Source of the DNA: Eledone cirrhosa
Lineage: Eukaryota
Assembly (NCBI GenBank): GCA_964016885.1
Contig: OZ024743.1
Location: 149,854,001 to 149,918,000, forward strand
Length of the DNA: 64,000 nucleotides
Direction: 5' to 3'
In this document: positions 1 through 64,000 of the stretch, piece after piece
Layout: each line of letters begins with the position of its first letter
Position numbering within the stretch: position 1 is the stretch's first letter
Made by a program: the position numbers and the translations under genes
Notes under the pieces: model-generated
The model's database searches: none
Told to the model about the DNA's origin: nothing
What the model saw: the letters and a program-made list of their open reading frames with translations, nothing else

Positions 1-1020
1 AATTGTACAGTATGTAGTCTACTAAACACTTAATTAAACATTCAGCTAGTTAAATATGTATTTTTGAAATTTCCAAACTAGTGCCCAGATGTATTTACAT
101 GGCCTCACCTTATTTAATTGGAGTCAACTGAAATGCAAGATTGTACTTAAGTACAAAAAGGAAACAGACTTTACATAACATAAGATTAGTGAGACTATAC
201 TAGACTGGTTTAATATCAAATGTTGCAAGATTGGAAAACCAAATTGATTTTGTTTTGAATTTTATATCCCATTCTACCCAGACCAGTAAATTTGATCAAT
301 GAGCTTTTCATTGCATTTTGAGAATAATTCTATCACTGACACCCCTTTCTGCTGTGAGTGTTTTTCCAGATCTTTTGATCGTGCAGCAGCCCTACTAATT
401 ATACATAGAGCAGCATATATTTTCTCCTCCATGCCAAACATCAGTACTTTCTTGTCACCTGCCTAAAGGGCAATTACAACAACCTTGTCATCAAGTATAT
501 TTAAAAGGCTTCACCAAAACTCTAAGCTTCAGAGTGAGGGAGGTCTATATATAATTTTAATAGATGTTTTATTTCCTATTACTTTTGTATTTTATATTGT
601 CTACTTTTTCTTGTTTAATTTGCTCCAATAATGTTTTAAGGAAAAATAGAGTACATCCTTCATGATTTCTGTCTCTCCGTCTCTCTCTCTCTCTTTCTCT
701 CTCTCTCTATATATATATATGTATGTATATATATATATATATGCAAGAGAAGAGAGTGAGAGAGAAATAGAATGGTTGTGTTTCATTTTTTTTTTTAGTT
801 TTCAAAAACACATTTTAAAGAATTTTACATTTTCTAAGAGACAAATATGTATATCACAACATTATAATCTATGAAACATAAGTTTTAGACTTTTGAGCAC
901 TAAAAATATTTAGTGAGCAGAAAGGATTCAAGTTTACTTTAATCCATTTTATTCTTACTATCAAAGAAGATGGTTATGCAGCTTCATACATTCCATGTTA
1001 TTGGGAACAAATTTGATGGA

Positions 1021-1250
1021 GTTAAGGTGTAAAATTATTAATCATCTTGCCAACAACAACTCTGAGTTCCTTTTTGATTTCCATGTGTCTAACACACTTG
1101 GGCATGCCAACAAAGTCAGAAAACAGCACAGCTCCCATGACTTTCGGAAACATTTTTTCACACTCAGAGTTGCTGAAGCATGGAACAAACTACCTGCATC
1201 AGTTATTAGCTGTCGAGACACTGCATCCTTTAAAACCTCCATGCTTCCAG
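1021..1250 (+). mobile_element. CR1-clade LINE, 3' end of ORF2 (fragment)
   Basis: ORF 995-1285 reads NTLGHANKVRKQHSSHDFRKHFFTLRVAEAWNKLPASVISCRDTASFK, matching the CR1 ORF2 C-terminal pattern TRGH..K......RKHFF..RV...WN.LP..V......FK. Confidence 0.85.
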
Positions 1251-2161
1251 ATTTTCTTCCAATAACACTCTCAATTAAGGAATAATATTGTATGATTTAC
1301 TCTAAGATAAACTATCTGTGACGAATTTCATCAGTAGGCTTTCCATTTCTGAAACAACAGGAATATTCATCACTGAAACTGATGGTGGTCCATTGATTTT
1401 GATATAATATATATCTGTATGTTCAATAGTATTTAGGTAATGGCATCATTTTTTTAAAATTATTAGTGATGTAATTATGTTATGTATTTGATTAGACATT
1501 AAACGATGATGATGATGAATTAAGCTGATACAGATAACAAGTAAATAAATAGCAAGATAAATTAAAACCACAACAAAAGACTCTTGTATCATCCATTGAC
1601 TACTATCCTCTAACAGGCTATACATTTTTCAGCAATTTTCCAAGACTTTTCAATGCCTAATATAGCAGTTTACTACATATTTAGGCAGAAACGAGTGGTC
1701 TAACTATAATAGGGTCCACCATTGTATATTGTATGAAGGTGCTGTGTTGCTCTCTACACTCCTCCACCCACTAGCAGAGATGAGTTAACCTCAGGGATAA
1801 AGTTTCTATTCATGCATAAGCAGAGGTTTCACTCTATAAAAGGAACTTCAGTTCCTCCTCTTGTTCTTATTTAGTATATACTGCCTCATGCTTCACCCTT
1901 GAGGTGGGTGAATAATTCATATCTTTCATGCCAAACTAATCATGGAGGGGGGTAGATTTCCTCATCTTTGTCTAGCCGCACCCCTCCGTCTCTATCAAAA
2001 CCTTAGACCTCCTGTGTATTTAATAAATGTCAGTGGGTGTGATTACTTGTGTGAGCTTGTAATTGTCTCTATTTCTTTTCTCCTTGCTGTCTTTTTTTCT
2101 TTCTTCTTTATTATAAGTTTTGTTCTCCTCTGTTTGTGTGTATATGTGCAAATGAATGTAC

Positions 2162-2227
<66 letters not shown>

Positions 2228-2588
2228 GTGATTCTTAGACTTTCTTTTAGTTTGTGGATATATGTGCTTTAGTGTACATGAGAGAAGTCTTTGTATTTTG
2301 TTTATTTTTTAAATGTTATTCTGTCTTCATATTTTTGCAGATAATTGTAGCTTACTTTATGAATGTGCATATATATGTATATGTGTATAATAGCTAAGGG
2401 AGAGGGAGAGATACAGATTAACAGAAAGATGGGATATGGAAGTTTTGTACTAAGGAGTTATCCATCCTCCTCGAATGGACAAGTTTTAAACTGTTACCTT
2501 GGTTACAGTCTTCTATCCTAAGGTGGTGTGTCTTTGAAGATTCGCAAAGATTTGAAATACAAGGGTTTCTTTCTCATTATTTTATCCC

Positions 2589-2622
<34 letters not shown>

Positions 2623-2886
2623 ACATATATACACATATATACACATATGCATATATATATTTCATGCTTATTCATATTTCATGAAGATTTATTTTTTTAC
2701 CCTGCTCCTTACTAACTACTACATTATCATTTTATTTTGTATTATATTTCTTAAAATTCTATTTTGGTCAGTTTTTACAATAGGCACTTCTCCCTTACAA
2801 TGTATTCTTAATATTCTGACACTAAAACAACATTATTTTCCCTTATGCACTATAACAAGAGTTGAACAAAATAGACCGTAGAATAA

Positions 2887-3110
2887 TTAAACCTTTTGAT
2901 ACCAACCCAATTGAAACTGTTCATTGTTCTATACTATAAAAGTGTCTGATTTAAAATGTTTATACTTATATAAAGACCTCCCATTATAATTTTATATAAC
3001 AAATATTTGTTAAGTAATGTTCCACACATTAGCTTACTAAGGAAAAAGCTATTTTACTGAATTCTTCCAAACATTTGATTATTTTCAAAATTAACTGAAA
3101 TATATTATCT
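2887..3110. mobile_element. Old piggyBac-like MITE, degraded (related copies 26495-26745 and 62749-62957)
   Basis: Starts TTAAACCTTTTGATACCAACCC. The 62749 copy starts TTAATCCTTGAGATACCAACCC and ends AAGATGGTTAA. Internal AT-rich similarity judged by eye only. Confidence 0.4.
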
Positions 3111-3125
3111 GATTAAATCAGATAC

Positions 3126-3545
3126 TGCGTTACTGGTACTTTGTTTTATCAACCCCATAAGGATGAAAGGCAAAGATAACCCTGCTGGGATTTGAATTCA
3201 GAATATAAAAGGACATGACTATATGCTGCAAAGCATGTTGTCCGACGCTCTGCCGATATTGACACTGCCATTATAGTAATAATAATTGTTTCTGATTTAA
3301 GCACAAGACACCAATTTTGAGGGAGAGGAAAGTCGATTAAATCACCCCATTTGCATTACTGTTAAATCACCCCATTTGCATTACTGTTAAATCACCCCAT
3401 TTGCATTACTGAAACTTGATTTTATCGACCCCGTAAGGATGAAAGGCAAAGCTAACCTTGATGGGATTTGAACTCAGAATGTAAAGGGCCGTAAATATAC
3501 CACAAAGTATGTTGTCTGATGCCCTATTGAGACTGCCAATCCACA
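3126..3545 (-). mobile_element. Two tandem copies of tRNA-derived SINE family A (3126-3270 partial; 3280-3545 long variant)
   Basis: Reverse complement of the family core GAGTTCAAATCCC..AGGTTA.CTTTGCCTTTCATCCTTACGGGGTCGATAAAAT; (ATT)n tail. Confidence 0.85.
3337..3411. repeat. Perfect 25-bp tandem triplication inside a SINE
   Basis: TTAAATCACCCCATTTGCATTACTG at 3337, 3362 and 3387. Confidence 0.95.
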
Positions 3546-3562
3546 AATAATAATAATAATTA

Positions 3563-4272
3563 AAATGGGTTACATGAATGTTTAAAAAAAGGACTTTCAT
3601 AAACTATCTTCTATTTATGGATGACCTGAAATTGTTTGGAAAGTCTGAAAATCTGATAGATTCTTTGGTTAAAATAGCCCAAATATTTAGCAGTGATATT
3701 GGTGTGGAATTTGGGATTCCAAGTGCTCTTTGCTCAATATGAAAAGAGGGAAGAAAGGAGCCTATAGTGGATTATGACAGTCAGAAGAAATGATGGAGGA
3801 ACTAGAAGATAGTAGATACAAGTATTCAGAGATTTTAGGACTGGATGATATTTTACATGCAAAAATGAAAGAAAAGGTTAGAGAGACATCTAAAAAGAGT
3901 GAAAATGATTTTAAAATCCAATCTGAATGTGACAAATCTAGTCACTACAACATTTGGGTAGTTGCGGTGGTTAGATATAAAGTGTCCATTCTCAGGTGGA
4001 CTGAAGAAGAAATATATCAAGTTGGATAGAAAGATGAGAAAGAAAGTAATATGAAAGTGATGCCAGTTGTGGTCAGGGTATAAGGATCAATTCTACTGAA
4101 ATTTGAAGACTTCTTAATGTGGTTGGGAATGCCATGCAAGATTGGCATCATACAAAAACCAGCCTTGCTAGGTTCTGCACACATTTTGTGGAAAGTATTA
4201 TCTGACAGATGACTAAATACATTTTCCATCTACATTTGACAAAGTAATGATAATAATAGTAATAATAATAAT
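3563..4272 (+). mobile_element. R4/Dong-clade non-LTR retrotransposon, degraded and internally deleted
   Basis: From 3599: INYLLFMDDLKLFGKSENLIDSLVKIAQIFSSDIGVEFG (RT xMDD motif), then YKY, MKEKV and NIWVVAVVRY..ILRW. From ~4050 it jumps to the C-terminal IQKPALLGSAHILWKVL and ends in a (TAA)n tail; (TAA)n also lies upstream. Confidence 0.85.
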
Positions 4273-5105
4273 TGTTTCTACTTTATTTTATTGACCTGGA
4301 GTTAAGTAACAACAACAATTCTGTTTATTTTGTAAATTCTATTTCACTAAATACTCGACTGTTGAACTTCATTTCTGAATAATTGAAAATTTAATGTTGG
4401 TGTTTACTAGAAGAAATATTTCAACTTAATTCAATTAAATACATATTTTTCAAATGCTTTCTTTTGTTTAATTGAAAATGTGAAGATTATGGAAGATAGT
4501 AATGAAGTTCAACATCATTCCTGTGGCAAGTAGCAATTATGAATTTGATCACAAGGCCTTCTCTAAAAACATCTGTTTATATATATCCACTTTCATATAG
4601 AGTTTGCAAATATGTGTTAAAAATATACTTTTAGGGGATGTGTGGTACAAACCTCTTAAGTGAGCTTAATTCTGAATGTCAACATTTTTCCTATCTGTAT
4701 TTTCATCTCATCAGTAAGATTACATGAATTATTGGGGTGAATTTATTCTATTAGTTAAGATAATCACTGAGAAGTCAAACTGAGTAACCTTTGTTGGTCC
4801 TTGAATCCAAGATAATATCAATAGCTTACATGCATATTTATGATTTCAGCTAATTGACTCACAGCTAGAATAAAGCCATGATGTTATCATTTCAAATCCA
4901 AGTTATCTACTCCCATAGATTCATCAACTTTCCATCAAGAAACTAGTTGATATACGCCCATCAACACTTTGTGTTGTAGGGTTTTCTTATCACACCCTGT
5001 GACACCAGCTTCATTAAAGTAACTCAATGCAATGGAGTTATGTAGATATGTTTGTTCATAAATATATTGCTTTAGAAGGCTTTTTTTACTATCATTATCA
5101 GTTTT

Positions 5106-5292
5106 TAGATTGGCAGTACCGGTAGAGGGTCGGACGCTATGCTTTGACGCACAGAGTTACGGCCCTTGCCATTCTGAGTTCGAATCCCGCCGAGGTTAAC
5201 TTTGCCTTTCATCCTTACGGGATCGATAAAATAAAGTACCAGTAATGTACTGGTTAATTGCTGGCCTTGTGCCAAAAAGTAGAAACAATTAT
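5106..5292 (+). mobile_element. SINE family A, young short variant with 12-bp TSD
   Basis: A-box-like TGGCAGTACCGG, B box GTTCGAATCCC, family core, tail GTAGAAACAATT. TSD ATTATCAGTTTT at 5094-5105 and 5288-5299. Confidence 0.92.
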
Positions 5293-5649
5293 CAGTTTTA
5301 ATACACTTTCCATATTCATCTTCTAAGCAAGTAATATCCTGTTTTGTATCTCTGGAAACTAAATACATGATTTCTTACACTTAAGTATCAATTTATCAAC
5401 TATTAATCTCTTTTGTTTTGGTATTTCTCACTAATTTGTGTTATAACCTTCCTAAGAGGGTGTTATAACCTTCCTAAAATTCTGTGTAAATCTAATACTT
5501 TTTATTATATTATTCAATTTGTGTTTTATAAAATATGATGATATTCTTCAAACTTTTGAAATATTTTATGACTTTAATGATCATTCCCTTTTTACTTTTT
5601 ATGAACAATATTTGAGAGAAATATGTTGTTGGTATCTCTCTCTCTCTTG

Positions 5650-5723
5650 ACTTATTTGTACATTACTAATGGTTTCATAGATACCTTCATGTCTATGAAA
5701 CCATTGTTAATGCACAAATAAGT
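5650..5723. repeat. 74-nt imperfect hairpin (34-bp arms, 6-nt loop)
   Basis: ACTTATTTGTACATTACTAATGGTTTCATAGATA pairs with TGTCTATGAAACCATTGTTAATGCACAAATAAGT, with 4 non-Watson-Crick positions. Confidence 0.9.
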
Positions 5724-8700
5724 AAAACTGTCAATATATGTGTGTCTGTGTGCGATGAACTGTAACATTAATTACTAACTATTAAGTAAGCTACTTTTTT
5801 ATTATTATTCTGAAGTTAGTGGTAAGATTTGAATTAGTATTCTGAATAACTGGTTAAGAATTTTCAGTAATTTTTGCACGTGCATGTTTGCATGCCTATG
5901 GATAAATCAATGATATAGATTCTAGAATTTGAATTTCTTTAACACAATTTTAGATGTGATCAACACAGAAATTAAAATTTATCATGACAACATTTCATAA
6001 AATTTATTTTGTACACTCCCTACTGTGAACATGACATTCAAAAGAAAAAAAAAACATTTTATTTTAGTTTATCAAATATCTTATTTTGCCATCATATTTT
6101 ATTATCCTGAGCAAAATATTCTTTTAATGATTTATATATTTATTCACTTCTTTCATATGGTCTATCCCACACATTTGTCATAGTATATTTGCTGAAGACA
6201 AGTTTTCGTGAGTGCATGTTTCTTTATAAATTGATCGGGAACACATACTATGTTAGAACATTTTCTGTTGAATTCTTCAGTTTCTTAAATAATGGATTAC
6301 TATCTGAAATCGGTGCAACATTATTTTTATATTAATATATTGAGATTAAGCAAATGGAACCATAGCTGTCATTAACAAACCCTATTGATAAAACAATGAC
6401 AACAACAAGTAACATAGCAAAAGAAAGTAAACGATTTATCATACAGAGATAAATTTCAGGAGTTAAAATATATCTTGTGTTTTTATAACCTATCTCTGTT
6501 CATGAAATATTAATTACAACTTTCCACTATTTCCTTTTAAATGTTATTATTAACTTATTTGTCTTTTGTACACTATATTTTTATAATTAAAAGAAATTGG
6601 AGATAGAAGAAATATTGATTTCTTACATAGGCATAAGACATTGAATTTAGAGGAAGGGAACAATTAATGATATTTACCCAGTACTTGACTGGTACTTTCA
6701 TTTTTTTATGAATATTTGAACTCAGAATGTAAAAGTTCAGAACAAATATTTTGTCTGAAATTATAGTAATCACCCATCCATTAAGATAATGTACTTTTAT
6801 TGAAAAATTATACTAAATTTATATTTATTTTGTAGGGAGTCAGGAATTGCAGAAAAAATAGTTTGTTGTGTATTTAGGAATAAACATTAACAATGATAAA
6901 AAAAAATGTCTGATATTTTAATATAGGCATATCTAGCTTTTGTAAAATGTGTGTGTTATTATTAAGGAGAAAAAAATTGATTATTGCCATTGTAAATGGC
7001 AACCCCATAGGATAGAGATAAGCTCTTGGTAAACCAAGTCCATGATTTTCATTGTACTTCTCTAAAACTTTCAGGATTCATACATAAGAAAGAAACATAG
7101 TTTATATTAGTATTATTGTTATTTTTGCTAATCTAATTTGGTTTTAGAAAAGTTGAGTTTTGATATAATGAAGAAAAGTAAAAGTAGATTTATTTTTATT
7201 TTTTAGTTAATTAAAATTCAAGCATGTCTTAAATCTTGTTTTGTGCAATATTGTAACTTTTAGTCTTGATCCGTTTTGGAGAAGCAACTCTTTTAAAATA
7301 AATTGTTTCCAGAATCTTTTAATTCTTTTAAATCATATTCTACAGTAAATTTCTGTAGCAGTCTTTGTATTCAACTGTTTCCTCCATTTCATTCAAACAA
7401 TATTCTAAAAGAAATGAGAGTAATTTTCAGTATCGTTACATCCTAGATGATTGACCAAGTTTCTGAACATTTGCTTCCCTGTTTTCAATTGGAATTCATT
7501 GATAGAGATAGTTAATCAGTGAACTCTTGTATGACAACAAATGTCTCCTTGTCAGTAATTATTAGTTCTAGTCAGTTGCTTTCCTACAACAATGCATACT
7601 CTTCACCTTCTGAGCAATAGGCACAGTCACTGAAGTTTGGCGTGACATTGCAAAATTAATCATTAGTTATTTCCTGTCACTGGAAACCTATTCATTAGGG
7701 ATTTTGCTTTGAGTAAACTTGTTTGCTGTCTTCAAGGAAAACAAATTGACTCTGGTTCCAAGTTTCTATTGGAGCTTAACATTTTTATTTATTTACTTAT
7801 TTTCTTCTTTGAAAGGAGAAAGAAAAAAAGATAAGGAAATTAAATAACTGAATAATCAAAATAAATTTTTACTCAATTAGTAATTCCATTAATATATCTC
7901 TCTCTCTCTCTTTAAACATTTCAATCAATTGATAAGTAAATCTAATATCTCTACAAGCAATGATAAATGTGTCATGCATTTTTCTTTTTTAATAGTATAT
8001 ATAATTCTATATGTCATGGTGTATTTAATGATGCAAGCTAAATATCAACTTCTCGTGTCTTAAAATTATTTTGAAGAATGCTTGAAATCTTTCAGAGTTG
8101 TTTTAGGAACATTTTAGCTGAAGGCATTGTTTGATGCCTGCGAAAATAATCTCAACTCATCATCGCCACTACAGAATTGATAGCAAATTTTATTCATAAT
8201 TTATTAAGAATTCTGTGCTTAATATTTCAGTTTATTTCAAAACCAACCTATTTATTTGACACCCATTTTTATATCTTTTAGTTTTAGATTTTGTGACTCA
8301 ATATTTTTAAATGTAGGATATTTGTTATTCAAGGTATCAAATTTCTGAGACTTTGATTTTAAAATATTAAAATGCTTTCCAATTATCTGTTAACCAGTCA
8401 GCATAGATTCTAGATTATGAATATTTTTATTATTTTCAAAGAACCTTTTACATTGAATTTTTAAACCTCAACATCAATCAAGTATTTCATGAAATCATTC
8501 TGTGACTCTTCCTCTTTTCTCTTATTTAATTCTACACTACACTAACTTTCAAACTCTTCAAGCTCTGTTACTACTATAATCAGATTCATGATCTTGGAAA
8601 ACGTAGACACATTCTGTTGCCATCTCCACCAGACACAACAACTAAAAAGTAAATTTAGAAGAAATACTCCCTCACCTATTGTTATTATTTGTTGTCACTC

Positions 8701-8744
8701 TGATCAAGCAAACCTATAATCAAAAGTATTTTAGTCATGAAAAG

Positions 8745-8852
<108 letters not shown>

Positions 8853-9189
8853 TCCGAAACTACATTGTTTAGTGCTTCTGGTCCTTTTTACAATAGTGAG
8901 GTGTATTTTTCTGTTAATGGTTTTTAAAATCACATTTTATTAACAATTGCATCGTTAGTCACATGTTTACAACAGACCAGTTACTTTTTTTCATTTCATA
9001 TATTATGGAAAATATATATATAATTTTATTTGTCTCTGATTCAGCACAATAGGGGTTTTCTGGAGTTGTGCAATTGCTAAGTGACTTTCCTTAACTACAC
9101 TGTGATACCTTTGATGTAAATTGTAGATTTAATTAATAAATTATCTTCCTGTCACATTTAATATTTGTTTGTGTGGTGTATGTATAGTT

Positions 9190-9480
9190 TCCCAGTTGTT
9201 ATGTCTATGGTGTCTTTGAATCCCCATGACTTAATTGATGATTCTGTATCTTCAAAATCTTAAGCAATATTCTGTTGAAATGGGATGGTTTGTTAGAATC
9301 ACTTAAAGTCTATTTTACTCATACAAAATAGTTCAAATTTAATGCTTTGAACCTACTGGCCTGTTATACTGGAATCAATGATGTTTGATAATATCCCACT
9401 AATCTGGTATTCCATTCTGCCACACATTGCTGTTTACTATTGTCATTTACACTGATTTCAGCACAAATCTGTAATCATTT
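9190..9480 (-). mobile_element. Possible highly degraded LINE (RTE-like) RT N-terminal fragment
   Basis: Minus strand gives NGIPD.W followed by IPV across stops and frameshifts, resembling G.IP.DW...IIP. Confidence 0.3.
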
Positions 9481-10064
9481 TAGATCATTAATTTAGCTTG
9501 AGGTCTCTTGCAAGGTATTGCTGGAATTAATGTCAAATACATACATATATACTCTTTTGTTTTCATGTTTAATTTGGGCATATCATTTTTTTCAAATACA
9601 GCTCTCTCAGGGTTCAAAGGATTAAATCCTTTCAATGATTGACTCCAATGCATATTCAGAAAGACAATAGCCAGAATATACTCGTGATCAACAAGGGTAT
9701 TTGATGACTGGGTGTGTTTGGTTAGTGAGAAGGATTTAGCTAATATGCCTTGGTGGCTTTCCCTTTCCTCATCATTTATAAACTTAAAAACATCTTTTTG
9801 GCACAGGAATATATTCTCATTTAAAGGAGATTATAGTAGTAGATAAATGATATCACTTAAGAAATAGGATACTGACTGAAGTGATGTGAAACAGCAAATA
9901 ACACCCAAGTAAATAGGTTGAGTAGAGTTGTAAAAAGTGAAAGAGATAGGGAGTGTGGTATAAAAGAGCTATTAAGGTAAAAAGTCATATTGAAAATAAA
10001 TAAATCCAATTGAGGAAAGAAAAAATGTTGCAAGAGGTAACTCAAATGGTTGGTACTAAGGAGA

Positions 10065-10275
10065 ACATCTAGCTGAAAAACATTGACTCAGTGTATGATG
10101 ACAGACATATGATAAAAGGCCTTCAAGCTGCAACTGTCCTATTTTGTTTTCAGGCCTAGATATACTAGGCCTATATTAACTAGTGTGTTCTTCCCTTTTT
10201 TTTTAATGTATTAGAGTTCAAAATGAGGGAGATTTTGGCTGCTAGTTTTAAAAGATGTACAATCTTGTAGAACAT
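10065..10275 (-). mobile_element. Old dispersed repeat / SINE family C (other copies on +: 50080-50255, 50955-51170, 51490-51700, 57995-58160)
   Basis: Shared order of motifs: CTCTAC.TGG..., AGAAA.AGCAGCCAAAT..C.CAAAT.AC.C, ATAATGTA.TCCTAG, GATG.TC..G.CTGGAA...TTTGATC, GGGCTAAACAA. Confidence 0.6.
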
Positions 10276-10330
10276 TGCTTTTTGTCTTAAAGTATGTGTA
10301 TTTGTGCCCATGTGTATGTAAAGTAGAGAC

Positions 10331-10590
10331 TAGTGATTCCCAAATTATCACAGAACCCTTATAGGATTTTCCAAAAATCGTGGAAGCCATATATATATTT
10401 TATCAACAACCCTCATCTACTTTATGTGGATAAAACATTAAATGAAGCAAAAAATATTTTAGAGAGAAAATATATGAAACAAAAACATACAATATTTATT
10501 ATCAAATTTTATAAAAACGTAATTTAACTCCTAGAACTCCATAATTTTCTGTGGAACACTGCTGTCTCAGAACCACTTTGAAAAACACAG
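10331..10590. mobile_element. hAT (Charlie/MER5-like) MITE, degraded
   Basis: Termini TAGTGATTCCCAAA ... TTTGAAAAACACAG, flanked by GTAGAGAC and CTCTAGGT, which loosely resemble the hAT-Charlie 8-bp target. Confidence 0.55.
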
Positions 10591-10919
10591 CTCTAGGTAA
10601 CAAATTTGGTTGGTTATTTTTTCTATTGAGGTGGTGGCCAGTGAATGCTATTAGACAGAGTTAAGTATGGTTGATTGAATTAAAATTCAATTTATTTTTT
10701 CTCATAATGACACAGAAATGAAGATGGTAGTATTACATTGTTTAATGCAAAATAACTTTGTTATTCTTGTTTGTCTAAATTATTGTTTATGTATTTTAAA
10801 ACTACAATGATCTAAAAAATAATTAAAAAAATGTTTTCACTATTATCTTTGTTTTATTCATTTATATTTTATTCCTTCCTTCATTTATTTATTGTTTATT
10901 CATTTTTCTCTATTTCCAG

Positions 10920-10995
10920 TCCTGACTGCTACCCCAGTCTAAATATGACGGAACGTCATCAACGTGATGATTTCAGTCTGTGGCCGGGAGTGCAG
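10920..10995 (+). CDS. Internal coding exon of an unidentified host gene (76 nt, phase 2 to phase 0): xPDCYPSLNMTERHQRDDFSLWPGVQ
   Basis: Long pyrimidine tract ending TTTCCAG (AG 10918-10919) and donor CAG|GTATGT (GT 10996-10997). GC/CpG-richer than flanks; only one of three frames is open. Confidence 0.75.
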
Positions 10996-11276
10996 GTATG
11001 TTGTTACCTACCTCTTTTTCATATTTGTATAACTTCCCTATATATTTTGATGGAAACTCTTACTAATTAATACAAAGAACAAATTAAAAGTCTATGTTTC
11101 ACTATTTATTTACATAATTTTTTATTCGTTTTCCCTATAATTTTTTGGGGGGTTTTTGTCAATTGCAAAATTATTAATAAACACTACTAATTAATATAAC
11201 ATTTGTTTGAGCATTTTCTAGAAAGTCTTAATATAAATTAGGAAAAATGAAAATGAAACATAATGAGTTTCCTTTA

Positions 11277-11318
<42 letters not shown>

Positions 11319-11533
11319 TTATTATTATCGTTTTTTGTGTGTATATATATATATATATATATATACATACACGTATTTATGAATACACACCCACACACAT
11401 ATATATATATGTATATAATGTATATAATTAGCTTCTAATCATTGATACATTTAATAAATACTCTGTAAAAGGTAGATGTCTGTATATATATTAATTTATA
11501 TTGTCATCTCTCTTTGTTTCTCTATTTCCAAAT

Positions 11534-11765
11534 TGTATGTATGTATGCAAGCATTTTTATGTGTGTATGTATGCAAGCATTTTATGTATGTATGTATGTA
11601 TGCAAGCATTTTTATGTGTGTATGTATGCAAGCATTTTATGTATGTATGTATGTATGCAAGCATTTTTATGTATGTATGTATGTATGCAAGCATTTTTAT
11701 GTATGTGTATGTATGCATGCATCACATGCATACATATATGCATCACATGCATACATATATGCATT
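11534..11765. repeat. Minisatellite built on (GTAT)n-GCAAGCATTTTTAT units
   Basis: About 6 units of 26-30 bp, followed by a duplicated ATGCATCACATGCATACATAT. Confidence 0.9.
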
Positions 11766-12790
11766 TTGTCACTTGAATGATTATTTTTTTGATTTTCTTC
11801 CATAATTTATCTTAGTTCTCACTTGATGTTAACATTAAAAAGTTATATCTTTTTTTTGTCTTAGAGAAAATTCTTTCTGCTCCCTTTCTTTCCCCACTCA
11901 CTCTTCCTTCTCCATGCCATCCCTGTGCACACACACACACACAGGTACATGCAAACACATTCATATGCATATCAGTAGATGAATTCAGATAGTGTGAGAG
12001 ATTACACACTGTCAATGAGTTGTATCTATAGATATGTTATCCAAAGCTGATCTCTACACAGTATATAATATTGAGAAAGGTGGCAATAACCATTTTAATT
12101 ATTGATTGGATGGCAGTCACATGATAAAAATTTTTTATTAATATTTATTAATAAGTTTTTATTTGTCAGCTATCAAATTGAGTTGGTTGAGTGTTTAGAG
12201 TTAAATTAGTTGCTTTATAATGTCTAGATTAGTGGTTCTGTCATTATCTCTAAAGAGTTATTAATTTGAGTATCAGTAAATAAATTGTGTCTATCATTAT
12301 CACACTCTCTTACCATACATTTCCACATTCACCTTCATGCTAATGCTCTCTCCTTTTTTGATCTATTGACCATCATCCCCCATAATCATATTTCCAGGCA
12401 TATTTGTCTTGAAAGAACCTGTCATAAGATAGAGTTCAGAAGACCCTTTAGCTTTGCAGTGATCAAAGCATCTGTATAATGTAGGTGACATGATCAAATG
12501 CTCCCAGTATATTATGTAAATAGAGACAATGTATGGTAGAGAGGATTTGTCAAATCTAAGACAGCTCCTCTAGTGCTTGTGCCACAATAAAATGCACCCA
12601 GTACAATCTATAAAATTGTTAGAGTTAGAAAAGGCATCCAGCCATAGAAGCCATTAAAGAAAACTTGAACAAATATTCATCTTACAATTTAGTTTTTCCA
12701 GTATAACCCAACTAGTAAGAAATCAATATTGAAAAAATATTTATTGATTGCAGGAAGTGTAATCAAATTGTAAATATGTTTAAATATGAA

Positions 12791-12974
12791 AATAATTGTT
12801 TCTACTTTTGGGACAAGGCCAGCAATTATCCCAGTGCATTACTGGTGCTTTATTTTATCGACCCCATAATGATGAAAGGCAAAGCTAACCTCAGTTGGAT
12901 TTGAACTCAGAACATAAAGGGTCATAACTCAAAGCATGGTGTCTGACGCTCTACTGATACTGCCAAACCACCGC
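12791..12974 (-). mobile_element. SINE family A, short variant
   Basis: Family core, B box and AATAATTGTTTCTAC tail on the reverse strand. Confidence 0.9.
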
Positions 12975-13581
12975 TATATAAGTGTGTGTGTGTATTAATC
13001 TCATGTTTTATGCACACACTATAAAACAAAACTGAACTACTGCTCTCATGACCCTTATATCAAACCATGGTGTTGTGCTCTGCTTGATAACAATTCTTAT
13101 GTGAATATAAATATTTGGTAGCAGAGAAAAGCATCTCACTCATTAATAGATTTTAAAATGATACTTATTTCAGATGATAATTATAGTGCAGATGTCTGTG
13201 CTTGTGTACTTTCTACAGTGTGACTACTCTCAGTCCCAAATAATTGGGGCGTGGGGAGTTGGAATAAGTGGTGGGGTTGGAAAATCAATAATTTTTCTAG
13301 GTTGTTTCCCTTGAATTTCTTTTAAAAAACCAAAATTAGTCATTTAGTTTACATATTGAGATCCTAACCCATCCTACAATAATTCCTCTTCTAAAAGACA
13401 CTACTTTGTGAATGAACAAACAGCCAAGTGTTTATCATCCATTCAGTGCCTGTGTGTGATAAGAAGTTTAGTTGTTGATGTCTAATGATAACTGGTAGCA
13501 CAACATACATGTATTATCTATCCCTTAAAAACTTTGGCAAGTATAAGTAATTGTGGGTGGTAGATTTAATCTATCACCCAG

Positions 13582-13750
13582 TTTAACACCACCTCCTGGC
13601 TCTTGGGTGCCTTTAGAAGAATCCACTTTATTGCAAGTATTAGGGCCGGGTGTCTGATTTGAGGAAACCTTTCTCTCTGCCACCACTCTTGAAGGCACCA
13701 AAAAGGGTCATTGACACTGCTCTTCCTCCTGACAAACCTGTAAAACAGGA
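13582..13750 (+). mobile_element. Old dispersed repeat (second copy 31285-31450)
   Basis: Both copies read TTTAACACCACC...GCCTTTAG.AGA.TCC...AAAAAGG.TCAT.GACACT.C. Confidence 0.55.
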
Positions 13751-16718
13751 TTATTAAAAGAAATGTACCTCTTGACTCTTCAAATATGCTGCTAATGTTC
13801 TCAGGATAAGCATCAATACTACTAGATCACAAATTTTTCTATAAATCATACACATTGTTTATTAATATGTGACATTAACTCAAGCTTAATATTCACTTGC
13901 ATCATTTACCAAATAGACAAGCTAAACAAGTTAAACATAAAAAAAAACAACACTATCCTTATTTTGCAGCTATTAATTTTGCTGTAACCAGGTTAAATAT
14001 CTTCATTATGTGAGGAGATTCTTCTGTAGTGAGTCAGTCTCTGTCTCTCTCACTCTGTTTCTTTAATATGGACAATGAAGGACAATATGGTTAACAGCGT
14101 CATTGTTTATTCCTGCCTTCAGTTGTTCTAAATGAATTTAGAAACAAGTCTTCTTTTCTGTGTATGACATCCTTACTTTCAACTATGGCAAAAATTGATG
14201 CCTTTTCACCAACTGGTTAGTTACACTGTGGCATAGAGAGAAAACCTGCCTATGAATACAATACTGTACTGCCTGCAGTGAGAGGTGAACCCATAACCTC
14301 CTATGATAAGCACTTATAATTAGAATGCATACACCAAGCACGTAACCCACTCATCCATTGTACCATATAGTGTTTGTAAGTTTTTGTTCGTGTTCTTTTT
14401 TCTTTGAATTATTCATTCAATATCTATTTCTAACGTTTTGGGGGAATTTTCCATATATTTAGTTATATATATATCTTTTTTTTTAATTTCTTGCTTGGCT
14501 TTGAAATTGTCAGACATAGCCATGGGGATAAAACTGAATGTGTATTTGTGGGATATGAAGCAACTATTAAAATGATAAAAAATAAATATAAGAAAAATAA
14601 TAGCAAAGAATTCAGAAAGATGAGAAGGAATGAGTTTAAATGGACACATTGAGAACTTTCATGTAAAGCAGAAACTTTCTACAATATTTTTGCTTATAAC
14701 AGATATTTAGAGAAATGTTTTTGTAATACTTTATATTTATATCTATGCTGTAGAATCATTTTTATATAATGTATTGAAGGTAAAATCTTTCAATAATATA
14801 AGATTAAACAAAATATATTTATACACTTTCAATCAATAAAGTAAATGGACAATAATAATAAAAATGAGTTCAGTCAATATTTCCAAAACTCCTTCATTTG
14901 CCCACTACAATAAATGCTCCGAAAAACAATCGAGGCAGCTTAAAACACTCATAGTGTTACCATGGGTGATAGCGAAGCTGAGGTGCTGGGACTGTTAAAA
15001 ACTTTCATGAGCATGACCTGATATTTCGTTATTATACATTTTAGATTTTGTTTCTAAAATTCATTTCTGTTTGGGATAGTATCATGTCACATTCTAGATG
15101 AGTAAATTCCCAATAGCTGAGTCTGTGATAAAGTTTTAATTCCCAGTTTTAGCCTTCTTTATTTTCATTTATGTTACTGATGCCTTCTAAAAAGGACATG
15201 AATTTCATATCATGTTTATATCTTCTATGAATCTGGGATTATGTGCTGAGTAATAAGTTTTCTCATAATAATCCTCAAGTAAATAACCTAAGCTACTCCC
15301 TTTCTTCAATATCTATTGTATCAAATGTGAAAATAGAAGTGTCCTTTGATTTCAAGCCACACAGAAAAAACGGATTATTTTGAGTTAATAGAAGTTTCCT
15401 TCATAGTTTGATGCCAAGGAAGGTGTCTTTCTTTTATGATTAAGAGACAGTAGAGTTACAAAAACAATATCTAGCTTTATCCCTCTATATTGTGAGTTTA
15501 AATCCCATGGTGTCAACCTTTCTTATCATCACTCTGGGTTGGATAACATAACTACCAGTAATATACTCACAGTTGATTCAATCAACTATATACTGTTCCC
15601 CTATAAATTTGTGACTTCAGGCCAATGTTTGAAATTATTGTTTTAAGATTGATTTAGCAGATTGATTAATGACAGAAAAAAAAATGCTATTTAGTTATAT
15701 CCTTTCATATTCCAAGTTAAATTTCCATCAGGGTATATTTGCACTATAAGTGATAAATTACACTATTTTGAAGGACTGCTAGCTACTGTTTTTTTTTGTT
15801 TTTTTTTGTTTTTTATTAATTAATTTGGGCTAGTTGCTACTTTAAATGTTAATTCTAAATGGTATGAATGCTATTGAATATCATATTAAATTACTCAACT
15901 AAGTAAATTAGAAACTACATACAAGTAATCCTTAGACATATATATATTTTTTTAATTTACTCACAAATTTCCATTTGGGATAGTTTCTAACCCAATCCAT
16001 TACATTATGAACATTTTGTGTTATTTTTTATGAAATTGTGACAATTCTGATTGGGTATTGGGGCTCATAGAATAAACTATTTTTCTCCCTATGCTAGTGT
16101 GTTGAATGAATCCAAAAGAGATGGATGTCATAGCATAAAGGCATGTTCCCAGTGAGTTGTTCCCATTGTCAAGTTTTGATTTTTGGTAACATATAAATAT
16201 TGTGAGTTTGTATTTATTTTAGTACTTTTTATTTATGTTTTGAATACATAAAGCCAATAAAATGTTTTGTAATACACCAAGATCGCAAGTCTGATCATAA
16301 ATTCAATTCAACAAGCACTTATCAATGTTTTCTAATTTTATCATTTTATCATAATATTATAATGTTTCTAGTGTAAGCATAAAGATACATTTTTGAGGAG
16401 GGAACATTTAATTAGATTGATCTCAGTACTAGACTGATATTTATTTTATCAACTCTAGAAGCTTGCATGGCAAAGTAGCTGGAACAAATACTGCAAATCA
16501 TTTTGTCCAACAGCTTTCATCAATTGCAGTAACACTAGACTTAATGCCTTAACTTTCTTTTGAGTCTTTGTAGATATTTTTATGTCTTTCTGTGCATTTC
16601 CAAGTGTCACTTTTACAGAAGATATTGTAGACACTTCAATGAGGCATAATTCTCACATCTTCCTAGATAGGTCTTAGTTGTAGCTCTCTCTTAGCTACTA
16701 TTATTATTATTGTATTCA

Positions 16719-16940
16719 GGTGGTAGATAGGCAGTGTCAGAGGAGCATCAGACAACATTTTTGCAGCGTATAGTTGTGACCCATTGTGTTCTGAGTTCAA
16801 ATTCTGCTGAGGTTAGCTTTGCCTTTCATCCTTACAGGATTGATAAAATAAAGTACCAGTAATACACTGGAGTCAATTTAAACGACTTAGCCCTCCCTCA
16901 AAATTGTTGAACTTGTGCCTAAATCAGAAACCATTGTTAT
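16719..16940 (+). mobile_element. SINE family A, long variant
   Basis: Family core plus the extra GGAGTCAATTTAAACGACTT..CCCTCAAAATT segment before the tail. Confidence 0.85.
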
Positions 16941-17209
16941 CGTCATCATCATCATCATTATGAACGTCATCAGCCTTCATGTTGTCATTGCTTCTTTAAG
17001 TTGCATTTATTATACATCACTGCAAGCCATTGATTCATTCTTCAGCAAGGAAATTTCTATAGTCAAGCATTTATTCTTGGGGAAATCAGTTTTTTGAAAA
17101 ACCATTTTTAATGTAAAAGAAAACTGAATGAACCAGTCATCAAAGGGAATGACTATGATTAGACATGTCTGATGAAATAGTGAGAGGGGTGTTACTCATG
17201 CTGGTGCTG

Positions 17210-17212
17210 TTG

Positions 17213-17276
<64 letters not shown>

Positions 17277-17278
17277 CA

Positions 17279-17321
<43 letters not shown>

Positions 17322-17339
17322 CACCACCACTACCACTAT

Positions 17340-17379
<40 letters not shown>

Positions 17380-17390
17380 GCTACTACAAA
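17210..17390. repeat. Compound trinucleotide microsatellite (CTG)n(CTA)n(CCA)n
   Basis: Direct reading of the sequence. Confidence 0.95.
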
Positions 17391-17931
17391 ACTGCAGTCT
17401 ATGCTGCTATCACTACAATTATGTTTTCTACCATCACAGCTGCTAGTCACCCAGCACAACAAACAAACACCCCCAGTATCCAACCTTCCACAGCCTCAAA
17501 CTGTGACCTCCATCACCTCCTCTACCCTTACCACAAGCCCACCACGTCTTCCAGATACAAACAATGCTATCATCTTCATCCTCTTCATCTGCTCTACTCT
17601 ATTTCTAATCTGTCACCCATATTCAGCACCGCCACTCCACTTTTCTACTCTGCAATCATCATCAGCATCAAATCTAATATTGCTAAATGAATTATATACC
17701 TTGAATGCAAATGAATTCATTGCCAAGTTAGTTGCCCTCCCTGCTCCAATTGCATTCTCATATCTCCTTCCCATTCCCCCTTCCTCTCATTTCTACCATC
17801 TCTTATCCATATTAAAATGAAAAAGAAAAAATATAGAGGAAGTATATTGGTTTAGTGGATAAGCATTGCTTTTGTCCAACATGCACATATGCCCACTGAC
17901 ATCTCCCTACATATATGTGTTTGTGTGTGTG

Positions 17932-18007
<76 letters not shown>

Positions 18008-18284
18008 TGTGTATAATAAATGTATATATATATATATTCCAATTTGTTATGTAGACAAATTTATATGTGTACAAACCCTGTATAAGCATATGAAATGTAT
18101 ATGCATACATACACAATATACCCACATACATATAACACATTTATATCTTGTAAACAACTGCATAACTCATATAAATATACAAAAATAGATGCACTAACAT
18201 GTACAAATAGGCATTGAAGCAGATAAAATACACAGGTTATATATAATCTTGTATACGTATATATGTGTGTGTGTGCGCCTGTGT

Positions 18285-18490
18285 CATCATCATCATCATC
18301 ATCACCATTTAATGTCCATTTTCCCTACTATCATGGGTTAGATGAATTATCCCATTGTGAGACAAGTCATATTAGGTGACTGTATCTTCTCCATTCAGAA
18401 CTGTTTGTGGCTTGCTTTCTATGACTGGATGCTCTTCCTAACACCAACCAGATTTACAGTGTGGATTGGGTGCTTCTTGTCATGGCATCA
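18285..18490 (-). mobile_element. Degraded RTE-tail element (similar pieces at 24378-24610, 25770-25980, 26800-27058, 27117-27322, 32753-32868, 36955-37215, 42849-42975, 57032-57070, 58772-58870)
   Basis: (CAT)n tail, TTTAA.GTCCA.TTTCC..., and GGATGC.CTTCCTAACACCAACC motifs shared with the RTE 3'UTR. Confidence 0.7.
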
Positions 18491-18528
18491 AAAAGAACAT
18501 TTGACAAGTTTGACTGGGTACCCAACTC

Positions 18529-18565
<37 letters not shown>

Positions 18566-19399
18566 CGAGGTAGGAGCGTACTTCATATACCTTGGTAAAG
18601 ACAACCTGTTTAGAAAAGAAGTTACTCTGAACAAAGACTGTTGCGGAGTAAAGCAGACTCGGTTCTTACGTTCTGAAAGACAACTTCTCTTGTGCTGGTG
18701 TCATGCTATAATGCATCCAGTTCACACTGTATTGTGGTTAGTAATAGGAAAATATGTGCCAAAAATATGAACAGTGCTTATAATATATACCATTAACATT
18801 TTATGTCCCCTCTGCTATGCCAGAATGAGTTTCACAGATCTTTCTGATACAGTGTTTTTTACAGAAGTATGCCCTCGGCATGTCAACCCTTTTAGTTTCC
18901 TTTTAAAACAGATAGGAATATTGTGGTTCTATTCTAAATGAGGGCCAGAGATACTATATATGATGATGATCATCATCATATGTCTGGTTTTCCTGCTAGC
19001 AATAATTGGACAGGATATATATATATATAATATACACATAGACATGCATGGCTTATATAATGATGCATGTACCTGCATACATAGATATGTGTTACCCTTA
19101 TGCACTATACATATAAACACTCAATCCTACATAATTCACATAAGCCCTGTCTATATACTTTACATAATCAGATAGATATTCATACATGTCCAAAATATAC
19201 AAACAAAGATATTATCATACATTAATATACAAACACATATTATACATAAAATCTTTTCCACACATGATACGCAGACCTGCATACACAAATTCATATGTTC
19301 ATATGAAATTGTATAATTAGCCATACTCATATATGCACACACACATACAAATAATCTCTTATAGAGACATCTAATTACACACACACATAACCACACATA

Positions 19400-19790
19400 T
19401 ACATACATACATGGTGGCTGCCAACTCGTTTTCGAGTATGGTCACTACTTTATATCCATGTAGGAGATCCCCTACCGATGTGCTGAACGAGTGTGACTTT
19501 TTAGCCCAGCCGGCGACTTGAAAACTCTGGTACAAACACTACACTTGTGACAATTATTGAAACATAGTGCTGGGCCCATGATACCATGTGACGACAAGTG
19601 TAGAGAGATCAGAGATCTCCAGATAGAAAGCAATGCTTGTGCCGTGAAGCTTTTATAGTGAGCAAAGGCACTGCACAAAGCCAGTCCCACTCTCTTAACC
19701 AAGATGATATTTACCAAAAAGAAGAACAAGTCAACATCATTAAATACCATCAGGGTTGCAGGTGTTATATCAGTTTTCCTTCTCCTAGAA
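19400..19790 (-). mobile_element. Short RTE-derived non-autonomous element, copy 1
   Basis: Near-identical in reverse to 45431-45867. Ends in C2H2 HKCSVCTRVFKSPAGLKSHTRSAHR*, a CTCG-AAAA-CGAG stem-loop and an (ATGT)n tail. Confidence 0.85.
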
Positions 19791-19791
19791 T

Positions 19792-19830
<39 letters not shown>

Positions 19831-20861
19831 CATACATACATGCATACATACATACATACATACATACATACATACATGTATTTCCATGATCACTCATTAT
19901 TTTTACCTATAATTTTATGACTTCTAGGAGTCTAACCTGATAATGATATTACATTTACATATATATACATATCTACTTAAACATATATCTATATATACAT
20001 AAACATACACATCAAACAATGGCACTTCTTTGATGACTCAGTATATTTGCCTATACTTCTCAATGTCCCAGGAGTCTTGTCTGAAAATGCTATTTCATCC
20101 TGTTATTAGAATGAATACAAAAACTGATAGACAATAGTTTATTCTTGTGAAGCTTTTTTATTCATCCATCTTGAAAATGTAGTCAGCTTCTTATTGAATG
20201 GAGCAGAGTGTGTGCATGCATGCACACACAAACGCATACATGCATATACAGAAGTGTGTGTTTTTAAATGTGTATGTGTTTGGGTGTAAATGCGTAGATA
20301 CCTTGTTGAAACTTTAGATCAATGAAACTAAAGTGTTTTTGTGTATTTATGATGTACATGTTCAATCAACTTACTAAAGATTTAGTCAATGTCTTATTGA
20401 ATAGAAATTATTCATACTGTCATGTATGAATATGTATTTGGGCATATATGTACAAGTGTGTGGGTGTTGCATGTGAATGTCAATGTGTGCATATATGTGT
20501 GTCTATTTCTATGCATGCATGGTTGATTGATTTAATCGGTCTTTGTTGAACTGATGTTGAGATGTGTGTGTGCATGCATGTGCACAGATGTCTTTATGTG
20601 CACGTACGTGTGCATGCATCTGTGTGAATATAGTTCAGTTATGTTGCTACTTATTGAAATGATATGCAAATAGTAATGCTACTGCATCTATTTTCACATT
20701 AGATGAGAGATAGTTTACACAGCTTGCACTCATTACACATATTTTTGATTGCATCCAAGAAAAATACACTATGCTATAAAGCCTTCACGTATCAATATTC
20801 TCCAAATTCTCCATTAAGTTTTTTTTTTTTTGTTTCTTTTTCTATCTTGTCTCTTCTGCAG

Positions 20862-20891
20862 CTTCTTAGATTTTGTTTTGTAACTGCTTAG
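20862..20891 (+). CDS. Probable terminal coding exon (LLRFCFVTA* if spliced in phase 0 to 10995)
   Basis: About 40-nt pyrimidine tract ending TTCTGCAG (AG 20860-20861), followed by ~2.3 kb without recognisable transposons. Confidence 0.45.
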   Translation, partial: LLRFCFVTA

Positions 20892-23180
20892 ACAGAGGGG
20901 AAGGGCAGGGTCATGAACCTTTTCAAAGCCTCCGAGACTCCTGGGAGGAAAAAGAGTTATCCTCAATTTGGAGACCTAGTCTAAATGCTTGCAATAAGGA
21001 GGTCCCTGCCAAAGGTACCGAAGAACCAAATGATGGTGTTAAACTGATTAAAGGATCAAGTGTACTACTGAAACTGTACCACTGTCTGGAACCAAATTTG
21101 AAAGAGATAATACATTCAATTCTCAGAAGTATTTCTTTGTTTAGTTGGAAAATAGTTATTTTCACTTTATAGTTGAACAATTGGAGCAGTAACTGTTCAC
21201 ATTTGTTCACTTACATGAATATCAACAAATGTTGATTGCTTACATTTCAAGCTCAAAGAATATTGTGTTAGGTAGCATGATCTCACAGAAATCAACAATA
21301 ACTTTAATCATTTAAAGTGCAATTGAACAATCTATTTATTTAATATTATAAGGTCTCGGTTATTCGTAACAACTGCATTTCTGTTGCAATTAAATATTAT
21401 CAAGGGCCTCAGATCCAGGCATCACTGAATGCATCTGTTTAAATTCTTAGAGTTCTTTATCAGTCATGTACATTTGTTAGAAAGGATAGCAAGAAAAAAG
21501 CAATGTCAGTGTATATTTCTAGACACATACTTTTATTATATAATAAAATCAAATGGAATTTGTTCTGTAAATTTAAAGATTTTGGTAACTGTCTTTTATT
21601 ATCTCTTTATTTTAAAGAAACATTTATTTCCCATCAACTCAAGTTATTGTTTTAAGAAATCTGTATCAAGGATTTGTAAATCTTTGGTTAAGTGCACTTT
21701 TGTAAATAGAAGGGGAAGTATACAGGAATCTATCGTATATAGTTGAGTCACTGCCAAAACATGAAAAATTGGTAGATTTTAATATCTTTTAACATCCACT
21801 GAGTCCTTAGGAGGTCTCCTACAGCTTGCTTAAATATGTCTCTTGGGAGGCCAATGTTTTTCTTGTAAATATAGCCACATCTTGCTAGCATGTGTGACAC
21901 AAGCTGAACATATCATGCCTTTTAGTTGTTCTTTCTCACAACTTGGAAACATTTTCATCACAATATCATGCTGCTTACAGTTTTGCTAAAAGTTAAAAGA
22001 AAATTCCTCGTTTACCTTCAGGGAGGTTTCTCTTTTATTCTCAGTCTTGTAAGAGCACAAAAGAAGATATCTACAGATAAACTCACAGCTTCTCATATTT
22101 ACTGAAATGGCTTCTGCTCTCATATTTCACTATGATATTCAAGGTGGCATTGTAATCTCCCTCTTTCTTTCTCTATCTCAATTTCTATTACAAGCACACA
22201 CACACAGTGACGGGAATATGATTTTGCATTTTGGCAGATTTTAGTTTAACGCTTTAAAAGCTTATTTATTTTCTGGACTACTTTCTTTGTTTAACTTTTT
22301 GAGTGTCAAACACTTACTGGTTTATCTTTCACCTCCTACCCTTGTGTGCCAAAGACATACTGGTAAGTTTTAGTGTAGATTGTAAAGAACAGGCCCAGGC
22401 AAAGTAAATATTGCAAATTTGATCCAAAGATTTCTTGCTAACACTTTTTTGAAAAGTACAAAACTTACAAGTAAACCAAGTCTGAAGTAATAAAATACTA
22501 AAAATGGCACTAGCTCTCAAAGAATTATAACATGTCTATCTAAATTAATTGAGTACTCTAGAAGATATGACTTTATAGGAGCAATATTAAGTGTTTTAAA
22601 ACAATGCTTCTTTGGAAAATGTAGTGATGAAACCAAGCTACCATACCAGCTCCAAAATATAGAAGCCGAAAAAAAAAAAGGTTATACAATTTGTAGAAAA
22701 GCACTTCTCTGGAAACACCCAACATAAATTTACCTTATTTTATAAATGTTGTCTAACAATGTTTAGTTGACTATCAGCTAGATATATAGCTTTTAACCTA
22801 TCGGTGCATACTTTCTGTAAATGTGCTATGAGATTCGAGGTAACTTTAAATAGTTGTAGAATACTCTAATTGCTTTAAGAATTTAAGAGACATCATCACT
22901 GAATGGTTATCTTGGTCAAATGGTATCTTGAAAATTGAGTAAACAGAAACTGTTTGGAAACCTATTGAATAGACTGCTCCTGTAATTCAAAGACCCAGCC
23001 ATGTAACACTGAGTCATTGTGAATCCCCCCTGTAAATAGGCCATTTCATTTCTCAATCAACTGGAACATTCATCATAAAAATTGATGGAGATCTATTTAA
23101 ATTAATATATATCTTCCATATTTATATTTGCATAAAAAATTAATATTATCAAAGAATAAAGTTCATTTTATTTAACAAAT
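20892..23180 (+). other. Candidate 3'UTR with AATAAA at 22489-22494 and 23155-23160
   Basis: Repeat-poor unique sequence after the candidate stop codon, with polyadenylation hexamers. Confidence 0.35.
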
Positions 23181-23519
23181 AGAATGTATTGAATGAGATT
23201 GATACTTGAAATGTTCTAGCCACTCAGTTACAGTATTAAAATTCATCAATACAACTGTGAGATTTATTTTAGAATTTGAGGAGGTGGCAAAAGACTTAGA
23301 TATCATTGTAATCTTTCTGTTTCCATGTGGCAAGTTACAAAACTGGAATGTGAATTTCAGGAATACTTTCTACATCAGCCACCTGTTAAATTAGTGACAG
23401 ATCCATGCTTTGCCACAAGTTGAAGATCTCAAGTAGACTTGTTAGTAAAGGATGACACTAAATAGCACTACCTCCCCACTTTTCAATGCTGCACCCTCAG
23501 ATTTAAGGGGATAGGTTTA

Positions 23520-23760
23520 TTCTGATATTCTACTTAGAATTATTGAAAATTAGAGTACTCAACACATGCTCCAAAACTTACTGATGGACTTGATGTTAGG
23601 TTAACAATGTACCAGCTGTTCTCTGAGAGGTTTCTTGTCCTGGACCCTTGAACCACCATTTCAATTTATTATCATAGTAGTTGAGAAGTTTATATCCCAG
23701 TCATGATATATGTTAGTGAACTTGTTCTAATAATAGCTTAGATGTTTCAGTCTGAAACGG
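23520..23760 (+). mobile_element. Possible very old RTE RT fragment
   Basis: CCAGTCATGATATATGTTAGTGAACTTGTTCTAATA translates PVMIYVSELVLI, loosely like PW.LLYADDLVLI. Confidence 0.3.
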
Positions 23761-24345
23761 AGTTACATTATTGGCACATTCTACTCTGTGTGTCTGTGTG
23801 AGTGAGTGAATGAAAGAGAGAGAGAGAAAGAGAAAGAAGGTGCTATGATGACTGAGATGCTTAATTGTGATTTCTCAATTATGGTGTGTCTGTGTGTTTG
23901 TACCGCTAATTTTAAATGATGTTGTTAGAATAATATTTCTTCTTTATACTAGTTAAAGCTATCGATGTTGGATTTTATATTTTTATTTTTATTAAACATT
24001 GTGATAATTTGTAAATTATATGTACTATAGTGATGGGTAATATATTACATAATACATTGTTTGTTTTTATATAATCATAAATGTGTTTTGTCACCCTACA
24101 TTCAAACAAATATGCATATATATTTATATACATATATGTATATATATGTAAATACTTTCTGTATATTATCACTGCTTTAAGATAATTTTTTCTTTTATAT
24201 TTTTTCATAATATAAGAATTTCAATTTGTTAGGCCACCTTCAAACACTCATTTTTATTTTTATAAGACATGTAGTACAATGATAGACTTTTTTGTTTAAT
24301 TATTTACTTATTCCCTCTCTGCAATTCTTCAACAGATTCTGAGAT

Positions 24346-24383
<38 letters not shown>

Positions 24384-24819
24384 TACTGTTTAACATCTAT
24401 TTTTCATGCTTGCTTGGGTTAGATAGATTGTCATATTTTCAGGGTAGACTATTCAGGTGATCACATCTTACTGAAACATTCCATATTCAGCATGCTTCGA
24501 TGGCTGGATGTTCTTCCTAATGCTGACAACTTTAAAGCATGTTCTGGGAGAATCATGGCACCAGCACTACCATCTTATAGGGTGTTTTTTTTTATCATGG
24601 CACCAGCATTTCCCTATATATATATTTATATATAATTTCTTCTCTGGTCCTGTAACTCCTAAGGGAGTTGTAGAGATGTCGATTTATTGAGATATGGCTT
24701 TTCTAGGGATTTTTAAACCTGGCAGAGCCCATCTCCTTTCCATCTCTGAATACGGCAGATTTCTTCCAGAAATTGAGAGAGTGACAGAAAGGAAGTGAGA
24801 AAGAGGTATAGAGGAAGAA

Positions 24820-24975
24820 TCAACTCCAGTACTTGATTGGTAGTTTTTTATCGACCCCAAATGGATGAAAGGCAAAGTTGACCTCGGCAGGATTTGAACT
24901 CAGAAAGTAGAAAGCCAAAACAAATACTGCATAGCATTCTATATATTGTTCTAATGATTCTGCATATTCACAACC
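24820..24975 (-). mobile_element. SINE family A, older copy
   Basis: TTTATCGACCCC..ATGGATGAAAGGCAAAGTTGACCTCGGCAGGATTTGAACTCAGAA. Confidence 0.85.
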
Positions 24976-27900
24976 CGACCCCACACACAAATAAGTAGAT
25001 ATCTTTAATAGAAAAACCTTTATCATCATTTTTATGTGCATTTTCTTCTTCCATAGTGGTATGGGCTGGATAAGCCTTTTTGAGGCAGTTTTTCTATGGC
25101 AAGATACCTTTCCTGATGCCCATCAATACTTTATTTATAATTATGGTATATACTACTCATCTTCATCAAAACGCTATGTTGTATAATGTATTGTTTGTGC
25201 AGGACATAGAAATGTCACCTATTACTTTAAAATACTATCATTAAAGCATATATGTTTACATATATACAAACTACTGTATAATTAGTAAGTAATAATGGGC
25301 CATACAATCACTCATTTAAAACTTTGTTACATATCCTGTTTGGTGAAGCCAATATCTTATACATATTCAGATGTCCACACACTCAGATATCCATCCATAC
25401 ATACAGCCACACAGAGGATTACACTCACATACAGATTGTTATACATATGTAATCATTACAGTTCCACCAATAAGGTGCCACACTATATCTTTTATAGTTC
25501 CACTATTATCCTTAAATATATTTAATGTACAACAGGAATTAACATGAAATCACAACCATGATGTACCATATAACTGTATGTAGAATATATGTAGCAAAAA
25601 AAAACATATTCTATTTTCCCCTTACTGTTAGCCACATGGTTGATGTTTGTTCTATTTACTCACCTGATGCTATGTTGTCATGCTGTAATCCTCTCTTTCT
25701 CTATTCAGCTACTTCTTCCTTATTTCTCTTTTATCTCAACCTTCATAATATGCGTGTATGTAAGTGTCAACATTATCATCACTTTACATCTGCTTCCCAT
25801 GTTGGTATGGGCTGGGCATGTTGTCACATTCTATGGTTTGACAGGTTGAAAAAAAACCTCATCTTTCTTGAACATGCATTATTTAGCATAGTTTCTATGG
25901 CTGGATGTTCTTCCTAGCACCAGTCATCTTATTGGGTGTGTTTTATCATAGCACCATCACTACCACTTTACTGAGTGAACTGGTTTCAGTCACTGGACTA
26001 TGGTCATGCTGATTAATATGCTATTTAGTACATATTTGATTAATTTCAGTAGGTGGAAAGAAATATTAGCAAAGCATATAAAGGGATATAGCTAAATACC
26101 ACAAGGTACTTTTGATTGGCACTTCACAGATAAAACCCTTTCTAAATTGTTAGCTTATGAAGGAGTTACTGAAAATTGGAGATAAATATCCTAATGATAT
26201 TTACCTTTTATGAAAATATCACAAACAAAAAGCAGCTAAATGGTTCCTTTCTCACTAAATCATATTCTACCCCAGGTGAGGTTGGAAATGCCTCATGGGG
26301 CATTTTTTAAAGAGGTAAATGTACTGTTGACTGAATAGATAATATTTGTGGAATTTTATGACTGTTTAAAGGTCAGCAAGATAAACATTTGACAATAGTG
26401 ATAGAAAGATTCCAGAAATGATGGCTGATTTTGTATCAAAGAATAGGGACAGATGTGGCTGATTCTCAAAGACATGAATGTTGTACTGGTGCTTTTAACC
26501 TTTTCATAGAGGTATTTCTAATGAAGTTTCTATTTGCAATAGTGTTTCCAATGTAATGTAGTTTATTTCAATTAATTAATGAACAATTTTGAAGAATTTA
26601 CAGAAATTATTAATTATTTCATTACATATGGTACTTATATAAAATTATGTTGAAAGATTTTAATTTAAGTAGGAACCATTTAAAGTGGGTGGTTTTGTTT
26701 CATAAAACCACATTCAGTTTGGGCTCTTGAATCTAAAATAGTCAATCGAAGATCAATAGAAGTATATCTTGGGGTATAGAAAATCAAAGCTCTGGAGTAT
26801 ATATGTGGGTGTCACAGCAAGGGGGATCTGGTCCATACTGTGGAGTGGTCGTGTAGGTATCACAACAAAGGGCACCCAGCACTCACTGTAAATGAGGTTG
26901 GCACTTGGAGTGGCATCCAGCAGCAGAAGCAAAGCCAAAATCAGCCCTACATGAGCAGCACTGCTCACATATGCTTGTCTGACCCAGCACTGCTCAAAAC
27001 AGGACAACTTGTCTAACCCACGCCAGCCTCAAAACATCGCTGTTAAATGGTGATGATTATATATATATATATATATATATGGACAACAGATGGGGTAGCA
27101 GAAATATATATATATACATCATCATCATCATTTAACGTAAGCTCTCAGTTCAACCTGTATGGTGGTCATGCAGGTGACACAACAAAATCCCCTAGTGCAC
27201 CATGTATGGTGTTCACGTTCTGTATGTACAAGATACAGTCATCTCATCTGACTTGTCTCACAACGGGACAACTTGCTCTAACCCATGCTAGCATGGAAAA
27301 TGGACGTTAAAGGGTGTTGATATATATATATATACATACACACACACATACATATATACTTACATACATACATATAAAACACACAGGCCCCATACTGAGA
27401 TAGAACCTGGGACTCTATGATTACAAAGCAAACTTCTTAAACATATCATGATGTGTATATATGTATTTCATTTAAATTGTATTTTCTTTCATACTCAAAT
27501 ATAAAAAAAAAAATATGCATGCTTCCCTATGTATGTGTATACAATTTTAGAAGATGTAATATTCAATTTTGAATTATGCGCCTGCAATTTTGTTTCAACA
27601 TTTTTTAGTAAAATATTTGTTTGAAAAATATATTCCTTTTTTTTTTATTTTTATTTTCCCCATCTTTTCTAATTTTAAATTCATATTTCTTTTTCTCTTT
27701 TCATAGTTTCATATCTTTCCTTTATCAGTTTATATTTTCTACTCTTCTTTTTTTCTTGTCTTCCCTTTAATTTTTTACTCTAGTTTTCCTCTGTTTCTTT
27801 GTTCTTTACTCTTGCATTATTCTACTTTATTTGTCTTTTCATTCCCCCTCCTCCTCTTTCCTACAGCAAACTATAGTATCCTCTTCTTTCTGTCTTTTTC

Positions 27901-29450
27901 ACTGCAGACTGTAGTTATGTTCGGTATTAGATGTGCCTAATTTACTGCATTTCTATTCCCTACAAATCGGCATGTGTACACTATTAAAGAAGCCTGAATT
28001 CCTCTGATCCTACTGTGATTGCATATGTCTAGTTATACTTTAGCCATGTGTGTGAAATTGTTTGGTGAGAGCTGTATAATAATAGCCTTCAAATCTTGGT
28101 CACCAGTTAACCTTTCTTCCCTTTCTCTTTTTACATCTAATCTTTGTTCCCCCACCCAACCTCACTCCTTTCCCAATTGCAGTGATAGTTGCAGCAGGAA
28201 AGACTATGCTTCTATATTCTTCACTTCTACTCTCCTCTCCTTTCTCACTACTCCTCTACTCTCCTATTTTTTCCTTACTTCTCTCATCACCCACCCCACT
28301 TTTCTTCCTTCTCCCCTCTTCTCTTTACTCACCTCACACCCAATCTCCTTATTATTTGGCTTCCTTCACCTCTTGGAAAGAAATCACTCTCTTCTTTTCT
28401 CCAGTCTTTTCTGCTTCCATCCCACTTCTCCATCATTTTCCATGTTTGTTCTCTTCCCACCTCTTCTCAGTACACCCCTTCTTCTCTTCCTGCCCCCTCC
28501 ATCTCCAGATATCTGTGTGTTCTAATAGCTATCAGTAGCACCACAGCTCATCTAAAAGGAAGAGGAGAGTGGAATGGTCAGCTGTGAAAGTAGATCAGTG
28601 AGTTGGGTAAGATTAATGTAGCCCACTCTTTGTCCCAAGCATATCTCCCTTAATATCTTTCCCTCTACATTTCAACCTCTGAACACCACCTCCACATACT
28701 TCACTCCTCATATGTAAGCAATCTCCAACTACTTTGAAAAAATAAACCCCCAACACCACAGGCCATCAAAGAGGTGAGAGGTGAAAAGCTGCAATAGACC
28801 CCTCCCCTTCTCTCTCTCTCTCTTTCTCTCTTCCTCTCTCTCCCCATCTCTCTCTCTTTCTTTCTCTCTTCCTCTCTCTCCCCATCTCTCCCCCTCCCCC
28901 TCTCTCCATCTCTCTTGTCCTTCATGCTCCTCTGCTAATAGTCAACACCACTAGGCATCATTAAAGGAATTACTGGTAGTGGCAGTGGTTATCATTGCTG
29001 CAGTGGATGTGTTGGTTGTAGTGGTGATTCTTATCTTAATGGTGTTAGTAAAGGGGGTGTGTGTTCTCTGCTTGTAAATTTCTTCTTTGTCATGGCATTG
29101 GTCATTCTGGGGGTGTTGCACATGTATTAAGAGTAGAGGCTCTCATCTTGTAAAAGTTATGATGGTGGTAGAGGTCATTAATAGTGTGGGTAGGGATTAT
29201 TGCCAAACATGTTTATTTTCTGTCTACTGACCACTGAGATTACAATAATTGAGGTTATTTGTTGACAGCCAACATATAAACAGACTAAATGCAGCATGGA
29301 TGTACACAGATAGGGGAGCAGACAGGCCAAATTAGCCATTATATCATCTCTCATGGCAGTTAACCACATCATATCTTTTTCCACCACTTTCACACACACA
29401 AACACATACACAATCCTTAATCTCTTTTCTACTCTCCTTTTTATGATTCT

Positions 29451-29507
<57 letters not shown>

Positions 29508-30475
29508 GGTTTGTCTTTTTATTGCTCTTATTCCTCTTTCATATATTTCTTTCCCTCTTTGAACTCTCCTCCATCTTGACCATTCTTTCTATTGTCCATG
29601 CAACTGCAACAATCAAATTGCCATGACATTGATATGTTTGTCTGTCACCCGCAACATTTATCTCCTTCAATCTACTGACCAGCCAGTTTATCCAGATGGA
29701 CAATTTGACACAATGACCACATAACAACCTTCCCCACCTTACCATTTTCTCTCTCTTGCTTTCTTTTTACTTGTTTATTTTTCTTTCCCAGCTAAATCAG
29801 GGAGAATGCTAGAGTAAAGGTTTGGCTTTTAACTGCCATTAGGGAACTATGGAGTGAAGGAAACTTGTTGCTTTAGCTCTTTCAGGAAACAGCTGGTATT
29901 TTCAATGTAGTTGCTAAACCTCTTGCTGCTTTACACTTTGTTTTCTTGGTGATGATGATCATGATGATAATAAGGAAGAGTGGGGCTGATGAAGGAAGAA
30001 GATTTGGATGAATTTCACCATTTTATCATTATATCAATTAGCAATGCTGTTGTTATTCTAAGAAAGGCACATTCTTTCTATTCTTGGTCCATTCATTTTA
30101 CTTTCATGAAGCAAAGGGACAATTATATAGCTAGTTATTTTCTTAGCAAAAATGACAATTAAAAATTTAACTGTCTGTTTTATATTCATTTCTCTGTATT
30201 GAAGATAATAACTGACAAACACAAATGCATATTTCAATCTGATCTGGTTGTCTTTAGTGTCATTGAAATCAAAATAGTTTTTTTTCTTACTATTCTATGT
30301 TATTCCAATTAAGAAATCATTCGTATAAGGGAAGAACATATGTGATAATGTCTGAGTTGATATCCCCTTGCTTCTTTGTCCTTCATACCTGTAAATTCAC
30401 TGGGTATATTTTATTCAACACACACACACATCTTTCAATACAATAAAATGAAGCAAACTTGCCTTGAAACTGTTT

Positions 30476-30793
30476 ATCATCATCATCATCATCATCATTT
30501 TACGTCCACTTTTCCCTGCTTGCAAGGGTGGGACGGGAACTGGTTCTGGCTTGATTTCTACAGCTGTGTGGGCTGGGTGCTTTTTTGCTGTGGCACCTAC
30601 ACGACCACTTTGCAGTGGAATGATAGGGACCCCAGTCCCTATCATTCCACCTCATTTCTACAGCTGAGTAAACTGGAGCAATGTGAAATAAAGTACCTTT
30701 CTCAAGGAAACAACATATCACCCGGTCTGAGAATTGAACTCACAACCTTTCGATTGCAAAGCCAATGCTCTAACCACTAAGCCATGTGCCTCC
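30476..30793 (-). mobile_element. Full-length tRNA/CORE-type SINE family B with RTE-derived tail and 8-bp TSD
   Basis: Reverse of the 47864 copy. TSD TGTTTATC at 30471-30478 and 30795-30802. Confidence 0.92.
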
Positions 30794-32159
30794 ATGTTTA
30801 TCTGGAGTGAATTCATAATGTCTCTTTTCTATCACTCCTCCTCTGTCTTTCTTGCACACTCACTCATACATTGTGAAAGCACTCTTGATATTGAGTGGGG
30901 TTCTCACATTGGTGAGACCGCAATCACCTTATAGAATTAGAACCTATCCATCATTCTAAAAATAGCTTATACAGCTTGCCATAAAGATGTACTATCTGTT
31001 ACATAATATTCTATAATGCCTTACACATTTGCTGTCAGCAGTTAATTTTGTGTCTCAGATAGAGAGATCACATCTTTAACATTGAAATACTGCTATTTTC
31101 ATAAACAAAAATATGCAGTTGGGCAACATATGTTGTATATAAAATATATGTGACATATACAAGGTTCTGTTTTAAAGATATCAATGAGAATTAAACTTTT
31201 CTGTTTGTCATACTTACTGGACCATATAATCAGATAATTTTCTGAGTTCAAAGCTTATTTGTTGTAAATTTAATATATTGCGAGGTTTAACACCACCATC
31301 TGATTCTTTAGAGCCTTTAGCAGAGTCCTCACTTTTGAAAATATTTGGACTATATTTGCAGTTTAAGGATAACTTTCACCCTCATTCTCACCAATCTTAG
31401 ATCTAAAAAAGGTCATGGACACTACCTTTCCCTCTCTGAATAAACTAAGAAGAAGAAAAATGAAGAGAAAAAAGAGGAAAATAAGAAGCAGTATTTAAAA
31501 AGAACTATAAAGAACAGTTACATAAGATAAGGTTTGGGAAATCTTCTTCAGGATGGTAATGAAGTTGGTGACAGTGATGATTTTCACTTAAGCATAGCTG
31601 AATTTTACAAAACTATATGTAGCCATAAATTTTGGTTGGCATTCATATTAATTTTTCACAACTTTACTATTTCCATATCAAAATGTTAATGTAAATAGAT
31701 AAAACTTAGGTTTATACAAGAAATGTTTCCTATTATATGCCTTTAAGAAACTGAAACTAAATATGTAAAGATACAAGCAAAATTTTTTCTAAAAAAAAAT
31801 AAGTTTAAAAGAACAGGAGTTATTTAAGTTAATGCTAAGAAAATTTTAAAATAAACTGAAAACTAAATGTGTTAAGATTAACATCATTATTTTAATCGTA
31901 ATAATTTACACCAAAGCAGAATTTGATGATCTTTATCTAATTAGCATCATTTTTTTCTTTCTTTTTATGCATATTTTATTATAAATGTATAACAGAATGT
32001 ATGTATGTATGAATTTGTAAAAATGGGATTGATAGCAATAGTGTTTCTCATTTTTTCTTTAAATGTTCCTTATGCATAAAAGTACGTATATCTCACGCTG
32101 CTCTGAGATCACACTAGCACACCCACGTGGCTGAGGGATAAATAAATTATTGTAATTGC

Positions 32160-32420
32160 ATTCTGGGTGACCAGTTTCAATGCTATGTTCATAAAAAAAA
32201 CCTGCAAGTCACATGGAACATTGAAGCTGCACTTAAACATACATAAAAAACTGGTGGTAAAATAGAGCCAATGCTGAAATGAGACATTGCTGCAGTACTT
32301 GCAGTTAGCTCTTCGAACACATTTCAGGACTCAAAAGTCATTTAAGATGTCAGGAAAGAGTAATTATGGGTACAAGAAGCAATCAAGCTCTGGTATGAGC
32401 AGACATCCACCATGTATGTT
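32160..32420 (+). mobile_element. Old RTE LINE 3' end (zinc-finger/(ATGT)n-tail lineage)
   Basis: From 32291: CSTCS*LFEHISGLKSHLRC, then CTC..TATGAG..CA.CCACC(ATGT)n, paralleling the 19400/45431 elements. Confidence 0.7.
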
Positions 32421-32880
32421 TGCATCTATATGTGTATATATGTATGTTGCATGTATGTATGCATGCATACATGTATGTATCTAATATGACCACTAACTTT
32501 TTTTTTTTGCTTTCTTTTAATGTTAATTCAAGAATAATTTAACATCCTAGATATTTTCATCATCATCATCTTTAATGCAATCATCATCAATGTCTCTTCC
32601 TTTTCTTCACTCACATTCTTTCTTATCAACAGGCTTACTGTTATGTCTCTGTCACAACAAAATCTCATTTCTATCGATCTAAATCCGGTTGTCTCAAATT
32701 ACCCGACTATTTCCAACTTTATATGTATATATACATGTAAAATGGTAATATATATCATCATCATCACCGTTTTACGTTCATTCTTCCACGCTAGCATGGG
32801 TTAGACGGGTTGTCCTGTTGTGGGCAGTAGCCGGTCGGCTGACCATGCCTTGCTCATACGGGAACTGATATATATATATA

Positions 32881-33056
32881 ATAATAATTGTTTCTACTTT
32901 TGGCACAAGGCCAGCAATTACCCAGTACATTACTGGTACTTTATTTTATCAACCCCATAAGGATGAAAGGCAAAGTTAACCTTGGCGGGATTTGAACTCA
33001 GACCATAAAGGGACGTAACTATACTGGAAAGCATGGATTCCGACTCTCTACCGATG
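32881..33056 (-). mobile_element. SINE family A, short variant with fold-back 5' end
   Basis: Family core and tail; 17-bp perfect inverted repeat at 33020-33036 and 33057-33073. Confidence 0.9.
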
Positions 33057-33154
33057 CCATGCTTTCCAGTATAATAATAATAGTAATAATAATAAATTTG
33101 AAGACTAAAATCCAAAGAGGGCTCGATAAGGATAAATATATATATATATATTTA

Positions 33155-33403
33155 ATCATCATCATTTTACATACATTTTTCCATGCTTGCATGGGTTGGC
33201 TAGCTCTTTTCCAGCACAGCATCCCTTCACTCATTGCATTCCTTTATCATCTCCTTTGTGAGCTTCATTGATTTGATGACTTGAAATCAGCTTTCACCAC
33301 CTCCAGCCAGGTCTTTCTTAGTCTTCCGCTATTATAATTTCCTTCTTCTGAGAATTATTAGCACTTACTCTTACAGTGATTATCATCCATATGCATCACA
33401 TGA
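33155..33403 (-). mobile_element. RTE LINE 3' end, short-3'UTR lineage, degraded
   Basis: HVMHMDDNHC...GRLRKTWLEVVKAD...LTKEM...RDAVLEK, immediately followed by CCATGCAAGCATGG and (GAT)n. Confidence 0.8.
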
Positions 33404-33739
33404 AATTATGGAGGGAGAGAATATAAGTAGTTTTAAGGTTCATACATTTCCCAATCTCATTAGATATATAAATAAAACAAAAGTTTTTAAACATAGTCCA
33501 ATAAGACCTTTATTTTTAGTTTACAGAATTGGCTAACAATAAATTTTCACATTGTCAGAGGGTCAAATATTTTTAAAGAGAGTGCTGTAGTCGATGAATT
33601 TATGGTCAGTATATGAGTAGTAATTTATTGCTTCAAGTAATACAGTGTCAGGGTTTGAACTCTGAATATAACAGGATGTAGCTAAATAGTACATTGCACT
33701 CTTCCATTTTTCCCACTCCAATAGTGATTTCCTTCAATG

Positions 33740-34330
33740 GGATAAAGAAAGAGCCTTTAGTTGAAAATATGGAAACATTTTATTGGGTATTTGAAAACAG
33801 CTGAAGAAGAAGACTTTGGTTCTGTGGTAGAAGATATACATTAGAGGTTAGTAATAAATTTGGATTTAAAGTAGATGAAAACTGATGCCATCAACAACCA
33901 GAAGCTGTATTGAAAGTGACTTGTCAGATCCAGTGGAATTATTTCAATGCAAACTCATCATATAATAAGGATATGTAGACCTGAAATGATTGTATAAGAA
34001 CCCCCATCCCCACAAGATATTCAATATCATACATTTTTCTATAACATGATATTGGAATCAAAAATAAAATAAAAACAAGAATTGAAAAGTAGCTGATCTT
34101 GGGAGCTAATCTGGGCTAGAGAGCTGAGAAAATTCTGAAATATGTGACTGGAACATGTCAAATAAGAACAAGGAGCAACACTAAACCTGATCTCCAGGAA
34201 ATTGATAGACATAGGAATTAAGACTTCTATAACGGAGTAGTTGTAAAAATTGTCATATTCCCTTTTACAAGAATTCTTTGCAAAATCAATGAGACTTGAA
34301 AATATTTAACACAAATTTCAAGACATGAAT
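33740..34330 (+). mobile_element. Highly degraded R4/Dong endonuclease-region fragment
   Basis: Across frameshifts: QQPEAVL...IQW...MQTHHIIR.CRPEMIV...EK..DL...RELRKF...TRILCKI, paralleling HQPE.V...ILWD..IQTD...RPDIV...EKY.DL...ARILRKV. Confidence 0.6.
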
Positions 34331-34372
34331 CCATTGACATAATCAATGTATACCTTCCATGATGATGATAAT

Positions 34373-34790
34373 GATAATAATAATTGTTTCTACTTTTGGC
34401 ACAAGGCCAGCAATTACCCAGTGCATTACTGGTACTTTTTATTTTATCGACCCCGTAAGGATGAAAGGCAAAGTTAACCTCGGCGGGATTTGAACTCAGA
34501 ATGGCAAGGGTCGTAACTCTATGCGTCAAAGCATGGCGTTCGACCCTCTATCGATACTGCCAATCCACCACCCTATAATGATAATAATAATGGTTTTTGA
34601 TTTGGGGGGAGGGGAAAGTCGAATGAATCAACCCTGGTGCATTACTAGTACTTTATTTTATCGACTCCATAAGGATGAAAGGCAAAGGTAACCATGGTGG
34701 GATTTGAACTCAGAATGTAAAGGAACATAACTATATATCACAAAGCATATTGTCTGATGCTCTACTGATACTGGTAACCACCTTTCTATA
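34373..34790 (-). mobile_element. Two tandem SINE A copies: young short copy (34373-34573) inserted in the tail of a long copy; degraded copies continue to ~35620
   Basis: 17-bp TSD ATAATGATAATAATAAT at 34368-34384 and 34575-34591. Confidence 0.9.
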
Positions 34791-35834
34791 TTAGCCATAC
34801 AAAGCTTACATTAAGGAAAACATTAAAGACAGCACATGACAATACAATGTGTGTTTTTGCATGTAAAAAACATGTTTAACAAAAAAAAGTATGTAAAAAA
34901 TTCAAACAAATGAAAATTCCCCAATAGCAGGCGAGACCTCCAAGGAACATTCATGGAGAAAGTCCACAAAATGTTTCCAGAGAGTTGAAAAGTAAACTTA
35001 GTGACATTTGAACTCAGAACCGAGAGGAACAAAGTTTAATACAGTAATGCATTTAATTTAAAACTCTCCTGTTGTTGCTAGCTTCCCTCAACAACAATAA
35101 TGATTTGGTATATTGACACAAGGCCATGTGCAGGGGAGCCATATATCAATCTAACCATTATACATACTTATTTTATTTACCCTGAAGGGATGAAAGACAA
35201 TCAGCAACTATTGCAATTTGAACTCATATCAAAGAGGAATGTAACTGAATATTGTAATGATAATGGTCTCTCACTTTACCATTTCACTACTCCACCATCC
35301 TTAATAATAAATATTTAAATAACGTCAACAAAAACAATAATAATGTTGATGATTTCTTAATTCCAAGGCCATAAATTTCTTGGAAAGGAGAATGCCATTG
35401 TAAGACTTAATGCTTTTCTCAAGGTCATATCTAGCAGCAATAATCATAATTATGATTTCTCACATTGGCACAAGGTCACAAATAAGTGGGGAGGGGAACT
35501 TAATCAAATTAATTAGAGGATGACAAGGAGAGAAAAAGCAAAGAAAGGACCCAGGCAGGATTTGAACTCAGACCATTTAATATCATGCTCTACTGTTTCT
35601 GCCACTTCATTGCTTATAATGATTTCTTTTATATCTTTTATTATGATGATAAAGTTTTCTCATATTTCCATAAGGCAATAATAATAATGATAAAGATTTT
35701 TCTTTCCAAATCAGAAGACTATTACTGATTAGAACACTAAGGAAAGATAAATAACAGTGGAAGAATATAGTTGGTTTGGAAAACATTTCTGCATATCATG
35801 ATCCTTCATCATCATCATCATTATTTAACCCTTT

Positions 35835-35861
35835 GCTGGCCTTGTGCCTAAAGTAGAAACA
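35835..35861 (+). mobile_element. 27-bp 5'-truncated SINE A tail with 15-bp TSD
   Basis: GCTGGCCTTGTGCCTAAAGTAGAAACA between ATTATTTAACCCTTT at 35820-35834 and 35862-35876. Confidence 0.9.
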
Positions 35862-35870
35862 ATTATTTAA

Positions 35871-36092
35871 CCCTTTAGCATTAACTTTACTCTATATTTA
35901 CTATTATATTTTCATGGTAAAGACTTTACATCACATAATTATCTCACATAATATCGAATCTATGAGATTTTGATATTATTTATTTTGAGAACAACACCTT
36001 AACATAAGTATGAGTGGCCGGTTATGACCAGTTTGAACAGAATGAGGTGAGAGAATTCTGACTGGATATGGCCGGTTTAAATGCTAAAAGGG
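35871..36092 (+). mobile_element. piggyBac-like MITE, copy 1
   Basis: TTAA-CCCTTTAGCATT ... AATGCTAAAAGGG; body similar to the 36483 copy. Confidence 0.85.
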
Positions 36093-36209
36093 TGACGTCC
36101 ATCTTCCATGCTAGCATGGGTCTGTATAATATTTAATTTTTAGAAGGGTATGACAGTATATAACCATGCTGACGGTTTTACTACTATAATGTGATTATTA
36201 TTATGTTGA

Positions 36210-36400
36210 GGGCAGTAGATTGGCAGTACTGGTAGAGCCTCAGACACCATGCTTTGCAGCATAGAGTTATGGCCCTTTGTGTTCTGAGTTCAAATCCCGC
36301 CGAGGTTAACTTTGCCTTTCATCCTTATGGCGTTGATAAAATAAAGTACCAGTAATTCACTGGATAATTGTTGGCCTTGTGCCAAAAGTAGAAACATTTA
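36210..36400 (+). mobile_element. SINE family A, short variant
   Basis: A/B boxes, family core and tail; flanking TTATTATG(T/A)TGA duplication. Confidence 0.9.
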
Positions 36401-36482
36401 TTATGATGAAAAGGATAGGAACGATGGACGGATCATGTTATGTTAAAATTTTATTGAAATTAAATGTAAGTGAATATCTTAA

Positions 36483-36702
36483 CCCTTTAGCATTTGCACT
36501 ACTTTATATATACTATTGTATTTTTTTGAAAAAGTCTTTATCTTACAAAATATCTCACTTAATATTGAATCTATGAGATTTTTATATTATTTATTTTGAG
36601 ATCAAAACCTTAACGCCAGTATGAGCAGCTGGTTACAGCTGGTTTGAACAGAAAGAGGTGAGAGAGTTCTGGCCGGATATGGCCGGTTTAAATGCTAAAG
36701 GG
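36483..36702 (+). mobile_element. piggyBac-like MITE, copy 2 (220 bp; third, reversed and truncated copy at 59639-59838)
   Basis: Perfect 13-bp TIR CCCTTTAGCATTT / AAATGCTAAAGGG; TTAA target duplication at 36479-36482 and 36703-36706. Confidence 0.93.
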
Positions 36703-36921
36703 TTAATGTACTGTTTCTTACTGCACTTTCCTTATTTGTAAGAGGGTGTAGGCAGAACCAGTGCTCTCATCAAGACCAACTAAGCAGCCACCTAAAATCA
36801 AGACTTCACAGAGACACATTACTGAACCTTAAAAGATCAGAGTTTTATATAAATCTGTATAATTAATTTATATTAAATATATAATTATTTCCTGCAATCA
36901 ATAATGGTAAATCTCTTTCTC

Positions 36922-36958
<37 letters not shown>

Positions 36959-37285
36959 TTGTAAAGTGGTCATGTATGTGTCAGAACACTAAGTACCCAG
37001 CCACACTGTAAAGTAGTTATGTAGGTGTCATGACAAAAAGTGTCCAGCCCACACTGTAAATGTGGTTGGCGTTAGGAAGGGCATCCAGCCGTAGAAACCA
37101 AGCCGGAGTCAATTCTGTATGGGCAAGACATTGTCACCCAATTTGACTTGTCTGACAATGGGACAACTTGTCTATCTCATGATAGCGTGGAAAAATGGAC
37201 ATTAAACAGTGATGATATATATAATAGACTCTGCCTGTGCATAGAGTGCTTGATTTGGTACCAACACCAGTATTTCCCGTACCTA

Positions 37286-37327
<42 letters not shown>

Positions 37328-37332
<5 letters not shown>

Positions 37333-38248
37333 TGCATACAAACAGCAATGTTGCATGGCAGTGAGACCTGGGCATTGTGTGCAGAGGATATACGCAGACT
37401 AGAGAGGAATGAAGCTTGCATGCTCCGCTGGATGTGTAATAGTAATATACGTGAACGGCAAAGCATAAACAAACTAAGGGAAACATTAGAAATAAGAGGG
37501 ATCAGATGTTGTTTACTCGAGAGAAGGCTACGTTGGTATGGTCACGTGATGCGCATGAAAGACGACAGCTGTATAACAAAGTACAGGGCAATAAAGATAG
37601 ATGGTAGCCACGGAGTAGGCAGACCCAGAAAAACCTGGGACGAGCTGATAAATTCCGACCTCACACACTTACACCTCTCCAAGACAATGTCACTGGACCG
37701 AGACCTTTGGCGGTACTCAGTAATAGAGAAGACCCGCCTTACCTAAATACAAAGTAAAACCTACTACAGTCAGTAGGCATCTCTAACAAAATACACCCCG
37801 TCCCACCACCCCCACCCCATCCACACCGCCCCTTTCAATGTAAAGTTATGTTGGTGCCACAACATCCAGGCCGAAACAAATGAGATTGTGTAGGTGTCAC
37901 GATAAAAAAACACACAGTCCACGCTGTAATGTGGCCGTGTAGGCAACACGGTAAAAACCTCCCAGTCCCACACTGTAAATGTGGTTGGTGTTAGGAAGGG
38001 CATCCAGCTGTAGAAAACCCGCCAGACAGTCCACGCTGTAATGTGGCTGTGTAGGCAACACGCTAAAAACCTCCCAGCCCCACACTGTAAATGTAGTTGG
38101 TGTTAGGAAGGGCATCCAGCTGTAGAAAACCCGGCAGACAGTCCTATACGAGCAAGACAACCACTCTTGCGTCAAGTGGGAAAACTCCCGTCCAAACCCA
38201 TGCAAGCGTGGAACATGGACGTTAAACGATGATGATGATGATGATGAT
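37328..38248 (+). mobile_element. Young 5'-truncated RTE LINE, copy 1 (ORF end plus long structured 3'UTR and (GAT)n tail)
   Basis: TAMLHGSETWAL...LERNEACMLRWMC...RRLRWYGHVMRM...GRPRKTW...DRDLWR, stop at 37744-37746; flanked by (TA)n. Confidence 0.95.
37914..38137 (+). repeat. 112-bp tandem duplication in the RTE 3'UTR
   Basis: ACAGTCC recurs at 37914, 38026 and 38138; copy 2 of the LINE has only one unit. Confidence 0.92.
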
Positions 38249-40179
38249 ATATATAAGATAGTTGTATAATTGGTAAGAACTTTAAACACTGGTACATTAA
38301 AGTTTTCCTAGTTCAATAATAATCTATGGAAATGTTTTTGTTATTATATGTCATGTGAAAATGATCCAAGATTGAAAAGAAACATTACTAGTAAACAAAA
38401 AATGACAAAGTTAATAGGTCAGAGTACACTACTCTATATAGCTGTTCATAATTCATTAGTTTTTGTTGCGTTAATTATGTGCAACACACAAATACACACA
38501 TGTACATATATATATATATATATATATATGATTAGAAACATACACACATATAGTCAGGTATGCACACATACACAATTACAAAGGCCTTATTAGGTACATC
38601 CATATACATATTCCTATTACATAAGTATGTACACACACACAAATAAACTTTCTTCATGCCCCTCATATTTTTTTCATACATAACATTATATATATAGCAT
38701 CTTTTTTTTTTTACACATGCAACATTTATCTGCTCACATTTACTCACATTCATATATATATATAATCACACACATGTATATATCATACCAGTTCAGTTAC
38801 TTATTGATTCTACCACTTCTCCTGCCTCTCCCTCACCACTATCACCACCTTAATGCCCCAAACCTAGTTATACCTCACTATTTATTTAATGAACTGAGAT
38901 TTCTATTCCTCTATGCTCTGTTATTGACAGGCAAATAGTAAAGCGTGTTTTTTCTTCCTTTTCATATATTTTTTCTATGCTTGTCTTATTTTCCTATCCC
39001 ACCCACACCATCATTCAAAACCTCACTTATTTATCATTTATACATGTGTTTATTTTGCTATTATTTATTCACACTTTTTTTTTTACATTGCTTTTCCTTT
39101 CATCTTCCATCTTCATCACTATAACATTCTTGTGTTGTGTGTATGTTTGTGTATCTATGTGTATGTGTGGGTGGTTGTATATATATATGTGTGTGTATGT
39201 ATGAGTGTGTGTGTATATGTGTGTGTGTGGGGGGGGTGCTTTTTAACCTTTTTTTAAGGGTAAATTATTGTCTCTTGAATGTTTGCGGTATTTTTACTTT
39301 CATAAATGTGTGTATGTACATGTGTCTATGCGTTTAGTGGATGTATTTGTGTGTGTGTGTGTGCCTGTGTGCATGTATATGTCTACAAAAACTATTTGCC
39401 TTTCCACTACTTCCACCTGCACTCCACATGTCTGGTATTTATGGGTTATTTTTATAGTTCTCTAGTTTAGTTACCAAATTGATATTCATATATTTTATTG
39501 TAATGTTTATGTGTAAGGAATTCTTTCAGACTTCTTTTTGCTACTCTTACTGCTGGCGCCAACTTTGGAACACTGTTGTTGAGTGATAAATTGCAAATTC
39601 AACCATTATTTTCCTATTGAAAGGTGCCGTTGACAAATTTGGCAAATACATTTCAGATCATTAATCTTCATCGGGGTCTCTTGTAATCATTTGCTAGCTT
39701 TTATCTCTGCTAATATGTAATGTCTGTGAATGTGTGTGTGTGTATGTGTTTAAGCTTTCATAGATATAGACCAATACATAAACACATTTAAATTTTGATT
39801 ACATTTTACTTTTCTGCTTATGGATATCATTTCATAAAGAATACGTTGCCAGACCTATCATTATAATCAAGCTGTGATTTGGATTGAAGACTTGAAGCTT
39901 CTTCAGGGTTCTTTTAATCCTTAATAGATGTACAGATCCAGTAGAATTTCAAAAAAATAATACCATATAAAATAGAAGTTTAGAAAAATCTACTGGAGAC
40001 TAGGGATTAAACAAAGCACTTTCTCTTTTTTATCATTATTCTAGTTCCCACTGCAACATTTTAATTCACAATATAACTAACATTTATAAAATACAGATTC
40101 ATAGCATTGCTCTAGTATGGCGTCTGCTGAATTGCTGAAACTATTAACAATAATGCACCAGCAGATTTGTTACACACTG

Positions 40180-41430
40180 AATTGAAAGAATTGTTTGAAT
40201 GTTGAGCAAAAATGTCTTGTAGTATTTAGTTATGGCATTTACATTCTCAAATTCAAATCATATCGATGTCAACCTTGACTTTCATACTTTCAAGATAAAT
40301 AAAATAAAGTACCAGTCATGTTCTGGGGGTGATTTAATTGATAGCTACTGCTGTTTCCCAAGCTTCTTCATGCAAGAAACTATGGATGAGAATCCCAAAC
40401 AAATTTTAGTACTGTTTGTATTTTAATGGCTGATAAGGGTATAAAAATCTGAATGGTCACTATTTTTAAAACTTGTTTTGGAAAACATAATGATGCAACA
40501 ACACTACATTAAATAACTATAATTCAATACAAATAAACAAAAGATGTAAGAGAAGATAACATTTGAAGATTGAATACTTTCTTCTTTTGTTCTCTTTTTT
40601 AGCACTTCACTGTTTAAAATTCAGACTCCATCAAAGTCCACCAAATCTTTCATGTCTCTCTTTAAAATAAAGTAGAAACTGATAATTAGATGTTACTAGA
40701 TTTGAATTGATCAAGTATATTGTTAGAAAGAATGATTATACTTGACTTTACTTCTCACCAATCTGCAGGCACATTCTGAAGTCCAGTCAAGCACTAGATT
40801 GATATATTTGATTATTCTCTTCCCAAAATTTGTAGCCTTGTACCTATGTTAGAAATCACTGGGGTCGATAAAATAAAGTACCAGTAATGCACTGGTAATT
40901 GCTGGCCTTGTGCCTAAAGTAGAAACAATTATAGTGGTTTCATTCTAGGTTCAAGGCCCATCAGAATTGATCTTGTCTTTCATCATTTTGGGTTGATTAT
41001 TTAGTATCTATGTAAGAAATCATTCTTCACAACCACAGCCACCCTCGCAATAGAACAATTGACTAAATGAATTATGAGTTCAAATCCTATTGAGGTTGGT
41101 TTTGACTTTCCTTCTTCTGGATTAATTAAATTAAGGAAGTACCAGTTAAGTAAACTAGAACCCCTTTTCTAAATCTGTGGCCTTGTTATTTTTATTGTAA
41201 TTATTATTGTTCTTGGGATGGATTGACAGAATTGTTAGAGCATCAGGCAAAATGTTTTACAGCATCTAGTATTGGCCCTTTATGTTCTGAATTCAAATCC
41301 CAAGTTCAACTTTACTTTCATCCATAATGTCAATAAAATAAAGTATTAGTCAAGTACTGGGGTGGATTTAATCAATTCCTCCTTACTCCAAATTACTGGC
41401 ATTCTGCCTAAAGTAGAAAACACAATTATT
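40180..41430 (+). mobile_element. Cluster of mostly degraded SINE A copies (young truncated copy at 40860-40932)
   Basis: Repeated TTCAAATC B boxes, GATAAAATAAAGTACCAGT cores and GTAGAAAC tails. Confidence 0.75.
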
Positions 41431-42394
41431 GTTCTTATAGAACTGAATAGAGGAGTCTTGTTTTGTTACTGAGCTATTTCTGTTGTAAGAATTGTGTTCA
41501 ACTACAGATATCATTATAAATCTTATACATTTTCTCATCAGTAACACTTTACATCTAATTTACCTGTTGTTAATGATGCTAGTGTTAGTAATGTTGGTGG
41601 TGGTATTTCTTGGGAACAACATAAACATGTTCACATTGCTTCAAATTTAATTTAATAAAAAATATTATCAATCATCATCATCATATAGGGCTTTACAATA
41701 ATTTATATATAATCCCCTGCCCCCACACACACATGAACTAATGTATTAATGTTAAATGAATTAAAGTATATAGGTAATTCTAGTAATAGGTAACCTACAC
41801 ATTTACTTTGCATCCTTATAGACATATGGTGTTTTTTTTGTGTTTTTTTTAGAATGTTTTTCCTTAGAAAAGTGAATATTGAGAAACTATATTTTTTGTT
41901 TGTGTGTTTGTACATAGTTATATAAATAAATTAAACGGATGTCATTTAGAAGTATTTAATTTAATATAATACACTAAATTTCACTACACACACATACACA
42001 GACATATACACAACTACATGTGCATACACTATTCTATGTGGTGACATTTCAAGCATGTTCCATATAGAGCTGTGGATTCTACTTTGGAGAAAATAACAAA
42101 GCTAATTAAACAGAGGGAAATAACTCTGATAATTTAAAATGCCACTAGACAAAATAGCAGATTATCAAGTTTTATAAGTTAGCATGCATCAGCTTGTGTT
42201 GTTTCATTATTTTTAAAATCTAATATATCAAATCTAATTATTGTTACAGTGTAATGTGTGAAGGTGAGGAATTTTTCTTTCGAAGCAAAAAAAAAAAGAA
42301 ACAGTTAATTGGTTTTGTAATTTTGTGATTGTTATTTTTTAAAGTGCCGGACTGGTTGAAACAGTAGAATGTCTTTCATTATTTAGTCTCCTTA

Positions 42395-42580
42395 GGTTGG
42401 TGGATTGGCAGTATTGGTAGAGCATCAGACACCATGCTTTGCAGCATAGAGTTATGGCCCTTTACGTTCAAATCCAGCCGAGGTTAGCTTTACCTTTCGT
42501 CCTTACATGGTCGATAAAATAAAGCACCAGTAATGCAATGGGGGTAATTTCTGGCCTTGTGCCAAAAGTAGAAACAATTA
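42395..42580 (+). mobile_element. SINE family A, short variant with 16-bp TSD
   Basis: TSD ATTATTTAGT(C/T)TCCTT at 42378-42393 and 42577-42592. Confidence 0.92.
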
Positions 42581-42808
42581 TTTAGTTTCCTTCTGTTGGT
42601 GCCTTTTATTTAAAAACATGCTGAGGCCAACTGTGCCTTCTATTCCTCCAAGGTTGATAAAATAAATACTAAATATAAGTTCAGTCAACTATATTCTACA
42701 ATTTTGTAGATTTTTGCAAAGTGTAAGAAAGTATTGTATACTATAGTTATGGTTTGTTTCATTATCTTATTACTTGTGAAAATATTTCCATCTAATAGAC
42801 GAATTTAC

Positions 42809-42851
<43 letters not shown>

Positions 42852-42972
42852 TGTTAGGAAGGGCAGCCAGCTGTAGAAACCAAGCCAAAATCAGTTCTAT
42901 GTGACCGAATTCACAGTTCAGCCTATCCTACTCATGCTAGCGTGGAAGATGGACGTTAAACGATGATTATGA

Positions 42973-43035
<63 letters not shown>

Positions 43036-43091
43036 TGCTATTAAGTTAGAAATGGTCTGGGCCAATACTGGCAAAAGTTATATATATATAA

Positions 43092-43153
<62 letters not shown>

Positions 43154-45430
43154 ACACTCACACTTGTAAATTTATCTCCTGCCTATTAAATAGTATTAGT
43201 TTTATAGCTTTCCAAATTCGAAAATTAGAGTAATATGCTGAAGTAAGAACTAACAACTGGATAATTTTGGGGGGTTTTGTTTTTCTTTCATTAATATTAT
43301 TCTAGAATGTTATAGGGATTTATTTTTGCCAAGAATTAAACTAGCCTCCTTTAATATATTTTTAATCTCACAATAAATGTTAAACATCTATCCTCTTTGC
43401 TACTAAATTTAATTGTTCTAAATAATATGTGTATTTAGAGCATATTTACACACATACATATATTATTTTATTTCAGCATTCATTGAGATATATAAATAGT
43501 ACTTAATTTATCATTTAACATTGGTTGAATGAAATATGTCTACCCTCATGATATTTGAAATTGGAACCATAAGTCTAATTTAAATTACACCAACTACACT
43601 CATACAGCAGTCTAAAACAGAAATTAATATGTGGCACTGTACCACAAGTTTGGCCTCTATTTAATTTTAATTATGAAATTATTTAATTTTTTTATAATTC
43701 CTTCTTTTTATTTTTTTTTTTTTTCAATTTTTTTCAAGTTGAATTAAATGGAAGTTTGTTACAACTGTTTAATATTTGCAAGAAAACACAACGTTATCTG
43801 ACCGCTAAAACAAATTAAAATCTATTAGATTATCATGATTATTGACGCTATCCTGTCTGGCTATCAAAAATAACAGAATCTGCTTGCTAATCTAGTTTTG
43901 CTGTTTGTCAGTTGAGTTACCCTGTTCTTTGTTAAATAATATTATCAGAAACAGGTTTTGTGTCTTTCAGTCATTGCTCAACTTAATTGATAAGAATTTT
44001 TCTTCTCTTAGTTCATCATTTAATCAAGGTAGAGGCAAACTTGGAGGGAAATAATGCTGTTTAAATGTGAATAATTTCATATAATGTAATTAGTTCCTCT
44101 AAATTTTTACAGTTCATTTGTTATACATTACAAATTTGAGTAGCCCTTATTTAAGAGTGTGTATATTTTATTTTAAATCCTTATTTTTTACTTTAAATCG
44201 ATCTCTTTATAAGTCCTTGAAAATGATGGTAATTCGGTGTTGGCATAAACGCTGAAATGTAATTTTATTATTTATTTTGATGAAGAGAGGAGGAATTCTA
44301 TAGTTTAATGGAATCCTTTAATAATATGTGATATAACTTTAATAGGAAGTTTGTGGAATTTTCTAAGAAAGTTTTGTCCTTTTAATTATTGCTAAATTCT
44401 GCAATTCAATTAAAAAGTTATTTTACTAATTGGATAGTCATTATTAGCAGCTTGAAAATTAAAAATTTTCATTTCAGATATTTATTTATTTATTGTCTAA
44501 GCTAATCTGAGATATCATTTGAATTTTGGTCTCCTTAAACCCAAAATCTTCTTCAAAAGATACCAAATAGCATACTTTTTTTACCACTTACTAGGCACAG
44601 CGTGTAGTTGCAAAATATTTCCTTTAATGAGCACAATCTAAACTCATAAATTCAACTAGTTTACCCTTGGTATTTAGTCTATTGGCTTCAAAACACTTAT
44701 GCTACTCTTTTAGGGCTCAAACTATAAAAAGGCCCCAAATAAATAAAAGCTATGTGTTGAACAGAGAAGAATGGTAGAGGGGTGGACGATGATGTCTGTA
44801 AGTCATTGCAAACTAAAACGTTTTTTCTTAAGAGGTTTTGCTTCTTGTTATTCTGCTGACAGCCATAAAAGTGTCTTGAGAGTCAGTGGGTGATTTAAGT
44901 TGAAGGGGGTAATTTTGAAGGAGATTCTGATATGAAAGAAAAATTTTCCTTTCCCACAATTTACATAGGTATATAATTGAGACAGTGTGTGCTGTATCTC
45001 TATGAAACAATAGCAAAAGTTATTTGTCAATTTCAAGGAAAACAGTTAGGATTCTTTATGAGATTCTATGTAAGTCCTTGATGTATTAACTAATAGTGGT
45101 ACTAAGGCTAAAGCAGATTTTGTATGAATGACAAAATTAACATTATAAATGTTGTAAGGTAGATGTTTAACAGTATCTAGTTTGGTTTTCTACTGATTCA
45201 AGTTCAATTTCTGCTAGTGTTTAACTTATATTTCAGCCATGAATGACTGATTCAGTATTTCTGAGTTGTGCATTATCACTATAATAGTAGTTAGTATACA
45301 TGGATTGGGCTACGAACCTCATCATTTGATGTACATTTTATTTTTATTTACAGTCAATGTTCAGAGAAGAATATACATTTATAACCAAAAAATAAACCTT
45401 GTATGTATGTATGTATGTATGTATGTATGT

Positions 45431-45867
45431 CAAGGCAGAATTCTAGGAGAAGGAAAACTCTGATATAACACCTGCAACCCTGATGGTATCCAATGATGTT
45501 GACTTGTTCTTCTTTTTGGTAAATATCATCTTGGTTAAGAGAGTGGGACTGGCTTTGTGCAGTGCCTTTGCTCACTATAAAAGCTTCACGGCACAGGCAT
45601 TGCTTTATATCTGGAGATCTCTCTGCACTTGTCGTCACATGGTACCATGGGCCCAGCACTATGTGTCAATAATTGTCACAAGTGTAGTGTTTGCACCAGA
45701 GTTTTCAAGTCGCTGGCTGGACTGAAAAGTCACACTTGTTCAGCGCATCGGTAGGGGTTCTCCTACATGGATATAAAGTAGTGGCCGTACTCGAAAACGA
45801 GTTGGCAGCCACCATGTATGTATGTATGTAAGTGTATGTATGTACGTATGTATGTATGTATGTATGT
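45431..45867 (+). mobile_element. Short RTE-derived non-autonomous element, copy 2
   Basis: Starts at CTAGGAGAAGGAAAACTCTGAT and ends with a C2H2 remnant, CTCGAAAACGAG and (ATGT)n; embedded in (ATGT)n. Confidence 0.85.
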
Positions 45868-46576
45868 AGCAATAGCTATGTTTGTGTGAACATATATAAC
45901 ACCCAACATACTACTGATACATATAAAATCACATACACTTAAAAAAATATTTTCTAACTTTTTTGTCACTGTATTTATTGGACTGGACGTACACTCCACC
46001 GCATCCACCTCCCACACAGAACATACACCTACCCCTTCTACACACATATGCAATTTATATATTTTGTGATTGTGTTAACTTATATGCTATTCCAAGCATT
46101 GCCTCTACACTCCCTTTTAATTAGCTGTAAGTTTTACTGAAAAGGAAATGTCAGTTTGGTTCAGTGGTTTAATGGTAGTATATAGCTGCTTGCATAGGGA
46201 AATTCTATTTTGCTAAGTGTTTTCTCCTCACTTTCAACATGGTTTCCTATACATAAGACAGAATAACTGCACACATTTGATAATATTTGAGAGGGAGGGG
46301 GGGGGGGGAAGGGGTCAGATCTGTGTTTACTTAAATTTAACAATATTTCTTGAAATAAAATCTAAGCAATCAAGAGAAAGATCAGTTTGAAAGTTTTCAA
46401 TATTCCATGTGTAGTAGGTTAGTCATTGATAGGAAGAATACTGTAATTGTCCATTCAGGTTTTCTATTGTGTTTATGTATGTGTATGCATGTTTTATTAT
46501 ACGTATATGTGTATGTATATAGTATGTATTTGTGTGTTTGTATGTGTTATGTATGTATATGTGTATGTTTAGGTGC

Positions 46577-46680
<104 letters not shown>

Positions 46681-46710
46681 ACATACATATATATATATAT
46701 ATATAGACAA

Positions 46711-46754
<44 letters not shown>

Positions 46755-46756
<2 letters not shown>

Positions 46757-47837
46757 CATCATCATCATCATCATCAACGTTTAACGTCCGTGTTCCACGC
46801 TTGCATGGGTTTGGACGGGGGTAGTCCCACTTGAGGCAAGAGTGATTGTCTTGCTCGCATAGGACTGTCTGGCAGGTTTTCTACAGTTGGATGCCCTTCC
46901 TAACACCAACCACATTTACAGTGTGGGTCTGGGAGGTTTTTACCGTGTTGCCTACACGGCCACATTACAGCGTGGACTGTGTGTTTTTTTGTCGTGACAC
47001 CTACACGATCTCATTTGTTTCGGCCTCGAAGGCGCGGCACCAACATAACTTTACATAGAACGGGGTGGTGTGGATCGGGTGGGGGTGGTGGTGGTGGGAC
47101 GGGGTGTATTTTGTTAGAGATGCCTACTGGCTGGAGTAGGTTTTACTATATATTTAGGTAAGGCGGGTCTTCTCTGTTACTGAGTACCGCCAAAGGTCTC
47201 GGTCCAGTGACATTGTCTTGGAGAGGTGTAAGTGTGTGATGTCGGAGTTTATCAGCTCGTCCCAGGTTTTTCTAGGTCTGCCTATTCCGTGACTACCGTC
47301 TATCTTTATTGCCCTGCACTTTGTTATACAGCTATCGACTTTCATGCGCATCACGTGTCCATACCAACGTAGCCTTCTCTCGAGTAAACAACATCTGATC
47401 CCTCTTATCTCTAATTTTTTCCTTAGTTCGTTTATGCTTTGCCGTTCACGTATATTACTGTTACACATCCAGCGGAGCATGCAAGCTTCGTTCCTCTCTA
47501 GTCTGCGTATATCCTCTGCACACAATGCCCAGGTCTCACTGCCATGCAGCATTGCTGTTCGTATGCAGGCATCGTACAACCTGCCTTTCATTTTTAGTGA
47601 GAACCCTTTAGCAGCTAATAGTGGTATAAGCTCTCTGAACTTTTTCCAACCAGTTCTGACTCTAGCTACAGTACTTTCAGAGCACCCTCCCCCACTGCTG
47701 ATTTTATCGCCCAGGTAACGGAAGCTGTCCACTATTTCTATAGAACCCTCTGCGCAATTGAAAGAGCTAGTAGTTTGTGGGCACTTGCTGCTACTTATTG
47801 CACCAGAGCACCGGCCACATGTAAAATCTATGTTCTT
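46755..47837 (-). mobile_element. Young 5'-truncated RTE LINE, copy 2 (open ORF 47154-47837 plus 3'UTR)
   Basis: FTCGRCSG...IEIVDSFRYLGD...ARVRTGWKKFREL...KGRLYDACIRTAMLHGSETW...RLRWYGHV...GRPRKTW; closely matches copy 1. Confidence 0.95.
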
Positions 47838-47863
47838 ATATATATATATATATGTATATATAT

Positions 47864-48211
47864 GGAGGCACATGGCTTAGTGGTTAGAGCATTGGCTTTG
47901 CAATCGAAAGGTTGTGAGTTCAATTCTCAGACCGGGTAATGTGTTGTTTCCTTGAGCAAGACACTTTATTTCACATTGCTCCAGTTTACTCAGCTGTAGA
48001 AATGAGATGATAGGGACGGAGGTCCATATCATTCCACTACAAAGTGGTCGTGGAGGTGCCACGGCAAAAAAAGCACCCAGCACTCACTGTAAATGAGGTT
48101 GGTGTTAGGAAAGGCATCCAGCTGTAGAAATCAAGCCAGAATCAGTTCCCGTCCCACCCTTGCAAGCAGGGAAAGGTGGATGTAAAATGATAATGATAAT
48201 GATGATGATGA
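47864..48211 (+). mobile_element. Full-length tRNA/CORE-type SINE family B with RTE-derived tail
   Basis: A box TGGCTTAGTGG, B box GAGTTCAATTC, CORE-like CCTTGAGCAAGACACTT...CAGTTTACTCAGCTGTAGAAATGAG, and RTE-tail GGTGTTAGGAA.GGCATCCAGCTGTAGAAA with (GAT)n. Confidence 0.92.
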
Positions 48212-48438
48212 TATGGTTGCATATTTGGTTGTTAGCTATATGTATATGTGTGTTTGTGACTACATCTATAATTGAGAGTGTGCTTGGCTGTGTTTGTATG
48301 TGAGAGAGAGAAAGACTGTTTGTGGAGGTGTAGTATATGAATTATGTGCATATATTTACTATTTATTTATATTAATTTGTAAGCATATATTTTCAGTGTA
48401 GTTTTATTTATTTTTACACTTCCCTTCAAATATATATC

Positions 48439-48471
<33 letters not shown>

Positions 48472-48621
48472 ATGTGTGTGTGTTCTATATTTATTGCCTT
48501 ATATCTGTACAGATATATAATTGAGAGTGAATGTATGTTTGGATTTTTCTCATAAGATAAATTACAACTGGTGCATTTGTGTGTCATATGTTTATGCTTT
48601 GACTTTTTACTCTATCAAATG

Positions 48622-48652
<31 letters not shown>

Positions 48653-49016
48653 TATATATATATCATCATCACCTTTTAATATATATATCTATATATATAT
48701 ATATATATATAGTAATAATAATAAATTTGAAGACTAATATATATATATATATATATATACTGGTTGACATATACATATATAGTATATATGTACATACACA
48801 TATATCATAGTTAGCTTGTGTATATATATATACACACAAGCTAACCACATGTTTTTATGTTTACCAAAAATATGTCAGAATTAAGTTTTAAGTTTTGCCT
48901 CCTGTTCATATTGTTTTTGTGGTTCAGATTTTTCATTCTTATTAAATTGCTACGTTCTTCTTCTTCTTCTTCTTCTTCTTCTTCTTCCATGCAGCCACAC
49001 AGCCAGCCACACACTT

Positions 49017-49054
<38 letters not shown>

Positions 49055-49060
49055 ACATAC

Positions 49061-49142
<82 letters not shown>

Positions 49143-52100
49143 ATATTTAAAATTGTTTTAATTTACTTTTCTGGCATTCAATTTGATTAAATTTCAAAAT
49201 ATCAAAGTAGTGAGACGTCAGTGTTTTTACTTTCATCCCACCAGAAAAAAGAATCTCCATTCCTTGCTGCTATGACCCAAAAATGTCACTTCTCTTCAGA
49301 ATGCTCTCCTCCACATCGCCACCACCGCTAAATGCTTCCCTTTAAGCAGATGGATCTCCTCCATTCCTGCAGTCCTGTCTGCCTATGCACCCATTAAATT
49401 ATGTAAATTTGATTGCATCTATGTAACATTAGCTTGCTTGCTTCTCTCCACACTATTCTTTGCAACTTCCTCCCCATCTATATAGTTTTACTCCTCTCCT
49501 CTGCTTGATGACACTGGCAACAATCACCACCACTGCGACCACCATCATCGTCATCATCACCACTGTGACTACCACCAGCATCACAGCAAGTCTTTCCCTA
49601 CAGCATTACTCGCCTAACCACGCCACCATTCTTATCATCAGTGACATCGTCACTGCCACCTTTTTCTGTAACTACAGCCAACATCAACAACATAACCTCT
49701 ACTACCATCATGATACTCTTTCGGCTACTGTCACCACCACTCACCGCTAAAACCACTACCACCAACTCAACACTTTAATTGAACACCTCCTCCACCCTAA
49801 TTGTGCTAACACTATCATATCACTCACTACCACCGTCATCACTTAACATTCGTGAAACCATCCACCCTCTTCAGTTGGTCGCTACCCCCACTCAACTGGT
49901 TAAAATTGATGTTATCTTGGTCACTCTCGTAGTTGGGGTGACTGAGATTAATAATGATATCATCAACTAATGGCACCACCACCTTCACCATACTACCACC
50001 ACATACAACTACGGTATCTGCAATAACAATGACAACAATAGCAGTAGCAACACAAACAACACTTAATGATAGCAAGCCAATCTCTACATGGTCGTTCGGC
50101 CTGCTTAGAAATAACAGACAGATCTCTCCCAAATTACGTTCTGCCGTCTTTAAAATATTGAAGGACACATAAGATAATGTAATCCTATAAATAACAATAA
50201 AAAGACAGGACTGTCACGGTCAGAATTCCGCTTTTGACTGACCTGTGGCTAAACAATTTTACCAATAGCTGTAATGACAATACCTTTTAGGAGAAAATAA
50301 TGTACTTTTCATGCCTTCTTCATTAGACAGTGTTATAAGGGAGGGAGGCTCCACGTAAGACAATATCCACGAACAAAAAAAAAATGGTCTTTATTTAACC
50401 CAAGGGTAACGACCTTACAATAAAAGAAACATTTTTTTTTAATATATAGATTGGGGTATAATGTACATATAATATATATATCATCGTCAACACAATAACA
50501 ACCACAACAGTTGAACTTGAAATATCGTCAATGGTAAGAATATGAATAATAGCAACTATGAAGGTGACAAAAATTACAGCGATAATAAAAGCTGAAATTA
50601 CACTCCGAATCACCATTGTATCTCCTCTCTCCCCCGTTACCAGCAATGAAATCCTGCACGTTCGTTTAAATTAACGAGTTACCTCCCTTTAACTGAGTGA
50701 TTTTTTTAAAACCTGATAAAACTTCTTGACGCAATCAAATCACTTTCCTTAGTAGTGGAAAAATGTATGGTTTAAGAGATGAATGGATGGACACTTAATC
50801 ACTGGTCATTGGTCACTCACCACTATGCACACACACACACACACACACACACGCGCGCGCGCGTACTGACACACACACACACACATACGTGCGCGCACTC
50901 TCTCTCTCTCTCACACATTTTCCCCACTTGAACATCTTTAATAAGCAAAGACGACAGTCTCTACGTTGTCTCTCTACCAGCTAAAGATAGCAGTTACATC
51001 TCCCCCAAACCACACATTGCCATGTTAATAGAGGACGGGCACGTTGAACAATGTAATCCTATATATACAAAAATACTGGATGATCGTGACTGGAACACAT
51101 TTCGTCAAATAGGCCTGATGAGTCAGGAATGAATTAGTTCGGGCAGGGGGGTGGGGGATAAATAACAACAACAATCTCATCTAGTTCTTTATATATTTGT
51201 CCAATAAATAAATACCTTTGCTAGCAGCTACCTCTGGATACTTAACTCTACATCTATATCCTTAAAATCCGTTCATTTGTTCAGTAAACACTATTTATGT
51301 ACTTCTCGCCACTTTCCATCGCAGTACTCACCCATTAAGATTTCGACTAACTCTTCCTCATTTCATTTCAATTATATATTTGTGATATTTCTTAGTATTT
51401 TCCTGTCCGACAGCAGAACTACCGTCATCATTACTCTATAGTGTTACTGATGTTGTTTACTACTGCCTCGTCAACGCATTTATTCAGACACGGCCCAAAG
51501 ATAGAGCCTCTATGTGGTTACACTACTTGCTAGAAACAGCAGCCAAATTCACTCAAATCACACCCTACAATCTTAAAGAAATGGAAAGATGATACAATAC
51601 ATATTATAGTCCAAGTTATACTGTGGCAGAATAATGAATGGGTTGTTCACGACTGAAACATTTTTGATCCTCACTGACCGGGAGCTAAACAATAACGACG
51701 AATGTAGACTATTAATTATTATATATATATATATATACATTGTTATTAGAATCTCAATTTTCTGCTTCCATTTATTTTGATATCTGGCCTGGGCTAATAT
51801 TTTAAGTTGATTTCGCCAAATACAATGACAAACGATTATTATTCTGACATCGTTATCATTGTCAGCATCCATCAGCAATATAATCATTCTCCCTAACATT
51901 GTAGGGGCGCTATTCCTCAACACAAATAATATTACTTCTAATCACTTCATTGTGATCGTGTAAATAGTTATGGAAGTTAGTCGAATTTATTAATGTTGAA
52001 TGCAATTGATATAATTAAAATAATTTTAGTCATTAATTGATGAATGTTTTTTTTTTTGTTTTGTTTTGTTTTGTTTTGTTTTCTCACCGTATAATTATTC

Positions 52101-52338
52101 CCAGTTAACATATCTATATTAATAACTGGACTTTCGTAGTACACACACTCATACCCATGCAGGTGCATACCGAAATATTCGCATGCCTAAATACGCACGG
52201 ATGCTCACACATGACATCATGATCTTTTGGTGTGTAGTTGTTGGGTTTTTTTGACAAAATTCTACCCTAGACATGTAAACTTATAATCAAAGGTATCCTG
52301 ACCGTGACCATCCTATATTTTCGTGCGTGTGTGCATAA

Positions 52339-52401
<63 letters not shown>

Positions 52402-52856
52402 TATACATGTGTGTGTGTGTGTGTACATACATACACTCGCACACACCCATTTATAAGCAACCGCATAATGACACCTGCATCAGCTTGTTTTAATGTGAGG
52501 CGGGTGCTGAGGTTGTACATATCGCAGATTCTGTTCAGAGTTAAAATAGTCAATACAGCTATTTGAGTAGAACGTGTATTGGGCATGTGATTGTATGTGT
52601 ATGGTCCCATCTGAAGTAGTATGTCAGGTCCCCTGAACAGTTAATGGTTGAATGTATTGTTTTTGACCTGTATGAACCACAAATCATAGCGTACCCACTA
52701 AAATGTTTGTTTTATGTTTATTGAATAAATATCCCACTTAAAAGACATACACATACAACACACATAGTTCTTGGTCTTCTCGCCACATGCGTCGCATGCA
52801 CACGTTCACACGTGTTTATATTCTTTTATTTATTTATTTATTATGGTTATTTCTCT

Positions 52857-52887
<31 letters not shown>

Positions 52888-52894
52888 GTAATTT

Positions 52895-53187
52895 AGGTCA
52901 TTAGACTGCGGTCATGCTGAGGAACCGCTTTAGTCAATAATTGTTTCTACGTTTGGCACAAGGCCAGCAAATACTCAGTGCATTACTGGTACTTTATTTT
53001 ATCGACCCCGTAAGGATGAAAGCAATAATATCGACCACATTACTTTTTTCTTTTTTTTTAAGTTTTCAACTCTGGTACCTATATTGTCGATCACTTTTTG
53101 TCGAACCGCTAAGTTACATAACACGCAGAAACAAAGACACGGACGGACGGACACACACACACACATATATATATATATGTATATGTG

Positions 53188-53227
<40 letters not shown>

Positions 53228-53232
53228 TATAC

Positions 53233-53265
<33 letters not shown>

Positions 53266-53270
53266 TAAAC

Positions 53271-53313
<43 letters not shown>

Positions 53314-53397
53314 GTAACACCTGCTCAAGGTGCCACGCAGTGAGACTAAACCTGAAAACACGTGGTTGAGAAACGAACTCCATCACCACACAACCGT
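52895..53397 (-). mobile_element. tRNA-derived SINE family D with internal microsatellite, interrupted by a truncated SINE A (52935-53023)
   Basis: Reverse tRNA-like head at 53320-53397; body ATCGACC...GGTAC.TAT...CGAACCGCTAAGTTAC; tail GACTGCGGTCATGCTG. CAATAAT is duplicated around the nested SINE. Confidence 0.7.
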
Positions 53398-53698
53398 ATG
53401 GGGCCGATAAATAAAGTATCACTAACGCAGTGGGGTCGATTTAATCGACTTTCCCTTTCTCCCAAAATTGTTGCCCGTATGCTTAAATCAGATACCATGA
53501 TATGATTTTCGGTGGATTGGCAGTATCGGTAGAGAGGCGGACACCATGCTTTGAAGCATAGAGTTACGTCCCTTTATGATCTGAGTTCAAATCCCGCTGA
53601 GGTTAACTTTGCCTTTCATCCTTACGGGGTCGATAAAATAAAGTACCAGTAATGTACTAGGTAATTTGGTGGCCTTGTGCCTAAAATAGAAACAATTA
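53395..53698 (+). mobile_element. Two tandem SINE A copies (long-variant 3' half 53395-53498; young full copy 53510-53698)
   Basis: TSD AT(G/T)ATATGATTTT at 53497-53509 and 53695-53707. Confidence 0.9.
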
Positions 53699-53724
53699 TA
53701 TGATTTTATATATATATTATATAT

Positions 53725-53805
53725 ATATTTAATATAGAAATGGCTTCTACAGGACTAGAACTGTTACTTACTGTGGTTACCCTCAATTGAACCAGGGATA
53801 AACTT
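53725..53805. mobile_element. Internally deleted copy of the 57632-57827 hammerhead element
   Basis: Identical left arm ATATTTAATATAGAAATGGCTTCTACAGGACTAGAACTGTT joined through GTT to the 3' end ACTTACTGTGGTTACCC..ATTGAACC.GG.ATAAACT; sits in (TA)n. Confidence 0.85.
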
Positions 53806-53916
53806 ATATATATATATATATATGTAGAGGTTATATTTAATTTGTTGGGATACAACAAGCAAAATATTTTTATAACTGATATAAAGCACTCAACAAATTA
53901 TTGGAGTAAATATACA

Positions 53917-54411
<495 letters not shown>

Positions 54412-54600
54412 AGCATATACATACAAGCATACGTAATTTTTACATTACATTCACTTTCACATGTATAAATTCATAACATTGCTTTTTTATTATTTTTTAT
54501 ACTTATTCTCAACATCATACATATCAAGCAACTGATCTTTCTCTCTCACAAGTAGTTTTTTTTCAGAAATACAATTTACCCCCTCTTCCAATTTCTTCAT

Positions 54601-54745
<145 letters not shown>

Positions 54746-54802
54746 ATGTATGTCTCTTTCCCTTGACATAAAAACACTTATTGATATAATTACATATATT
54801 TT

Positions 54803-54856
<54 letters not shown>

Positions 54857-54941
54857 CCCTCTTTGGATTTTAGTCTTCAAATTTATTATTATTACTATAT
54901 ATATATATATATATAAGCATTTATATATATATAAAAGCATA

Positions 54942-54973
<32 letters not shown>

Positions 54974-55040
54974 AGCATTTATATATATATATATATATAT
55001 AAAAGCATATATATATATACCTATATATATATATATATAT

Positions 55041-55260
55041 ACCGAACTTATATTCATGGAAATTTGGGACTTGACTCCTTCTTCCTCACTTTTCGTTGCT
55101 TCACCATCTTTGTTTGTTTACACTCTCGTGTCCCCTTTATTTACGTGTCCCAACGACTTTTTTTAGCCGTTGCTCGCACCAACCGGAGGTATATGGTCTT
55201 TAAAGCGATAAAATACCAATGATGGTTGGAAGATCACTGATGAAGGACTAACTTTATTCC

Positions 55261-55261
<1 letters not shown>
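55041..55261 (+). mobile_element. Insert in (TA)n ending in a truncated hammerhead 5' half
   Basis: CTGATGA at 55238-55244, then AGGA-CTAACTTTAT-TCCT (stem II) and (TA)n exactly where GAAA is expected. Confidence 0.55.
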
Positions 55262-55328
<67 letters not shown>

Positions 55329-55418
55329 CATTTATATATATATATATATATACAAATAAAATATAGAGTTATTAACTCATATAGATACCCTGTAATTAAC
55401 AAGCTCAAAGTATAAATA

Positions 55419-55597
55419 CTGGCAGTATCGGTAGACGGTTGGACGCCATGCTTTCTAGTATAGTTATGTCCCTTTACAGTCTGAGTTCAAATCCCGCCGA
55501 GGTTAACTTTGCCTTTCATCCTTACGGAGTCGATAAAATAAAGTACCAGTAATGTACTGGGTAATTGATGGCCTTGTGCCTAAAGTAGAAACAATTA
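55419..55597 (+). mobile_element. SINE family A, young short variant
   Basis: A/B boxes, family core and tail; CpGs intact. Confidence 0.92.
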
Positions 55598-55603
55598 TAA
55601 TAT

Positions 55604-56180
55604 TAATATGTGTAGAACACAGTAAACCCATGTCTAAAATTACGAGGGTAGATTACACCAGAAATGTTATATATCATTCAACCTGAATCATATGGGATGT
55701 TACAAGATTTCTTATAAGATTTCTCATACATACCATATCAATAACCATTTCATCTCCCGGACAGACTAAAGCTTTAATCTGTTTCGCCCTGAAGGAATCG
55801 TGTTTGTAACAAGTAATCCGTAGGCTTGAGTGTAAATAGGCTATTATTTCTAGCAAAACCACTTGCACCGCATATGACTTTCAACACACGAGGTGTAAAC
55901 TTTAGTGAGTTTATTGTTATGTAACATTTAGTCTTATCTCTCGCTGACGAAATGCCTACGGATTACTTGTTACAAACACGATTCATTCAGGGTGAAACAG
56001 ATTAAATCTTTAGTCTGTCCGGGAGATGAAATGGTTATTGATATGGTATGTATGAGAAATCTTGTAAGAAATCTTGTAACATCCCATATGATTCAGGTAG
56101 AATGATATATAACATTTGTGGTGTAATCTACCCTCGTAATTTTAGACACGGGTTTACTGTGTTTACTTCTACACATATTA
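55604..56180. mobile_element. Fold-back element (arms 55604-55825 and 55954-56180, 128-bp spacer); Penelope-like pLTR remnant
   Basis: About 220-bp inverted repeat with few substitutions and one 5-bp indel; contains a hammerhead; right end abuts (TA)n. Confidence 0.85.
55934..56029 (+). ncRNA. Type I hammerhead ribozyme candidate
   Basis: Stem I TTATCTCTCG/CGGGAGATGA (10 bp, 2 G-U); CTGACGA 55944-55950; GAAA 55994-55997; stem III ACAGATTAAA-TC-TTTAGTCTGT; GUC cleavage triplet 56017-56019. The base of stem II is imperfect. Confidence 0.8.
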
Positions 56181-56240
56181 TTATATATATATATATATAT
56201 ATATGTACATATATATGTATATATATATGTATATATATAT

Positions 56241-56593
56241 ATCATCATCATCATCATTATTTCATTTTACGTCCGCTTTTCCCTGTTTGCAAGGGTGGGA
56301 CGGGAACTGATTCTGGCTTGATTTCTACAGCTGGATGCCCTTCCTAACATCAACCTCATTTACAGTGAGTGCTGGGTGCTTTTTTGCCGTGGCACTTACA
56401 CGTCGACTTAACTTCCACTTTACAATGATATGGACCCCAGTCCCTATCATCTCATTTCTACAGCTGAGTAAACTGGAGCAATGTGAAATAAAGTGTCTTG
56501 CTCAAGGAAACAACACATCACCTGGTCTGAGAATTGAACACACAATCTTTCGATTGCCAGGCCAATGCTCTAACCACTAAGCCATGTGCCTCC
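56241..56593 (-). mobile_element. Full-length SINE family B
   Basis: Reverse of the 47864 copy; flanked by (TA)n. Confidence 0.92.
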
Positions 56594-56794
56594 ATCTATA
56601 TATGTATGTATATATATGTATATATATATGTATATATATGATGATGATGATATATATACTGCATATATATATATATATAAATATGTGTGTGTGTGTATAG
56701 TGTAAGTGATTCTGTGAATTACTGGTGGTGGTCCCAAAACAAGCACTCTATGCAAAGGCAGAGTGTATATATATATATTTTTTTTGTCACATCA

Positions 56795-56884
56795 CCAGTC
56801 TGACGAGCAGATCGATACTGGAGTCGGGTCCATAACTCCTATGGGTGATCCTGAGCCAATCCTCTGTGAAATGCACATAACAGG
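56795..56884 (+). ncRNA. Type I hammerhead ribozyme candidate in a ~225-bp insert (56779-57005) in (TA)n
   Basis: Stem I CCAGT/ACAGG (1 mismatch); CTGACGA 56800-56806; stem II GCAGA/TCTGT; GAAA 56868-56871; near-palindromic stem III ATGCACAT; AUA triplet ending at 56879. Confidence 0.72.
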
Positions 56885-57165
56885 CCAATACACAATGAAA
56901 ATCTTATAAACGTTTTATATTTTTATCTGTAAAGGTATAAACATATTAAGCTTAAATTTTCTCTTGCAATTTCTCTTCAAGTAACTCTTGCATATAATTA
57001 GAAATATATTTATATATATATATATATATATCATTTCATTTCATTTTATGTCCACTTTTCCCTGCTTGCATATATACATATATACACATATATGCGTGTA
57101 TGTGTGTGTATAAATCTACATGCATGTGTTTTTTTATGCATGTTTTTTACAACTTGTGTTATATA

Positions 57166-57209
<44 letters not shown>

Positions 57210-57550
57210 TGCACACACATATATACACATACATATGGATACACACAGTCATACAGGCATATATATATATGCTTACTAAATTAAATTTTGCACTATATAC
57301 AATGTTATACCTTATTTGTACGTGAATGCTAATGTTCTAATATTGCCCGTTACCTTGCAAAAGGGCTAATTGAAATGTGTACTGTTGAACATCTAAACAA
57401 CATAAACATGGAAACAACATAAACTATATCAAACGAATATTTATTTTAATATCTGTATATATATATATATATATAGATTATGTTATTTCCAGTATATTTA
57501 TGTTTAATTGTGCTCCCACATGCACATATAAATATGTATGTATATATATA

Positions 57551-57631
<81 letters not shown>

Positions 57632-57635
<4 letters not shown>

Positions 57636-57824
57636 TTAATATAGAAATGGCTTCTACAGGACTAGAACTGTTTCGGGTGAAATCATCAGGAAGCTTCCCG
57701 ATGATTTCTCCCGAATGAAACAGTTCTAGTCCTGTAGAAGCCATTTCTATATTAAATATTTACACTCTTCTATGTATTGAGTACGTTACTTGCTGTGGTT
57801 ACCCCTGATTGAACCCGGAATAAA

Positions 57825-57827
<3 letters not shown>
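57632..57827. mobile_element. Head-to-head double-hammerhead palindrome (57632-57759) plus 3' extension, in (TA)n
   Basis: 43-bp perfect outer arms centred on GGAAGCTTCC (57689-57698). Both strands read GCTTC-C(T/C)GATGA-TTTC.CCC..GAAA-CAGTTCTAGTCCTG-TA-GAAGC. Confidence 0.85.
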
Positions 57828-57905
<78 letters not shown>

Positions 57906-57949
57906 ATATATACACATATATATACATGCATATGTATGTATATATATAT

Positions 57950-57980
<31 letters not shown>

Positions 57981-58559
57981 AGTTCTATTGAGCTAAAGAT
58001 AGAGAGACTTCATGAAAGAATTAGCAACCAAATTCACCCTACAATCCAGTCTTTAAAAAAATGATGTCCTAGTTACACTGTGCTTGAAAAATAACAAGCG
58101 AGATGTTTGCAAATGGAACATCTTTGATCCGAAGTCTGCTTGATTAGGGCTAAATAACTGTATTTTTATTCTCTTTCTCATTCTTCTTTTACTTCTATAT
58201 TTATCCTTGCATTTGTGTTCACTCTATTTCATACGCTTAGACCAACAATCTATGAATTCTTTTCAATCATTTTCTTCTTTATTTATTTAAATACATACAC
58301 ACACTCACACTCTCAACACAATATCCATCCATTCATCCTATGAAGTATCTACTACATATGGGCATTAAAGATTTCTTAACCTGAATGAAGAGAAAGCCAA
58401 CTATAGATAACTGCAATTTTCTGTCCTCAGACATTCACAACTCATGTTTTAGATAGTTACTAGGGAATTGCAAGAAATGAACTGCGCTCAACAGCAATAT
58501 TCTGCTGGATGTTGGGATCTCCATTTTTTTTACTTAAAGAGCAGTTGTGGAGTTGAACA

Positions 58560-58688
58560 ACTCCTTGTAAGCCTCCAAAAGTAAGACGTACAATGAACAG
58601 CATCAATAGTATCAACAACATTTCTTGCTTTTAATGAAGATCGAAGTCAAAGTCATCTTCACATTTTCTGTAAACAACCACCCTGTAT
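58560..58688. mobile_element. Possible Tc1/mariner terminus
   Basis: Ends CCACCCTGTA (TA-CAGGGTGG on the reverse strand); no partner TIR seen. Confidence 0.25.
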
Positions 58689-60426
58689 GCATGTACACAA
58701 CTTCATAGCCTATAGTCACCAAGATTATACCTGTACTTAATAGAAAGCTGCCAAAATTTTAACTACTGGCTCATCATCATCATCATCATTTTTATATCAA
58801 CGTTTCCATGGATGGAACATTTTGAAGCAGTGTTTTACAGCCAGATGCCCTTCAATGCGTCAACCTTTTTAGTCATTTTTCATGACTCACAGGGATATGG
58901 TGCATTCTATTCTAAATCAGAATCACACAGTTCTGTTTAAAAACGTCTGAATTCAGCTATTGGATATTAGCATACCAAATTAATTATGAAAGACTTTCTT
59001 AATCTTTTGACTACTCTTCTTATTGAATACACTTCCCTTTTTTAAATATGAACATTTATACTGAAACGTTGATTGTTTATATCTGTCTTTTAAAAATGAA
59101 TATATTAGATTTTAAAATAATCTATACAGAGAACAATAAATCAATGTAGAGATAAATCTATACCGAGAACAATAAAACAGTAGAATATTAAAACAGTAAA
59201 ATATTATAAAAAGAAATAAAACTTATATTTTTAAATATAAGTACAGCAAATCGATGATATAAATTAACAATTAAAGAACACACAGTTCACATATAGCTAT
59301 AAGAATGTTTTCAAATAACCAACAACCACTGTACTCTTATTACAACATCTCCACACCATTTCTTTCAAATAACTGTCAAATGGTTCTTTTGATATACCAT
59401 TTATCCAGTCCAGATTTGTTTTTATTAGTATGAAATTAAAAGGATTCAATACATTATGGTCAAATACATGTGACTTAAAGAAGGAAATAATTGTATTTAA
59501 GGAGAAAAAAAATTCAATAATGAAAGCTTTTCATAATTTATTTCTTACACTTATCCCTACTGTCACTGATGTTTTAACTAAATTCAACTTCAGTTATAAT
59601 GAATCAGCACTTCTATTCTTTAAATATATTTATTTATTTCAACCATTTAACATTTAAACCAGCCAGAATTCTCTCACCTCTTTCTGTTCAAACCAGCTGT
59701 AACCAGCCCCTCATACTGATGTTGAGGTATTGTTCTCAAAATAGATAACATCAAAATCTCATAGATTCGATATTATGTGAGATAATTATGTAAAATAAAG
59801 CCTTTACTGTGAAAATATAATAGTAAATATAGAGTAATGTATTTTTACATTCTTTATTGTTGCTTATGGTAATAGTTTCCAAATGGCTTCTTGGCTGTCA
59901 TGGAAACTGATGATGGTCTACATTGGTAAAATTTAGTCAATCTAAAGTTTAGAAGAACATGAAAAGGTTTTTGCATTAAGGAGTATAGAAAATAAAGTTT
60001 CAATGGTTTTATTCTTCATGTGAGAGTGAGGAAAGGGAGAGAAAAAACTGAAGTTGAAGGGTTGGTTTGCTAGGGAGATGGATTGCACGGCAAGAGGTGG
60101 AGTAGGAGAGGGTGAGAAGAAAGGAGACAATGTGAAGAAGGAGCAGAAAGTTGAATAGCAAGGAAGATAAGCCAAGGATGGGATCAAAAATAGCGATGGT
60201 AAAATGGGGTTCAGAGTCAATATATTGATGATTTTTAACATCAACTTCTAAGTAAATAAGGTATTAAAATATCTGGACTGATTATTTCACAATGAAACAC
60301 TGTTTTTCTACATTTACTTCATCGTCATGAGTTTTATTTAAGCATTGCCTAGAGAACATTCCCAACAAATTTTTTATATTTGAACTTTTTAATACATATA
60401 TATCCCCTACACACATACACACACAT

Positions 60427-60479
<53 letters not shown>

Positions 60480-60974
60480 TATGTGCAGACTGTTTTTTTT
60501 CTGTAACTTAGTTATATTTTTTCTTTCAGTCTTGTTTTGTTTTATTTCACTTACTTTCTCTCTCCCTTCTCTCACTCACACCCTCTCTTTTTCTTGCTCT
60601 TCCCCCGCCCCCCTCTCAATTGCTGTCTCTTCCTCACCCTTCTACTCTGAATCTTTATTCAGTGTTCTCTTAGCTGATCTCTTTCAACTATCCTCTATTC
60701 ATATCGATCTCCCTCTAGTGTTTTAATGATCTCCATAACAGTTAAAGAAATTTTTTTTTTAATAATACCTTAAACTAAAAATATATCTCCTTTTCTTTAT
60801 ATTATATTAATTTACAATTCTCTCATGCTTTTGTATTTTCTAATTATAAAGAAATAAAATGCTCACAATGGAACTCTAAACGATACTTAAAACATTTTGA
60901 ATATCAAAATATATAAACTTATTTTCTCCACTCATGAGAATTTCAAAACCACGCCTTAATGTGTTGATTTTTAG

Positions 60975-61050
60975 ATTTTTGCCCATTTCTCAAACACAAA
61001 ATAGGGGTTAGCTTATATTCGAATCGGTTTATATTTGAGTATATATGGTA
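60975..61050. mobile_element. pogo/Tigger-like transposon terminus
   Basis: Reverse strand reads TA-CCATATATACTCAAATATAAACCGATTCGAATATAAGC, resembling TA-CCGTATATACTCGAATATAAGCCG-type TIRs with the internal repeat (recalled, not searched). Confidence 0.55.
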
Positions 61051-61828
61051 CTTGAATAACTTCAGCTTTGATGGAAAAATGACTGAGGGAGGTGGTTTAG
61101 AACAATACCTCAAAGAACCACACAGATATACACTTACAGATTAAAGTATTGTAGGGTGAATAGAGACAGGCAGAAAGTTGGATAAGAAAAATACTCTAAA
61201 AAGTACATAGATTCAGTTAAAGTATAGTGGGTCAGACATAAAGTAGCAACATGTGAGGTGGGAACATATATGCAAAAACACAAATACACAAACACATACA
61301 TACAAGCATTCATATATTTACAGTTACATATATTTCCTCACACTTTTACTTCAAAGCATTCAAGGACCAACTGAATTGAGAAGTAGGTATATGCTGAACC
61401 GCCCATGTACCCCTCTACATACCCATTTCCATCAATGGTTACACCCCGTTACATTCTGAATTCAAACCCCACCAGTGTTGACTTTGGCTGTCATCCTTCT
61501 GAAGTTGATAAAATAAGTACCAGTCAAGAACTTAGAAAGATATAATCAATTGCACCAGTGTTAGAAATCCTTATCAACATTTATTTATAGTTATGTCTTT
61601 CACTAATGCCTTGTATCTATTATTATTTATTTTTCTTGGGTGGCAGAATCAGTATAGCAATGGAAAAATGCCTTACAGCAGTATTTTAAGTGCCTCCTTT
61701 TATGTTTTAAGTTCAAATCTTATCAAGGTCAAATTTTCAATTCAACCTTCTTGTGTTTGTTAAAATACTAGTCGAATATCAGAGTCAATTTCATCCACTG
61801 TCCTCTCCAATTCAGTGGCTTTGTAGCC

Positions 61829-61886
61829 AAGATAGATATTGCTATTATTAGTTTATAATACTACTAATAATAGCAATATCTATCTT
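61829..61886. repeat. Perfect 24-bp inverted repeat with 10-nt loop
   Basis: AAGATAGATATTGCTATTATTAGT / ACTAATAATAGCAATATCTATCTT. Confidence 0.95.
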
Positions 61887-62127
61887 TATTGTGTGTCGTT
61901 ACTGTATTACTGAGCACAGCTCTGTGTGCCTTGGATATGTGCAGTGTTGTTTTTGGCATTGTTATTTTTATTGTCCTTTAAGTACTCTTCATGTGTATGT
62001 AGTGCTTAGTAATGCTATCTTCTGCATGTAGTACAGATGTGTAAGTCCTGGAGTTTTGGTTATGTATCAGTCTATATGATCTTTTTTTTTATCATTCCCA
62101 GAGCACCTAGTTTTTAGGGATTGTTTG
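61887..62127 (-). mobile_element. R4/Dong-clade 3' end
   Basis: TIP...GALGMIKK...YITKTPGLTHLYYMQKIALLSTTYT.RVL, matching the R4/Dong C-terminus, followed by a short 3'UTR. Confidence 0.8.
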
Positions 62128-62138
62128 TTTTCTATTAT

Positions 62139-62450
62139 TGATTGGCAGTATCGGTAAAGGATCAGACGCCATGCTTTACAGAATGGAGTTACGTTCTTTA
62201 CGGCCTGAGTTCAAATCCCACTGGTTAACTTTGCCTTTCATCCTAACAGGGTCGATAAAATAAAGTAAATTGTTGGCCTTGTGCGAAAAGTAGAAACAAT
62301 TATTATTATTTTTAATCAAGGTTACCGTGCCTTTCATCCTTAAAAGGTCGATAAATAAAGCACCAGTAATGCACTGGGGTTGATTTAATTTCTTTGCCCT
62401 CACCCTAAATTGCTAGTCTTGTGTCTATAGTAGAACCAATTATTATTGTT
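62139..62450 (+). mobile_element. Two tandem SINE A copies (older degraded copies at 61440-61850)
   Basis: Family core, B box and tails. Confidence 0.85.
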
Positions 62451-63334
62451 ATTTGTATATTACAAGTTACAACCCCATACACTGCAGATACAAGCAACAT
62501 GTTTTGTTGCCTTTGATTTATGGAAAAGTTCCTATATGTTGTATGTGAAATGTATGATATTTTAGGCACTTTCTTCCCATCATCTTCTAAATCTCTTATT
62601 TCTGAATTTGTTTAGTGACATAAATTTGGTAGAAATGGTAAGCATTCTGCGTTCCACTTTGATGTATTATGTTTATATATACAAATAACATTTGGGATGA
62701 CTAATAACACTGGGAATTCAACAAAATAATATTAGTAGTAAACTAAGATTAATCCTTGAGATACCAACCCATTTGAAAGGGTTTCTATTTAAATTTGAAT
62801 CTTCCAACATAATTTTATGTAAAAACAACATGTTAAGTTACTGTACTATCTTAGTAATGAAATAACTAGTATTAATTTGAATAAATCTTTCACATTTCTT
62901 CATTAACTAATTGAAATATAGTGTATGTCATTAGAAATATTGTCGCAAGATGGTTAAGTACATTTTCTGCTCTCTAAACAAAGAATTTACTTATTATAAA
63001 TTAAAACTAATAATAATTATTATCATTATTGTTGTTGCTCTACGTAGAAGAATCATCACCATCGGTTTGGAATATTTTTTCATACTATATTTATTTTGTT
63101 ATTCATTGCCCCATTATTATAGCAAACAAACATGGAAAAATCTGATTTTCAATTGAAAGAAATTGATATTTAACTGAGCAAAATAAAAGAGAGAGAAATT
63201 GATGGAATTAAGTGAAGTTTAAAATACATCAGCTTAGTTCTTGTTGTTTTATATATACAAGTATATATATATATATGTGTGTGTGTGACTGTAAATATAT
63301 GCAAGTCTATGTACATGTACCTACATTAATGGTA

Positions 63335-63447
63335 GTGTATATATATATATATATATATGTATGTGTATATTTATATGTGTGTGTATATATATATATATAT
63401 GTGTGTGTATATATATGTATATATATATGTATAAATATGTATATTTG

Positions 63448-63480
<33 letters not shown>

Positions 63481-63541
63481 ATATATATATATATATATGA
63501 ATATGTACATACATATATATGTACAATATATGTACAATACA

Positions 63542-63575
<34 letters not shown>

Positions 63576-63635
63576 TATACATATATGTATATATGTATAT
63601 ATGTATGTATATATATATATATGTATATATGTATG

Positions 63636-63725
<90 letters not shown>

Positions 63726-63813
63726 TATATTTAGAGTTTAAACTCAAAGTCATTTATATATATATGTATATATATATGTAGATATATATACATATATATA
63801 TACATATATATAC

Positions 63814-63845
<32 letters not shown>

Positions 63846-64000
63846 GAATATGTGTATATATATATATGTATATATATATACATATATATATATATATACA
63901 TATATACATATATGTATATATATATATATGCATATATATATATATATATATATATATGAATATGTGTATATATATATGAATATGTGTATATATATATATG
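63335..64000. repeat. Long degenerate (TA)n/(TG)n microsatellite tract; dozens of shorter ones occur throughout the window
   Basis: Direct reading of the sequence. Confidence 0.95.

What the first reader, a model, noticed from the sequence alone, without database searches (positions are those of the whole stretch)
55604..56180. 220-bp inverted repeat overlapping a nearly complete hammerhead whose antisense arm would mask it
Seen: a 10-bp stem I, CUGACGA, GAAA, a near-palindromic 22-nt stem III and a GUC site. The stem II region is unusually long (43 nt) and imperfect at its base. The left arm starts inside stem II, so only the + strand has the full core, and a read-through transcript would pair the upstream arm over stems II, III and I'. 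The spacer is open in one frame ending HMTFNTRGVNFSEFIVM*, faintly like Penelope ORF C-termini (weak). Inference: a ribozyme-versus-long-hairpin competition and a possible ADAR or Dicer substrate.
Basis: partly seen in the sequence, partly recalled or inferred. Interest (0 to 1): 0.75.

Follow-up and report, generated by a model that had tools for sequence, protein, structure and literature searches.

The report
Penelope-inserted hammerhead repeat, SINE hotspot
This fold-back is one ordinary copy of a small non-coding repeat that carries a hammerhead-ribozyme motif and was likely pasted in back-to-back by a Penelope-type jumping-gene enzyme; the one oddity is that another mobile element lands at the same spot in about four of ten such copies.

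Summary
The inverted repeat (55600-55825 / 55954-56184, 97%) and the type I hammerhead motif are real. Both belong to a family of ~470-480-bp non-coding units with several hundred insertions. The true left arm is longer (55350-55825) and includes a SINE and an ~80-bp tail. Back-to-back arms are the family's normal footprint: 41 of 68 loci, with a tail on exactly one end in 39 of 41, as published for Penelope-like elements. The arm covers the cleavage site in 13 of 41 such loci, so the overlap looks like a random truncation, not a designed switch. The spacer ORF exists only through a change found in 2 of 30 copies. The hammerhead is conserved across subfamilies 70-95% alike, but its A9-G10.1 linker is 1-3 nt, and this copy has a damaged G10.1-U11.1 pair. 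Copies show no A-to-G footprint; no RNA data and no coding parent were found. Side result: a SINE occupies the unit/tail junction in 45 of 115 exact junctions (39%), against about 8% for the same target elsewhere. The scan has reported similar families in this genome, though not this one by sequence. Verdict: new member of a known kind.

The parts
55262..55349 (.). (TA)n tract, left flank (insertion target)
   Evidence: sequence
55350..55421 (-). Antisense 'tail' (unit positions U10-U81), outer end of the left arm
   Evidence: blast to natural unit of L012
55420..55598 (+). 5'-truncated SINE inserted at the unit/tail junction; its 3' end sits on the C|ATTATAAT target, with a TG microhomology and loss of U1-U9 at its 5' end
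55600..55825 (-). Left arm: antisense 5'-truncated unit (U249-U479); 5 substitutions and a 5-bp deletion against the family majority
55827..56184 (+).
55934..56029 (+). Type I hammerhead motif: stem I 55934-55943/56020-56029; core CUGACGA 55944-55950; 3-nt linker 55951-55953; stem II base 55954-55957/55990-55993 (C11.1 changed to U at 55993 in this copy); GAAA 55994-55997; stem III 55997-56005/56010-56018; C17 at 56019
55817..55924 (+).
56180..56240 (.). (TA)n-type tract, right flank
   Evidence: sequence

Best explanation
This is a 5'-truncated, two-armed insertion of a ~479-bp protein-free repeat with a conserved hammerhead motif, likely a non-autonomous Penelope-type element (non-LTR retrozyme) that was likely copied from both ends of a break in a (TA)n tract. 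Steps. (1) Shown: the unit recurs head-to-tail and as back-to-back arms with 3' ends outward, ending either at U479 or about 81 nt further (the tail). (2) Inferred: a Penelope RT-endonuclease acting in trans cut both strands, primed one cDNA at the tail site (left arm) and one at the unit end (right arm), and the two truncated cDNAs were joined at 55826. (3) Inferred: in the source elements the hammerhead cuts tandem transcripts into monomers, possibly circles. (4) Shown by prediction: in this copy a read-through transcript would form a long hairpin that hides the ribozyme, and the ribozyme has a weakened G10.1-U11.1 pair, so the copy is probably dead and the overlap incidental. (5) Shown: a SINE sits at the unit/tail junction here and in about 39% of such junctions; inferred to be separate later insertions into a hot spot.
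For: Family: 1304 first-look candidates, best 40 at 93-100%; 479 exact matches to a 19-nt motif near the 3' end. Footprint: 41 of 68 independent loci have arms in both orientations, all 41 head-to-head; tail on exactly one outer end in 39, on both in 0, on neither in 2; outer ends at U470-479 in 50 and U75-84 in 44 of 109 arms. Craig 2021 (PMC8557442, passages incl. Fig. 2 legend) describes partial tandems, an inverted 5'-truncated copy and a tail often at one end only. Frangieh 2024 (PMC11167929, parts 1-2 of 4) shows both-strand cleavage and extension and two RT start sites bounding the tail. The tail is the most conserved part between subfamilies A and B (1 of 81 differences vs 55 of 302). 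Hammerhead stems not fixed by the search pattern differ at 2 of 43 positions vs 55 of 302 (p=0.026). Across 17 copies 96.5% of stem cells pair, position 7 varies (T9, C5, G3), and U16.1 and C17, not selected for, are invariant. Of 6 loci picked by the 3' motif alone, run through the core search and covering the core, 5 keep it.
Against: No coding parent was found: the young 775-aa Neptune-like family shares no significant DNA similarity with the unit, and no shared non-unit upstream sequence was seen in the block maps and flanks. Covariation does not exceed the shuffle control (264 of 500 shuffles as high; 1 two-sided change), and most of the core invariance in that alignment was fixed by the regex used to pick copies. 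Rfam gives no hammerhead hit. The 81-nt tail is longer than the 30-40 bp in the papers read. Long arrays were not seen; two-hammerhead tandems are rare in the sample (L010, L228). 5' ends show no clear pile-up at the cleavage site (judged by eye).
Confidence: 0.85

Rival explanations
1. One reading: a functional switch in which the antisense arm competes with the ribozyme and feeds ADAR or Dicer.
For: The arm does pair over stems II, III and I'; the hairpin is predicted at about -392 kcal/mol and would be a dsRNA substrate if transcribed.
Against: Arm end points are scattered and cover the cut site in 13 of 41 loci. The hairpin wins by 87-100 kcal/mol, so there is no two-state balance. This copy's ribozyme is damaged (C11.1 is T in 3 of 54 subfamily-A segments) and is predicted to fold in 0.2-2% of the ensemble even without the arm. 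No A>G excess in copies.
Confidence: 0.04
2. The unit is the terminal repeat (pLTR) plus leader of an autonomous Penelope element whose coding copies were not sampled.
For: DNA searches score only the best 40 candidates, and about 90 of several hundred loci were mapped. Truncated PLE ends look like this.
Against: U479 joins directly to U1 and U1-479 is continuous in many copies of several subfamilies. Every frame of the unit has stops. No mapped locus showed a shared coding extension.
Confidence: 0.08
3. For the SINE hot spot only: the Penelope endonuclease keeps nicking its own junction and the SINE's reverse transcriptase uses those nicks, rather than the SINE merely liking the wider sequence context.
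For: 45 SINE-bearing vs 70 empty exact junctions, against 19 of about 244 for the same 13-bp target outside the family (p=4e-12 if events are independent). 4 of 11 in a sample picked by the 3' motif only (read by eye). 23 distinct junction strings in 24 rows. Of 8 arms with two junctions, 4 have a SINE at one only and 1 has two different SINEs. The site is where tail-less copies end.
Against: The site matches the SINE's ordinary target (C|ATTAT in 25 of 34 duplications, which also explains the orientation bias). The enrichment is only about 5-fold, and 2.5-fold if just 100 of the 382 sites are non-family. Wider context or the palindromic AT-rich structure could explain it. Some sites are duplicates (L203-L205), and L003, L071 and L078 share a breakpoint.
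Confidence: 0.25

Closest known systems
Metazoan non-LTR retrozymes (Cervera and de la Pena 2020, PMC7229834, passages read; Li, Clavereau and Pollet 2026, 10.64898/2026.07.22.740005, parts 1-2 of 5 read)
   Same: Protein-free, AT-rich unit of a few hundred bases with a type I hammerhead; head-to-tail repeats; mostly monomers and partial tandems; proposed Penelope origin.
   Different: Stem III is long (8-9 bp) rather than 1-2 bp, the stem II region is 35-43 nt, and the A9-G10.1 linker reaches 3 nt. No long arrays seen. Expression and circles not shown here.
EN+ Penelope-like elements, insertion architecture (Craig et al. 2021, PMC8557442, passages; Frangieh et al. 2024, PMC11167929, parts 1-2 of 4)
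   Same: Partial tandems, inverted 5'-truncated copy, tail at one end only, (TA)n targets, no discernible target duplication.
   Different: No ORF; tail about 81 nt rather than 30-40; no sequence-related autonomous element found.
PLE hammerheads (Cervera and de la Pena 2014, PMC4209133, parts 1-2 of 4)
   Same: Type I topology, unpaired nucleotide between 9 and 10.1 (one nucleotide in the oldest subfamily, L213/L217/L218), G10.1-C11.1, palindromic helix III. That paper also reports hammerhead pairs 100-700 bp apart on opposite strands.
   Different: Younger subfamilies have 2 or 3 unpaired nucleotides. I saw no such linker in the passages read of that paper, PMC3088659 or PMC1636495, or in the listing.

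Membership tests
Non-LTR retrozyme | Type I hammerhead with conserved core | tested here: met
   partly circular selection noted; no Rfam hit
Non-LTR retrozyme | Short non-coding unit in head-to-tail repeats | tested here: met
   479-bp unit, stops in all frames, partial tandems in many loci
Non-LTR retrozyme | At least two consecutive complete hammerheads in a source copy | tested here: inconclusive
   L228 has two without a SINE between; L010 has two with a SINE between; this window has one
Non-LTR retrozyme | Self-cleavage and circular monomer RNA | not testable with these tools
   no RNA holder listed; needs a bench assay
Penelope-like element (autonomous, EN+) | ORF with PLE RT and GIY-YIG endonuclease | tested here: not met
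   no ORF in the unit; no Pfam hit for the open frame
Penelope-mobilised non-autonomous element | Inverted 5'-truncated copy, tail at one end, microsatellite target | tested here: met
   41 of 68 loci two-armed; 39 of 41 with one tail; (TA)n flanks seen
Penelope-mobilised non-autonomous element | Terminal sequence shared with an autonomous partner | tested here: inconclusive
   one autonomous family tested, no similarity; other PLE families not tested
MITE / DNA transposon with terminal inverted repeats | Fixed inverted termini of equal length in all copies | tested here: not met
   arm lengths and inner breakpoints vary in every locus; 27 of 68 loci have one orientation only

The most novel reading that the evidence does not exclude
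The unit/tail junction of this Penelope-driven ribozyme repeat is a persistent nicking site of the Penelope endonuclease, and an abundant LINE-dependent SINE uses those nicks, filling about four in ten junctions in separate events. One retroelement's cuts would then steer another's insertions. In addition, the family's hammerhead would stay active while its A9-G10.1 linker grew from one to three nucleotides.
Probability: 0.2. Interest if true: 0.6.

Novelty: new member of a known kind. Interest (0 to 1): 0.3.

Why it matters
The finding as posed is ordinary: an expected Penelope-type insertion footprint on a probably dead copy, and this scan has logged many such families in this genome. Two by-products are testable. 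First, a natural series of 1-, 2- and 3-nt insertions at one hammerhead core position, each in amplified subfamilies, would show how much the core tolerates there. Second, a SINE hot spot at the site where Penelope insertions start or end would, if caused by the Penelope endonuclease, give a genomic read-out of where that enzyme cuts in vivo.

Tried and rejected
Rfam: no hammerhead hit in the region or in 5 related loci. Spacer ORF as a Penelope C-terminus: rejected. Neptune-like 775-aa family as parent: rejected on DNA similarity; its fragment in L002 is only a neighbour. Expression: no RNA holder listed. Runs X1-X3 (one sample, unknown kind, contigs only) cannot show ends, strand or editing; their abundant stem III variant has 1-8 matches in this genome, so they probably come from a related organism. 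ADAR footprint in copies: none (two older copies have 4-5 A>G, not followed up). SINE carried in one master or circle: disfavoured by varied 5' junctions and discordant double junctions. My first SINE background (about 1% of all ATTATAAT sites) overstated the enrichment and was replaced by the matched 13-bp target test. The motif densities in step 3 were inflated by selected loci and were not used. Age test: occupancy does not differ between A (37 of 92) and the older B (8 of 23), p=0.81; this does not decide between insertion later and insertion at the same time. Twelve overlapping loci were dropped before the counts on 68 loci. Literature searches for SINEs nested at Penelope junctions and for longer A9-G10.1 linkers listed nothing on point; only listings were seen for these, and no supplements were read.

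Full report
Observation. The inverted repeat is present: arms 55616-55825 and 55954-56163, 97% complementary, extendable to 55600 and 56184. Rfam has no matching model here.

What the element is. The right arm plus spacer belongs to a repeat family: 1304 first-look candidates, 479 exact matches to a 19-nt motif near its 3' end and 98 to a two-half hammerhead pattern, with 0 for the reversed controls. The host is a 3.0-Gb AT-rich animal genome; I suspect a cephalopod from recall only. Mapping loci onto a natural 479-bp unit from L012 (U1-U479; core at U239, C17 at U314) shows head-to-tail continuity from U479 to U1 and stops in all frames. The window reads: (TA)n, antisense tail U81-U10 (55350-55421), a SINE (55420-55598), antisense U479-U249 (55600-55825), one extra base, sense U113-U479 (55827-56184), (TA)n.

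The inversion is the family's footprint. Of 68 independent loci (12 overlapping ones dropped), 41 have arms in both orientations, all with 3' ends outward. The tail is on exactly one outer end in 39 of 41 and on both in none. Outer ends fall at U470-479 in 50 and U75-84 in 44 of 109 arms. These loci were picked for holding the hammerhead region, so the first-arm lengths are biased. Craig 2021 describes this layout for Penelope-like elements (PMC8557442, passages). Frangieh 2024 shows a Penelope protein cutting and extending both strands, with two start sites that bound the tail (PMC11167929, parts 1-2 of 4). Cervera 2014 already noted hammerhead pairs on opposite strands (PMC4209133, parts 1-2 of 4). 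Priming from both ends of a break is my inference from these.

The overlap is incidental. Inner arm ends scatter along the unit, and the arms overlap at the cleavage site in 13 of 41 loci. In a read-through transcript the hairpin is predicted to beat the hammerhead by 87-100 kcal/mol. Without the arm this copy adopts the hammerhead fold in 0.2-2% of the ensemble, against 12% for L003 in a similar local window, because C11.1 is T here (3 of 54 subfamily-A segments). The spacer frame is open only because a TAA present in 24 of 30 copies reads AAA here, and it has no Pfam hit. Family copies show no A>G excess, and no RNA run is available.

Is the hammerhead real? A sister subfamily B is about 80% identical, and older ones are 69-77% identical. 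Between A and B, stem positions not fixed by the search differ at 2 of 43 against 55 of 302 elsewhere (p=0.026). In 17 natural copies 96.5% of stem cells pair, changes are mostly Watson-Crick to wobble, position 7 varies, and U16.1 and C17 are invariant. Against this, covariation is not above the shuffle control (264 of 500), and the regex that picked the copies fixed most core letters. Of 6 loci sampled by the 3' motif alone, tested and covering the core, 5 keep it. The oldest subfamily has the published single unpaired base between A9 and G10.1 and a Watson-Crick stem II base; others have 2 or 3. I put activity of intact family copies at about 0.65 and of this copy at under 0.2. PLE hammerheads are often weak in vitro and the one in PAc needs protein.

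Partner. A young Neptune-like family with intact 775-aa frames exists but shares no significant DNA similarity with the unit. No mapped locus showed a shared coding extension. Mobilisation in trans by some Penelope enzyme therefore rests on the footprint and on the conserved tail (1 of 81 differences between A and B).

The SINE hot spot. The SINE variant has 115,881 exact 31-nt matches and normally inserts at C|ATTAT with 9-22-bp duplications (25 of 34 with C; found in 34 of 60 loci). The unit/tail junction holds such a site. Genome-wide, 45 exact junctions carry the SINE and 70 are empty; in the 68 loci it is 19 of 57; in new loci picked by the 3' motif it is 4 of 11 (read by eye). Of 92 SINEs followed by the 13-bp target, 73 are in or beside the family and 19 outside (and positions of known loci). 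About 225 of the 382 C-preceded target sites are at most non-family (41 of the first 100 are family). That gives 8% against 39%, or 16% against 39% if only 100 are non-family. The 5' junctions are nearly all different, two SINE variants and both subfamilies are involved, arms with two junctions are often discordant, and tandem SINEs occur (L047, L069, L200). These point to separate insertions into DNA. The cause is open: nicking by the Penelope endonuclease at its own junction (0.25) or wider sequence and structure preference of the SINE's own machinery (more likely). I found no report of this (listing only).

Comparison and verdict. It works like a metazoan non-LTR retrozyme or non-autonomous Penelope element (PMC7229834, passages; bioRxiv 10.64898/2026.07.22.740005, parts 1-2 of 5). 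Membership is met on motif and organisation and untested on cleavage and circles. The repeat annotation paper PMC13282606 (passages) does not mention hammerheads or retrozymes in its main text; its supplements were not read. Earlier notes of this scan describe several unrelated families in this genome with the same footprint; none matched this family by sequence. They are unchecked and are not counted as support. Novelty: new member of a known kind. Interest 0.3.

Noticed in passing
window 53917-54370: A second two-armed element (204-nt arms, 96%) in (TA)n/(CA)n, each arm with a CTGATGA...GAAAT hammerhead-like core (54083 on -, 54204 on +); unrelated to the family studied.
   Followed up: no
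window 57625-57790 and 53718-53805: A third, very short hammerhead-bearing fold-back element (core at 57689 on -) and a fragment of its end; pieces of the same family flank L004, L009 and L017.
   Followed up: no
L171-L175 (e.g. L173 1429-3754): Very young, abundant Neptune-like Penelope family with intact 775-aa frames (14765 first-look candidates). In L172 its 3' end has a hammerhead-like fold with U3/A8 in place of C3/G8, read by eye.
   Followed up: partly
L213, L217, L218, L219, L226, L228, L237, L239, L252: Graded series of 1-, 2- and 3-nt linkers between A9 and G10.1 in related subfamilies.
   Followed up: partly
L013 1283-2140: Rare case of the SINE inserted in the opposite orientation at the same palindromic junction, plus a SINE between the two arms.
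   Followed up: no
L076, L078: Two older copies with 4 and 5 A>G changes against 1 and 0 T>C; possibly lightly edited templates.
   Followed up: no
L003, L016, L021, L056 flanks: Fragments of other Penelope-type RT frames (Naiad- or Hydra-like by recalled motifs) lie within 1.5 kb of family copies.
   Followed up: no
window 55774-55790 (left arm): A T-to-G change at U302 makes stem III of the left arm a near-perfect palindrome; L029 has the same change, which may be quasi-palindrome correction.
   Followed up: no

What the first reader, a model, noticed from the sequence alone, without database searches (positions are those of the whole stretch)
57632..57827. Ambisense double-hammerhead palindrome with complementary defects
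Seen: a 128-bp palindrome centred on GGAAGCTTCC encodes a minimal type I hammerhead on each strand, sharing stem I (GCTTC/GAAGC) and stem III (ACAG-TTCTAGTC-CTGT, GUA site). The + copy has CCGATGA instead of CTGATGA. The - copy has an intact CTGATGA but lacks 4 nt of stem II. Together they reconstruct GCTTC-CTGATGA-TTTC(T/A)CCCGAAT-GAAA-CAGTTCTAGTCCTG-TA-GAAGC. Inference: the inversion arose by cDNA fold-back at the short palindrome just 5' of the ribozyme.
Basis: partly seen in the sequence, partly recalled or inferred. Interest (0 to 1): 0.72.

Follow-up and report, generated by a model that had tools for sequence, protein, structure and literature searches.

The report
Cap-marked head-to-head Penelope insertion stub
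This palindrome is one decayed copy among thousands of short mirror-image stubs of a Penelope-type jumping gene, and the stubs' fixed start point and extra G suggest that each was likely written from both cut DNA ends up to the capped start of the element's uncut RNA, not folded back at a ready-made palindrome.

Summary
The 128-bp palindrome and both defects are real, but the defects are decay in one copy. It is a head-to-head pair of front ends of a Hydra-clade Penelope-like retroelement inside (TA)n. An exact 31-mer occurs 4,510 times, 163 of 254 copies keep CTGATGA, and a sister subfamily leads into a 713-aa Hydra-type ORF. Inverted ends with hammerheads on both strands are published. GGAAGCTTCC is not in the native element; the junction creates it. 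Arm ends pile up at the first base of stem I (99 of 155 at +1 to +10, 6 at -1 to -9), 30 bases behind a TATA box (26 of 28). Arms joined to A/T flanks carry a non-native G in 87 of 122 cases. Either arm can reach further, which argues against simple fold-back. Best reading: two cDNAs run off the capped, uncut RNA and are joined. I did not find this in print, but the scan noted the same reading before on other DNA. Cleavage and transcription start are untested.

The parts
57632..57694 (-). Inverted arm: element positions +2 to about +68 (short 3' end), merging into (TA)n
57693..57825 (+). Forward arm: element positions +2 to about +134 (long 3' end)
57689..57698 (.). Junction palindrome GGAAGCTTCC; the arms overlap by the self-complementary GC at 57693-57694; absent from the native element
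57693..57741 (+). Hydra-type type I hammerhead with U4-to-C change (57699); predicted cut after 57736; likely inactive
57650..57694 (-). Hydra-type hammerhead with intact core but 4-nt deletion of the 3' strand of stem II; likely inactive
57760..57825 (+). One-sided tail (about 66 nt) between the family's two fixed 3' ends; part of the 5' leader of the element (ATG at +182 in the full-length sister subfamily)
57526..57631 (.). (TA)n/(CA)n target, left flank
57826..57980 (.). (TA)n/(TG)n/(CA)n target, right flank; no target-site duplication can be read

Best explanation
This is a decayed short insertion of a Hydra-clade Penelope-like retroelement, two copies of the element's hammerhead-bearing front end joined head to head in a TA repeat, likely made when the element's enzyme primed one cDNA from each cut target strand and both ran to the capped 5' end of an uncut RNA. 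Shown from sequence: family, copy number, head-to-head anatomy, two fixed 3' ends with the long one nearly always on one side only, a sharp 5' edge at the first base of stem I, a TATA box at -30, and a non-native G at that edge. Inferred: +1 is the polymerase II start; the G is a copy of the cap; copying starts internally at about +68 and +135 of the leader; the two cDNA 3' ends anneal through 0-3 nt of microhomology (here GC with GC) or short linkers and are filled in. Because the hammerhead is the first ~50 nt of the RNA and copying starts just behind it, run-off stubs are the default product, and full-length copies would need a transcript that reads into a downstream pLTR. The templates of these stubs span the predicted cut at +45, so they were not cleaved. 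The window copy is predicted to be inert as a ribozyme.
For: Family link: 12 of 12 long-ORF loci have the arm (84-86% identical) directly before the ORF, 713 aa from the ATG in the 758-codon frames; 8 of 8 followed downstream end in a second pLTR stopping at the same two 3' ends. Position-ordered sample of 93 insertions: 62 have an adjacent inverted arm; 55 of these 62 pair a long with a short 3' end; 99 of 155 arm ends lie at +1 to +10 (25 at +1, 17 at +2) and 6 at -1 to -9. TATAAATAC begins at -30 in 26 of 28 native copies, across subfamilies whose spacer has diverged; the -1 base is C in 27 and T in 1. Genome-wide, arms that reach +1 and abut six A/T bases have G at -1 in 87 of 122, C in 5, A/T in 30 (hand count); in the younger subfamily, whose +1 is A, G 47, C 24, A 9, T 20 in the first 100 of 390 (hand count). 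Symmetry: the short arm reaches further 5' in 32, the long arm in 19, equal in 4 of 55; among the 28 with both ends at +1 to +12 it is 12:13:3 (hand count). Loop-free GC junctions recur (110 exact loci). Stem I covaries between subfamilies (GGCTTC/GAAGCC 36 copies, AGATTC/GAATCT 44). Internal starts, cutting of both strands, a predicted dimer and use of uncut RNA were reported in vitro for an anole element (PMC11167929).
Against: No RNA data: the start site, the cap and cleavage were not observed. The extra G could be a cap-independent terminal addition, and a few native copies have G at -1 (L049 and about 4 rows). About 29% of the A/T-flanked arms and half in the younger subfamily lack the G. 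Palindromes lose their centres after insertion, which could symmetrise junctions that began as fold-backs; several sampled loci have large central deletions. The two arms are nearly always the same subfamily (48 of 55 within one base in loop II, against 38% for random pairs), which fits fold-back as well as one RNA copied twice. The arm caller is crude: it misses inverted arms under ~15 nt, makes a few doubtful calls (L102, L143, L144), and two apparent duplicate pairs (L081/L130, L083/L084) were left in. Pfam did not recognise the RT or endonuclease of the 713-aa protein; the clade call rests on motifs compared by eye.
Confidence: 0.66

Rival explanations
1. One cDNA, primed at the long end, reaches the RNA 5' end, folds back on itself and copies itself to the short end (fold-back or self-priming, as the first reader and PMC3846280 suggest); later central deletions blur the junctions.
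For: Arms are nearly always the same subfamily and a few share private variants (L021, L022, L024, and loop II of L108, L150, L153). GG...CC at +1/+6 offers a 2-bp fold-back, and that junction is common.
Against: A cDNA cannot supply sequence it lacks: the tail-less arm reaches further 5' in 32 of 55 (12 of 28 near-edge cases). Loop-free junctions recur. One locus shows both arms at +1, each with its own extra G (C1:106097375-106097413). No native palindrome exists at the turn.
Confidence: 0.2
2. The short palindrome is itself a mobile non-autonomous unit (MITE-like or retrozyme-like) copied from a few masters, with ribozymes working on both strands.
For: High copy number; some junction classes recur exactly (110 loci).
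Against: Junctions are heterogeneous (23 classes among 32 near-edge pairs), the tail is on either side, copies are not tandem, the stubs lack the promoter, and the predicted hairpin (-90 kcal/mol) excludes both ribozyme folds.
Confidence: 0.06
3. The 5' edge marks stalling of the enzyme at stem I or processing of the RNA there, not a capped transcription start.
For: The edge coincides with the 5' strand of the most stable helix (pair probabilities 0.92-1.0).
Against: The enzyme has already passed the 3' strand of that helix; the -30 TATA spacing is conserved across diverged spacers; a single non-native G is the usual cap signature (PMC9341517, passages); the hammerhead cut lies at +45, not +1.
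Confidence: 0.08

Closest known systems
Hydra clade of C-terminal EN+ Penelope-like elements (Craig et al. [quoted passage not shown]
   Same: DKT, CxCX5C linker, C-terminal CxxC and CxH, (TA)n target, hammerhead of the form ctgatgat-stem II-tgaa with acag/ctgt stem III (File S2); Penelope-13_HM has an inverted copy with the hammerhead listed on both strands.
   Different: A different family: four probes of its hammerhead and protein found nothing in the supplement. RWR for RWK; 8-nt loop III with a CTAG palindrome where the listed ones have 1-3 nt; only 3 bp of stem II; unit of about 4.8-5.7 kb with a microsatellite-rich 3' region rather than under 3 kb.
Inverted-pLTR insertions with one-sided tail and junction palindromes (Arkhipova et al. 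2013, PMC3846280)
   Same: Head-to-head arms, palindrome at the junction, tail at one end, TATA box in the pLTR.
   Different: That paper proposes self-priming on an antisense template; here the junction maps to a likely capped sense-strand start and is symmetric. The tail is about 66 nt, not 30-40.
Poseidon element PAc in vitro (Frangieh et al. 2024, PMC11167929)
   Same: Two internal starts that define the tail, AT-rich target, both strands cut and extended, uncut RNA as main template, protein-assisted hammerhead.
   Different: Different clade; starts there lie inside the ORF, here in the leader; the parts I read do not explain the inverted arm or mention a cap copy.
Minimal hammerheads of metazoan PLEs (Cervera and de la Pena 2014, PMC4209133)
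   Same: Type I hammerheads in pLTRs, mostly dispersed single motifs; pairs on opposite strands 100-700 bp apart are mentioned.
   Different: This motif has a full stem III and U-U in place of G10.1-C11.1.

Membership tests
Hydra-clade PLE | Single ORF, RT then C-terminal GIY-YIG, no N-terminal EN | tested here: inconclusive
   713-aa ORF with YRDD and a C-terminal VY..YIG motif read by eye, matching published Hydra proteins by eye; Pfam gave no RT or GIY-YIG hit; weak match to a Neptune-like ORF, E 6e-5. The ORF is from a sister subfamily (84-86% in the arm); the window stub has none.
Hydra-clade PLE | DKG modified to DKT | tested here: met
   SSDKT in L201 and L203 (definition)
Hydra-clade PLE | RWK motif | tested here: inconclusive
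   RWR at the matching place: conservative change
Hydra-clade PLE | CxCX5C linker; CxxC and CxH around the conserved E and N | tested here: met
   CNCLNKEAC, CDLC and CMH present
Hydra-clade PLE | CCHH motif absent from EN | tested here: inconclusive
   No CxxC between the VY and YIG motifs, but two more widely spaced cysteines are there; no alignment made
Hydra-clade PLE | (TA)n insertions and canonical hammerhead in the pLTR | tested here: met
Hydra-clade PLE | Generally short (under 3 kb) | tested here: not met
   pLTR-to-pLTR about 4.8-5.7 kb in three loci worked out, owing to a microsatellite-rich 3' region; a descriptive rather than diagnostic trait
Hydra-clade PLE | Phylogenetic placement of RT | not tested
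   No reference proteins were available as tool sequences
EN+ PLE insertion architecture | Inverted 5'-truncated copy with the tail at one end only | tested here: met
   62 of 93 with inverted arm, 55 of 62 long/short; also on full-length copies L207, L208 and L203
Minimal hammerhead (min-HHR) | Helix III absent or 1-2 bp; G10.1-C11.1 pair | tested here: not met
   4-bp stem III with 8-nt loop; U-U at the base of stem II (definition)
Type I hammerhead ribozyme | Self-cleavage at NUH | not testable with these tools
   Core and stem I covariation present; predicted stem II competes with pairing to the core GAA (pair probability 0.07-0.19)
Non-LTR retrozyme | Tandem units each with a hammerhead | tested here: not met
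   Head-to-head, not tandem; traced to an ORF-bearing element (definition)

The most novel reading that the evidence does not exclude
In Hydra-clade Penelope elements the hammerhead begins at the very first transcribed base, and the thousands of genomic palindromes are a fossil record of a two-ended priming reaction: the enzyme cuts both strands, starts one cDNA at each of two leader sites on capped, uncut RNA, copies the cap as a G, and the two run-off ends are joined. This would explain the inverted pLTR and one-sided tail without antisense self-priming, and would give the ribozyme the role of removing the cap and first 45 nt to decide between stub and full-length products.
Probability: 0.5. 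Interest if true: 0.6.

Novelty: new member of a known kind. Interest (0 to 1): 0.36.

Why it matters
The locus itself is ordinary debris. The family data bear on an open question that the field states openly: how Penelope-like elements make their inverted repeats and tails, and what their hammerheads do (PMC8557442). The fixed edge, the TATA spacing, the extra G and the symmetric junctions give specific predictions for an existing in vitro system, and intact young ORFs are available for it.

Tried and rejected
Neptune assignment: an RT/GIY-YIG ORF next to a pLTR in L049/L061 first looked like the parent, but its full-length relatives end at their own 3' terminus and do not carry this pLTR; it is another family sitting in the microsatellite. 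My first notebook entry states that link and is wrong. Rfam: no hammerhead hit, only AT-repeat microRNA noise. PDB sequence search: one hit at E 0.55. Structure-pair count: my bracket string was out of register, result discarded; covariation is taken. One RNA versus two: arm comparison inconclusive (11 shared and 181 single variants in 55 pairs, no shared A-to-G; some 'shared' ones are subfamily or indel artefacts). The automatic classes (G in 18 of 21 'free' arms) misfiled several rows, so the genome-wide counts are used instead. Sequencing runs: no RNA holder listed; no reads were laid. No Atlas look-alikes were obtained for the ORF. Literature searches for twin priming with Penelope, cap or untemplated bases with Penelope-like, cap structure with extra G, head-to-head palindromes and octopus hammerheads found no statement of the two-ended or cap-copy model; subscription papers (for example Evgen'ev and Arkhipova 2005, Pyatkov 2004, Schostak 2008, seen only as citations) were not searched.

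Full report
Observation. Window 57632-57759 is a 128-bp palindrome centred between 57693 and 57694; the arms differ by one core substitution (+ arm CCGATGA), one loop II substitution and a 4-nt deletion in the - arm. The + arm continues for 66 nt to 57825 and both ends lie in TA/CA repeats.

It is one of thousands. A DNA search of the own genome (3.0 Gb) gave 3,854 candidates, 40 scored; an exact 31-mer has 4,510 matches and its control 0. Among 254 distinct hammerhead-like copies in the fetched loci (up to 4 substitutions allowed), 163 keep CTGATGA and 3 have CCGATGA; loop II varies by subfamily while the stems stay, and stem I covaries (GGCTTC/GAAGCC in 36, AGATTC/GAATCT in 44). The same 4-nt deletion appears independently in L042. 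The window's defects are therefore decay, and a transcript through the locus is predicted to form one hairpin of about -90 kcal/mol on either strand. The host is likely an octopus; that is my inference from genome size and repeat landscape, not a tested result.

Parent element. A first lead was wrong: the RT/GIY-YIG ORF beside a pLTR in L061 belongs to another family. An ORF start seen behind the tail in L011 and between inverted pLTRs in L062 led to the right one. I fetched 12 of the 150 matches, chosen for long open frames; all 12 have the arm (84-86% identical to the window) directly before the ORF, 713 aa from the ATG in the 758-codon frames, and 8 of 8 followed downstream end in a second pLTR that stops at one of the same two 3' ends. 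The protein has DKT, CxCX5C, CxxC and CxH, which section 11 of PMC8557442 gives as Hydra-clade marks, and resembles by eye the Hydra proteins of its supplement. The hammerhead has the ctgatgat/tgaa form of File S2. The family itself was not found in that supplement. Pfam does not recognise the protein and I built no tree.

Where the inversions lie. I took the first 100 listed matches, in position order on C1, as 95 loci, dropped two (L065, same insertion as L064; L080, duplicate of L079) and mapped arm ends on natural reference copies with +1 at the first base of stem I. Of 93 insertions 62 have an adjacent head-to-head arm; 55 of the 62 pair a long 3' end (about +110 to +136) with a short one (mostly +57 to +76). 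Of 155 arm 5' ends, 99 lie at +1 to +10 (25 at +1, 17 at +2), 6 at -1 to -9, 13 further upstream and 37 downstream. The anchor excludes forward arms that start beyond about +25 but does not disfavour upstream extension, so the edge at +1 is real. Native copies have no palindrome there. The window's junction, two arms ending at +2 and overlapping by GC, is 3 of 62 in the sample and 110 exact loci genome-wide.

The edge looks like a capped RNA start. TATAAATAC begins at -30 in 26 of 28 native copies and at -32 in 2, in subfamilies whose spacers differ; the -1 base is C in 27 and T in 1. CCAAT boxes lie further up. Arms that reach +1 and abut six A/T bases have G at -1 in 87 of 122 cases, C in 5 and A or T in 30 (hand count of complete listings; binomial p about 1e-26 against 0.25). 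In the younger subfamily, where +1 is A, the first 100 of 390 matches give G 47, C 24, A 9, T 20 (hand count); some of the C rows can come from the partner arm. A 5' untemplated G is read as a cap copy for L1 (PMC9341517, three passages). A cap-independent terminal addition would look alike but would still mark the end of the template.

Fold-back or two primers. A cDNA that folds back can only copy what it holds, so the tailed arm should always reach furthest 5'. The tail-less arm does so in 32 of 55, the tailed arm in 19, with 4 equal; among the 28 pairs with both ends at +1 to +12 it is 12:13:3 (hand count). Loop-free junctions recur, and one locus has both arms at +1 with an extra G each. 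Against this, later deletions at palindrome centres could produce symmetry, and the arms are nearly always the same subfamily (48 of 55), which fits fold-back or one RNA copied twice. The in vitro work on an anole element reports cutting and extension of both strands, two internal starts that bound the tail, a predicted dimer and uncut RNA as the main template (PMC11167929, parts 1-2 of 4 read). My best model joins these: two target-primed cDNAs run off at the cap and are joined by microhomology (confidence 0.66). The stubs span the predicted cut at +45, so their templates were uncut; the predicted weak stem II, which competes with pairing to the core GAA, agrees with a slow or protein-assisted ribozyme. 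Small hairpins are predicted just behind each 3' end, a lead taken from earlier scan notes and only folded on two copies here.

Known and new. Inverted pLTRs, one-sided tails, junction palindromes and hammerheads on opposite strands are published (PMC3846280, passages; PMC4209133, parts 1-2 of 4; PMC8557442, passages, section 11 and supplement parts). The retrozyme definition is from bioRxiv 10.64898/2026.07.22.740005 (part 1 of 5; its supplements are closed). My searches found no printed two-ended or cap-copy model for these elements, but older subscription papers are outside the library. I reached the reading before consulting the scan's notes; those notes then showed that the scan has described twin-primed Penelope palindromes many times (385 findings hold the search words), the cap G with TATA spacing in two other genomes, and Hydra-clade stubs in this genome. 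These are unchecked and count as no support.

Verdict. Real, but an ordinary decayed copy of a known architecture in a Hydra-clade family that seems unnamed. The value lies in the family-wide evidence on mechanism. Interest 0.36; new member of a known kind.

Noticed in passing
window 54001-54286: A second head-to-head palindrome (120-nt arms, 98%, 46-nt spacer) in (TA)n with a hammerhead core on both strands (54204 +, 54083 -); a different family with a longer stem II.
   Followed up: partly
window 55616-56163: A third palindrome (210-nt arms, 97%, 128-nt spacer) with a hammerhead-like fold at about 55933-56030 + (CTGACGA, long stem II, long stem III with a near-palindromic loop); likely another Penelope-like family.
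   Followed up: partly
window 53722-53808: Another stub of the same family as the finding: short inverted arm joined inside stem III to the end of the tail.
   Followed up: partly
L170-L177 (G000 C1, C2, C3, C4, C7, C1298): A young high-copy Penelope-like family with many open 775-codon frames (RVT_1 and GIY-YIG hits, CxxxxCxxC linker, Neptune-like), a long open frame in the 5' region (476 codons in L176) and a hammerhead-like motif near its 3' end that also has T at both sides of the base of stem II.
   Followed up: partly
L201-L209, L240-L247: The young Hydra-type subfamily keeps many intact ORFs, and its 2-3 kb region between ORF and promoter is largely TA/TG microsatellite carried inside the element.
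   Followed up: partly
L011, L029: Short units in which the tail and the start of the ORF or leader are followed again by the hammerhead: partial tandems, possibly retrozyme-like derivatives.
   Followed up: no
window 55420-55609, 53391-53717, 56500-56591 and many other places: Abundant dispersed SINE-like repeats, one with a weak tRNA match.
   Followed up: no
window 37328-38032 and 46862-47572: A 711-bp inverted repeat pair at 94% identity about 9 kb apart.
   Followed up: no
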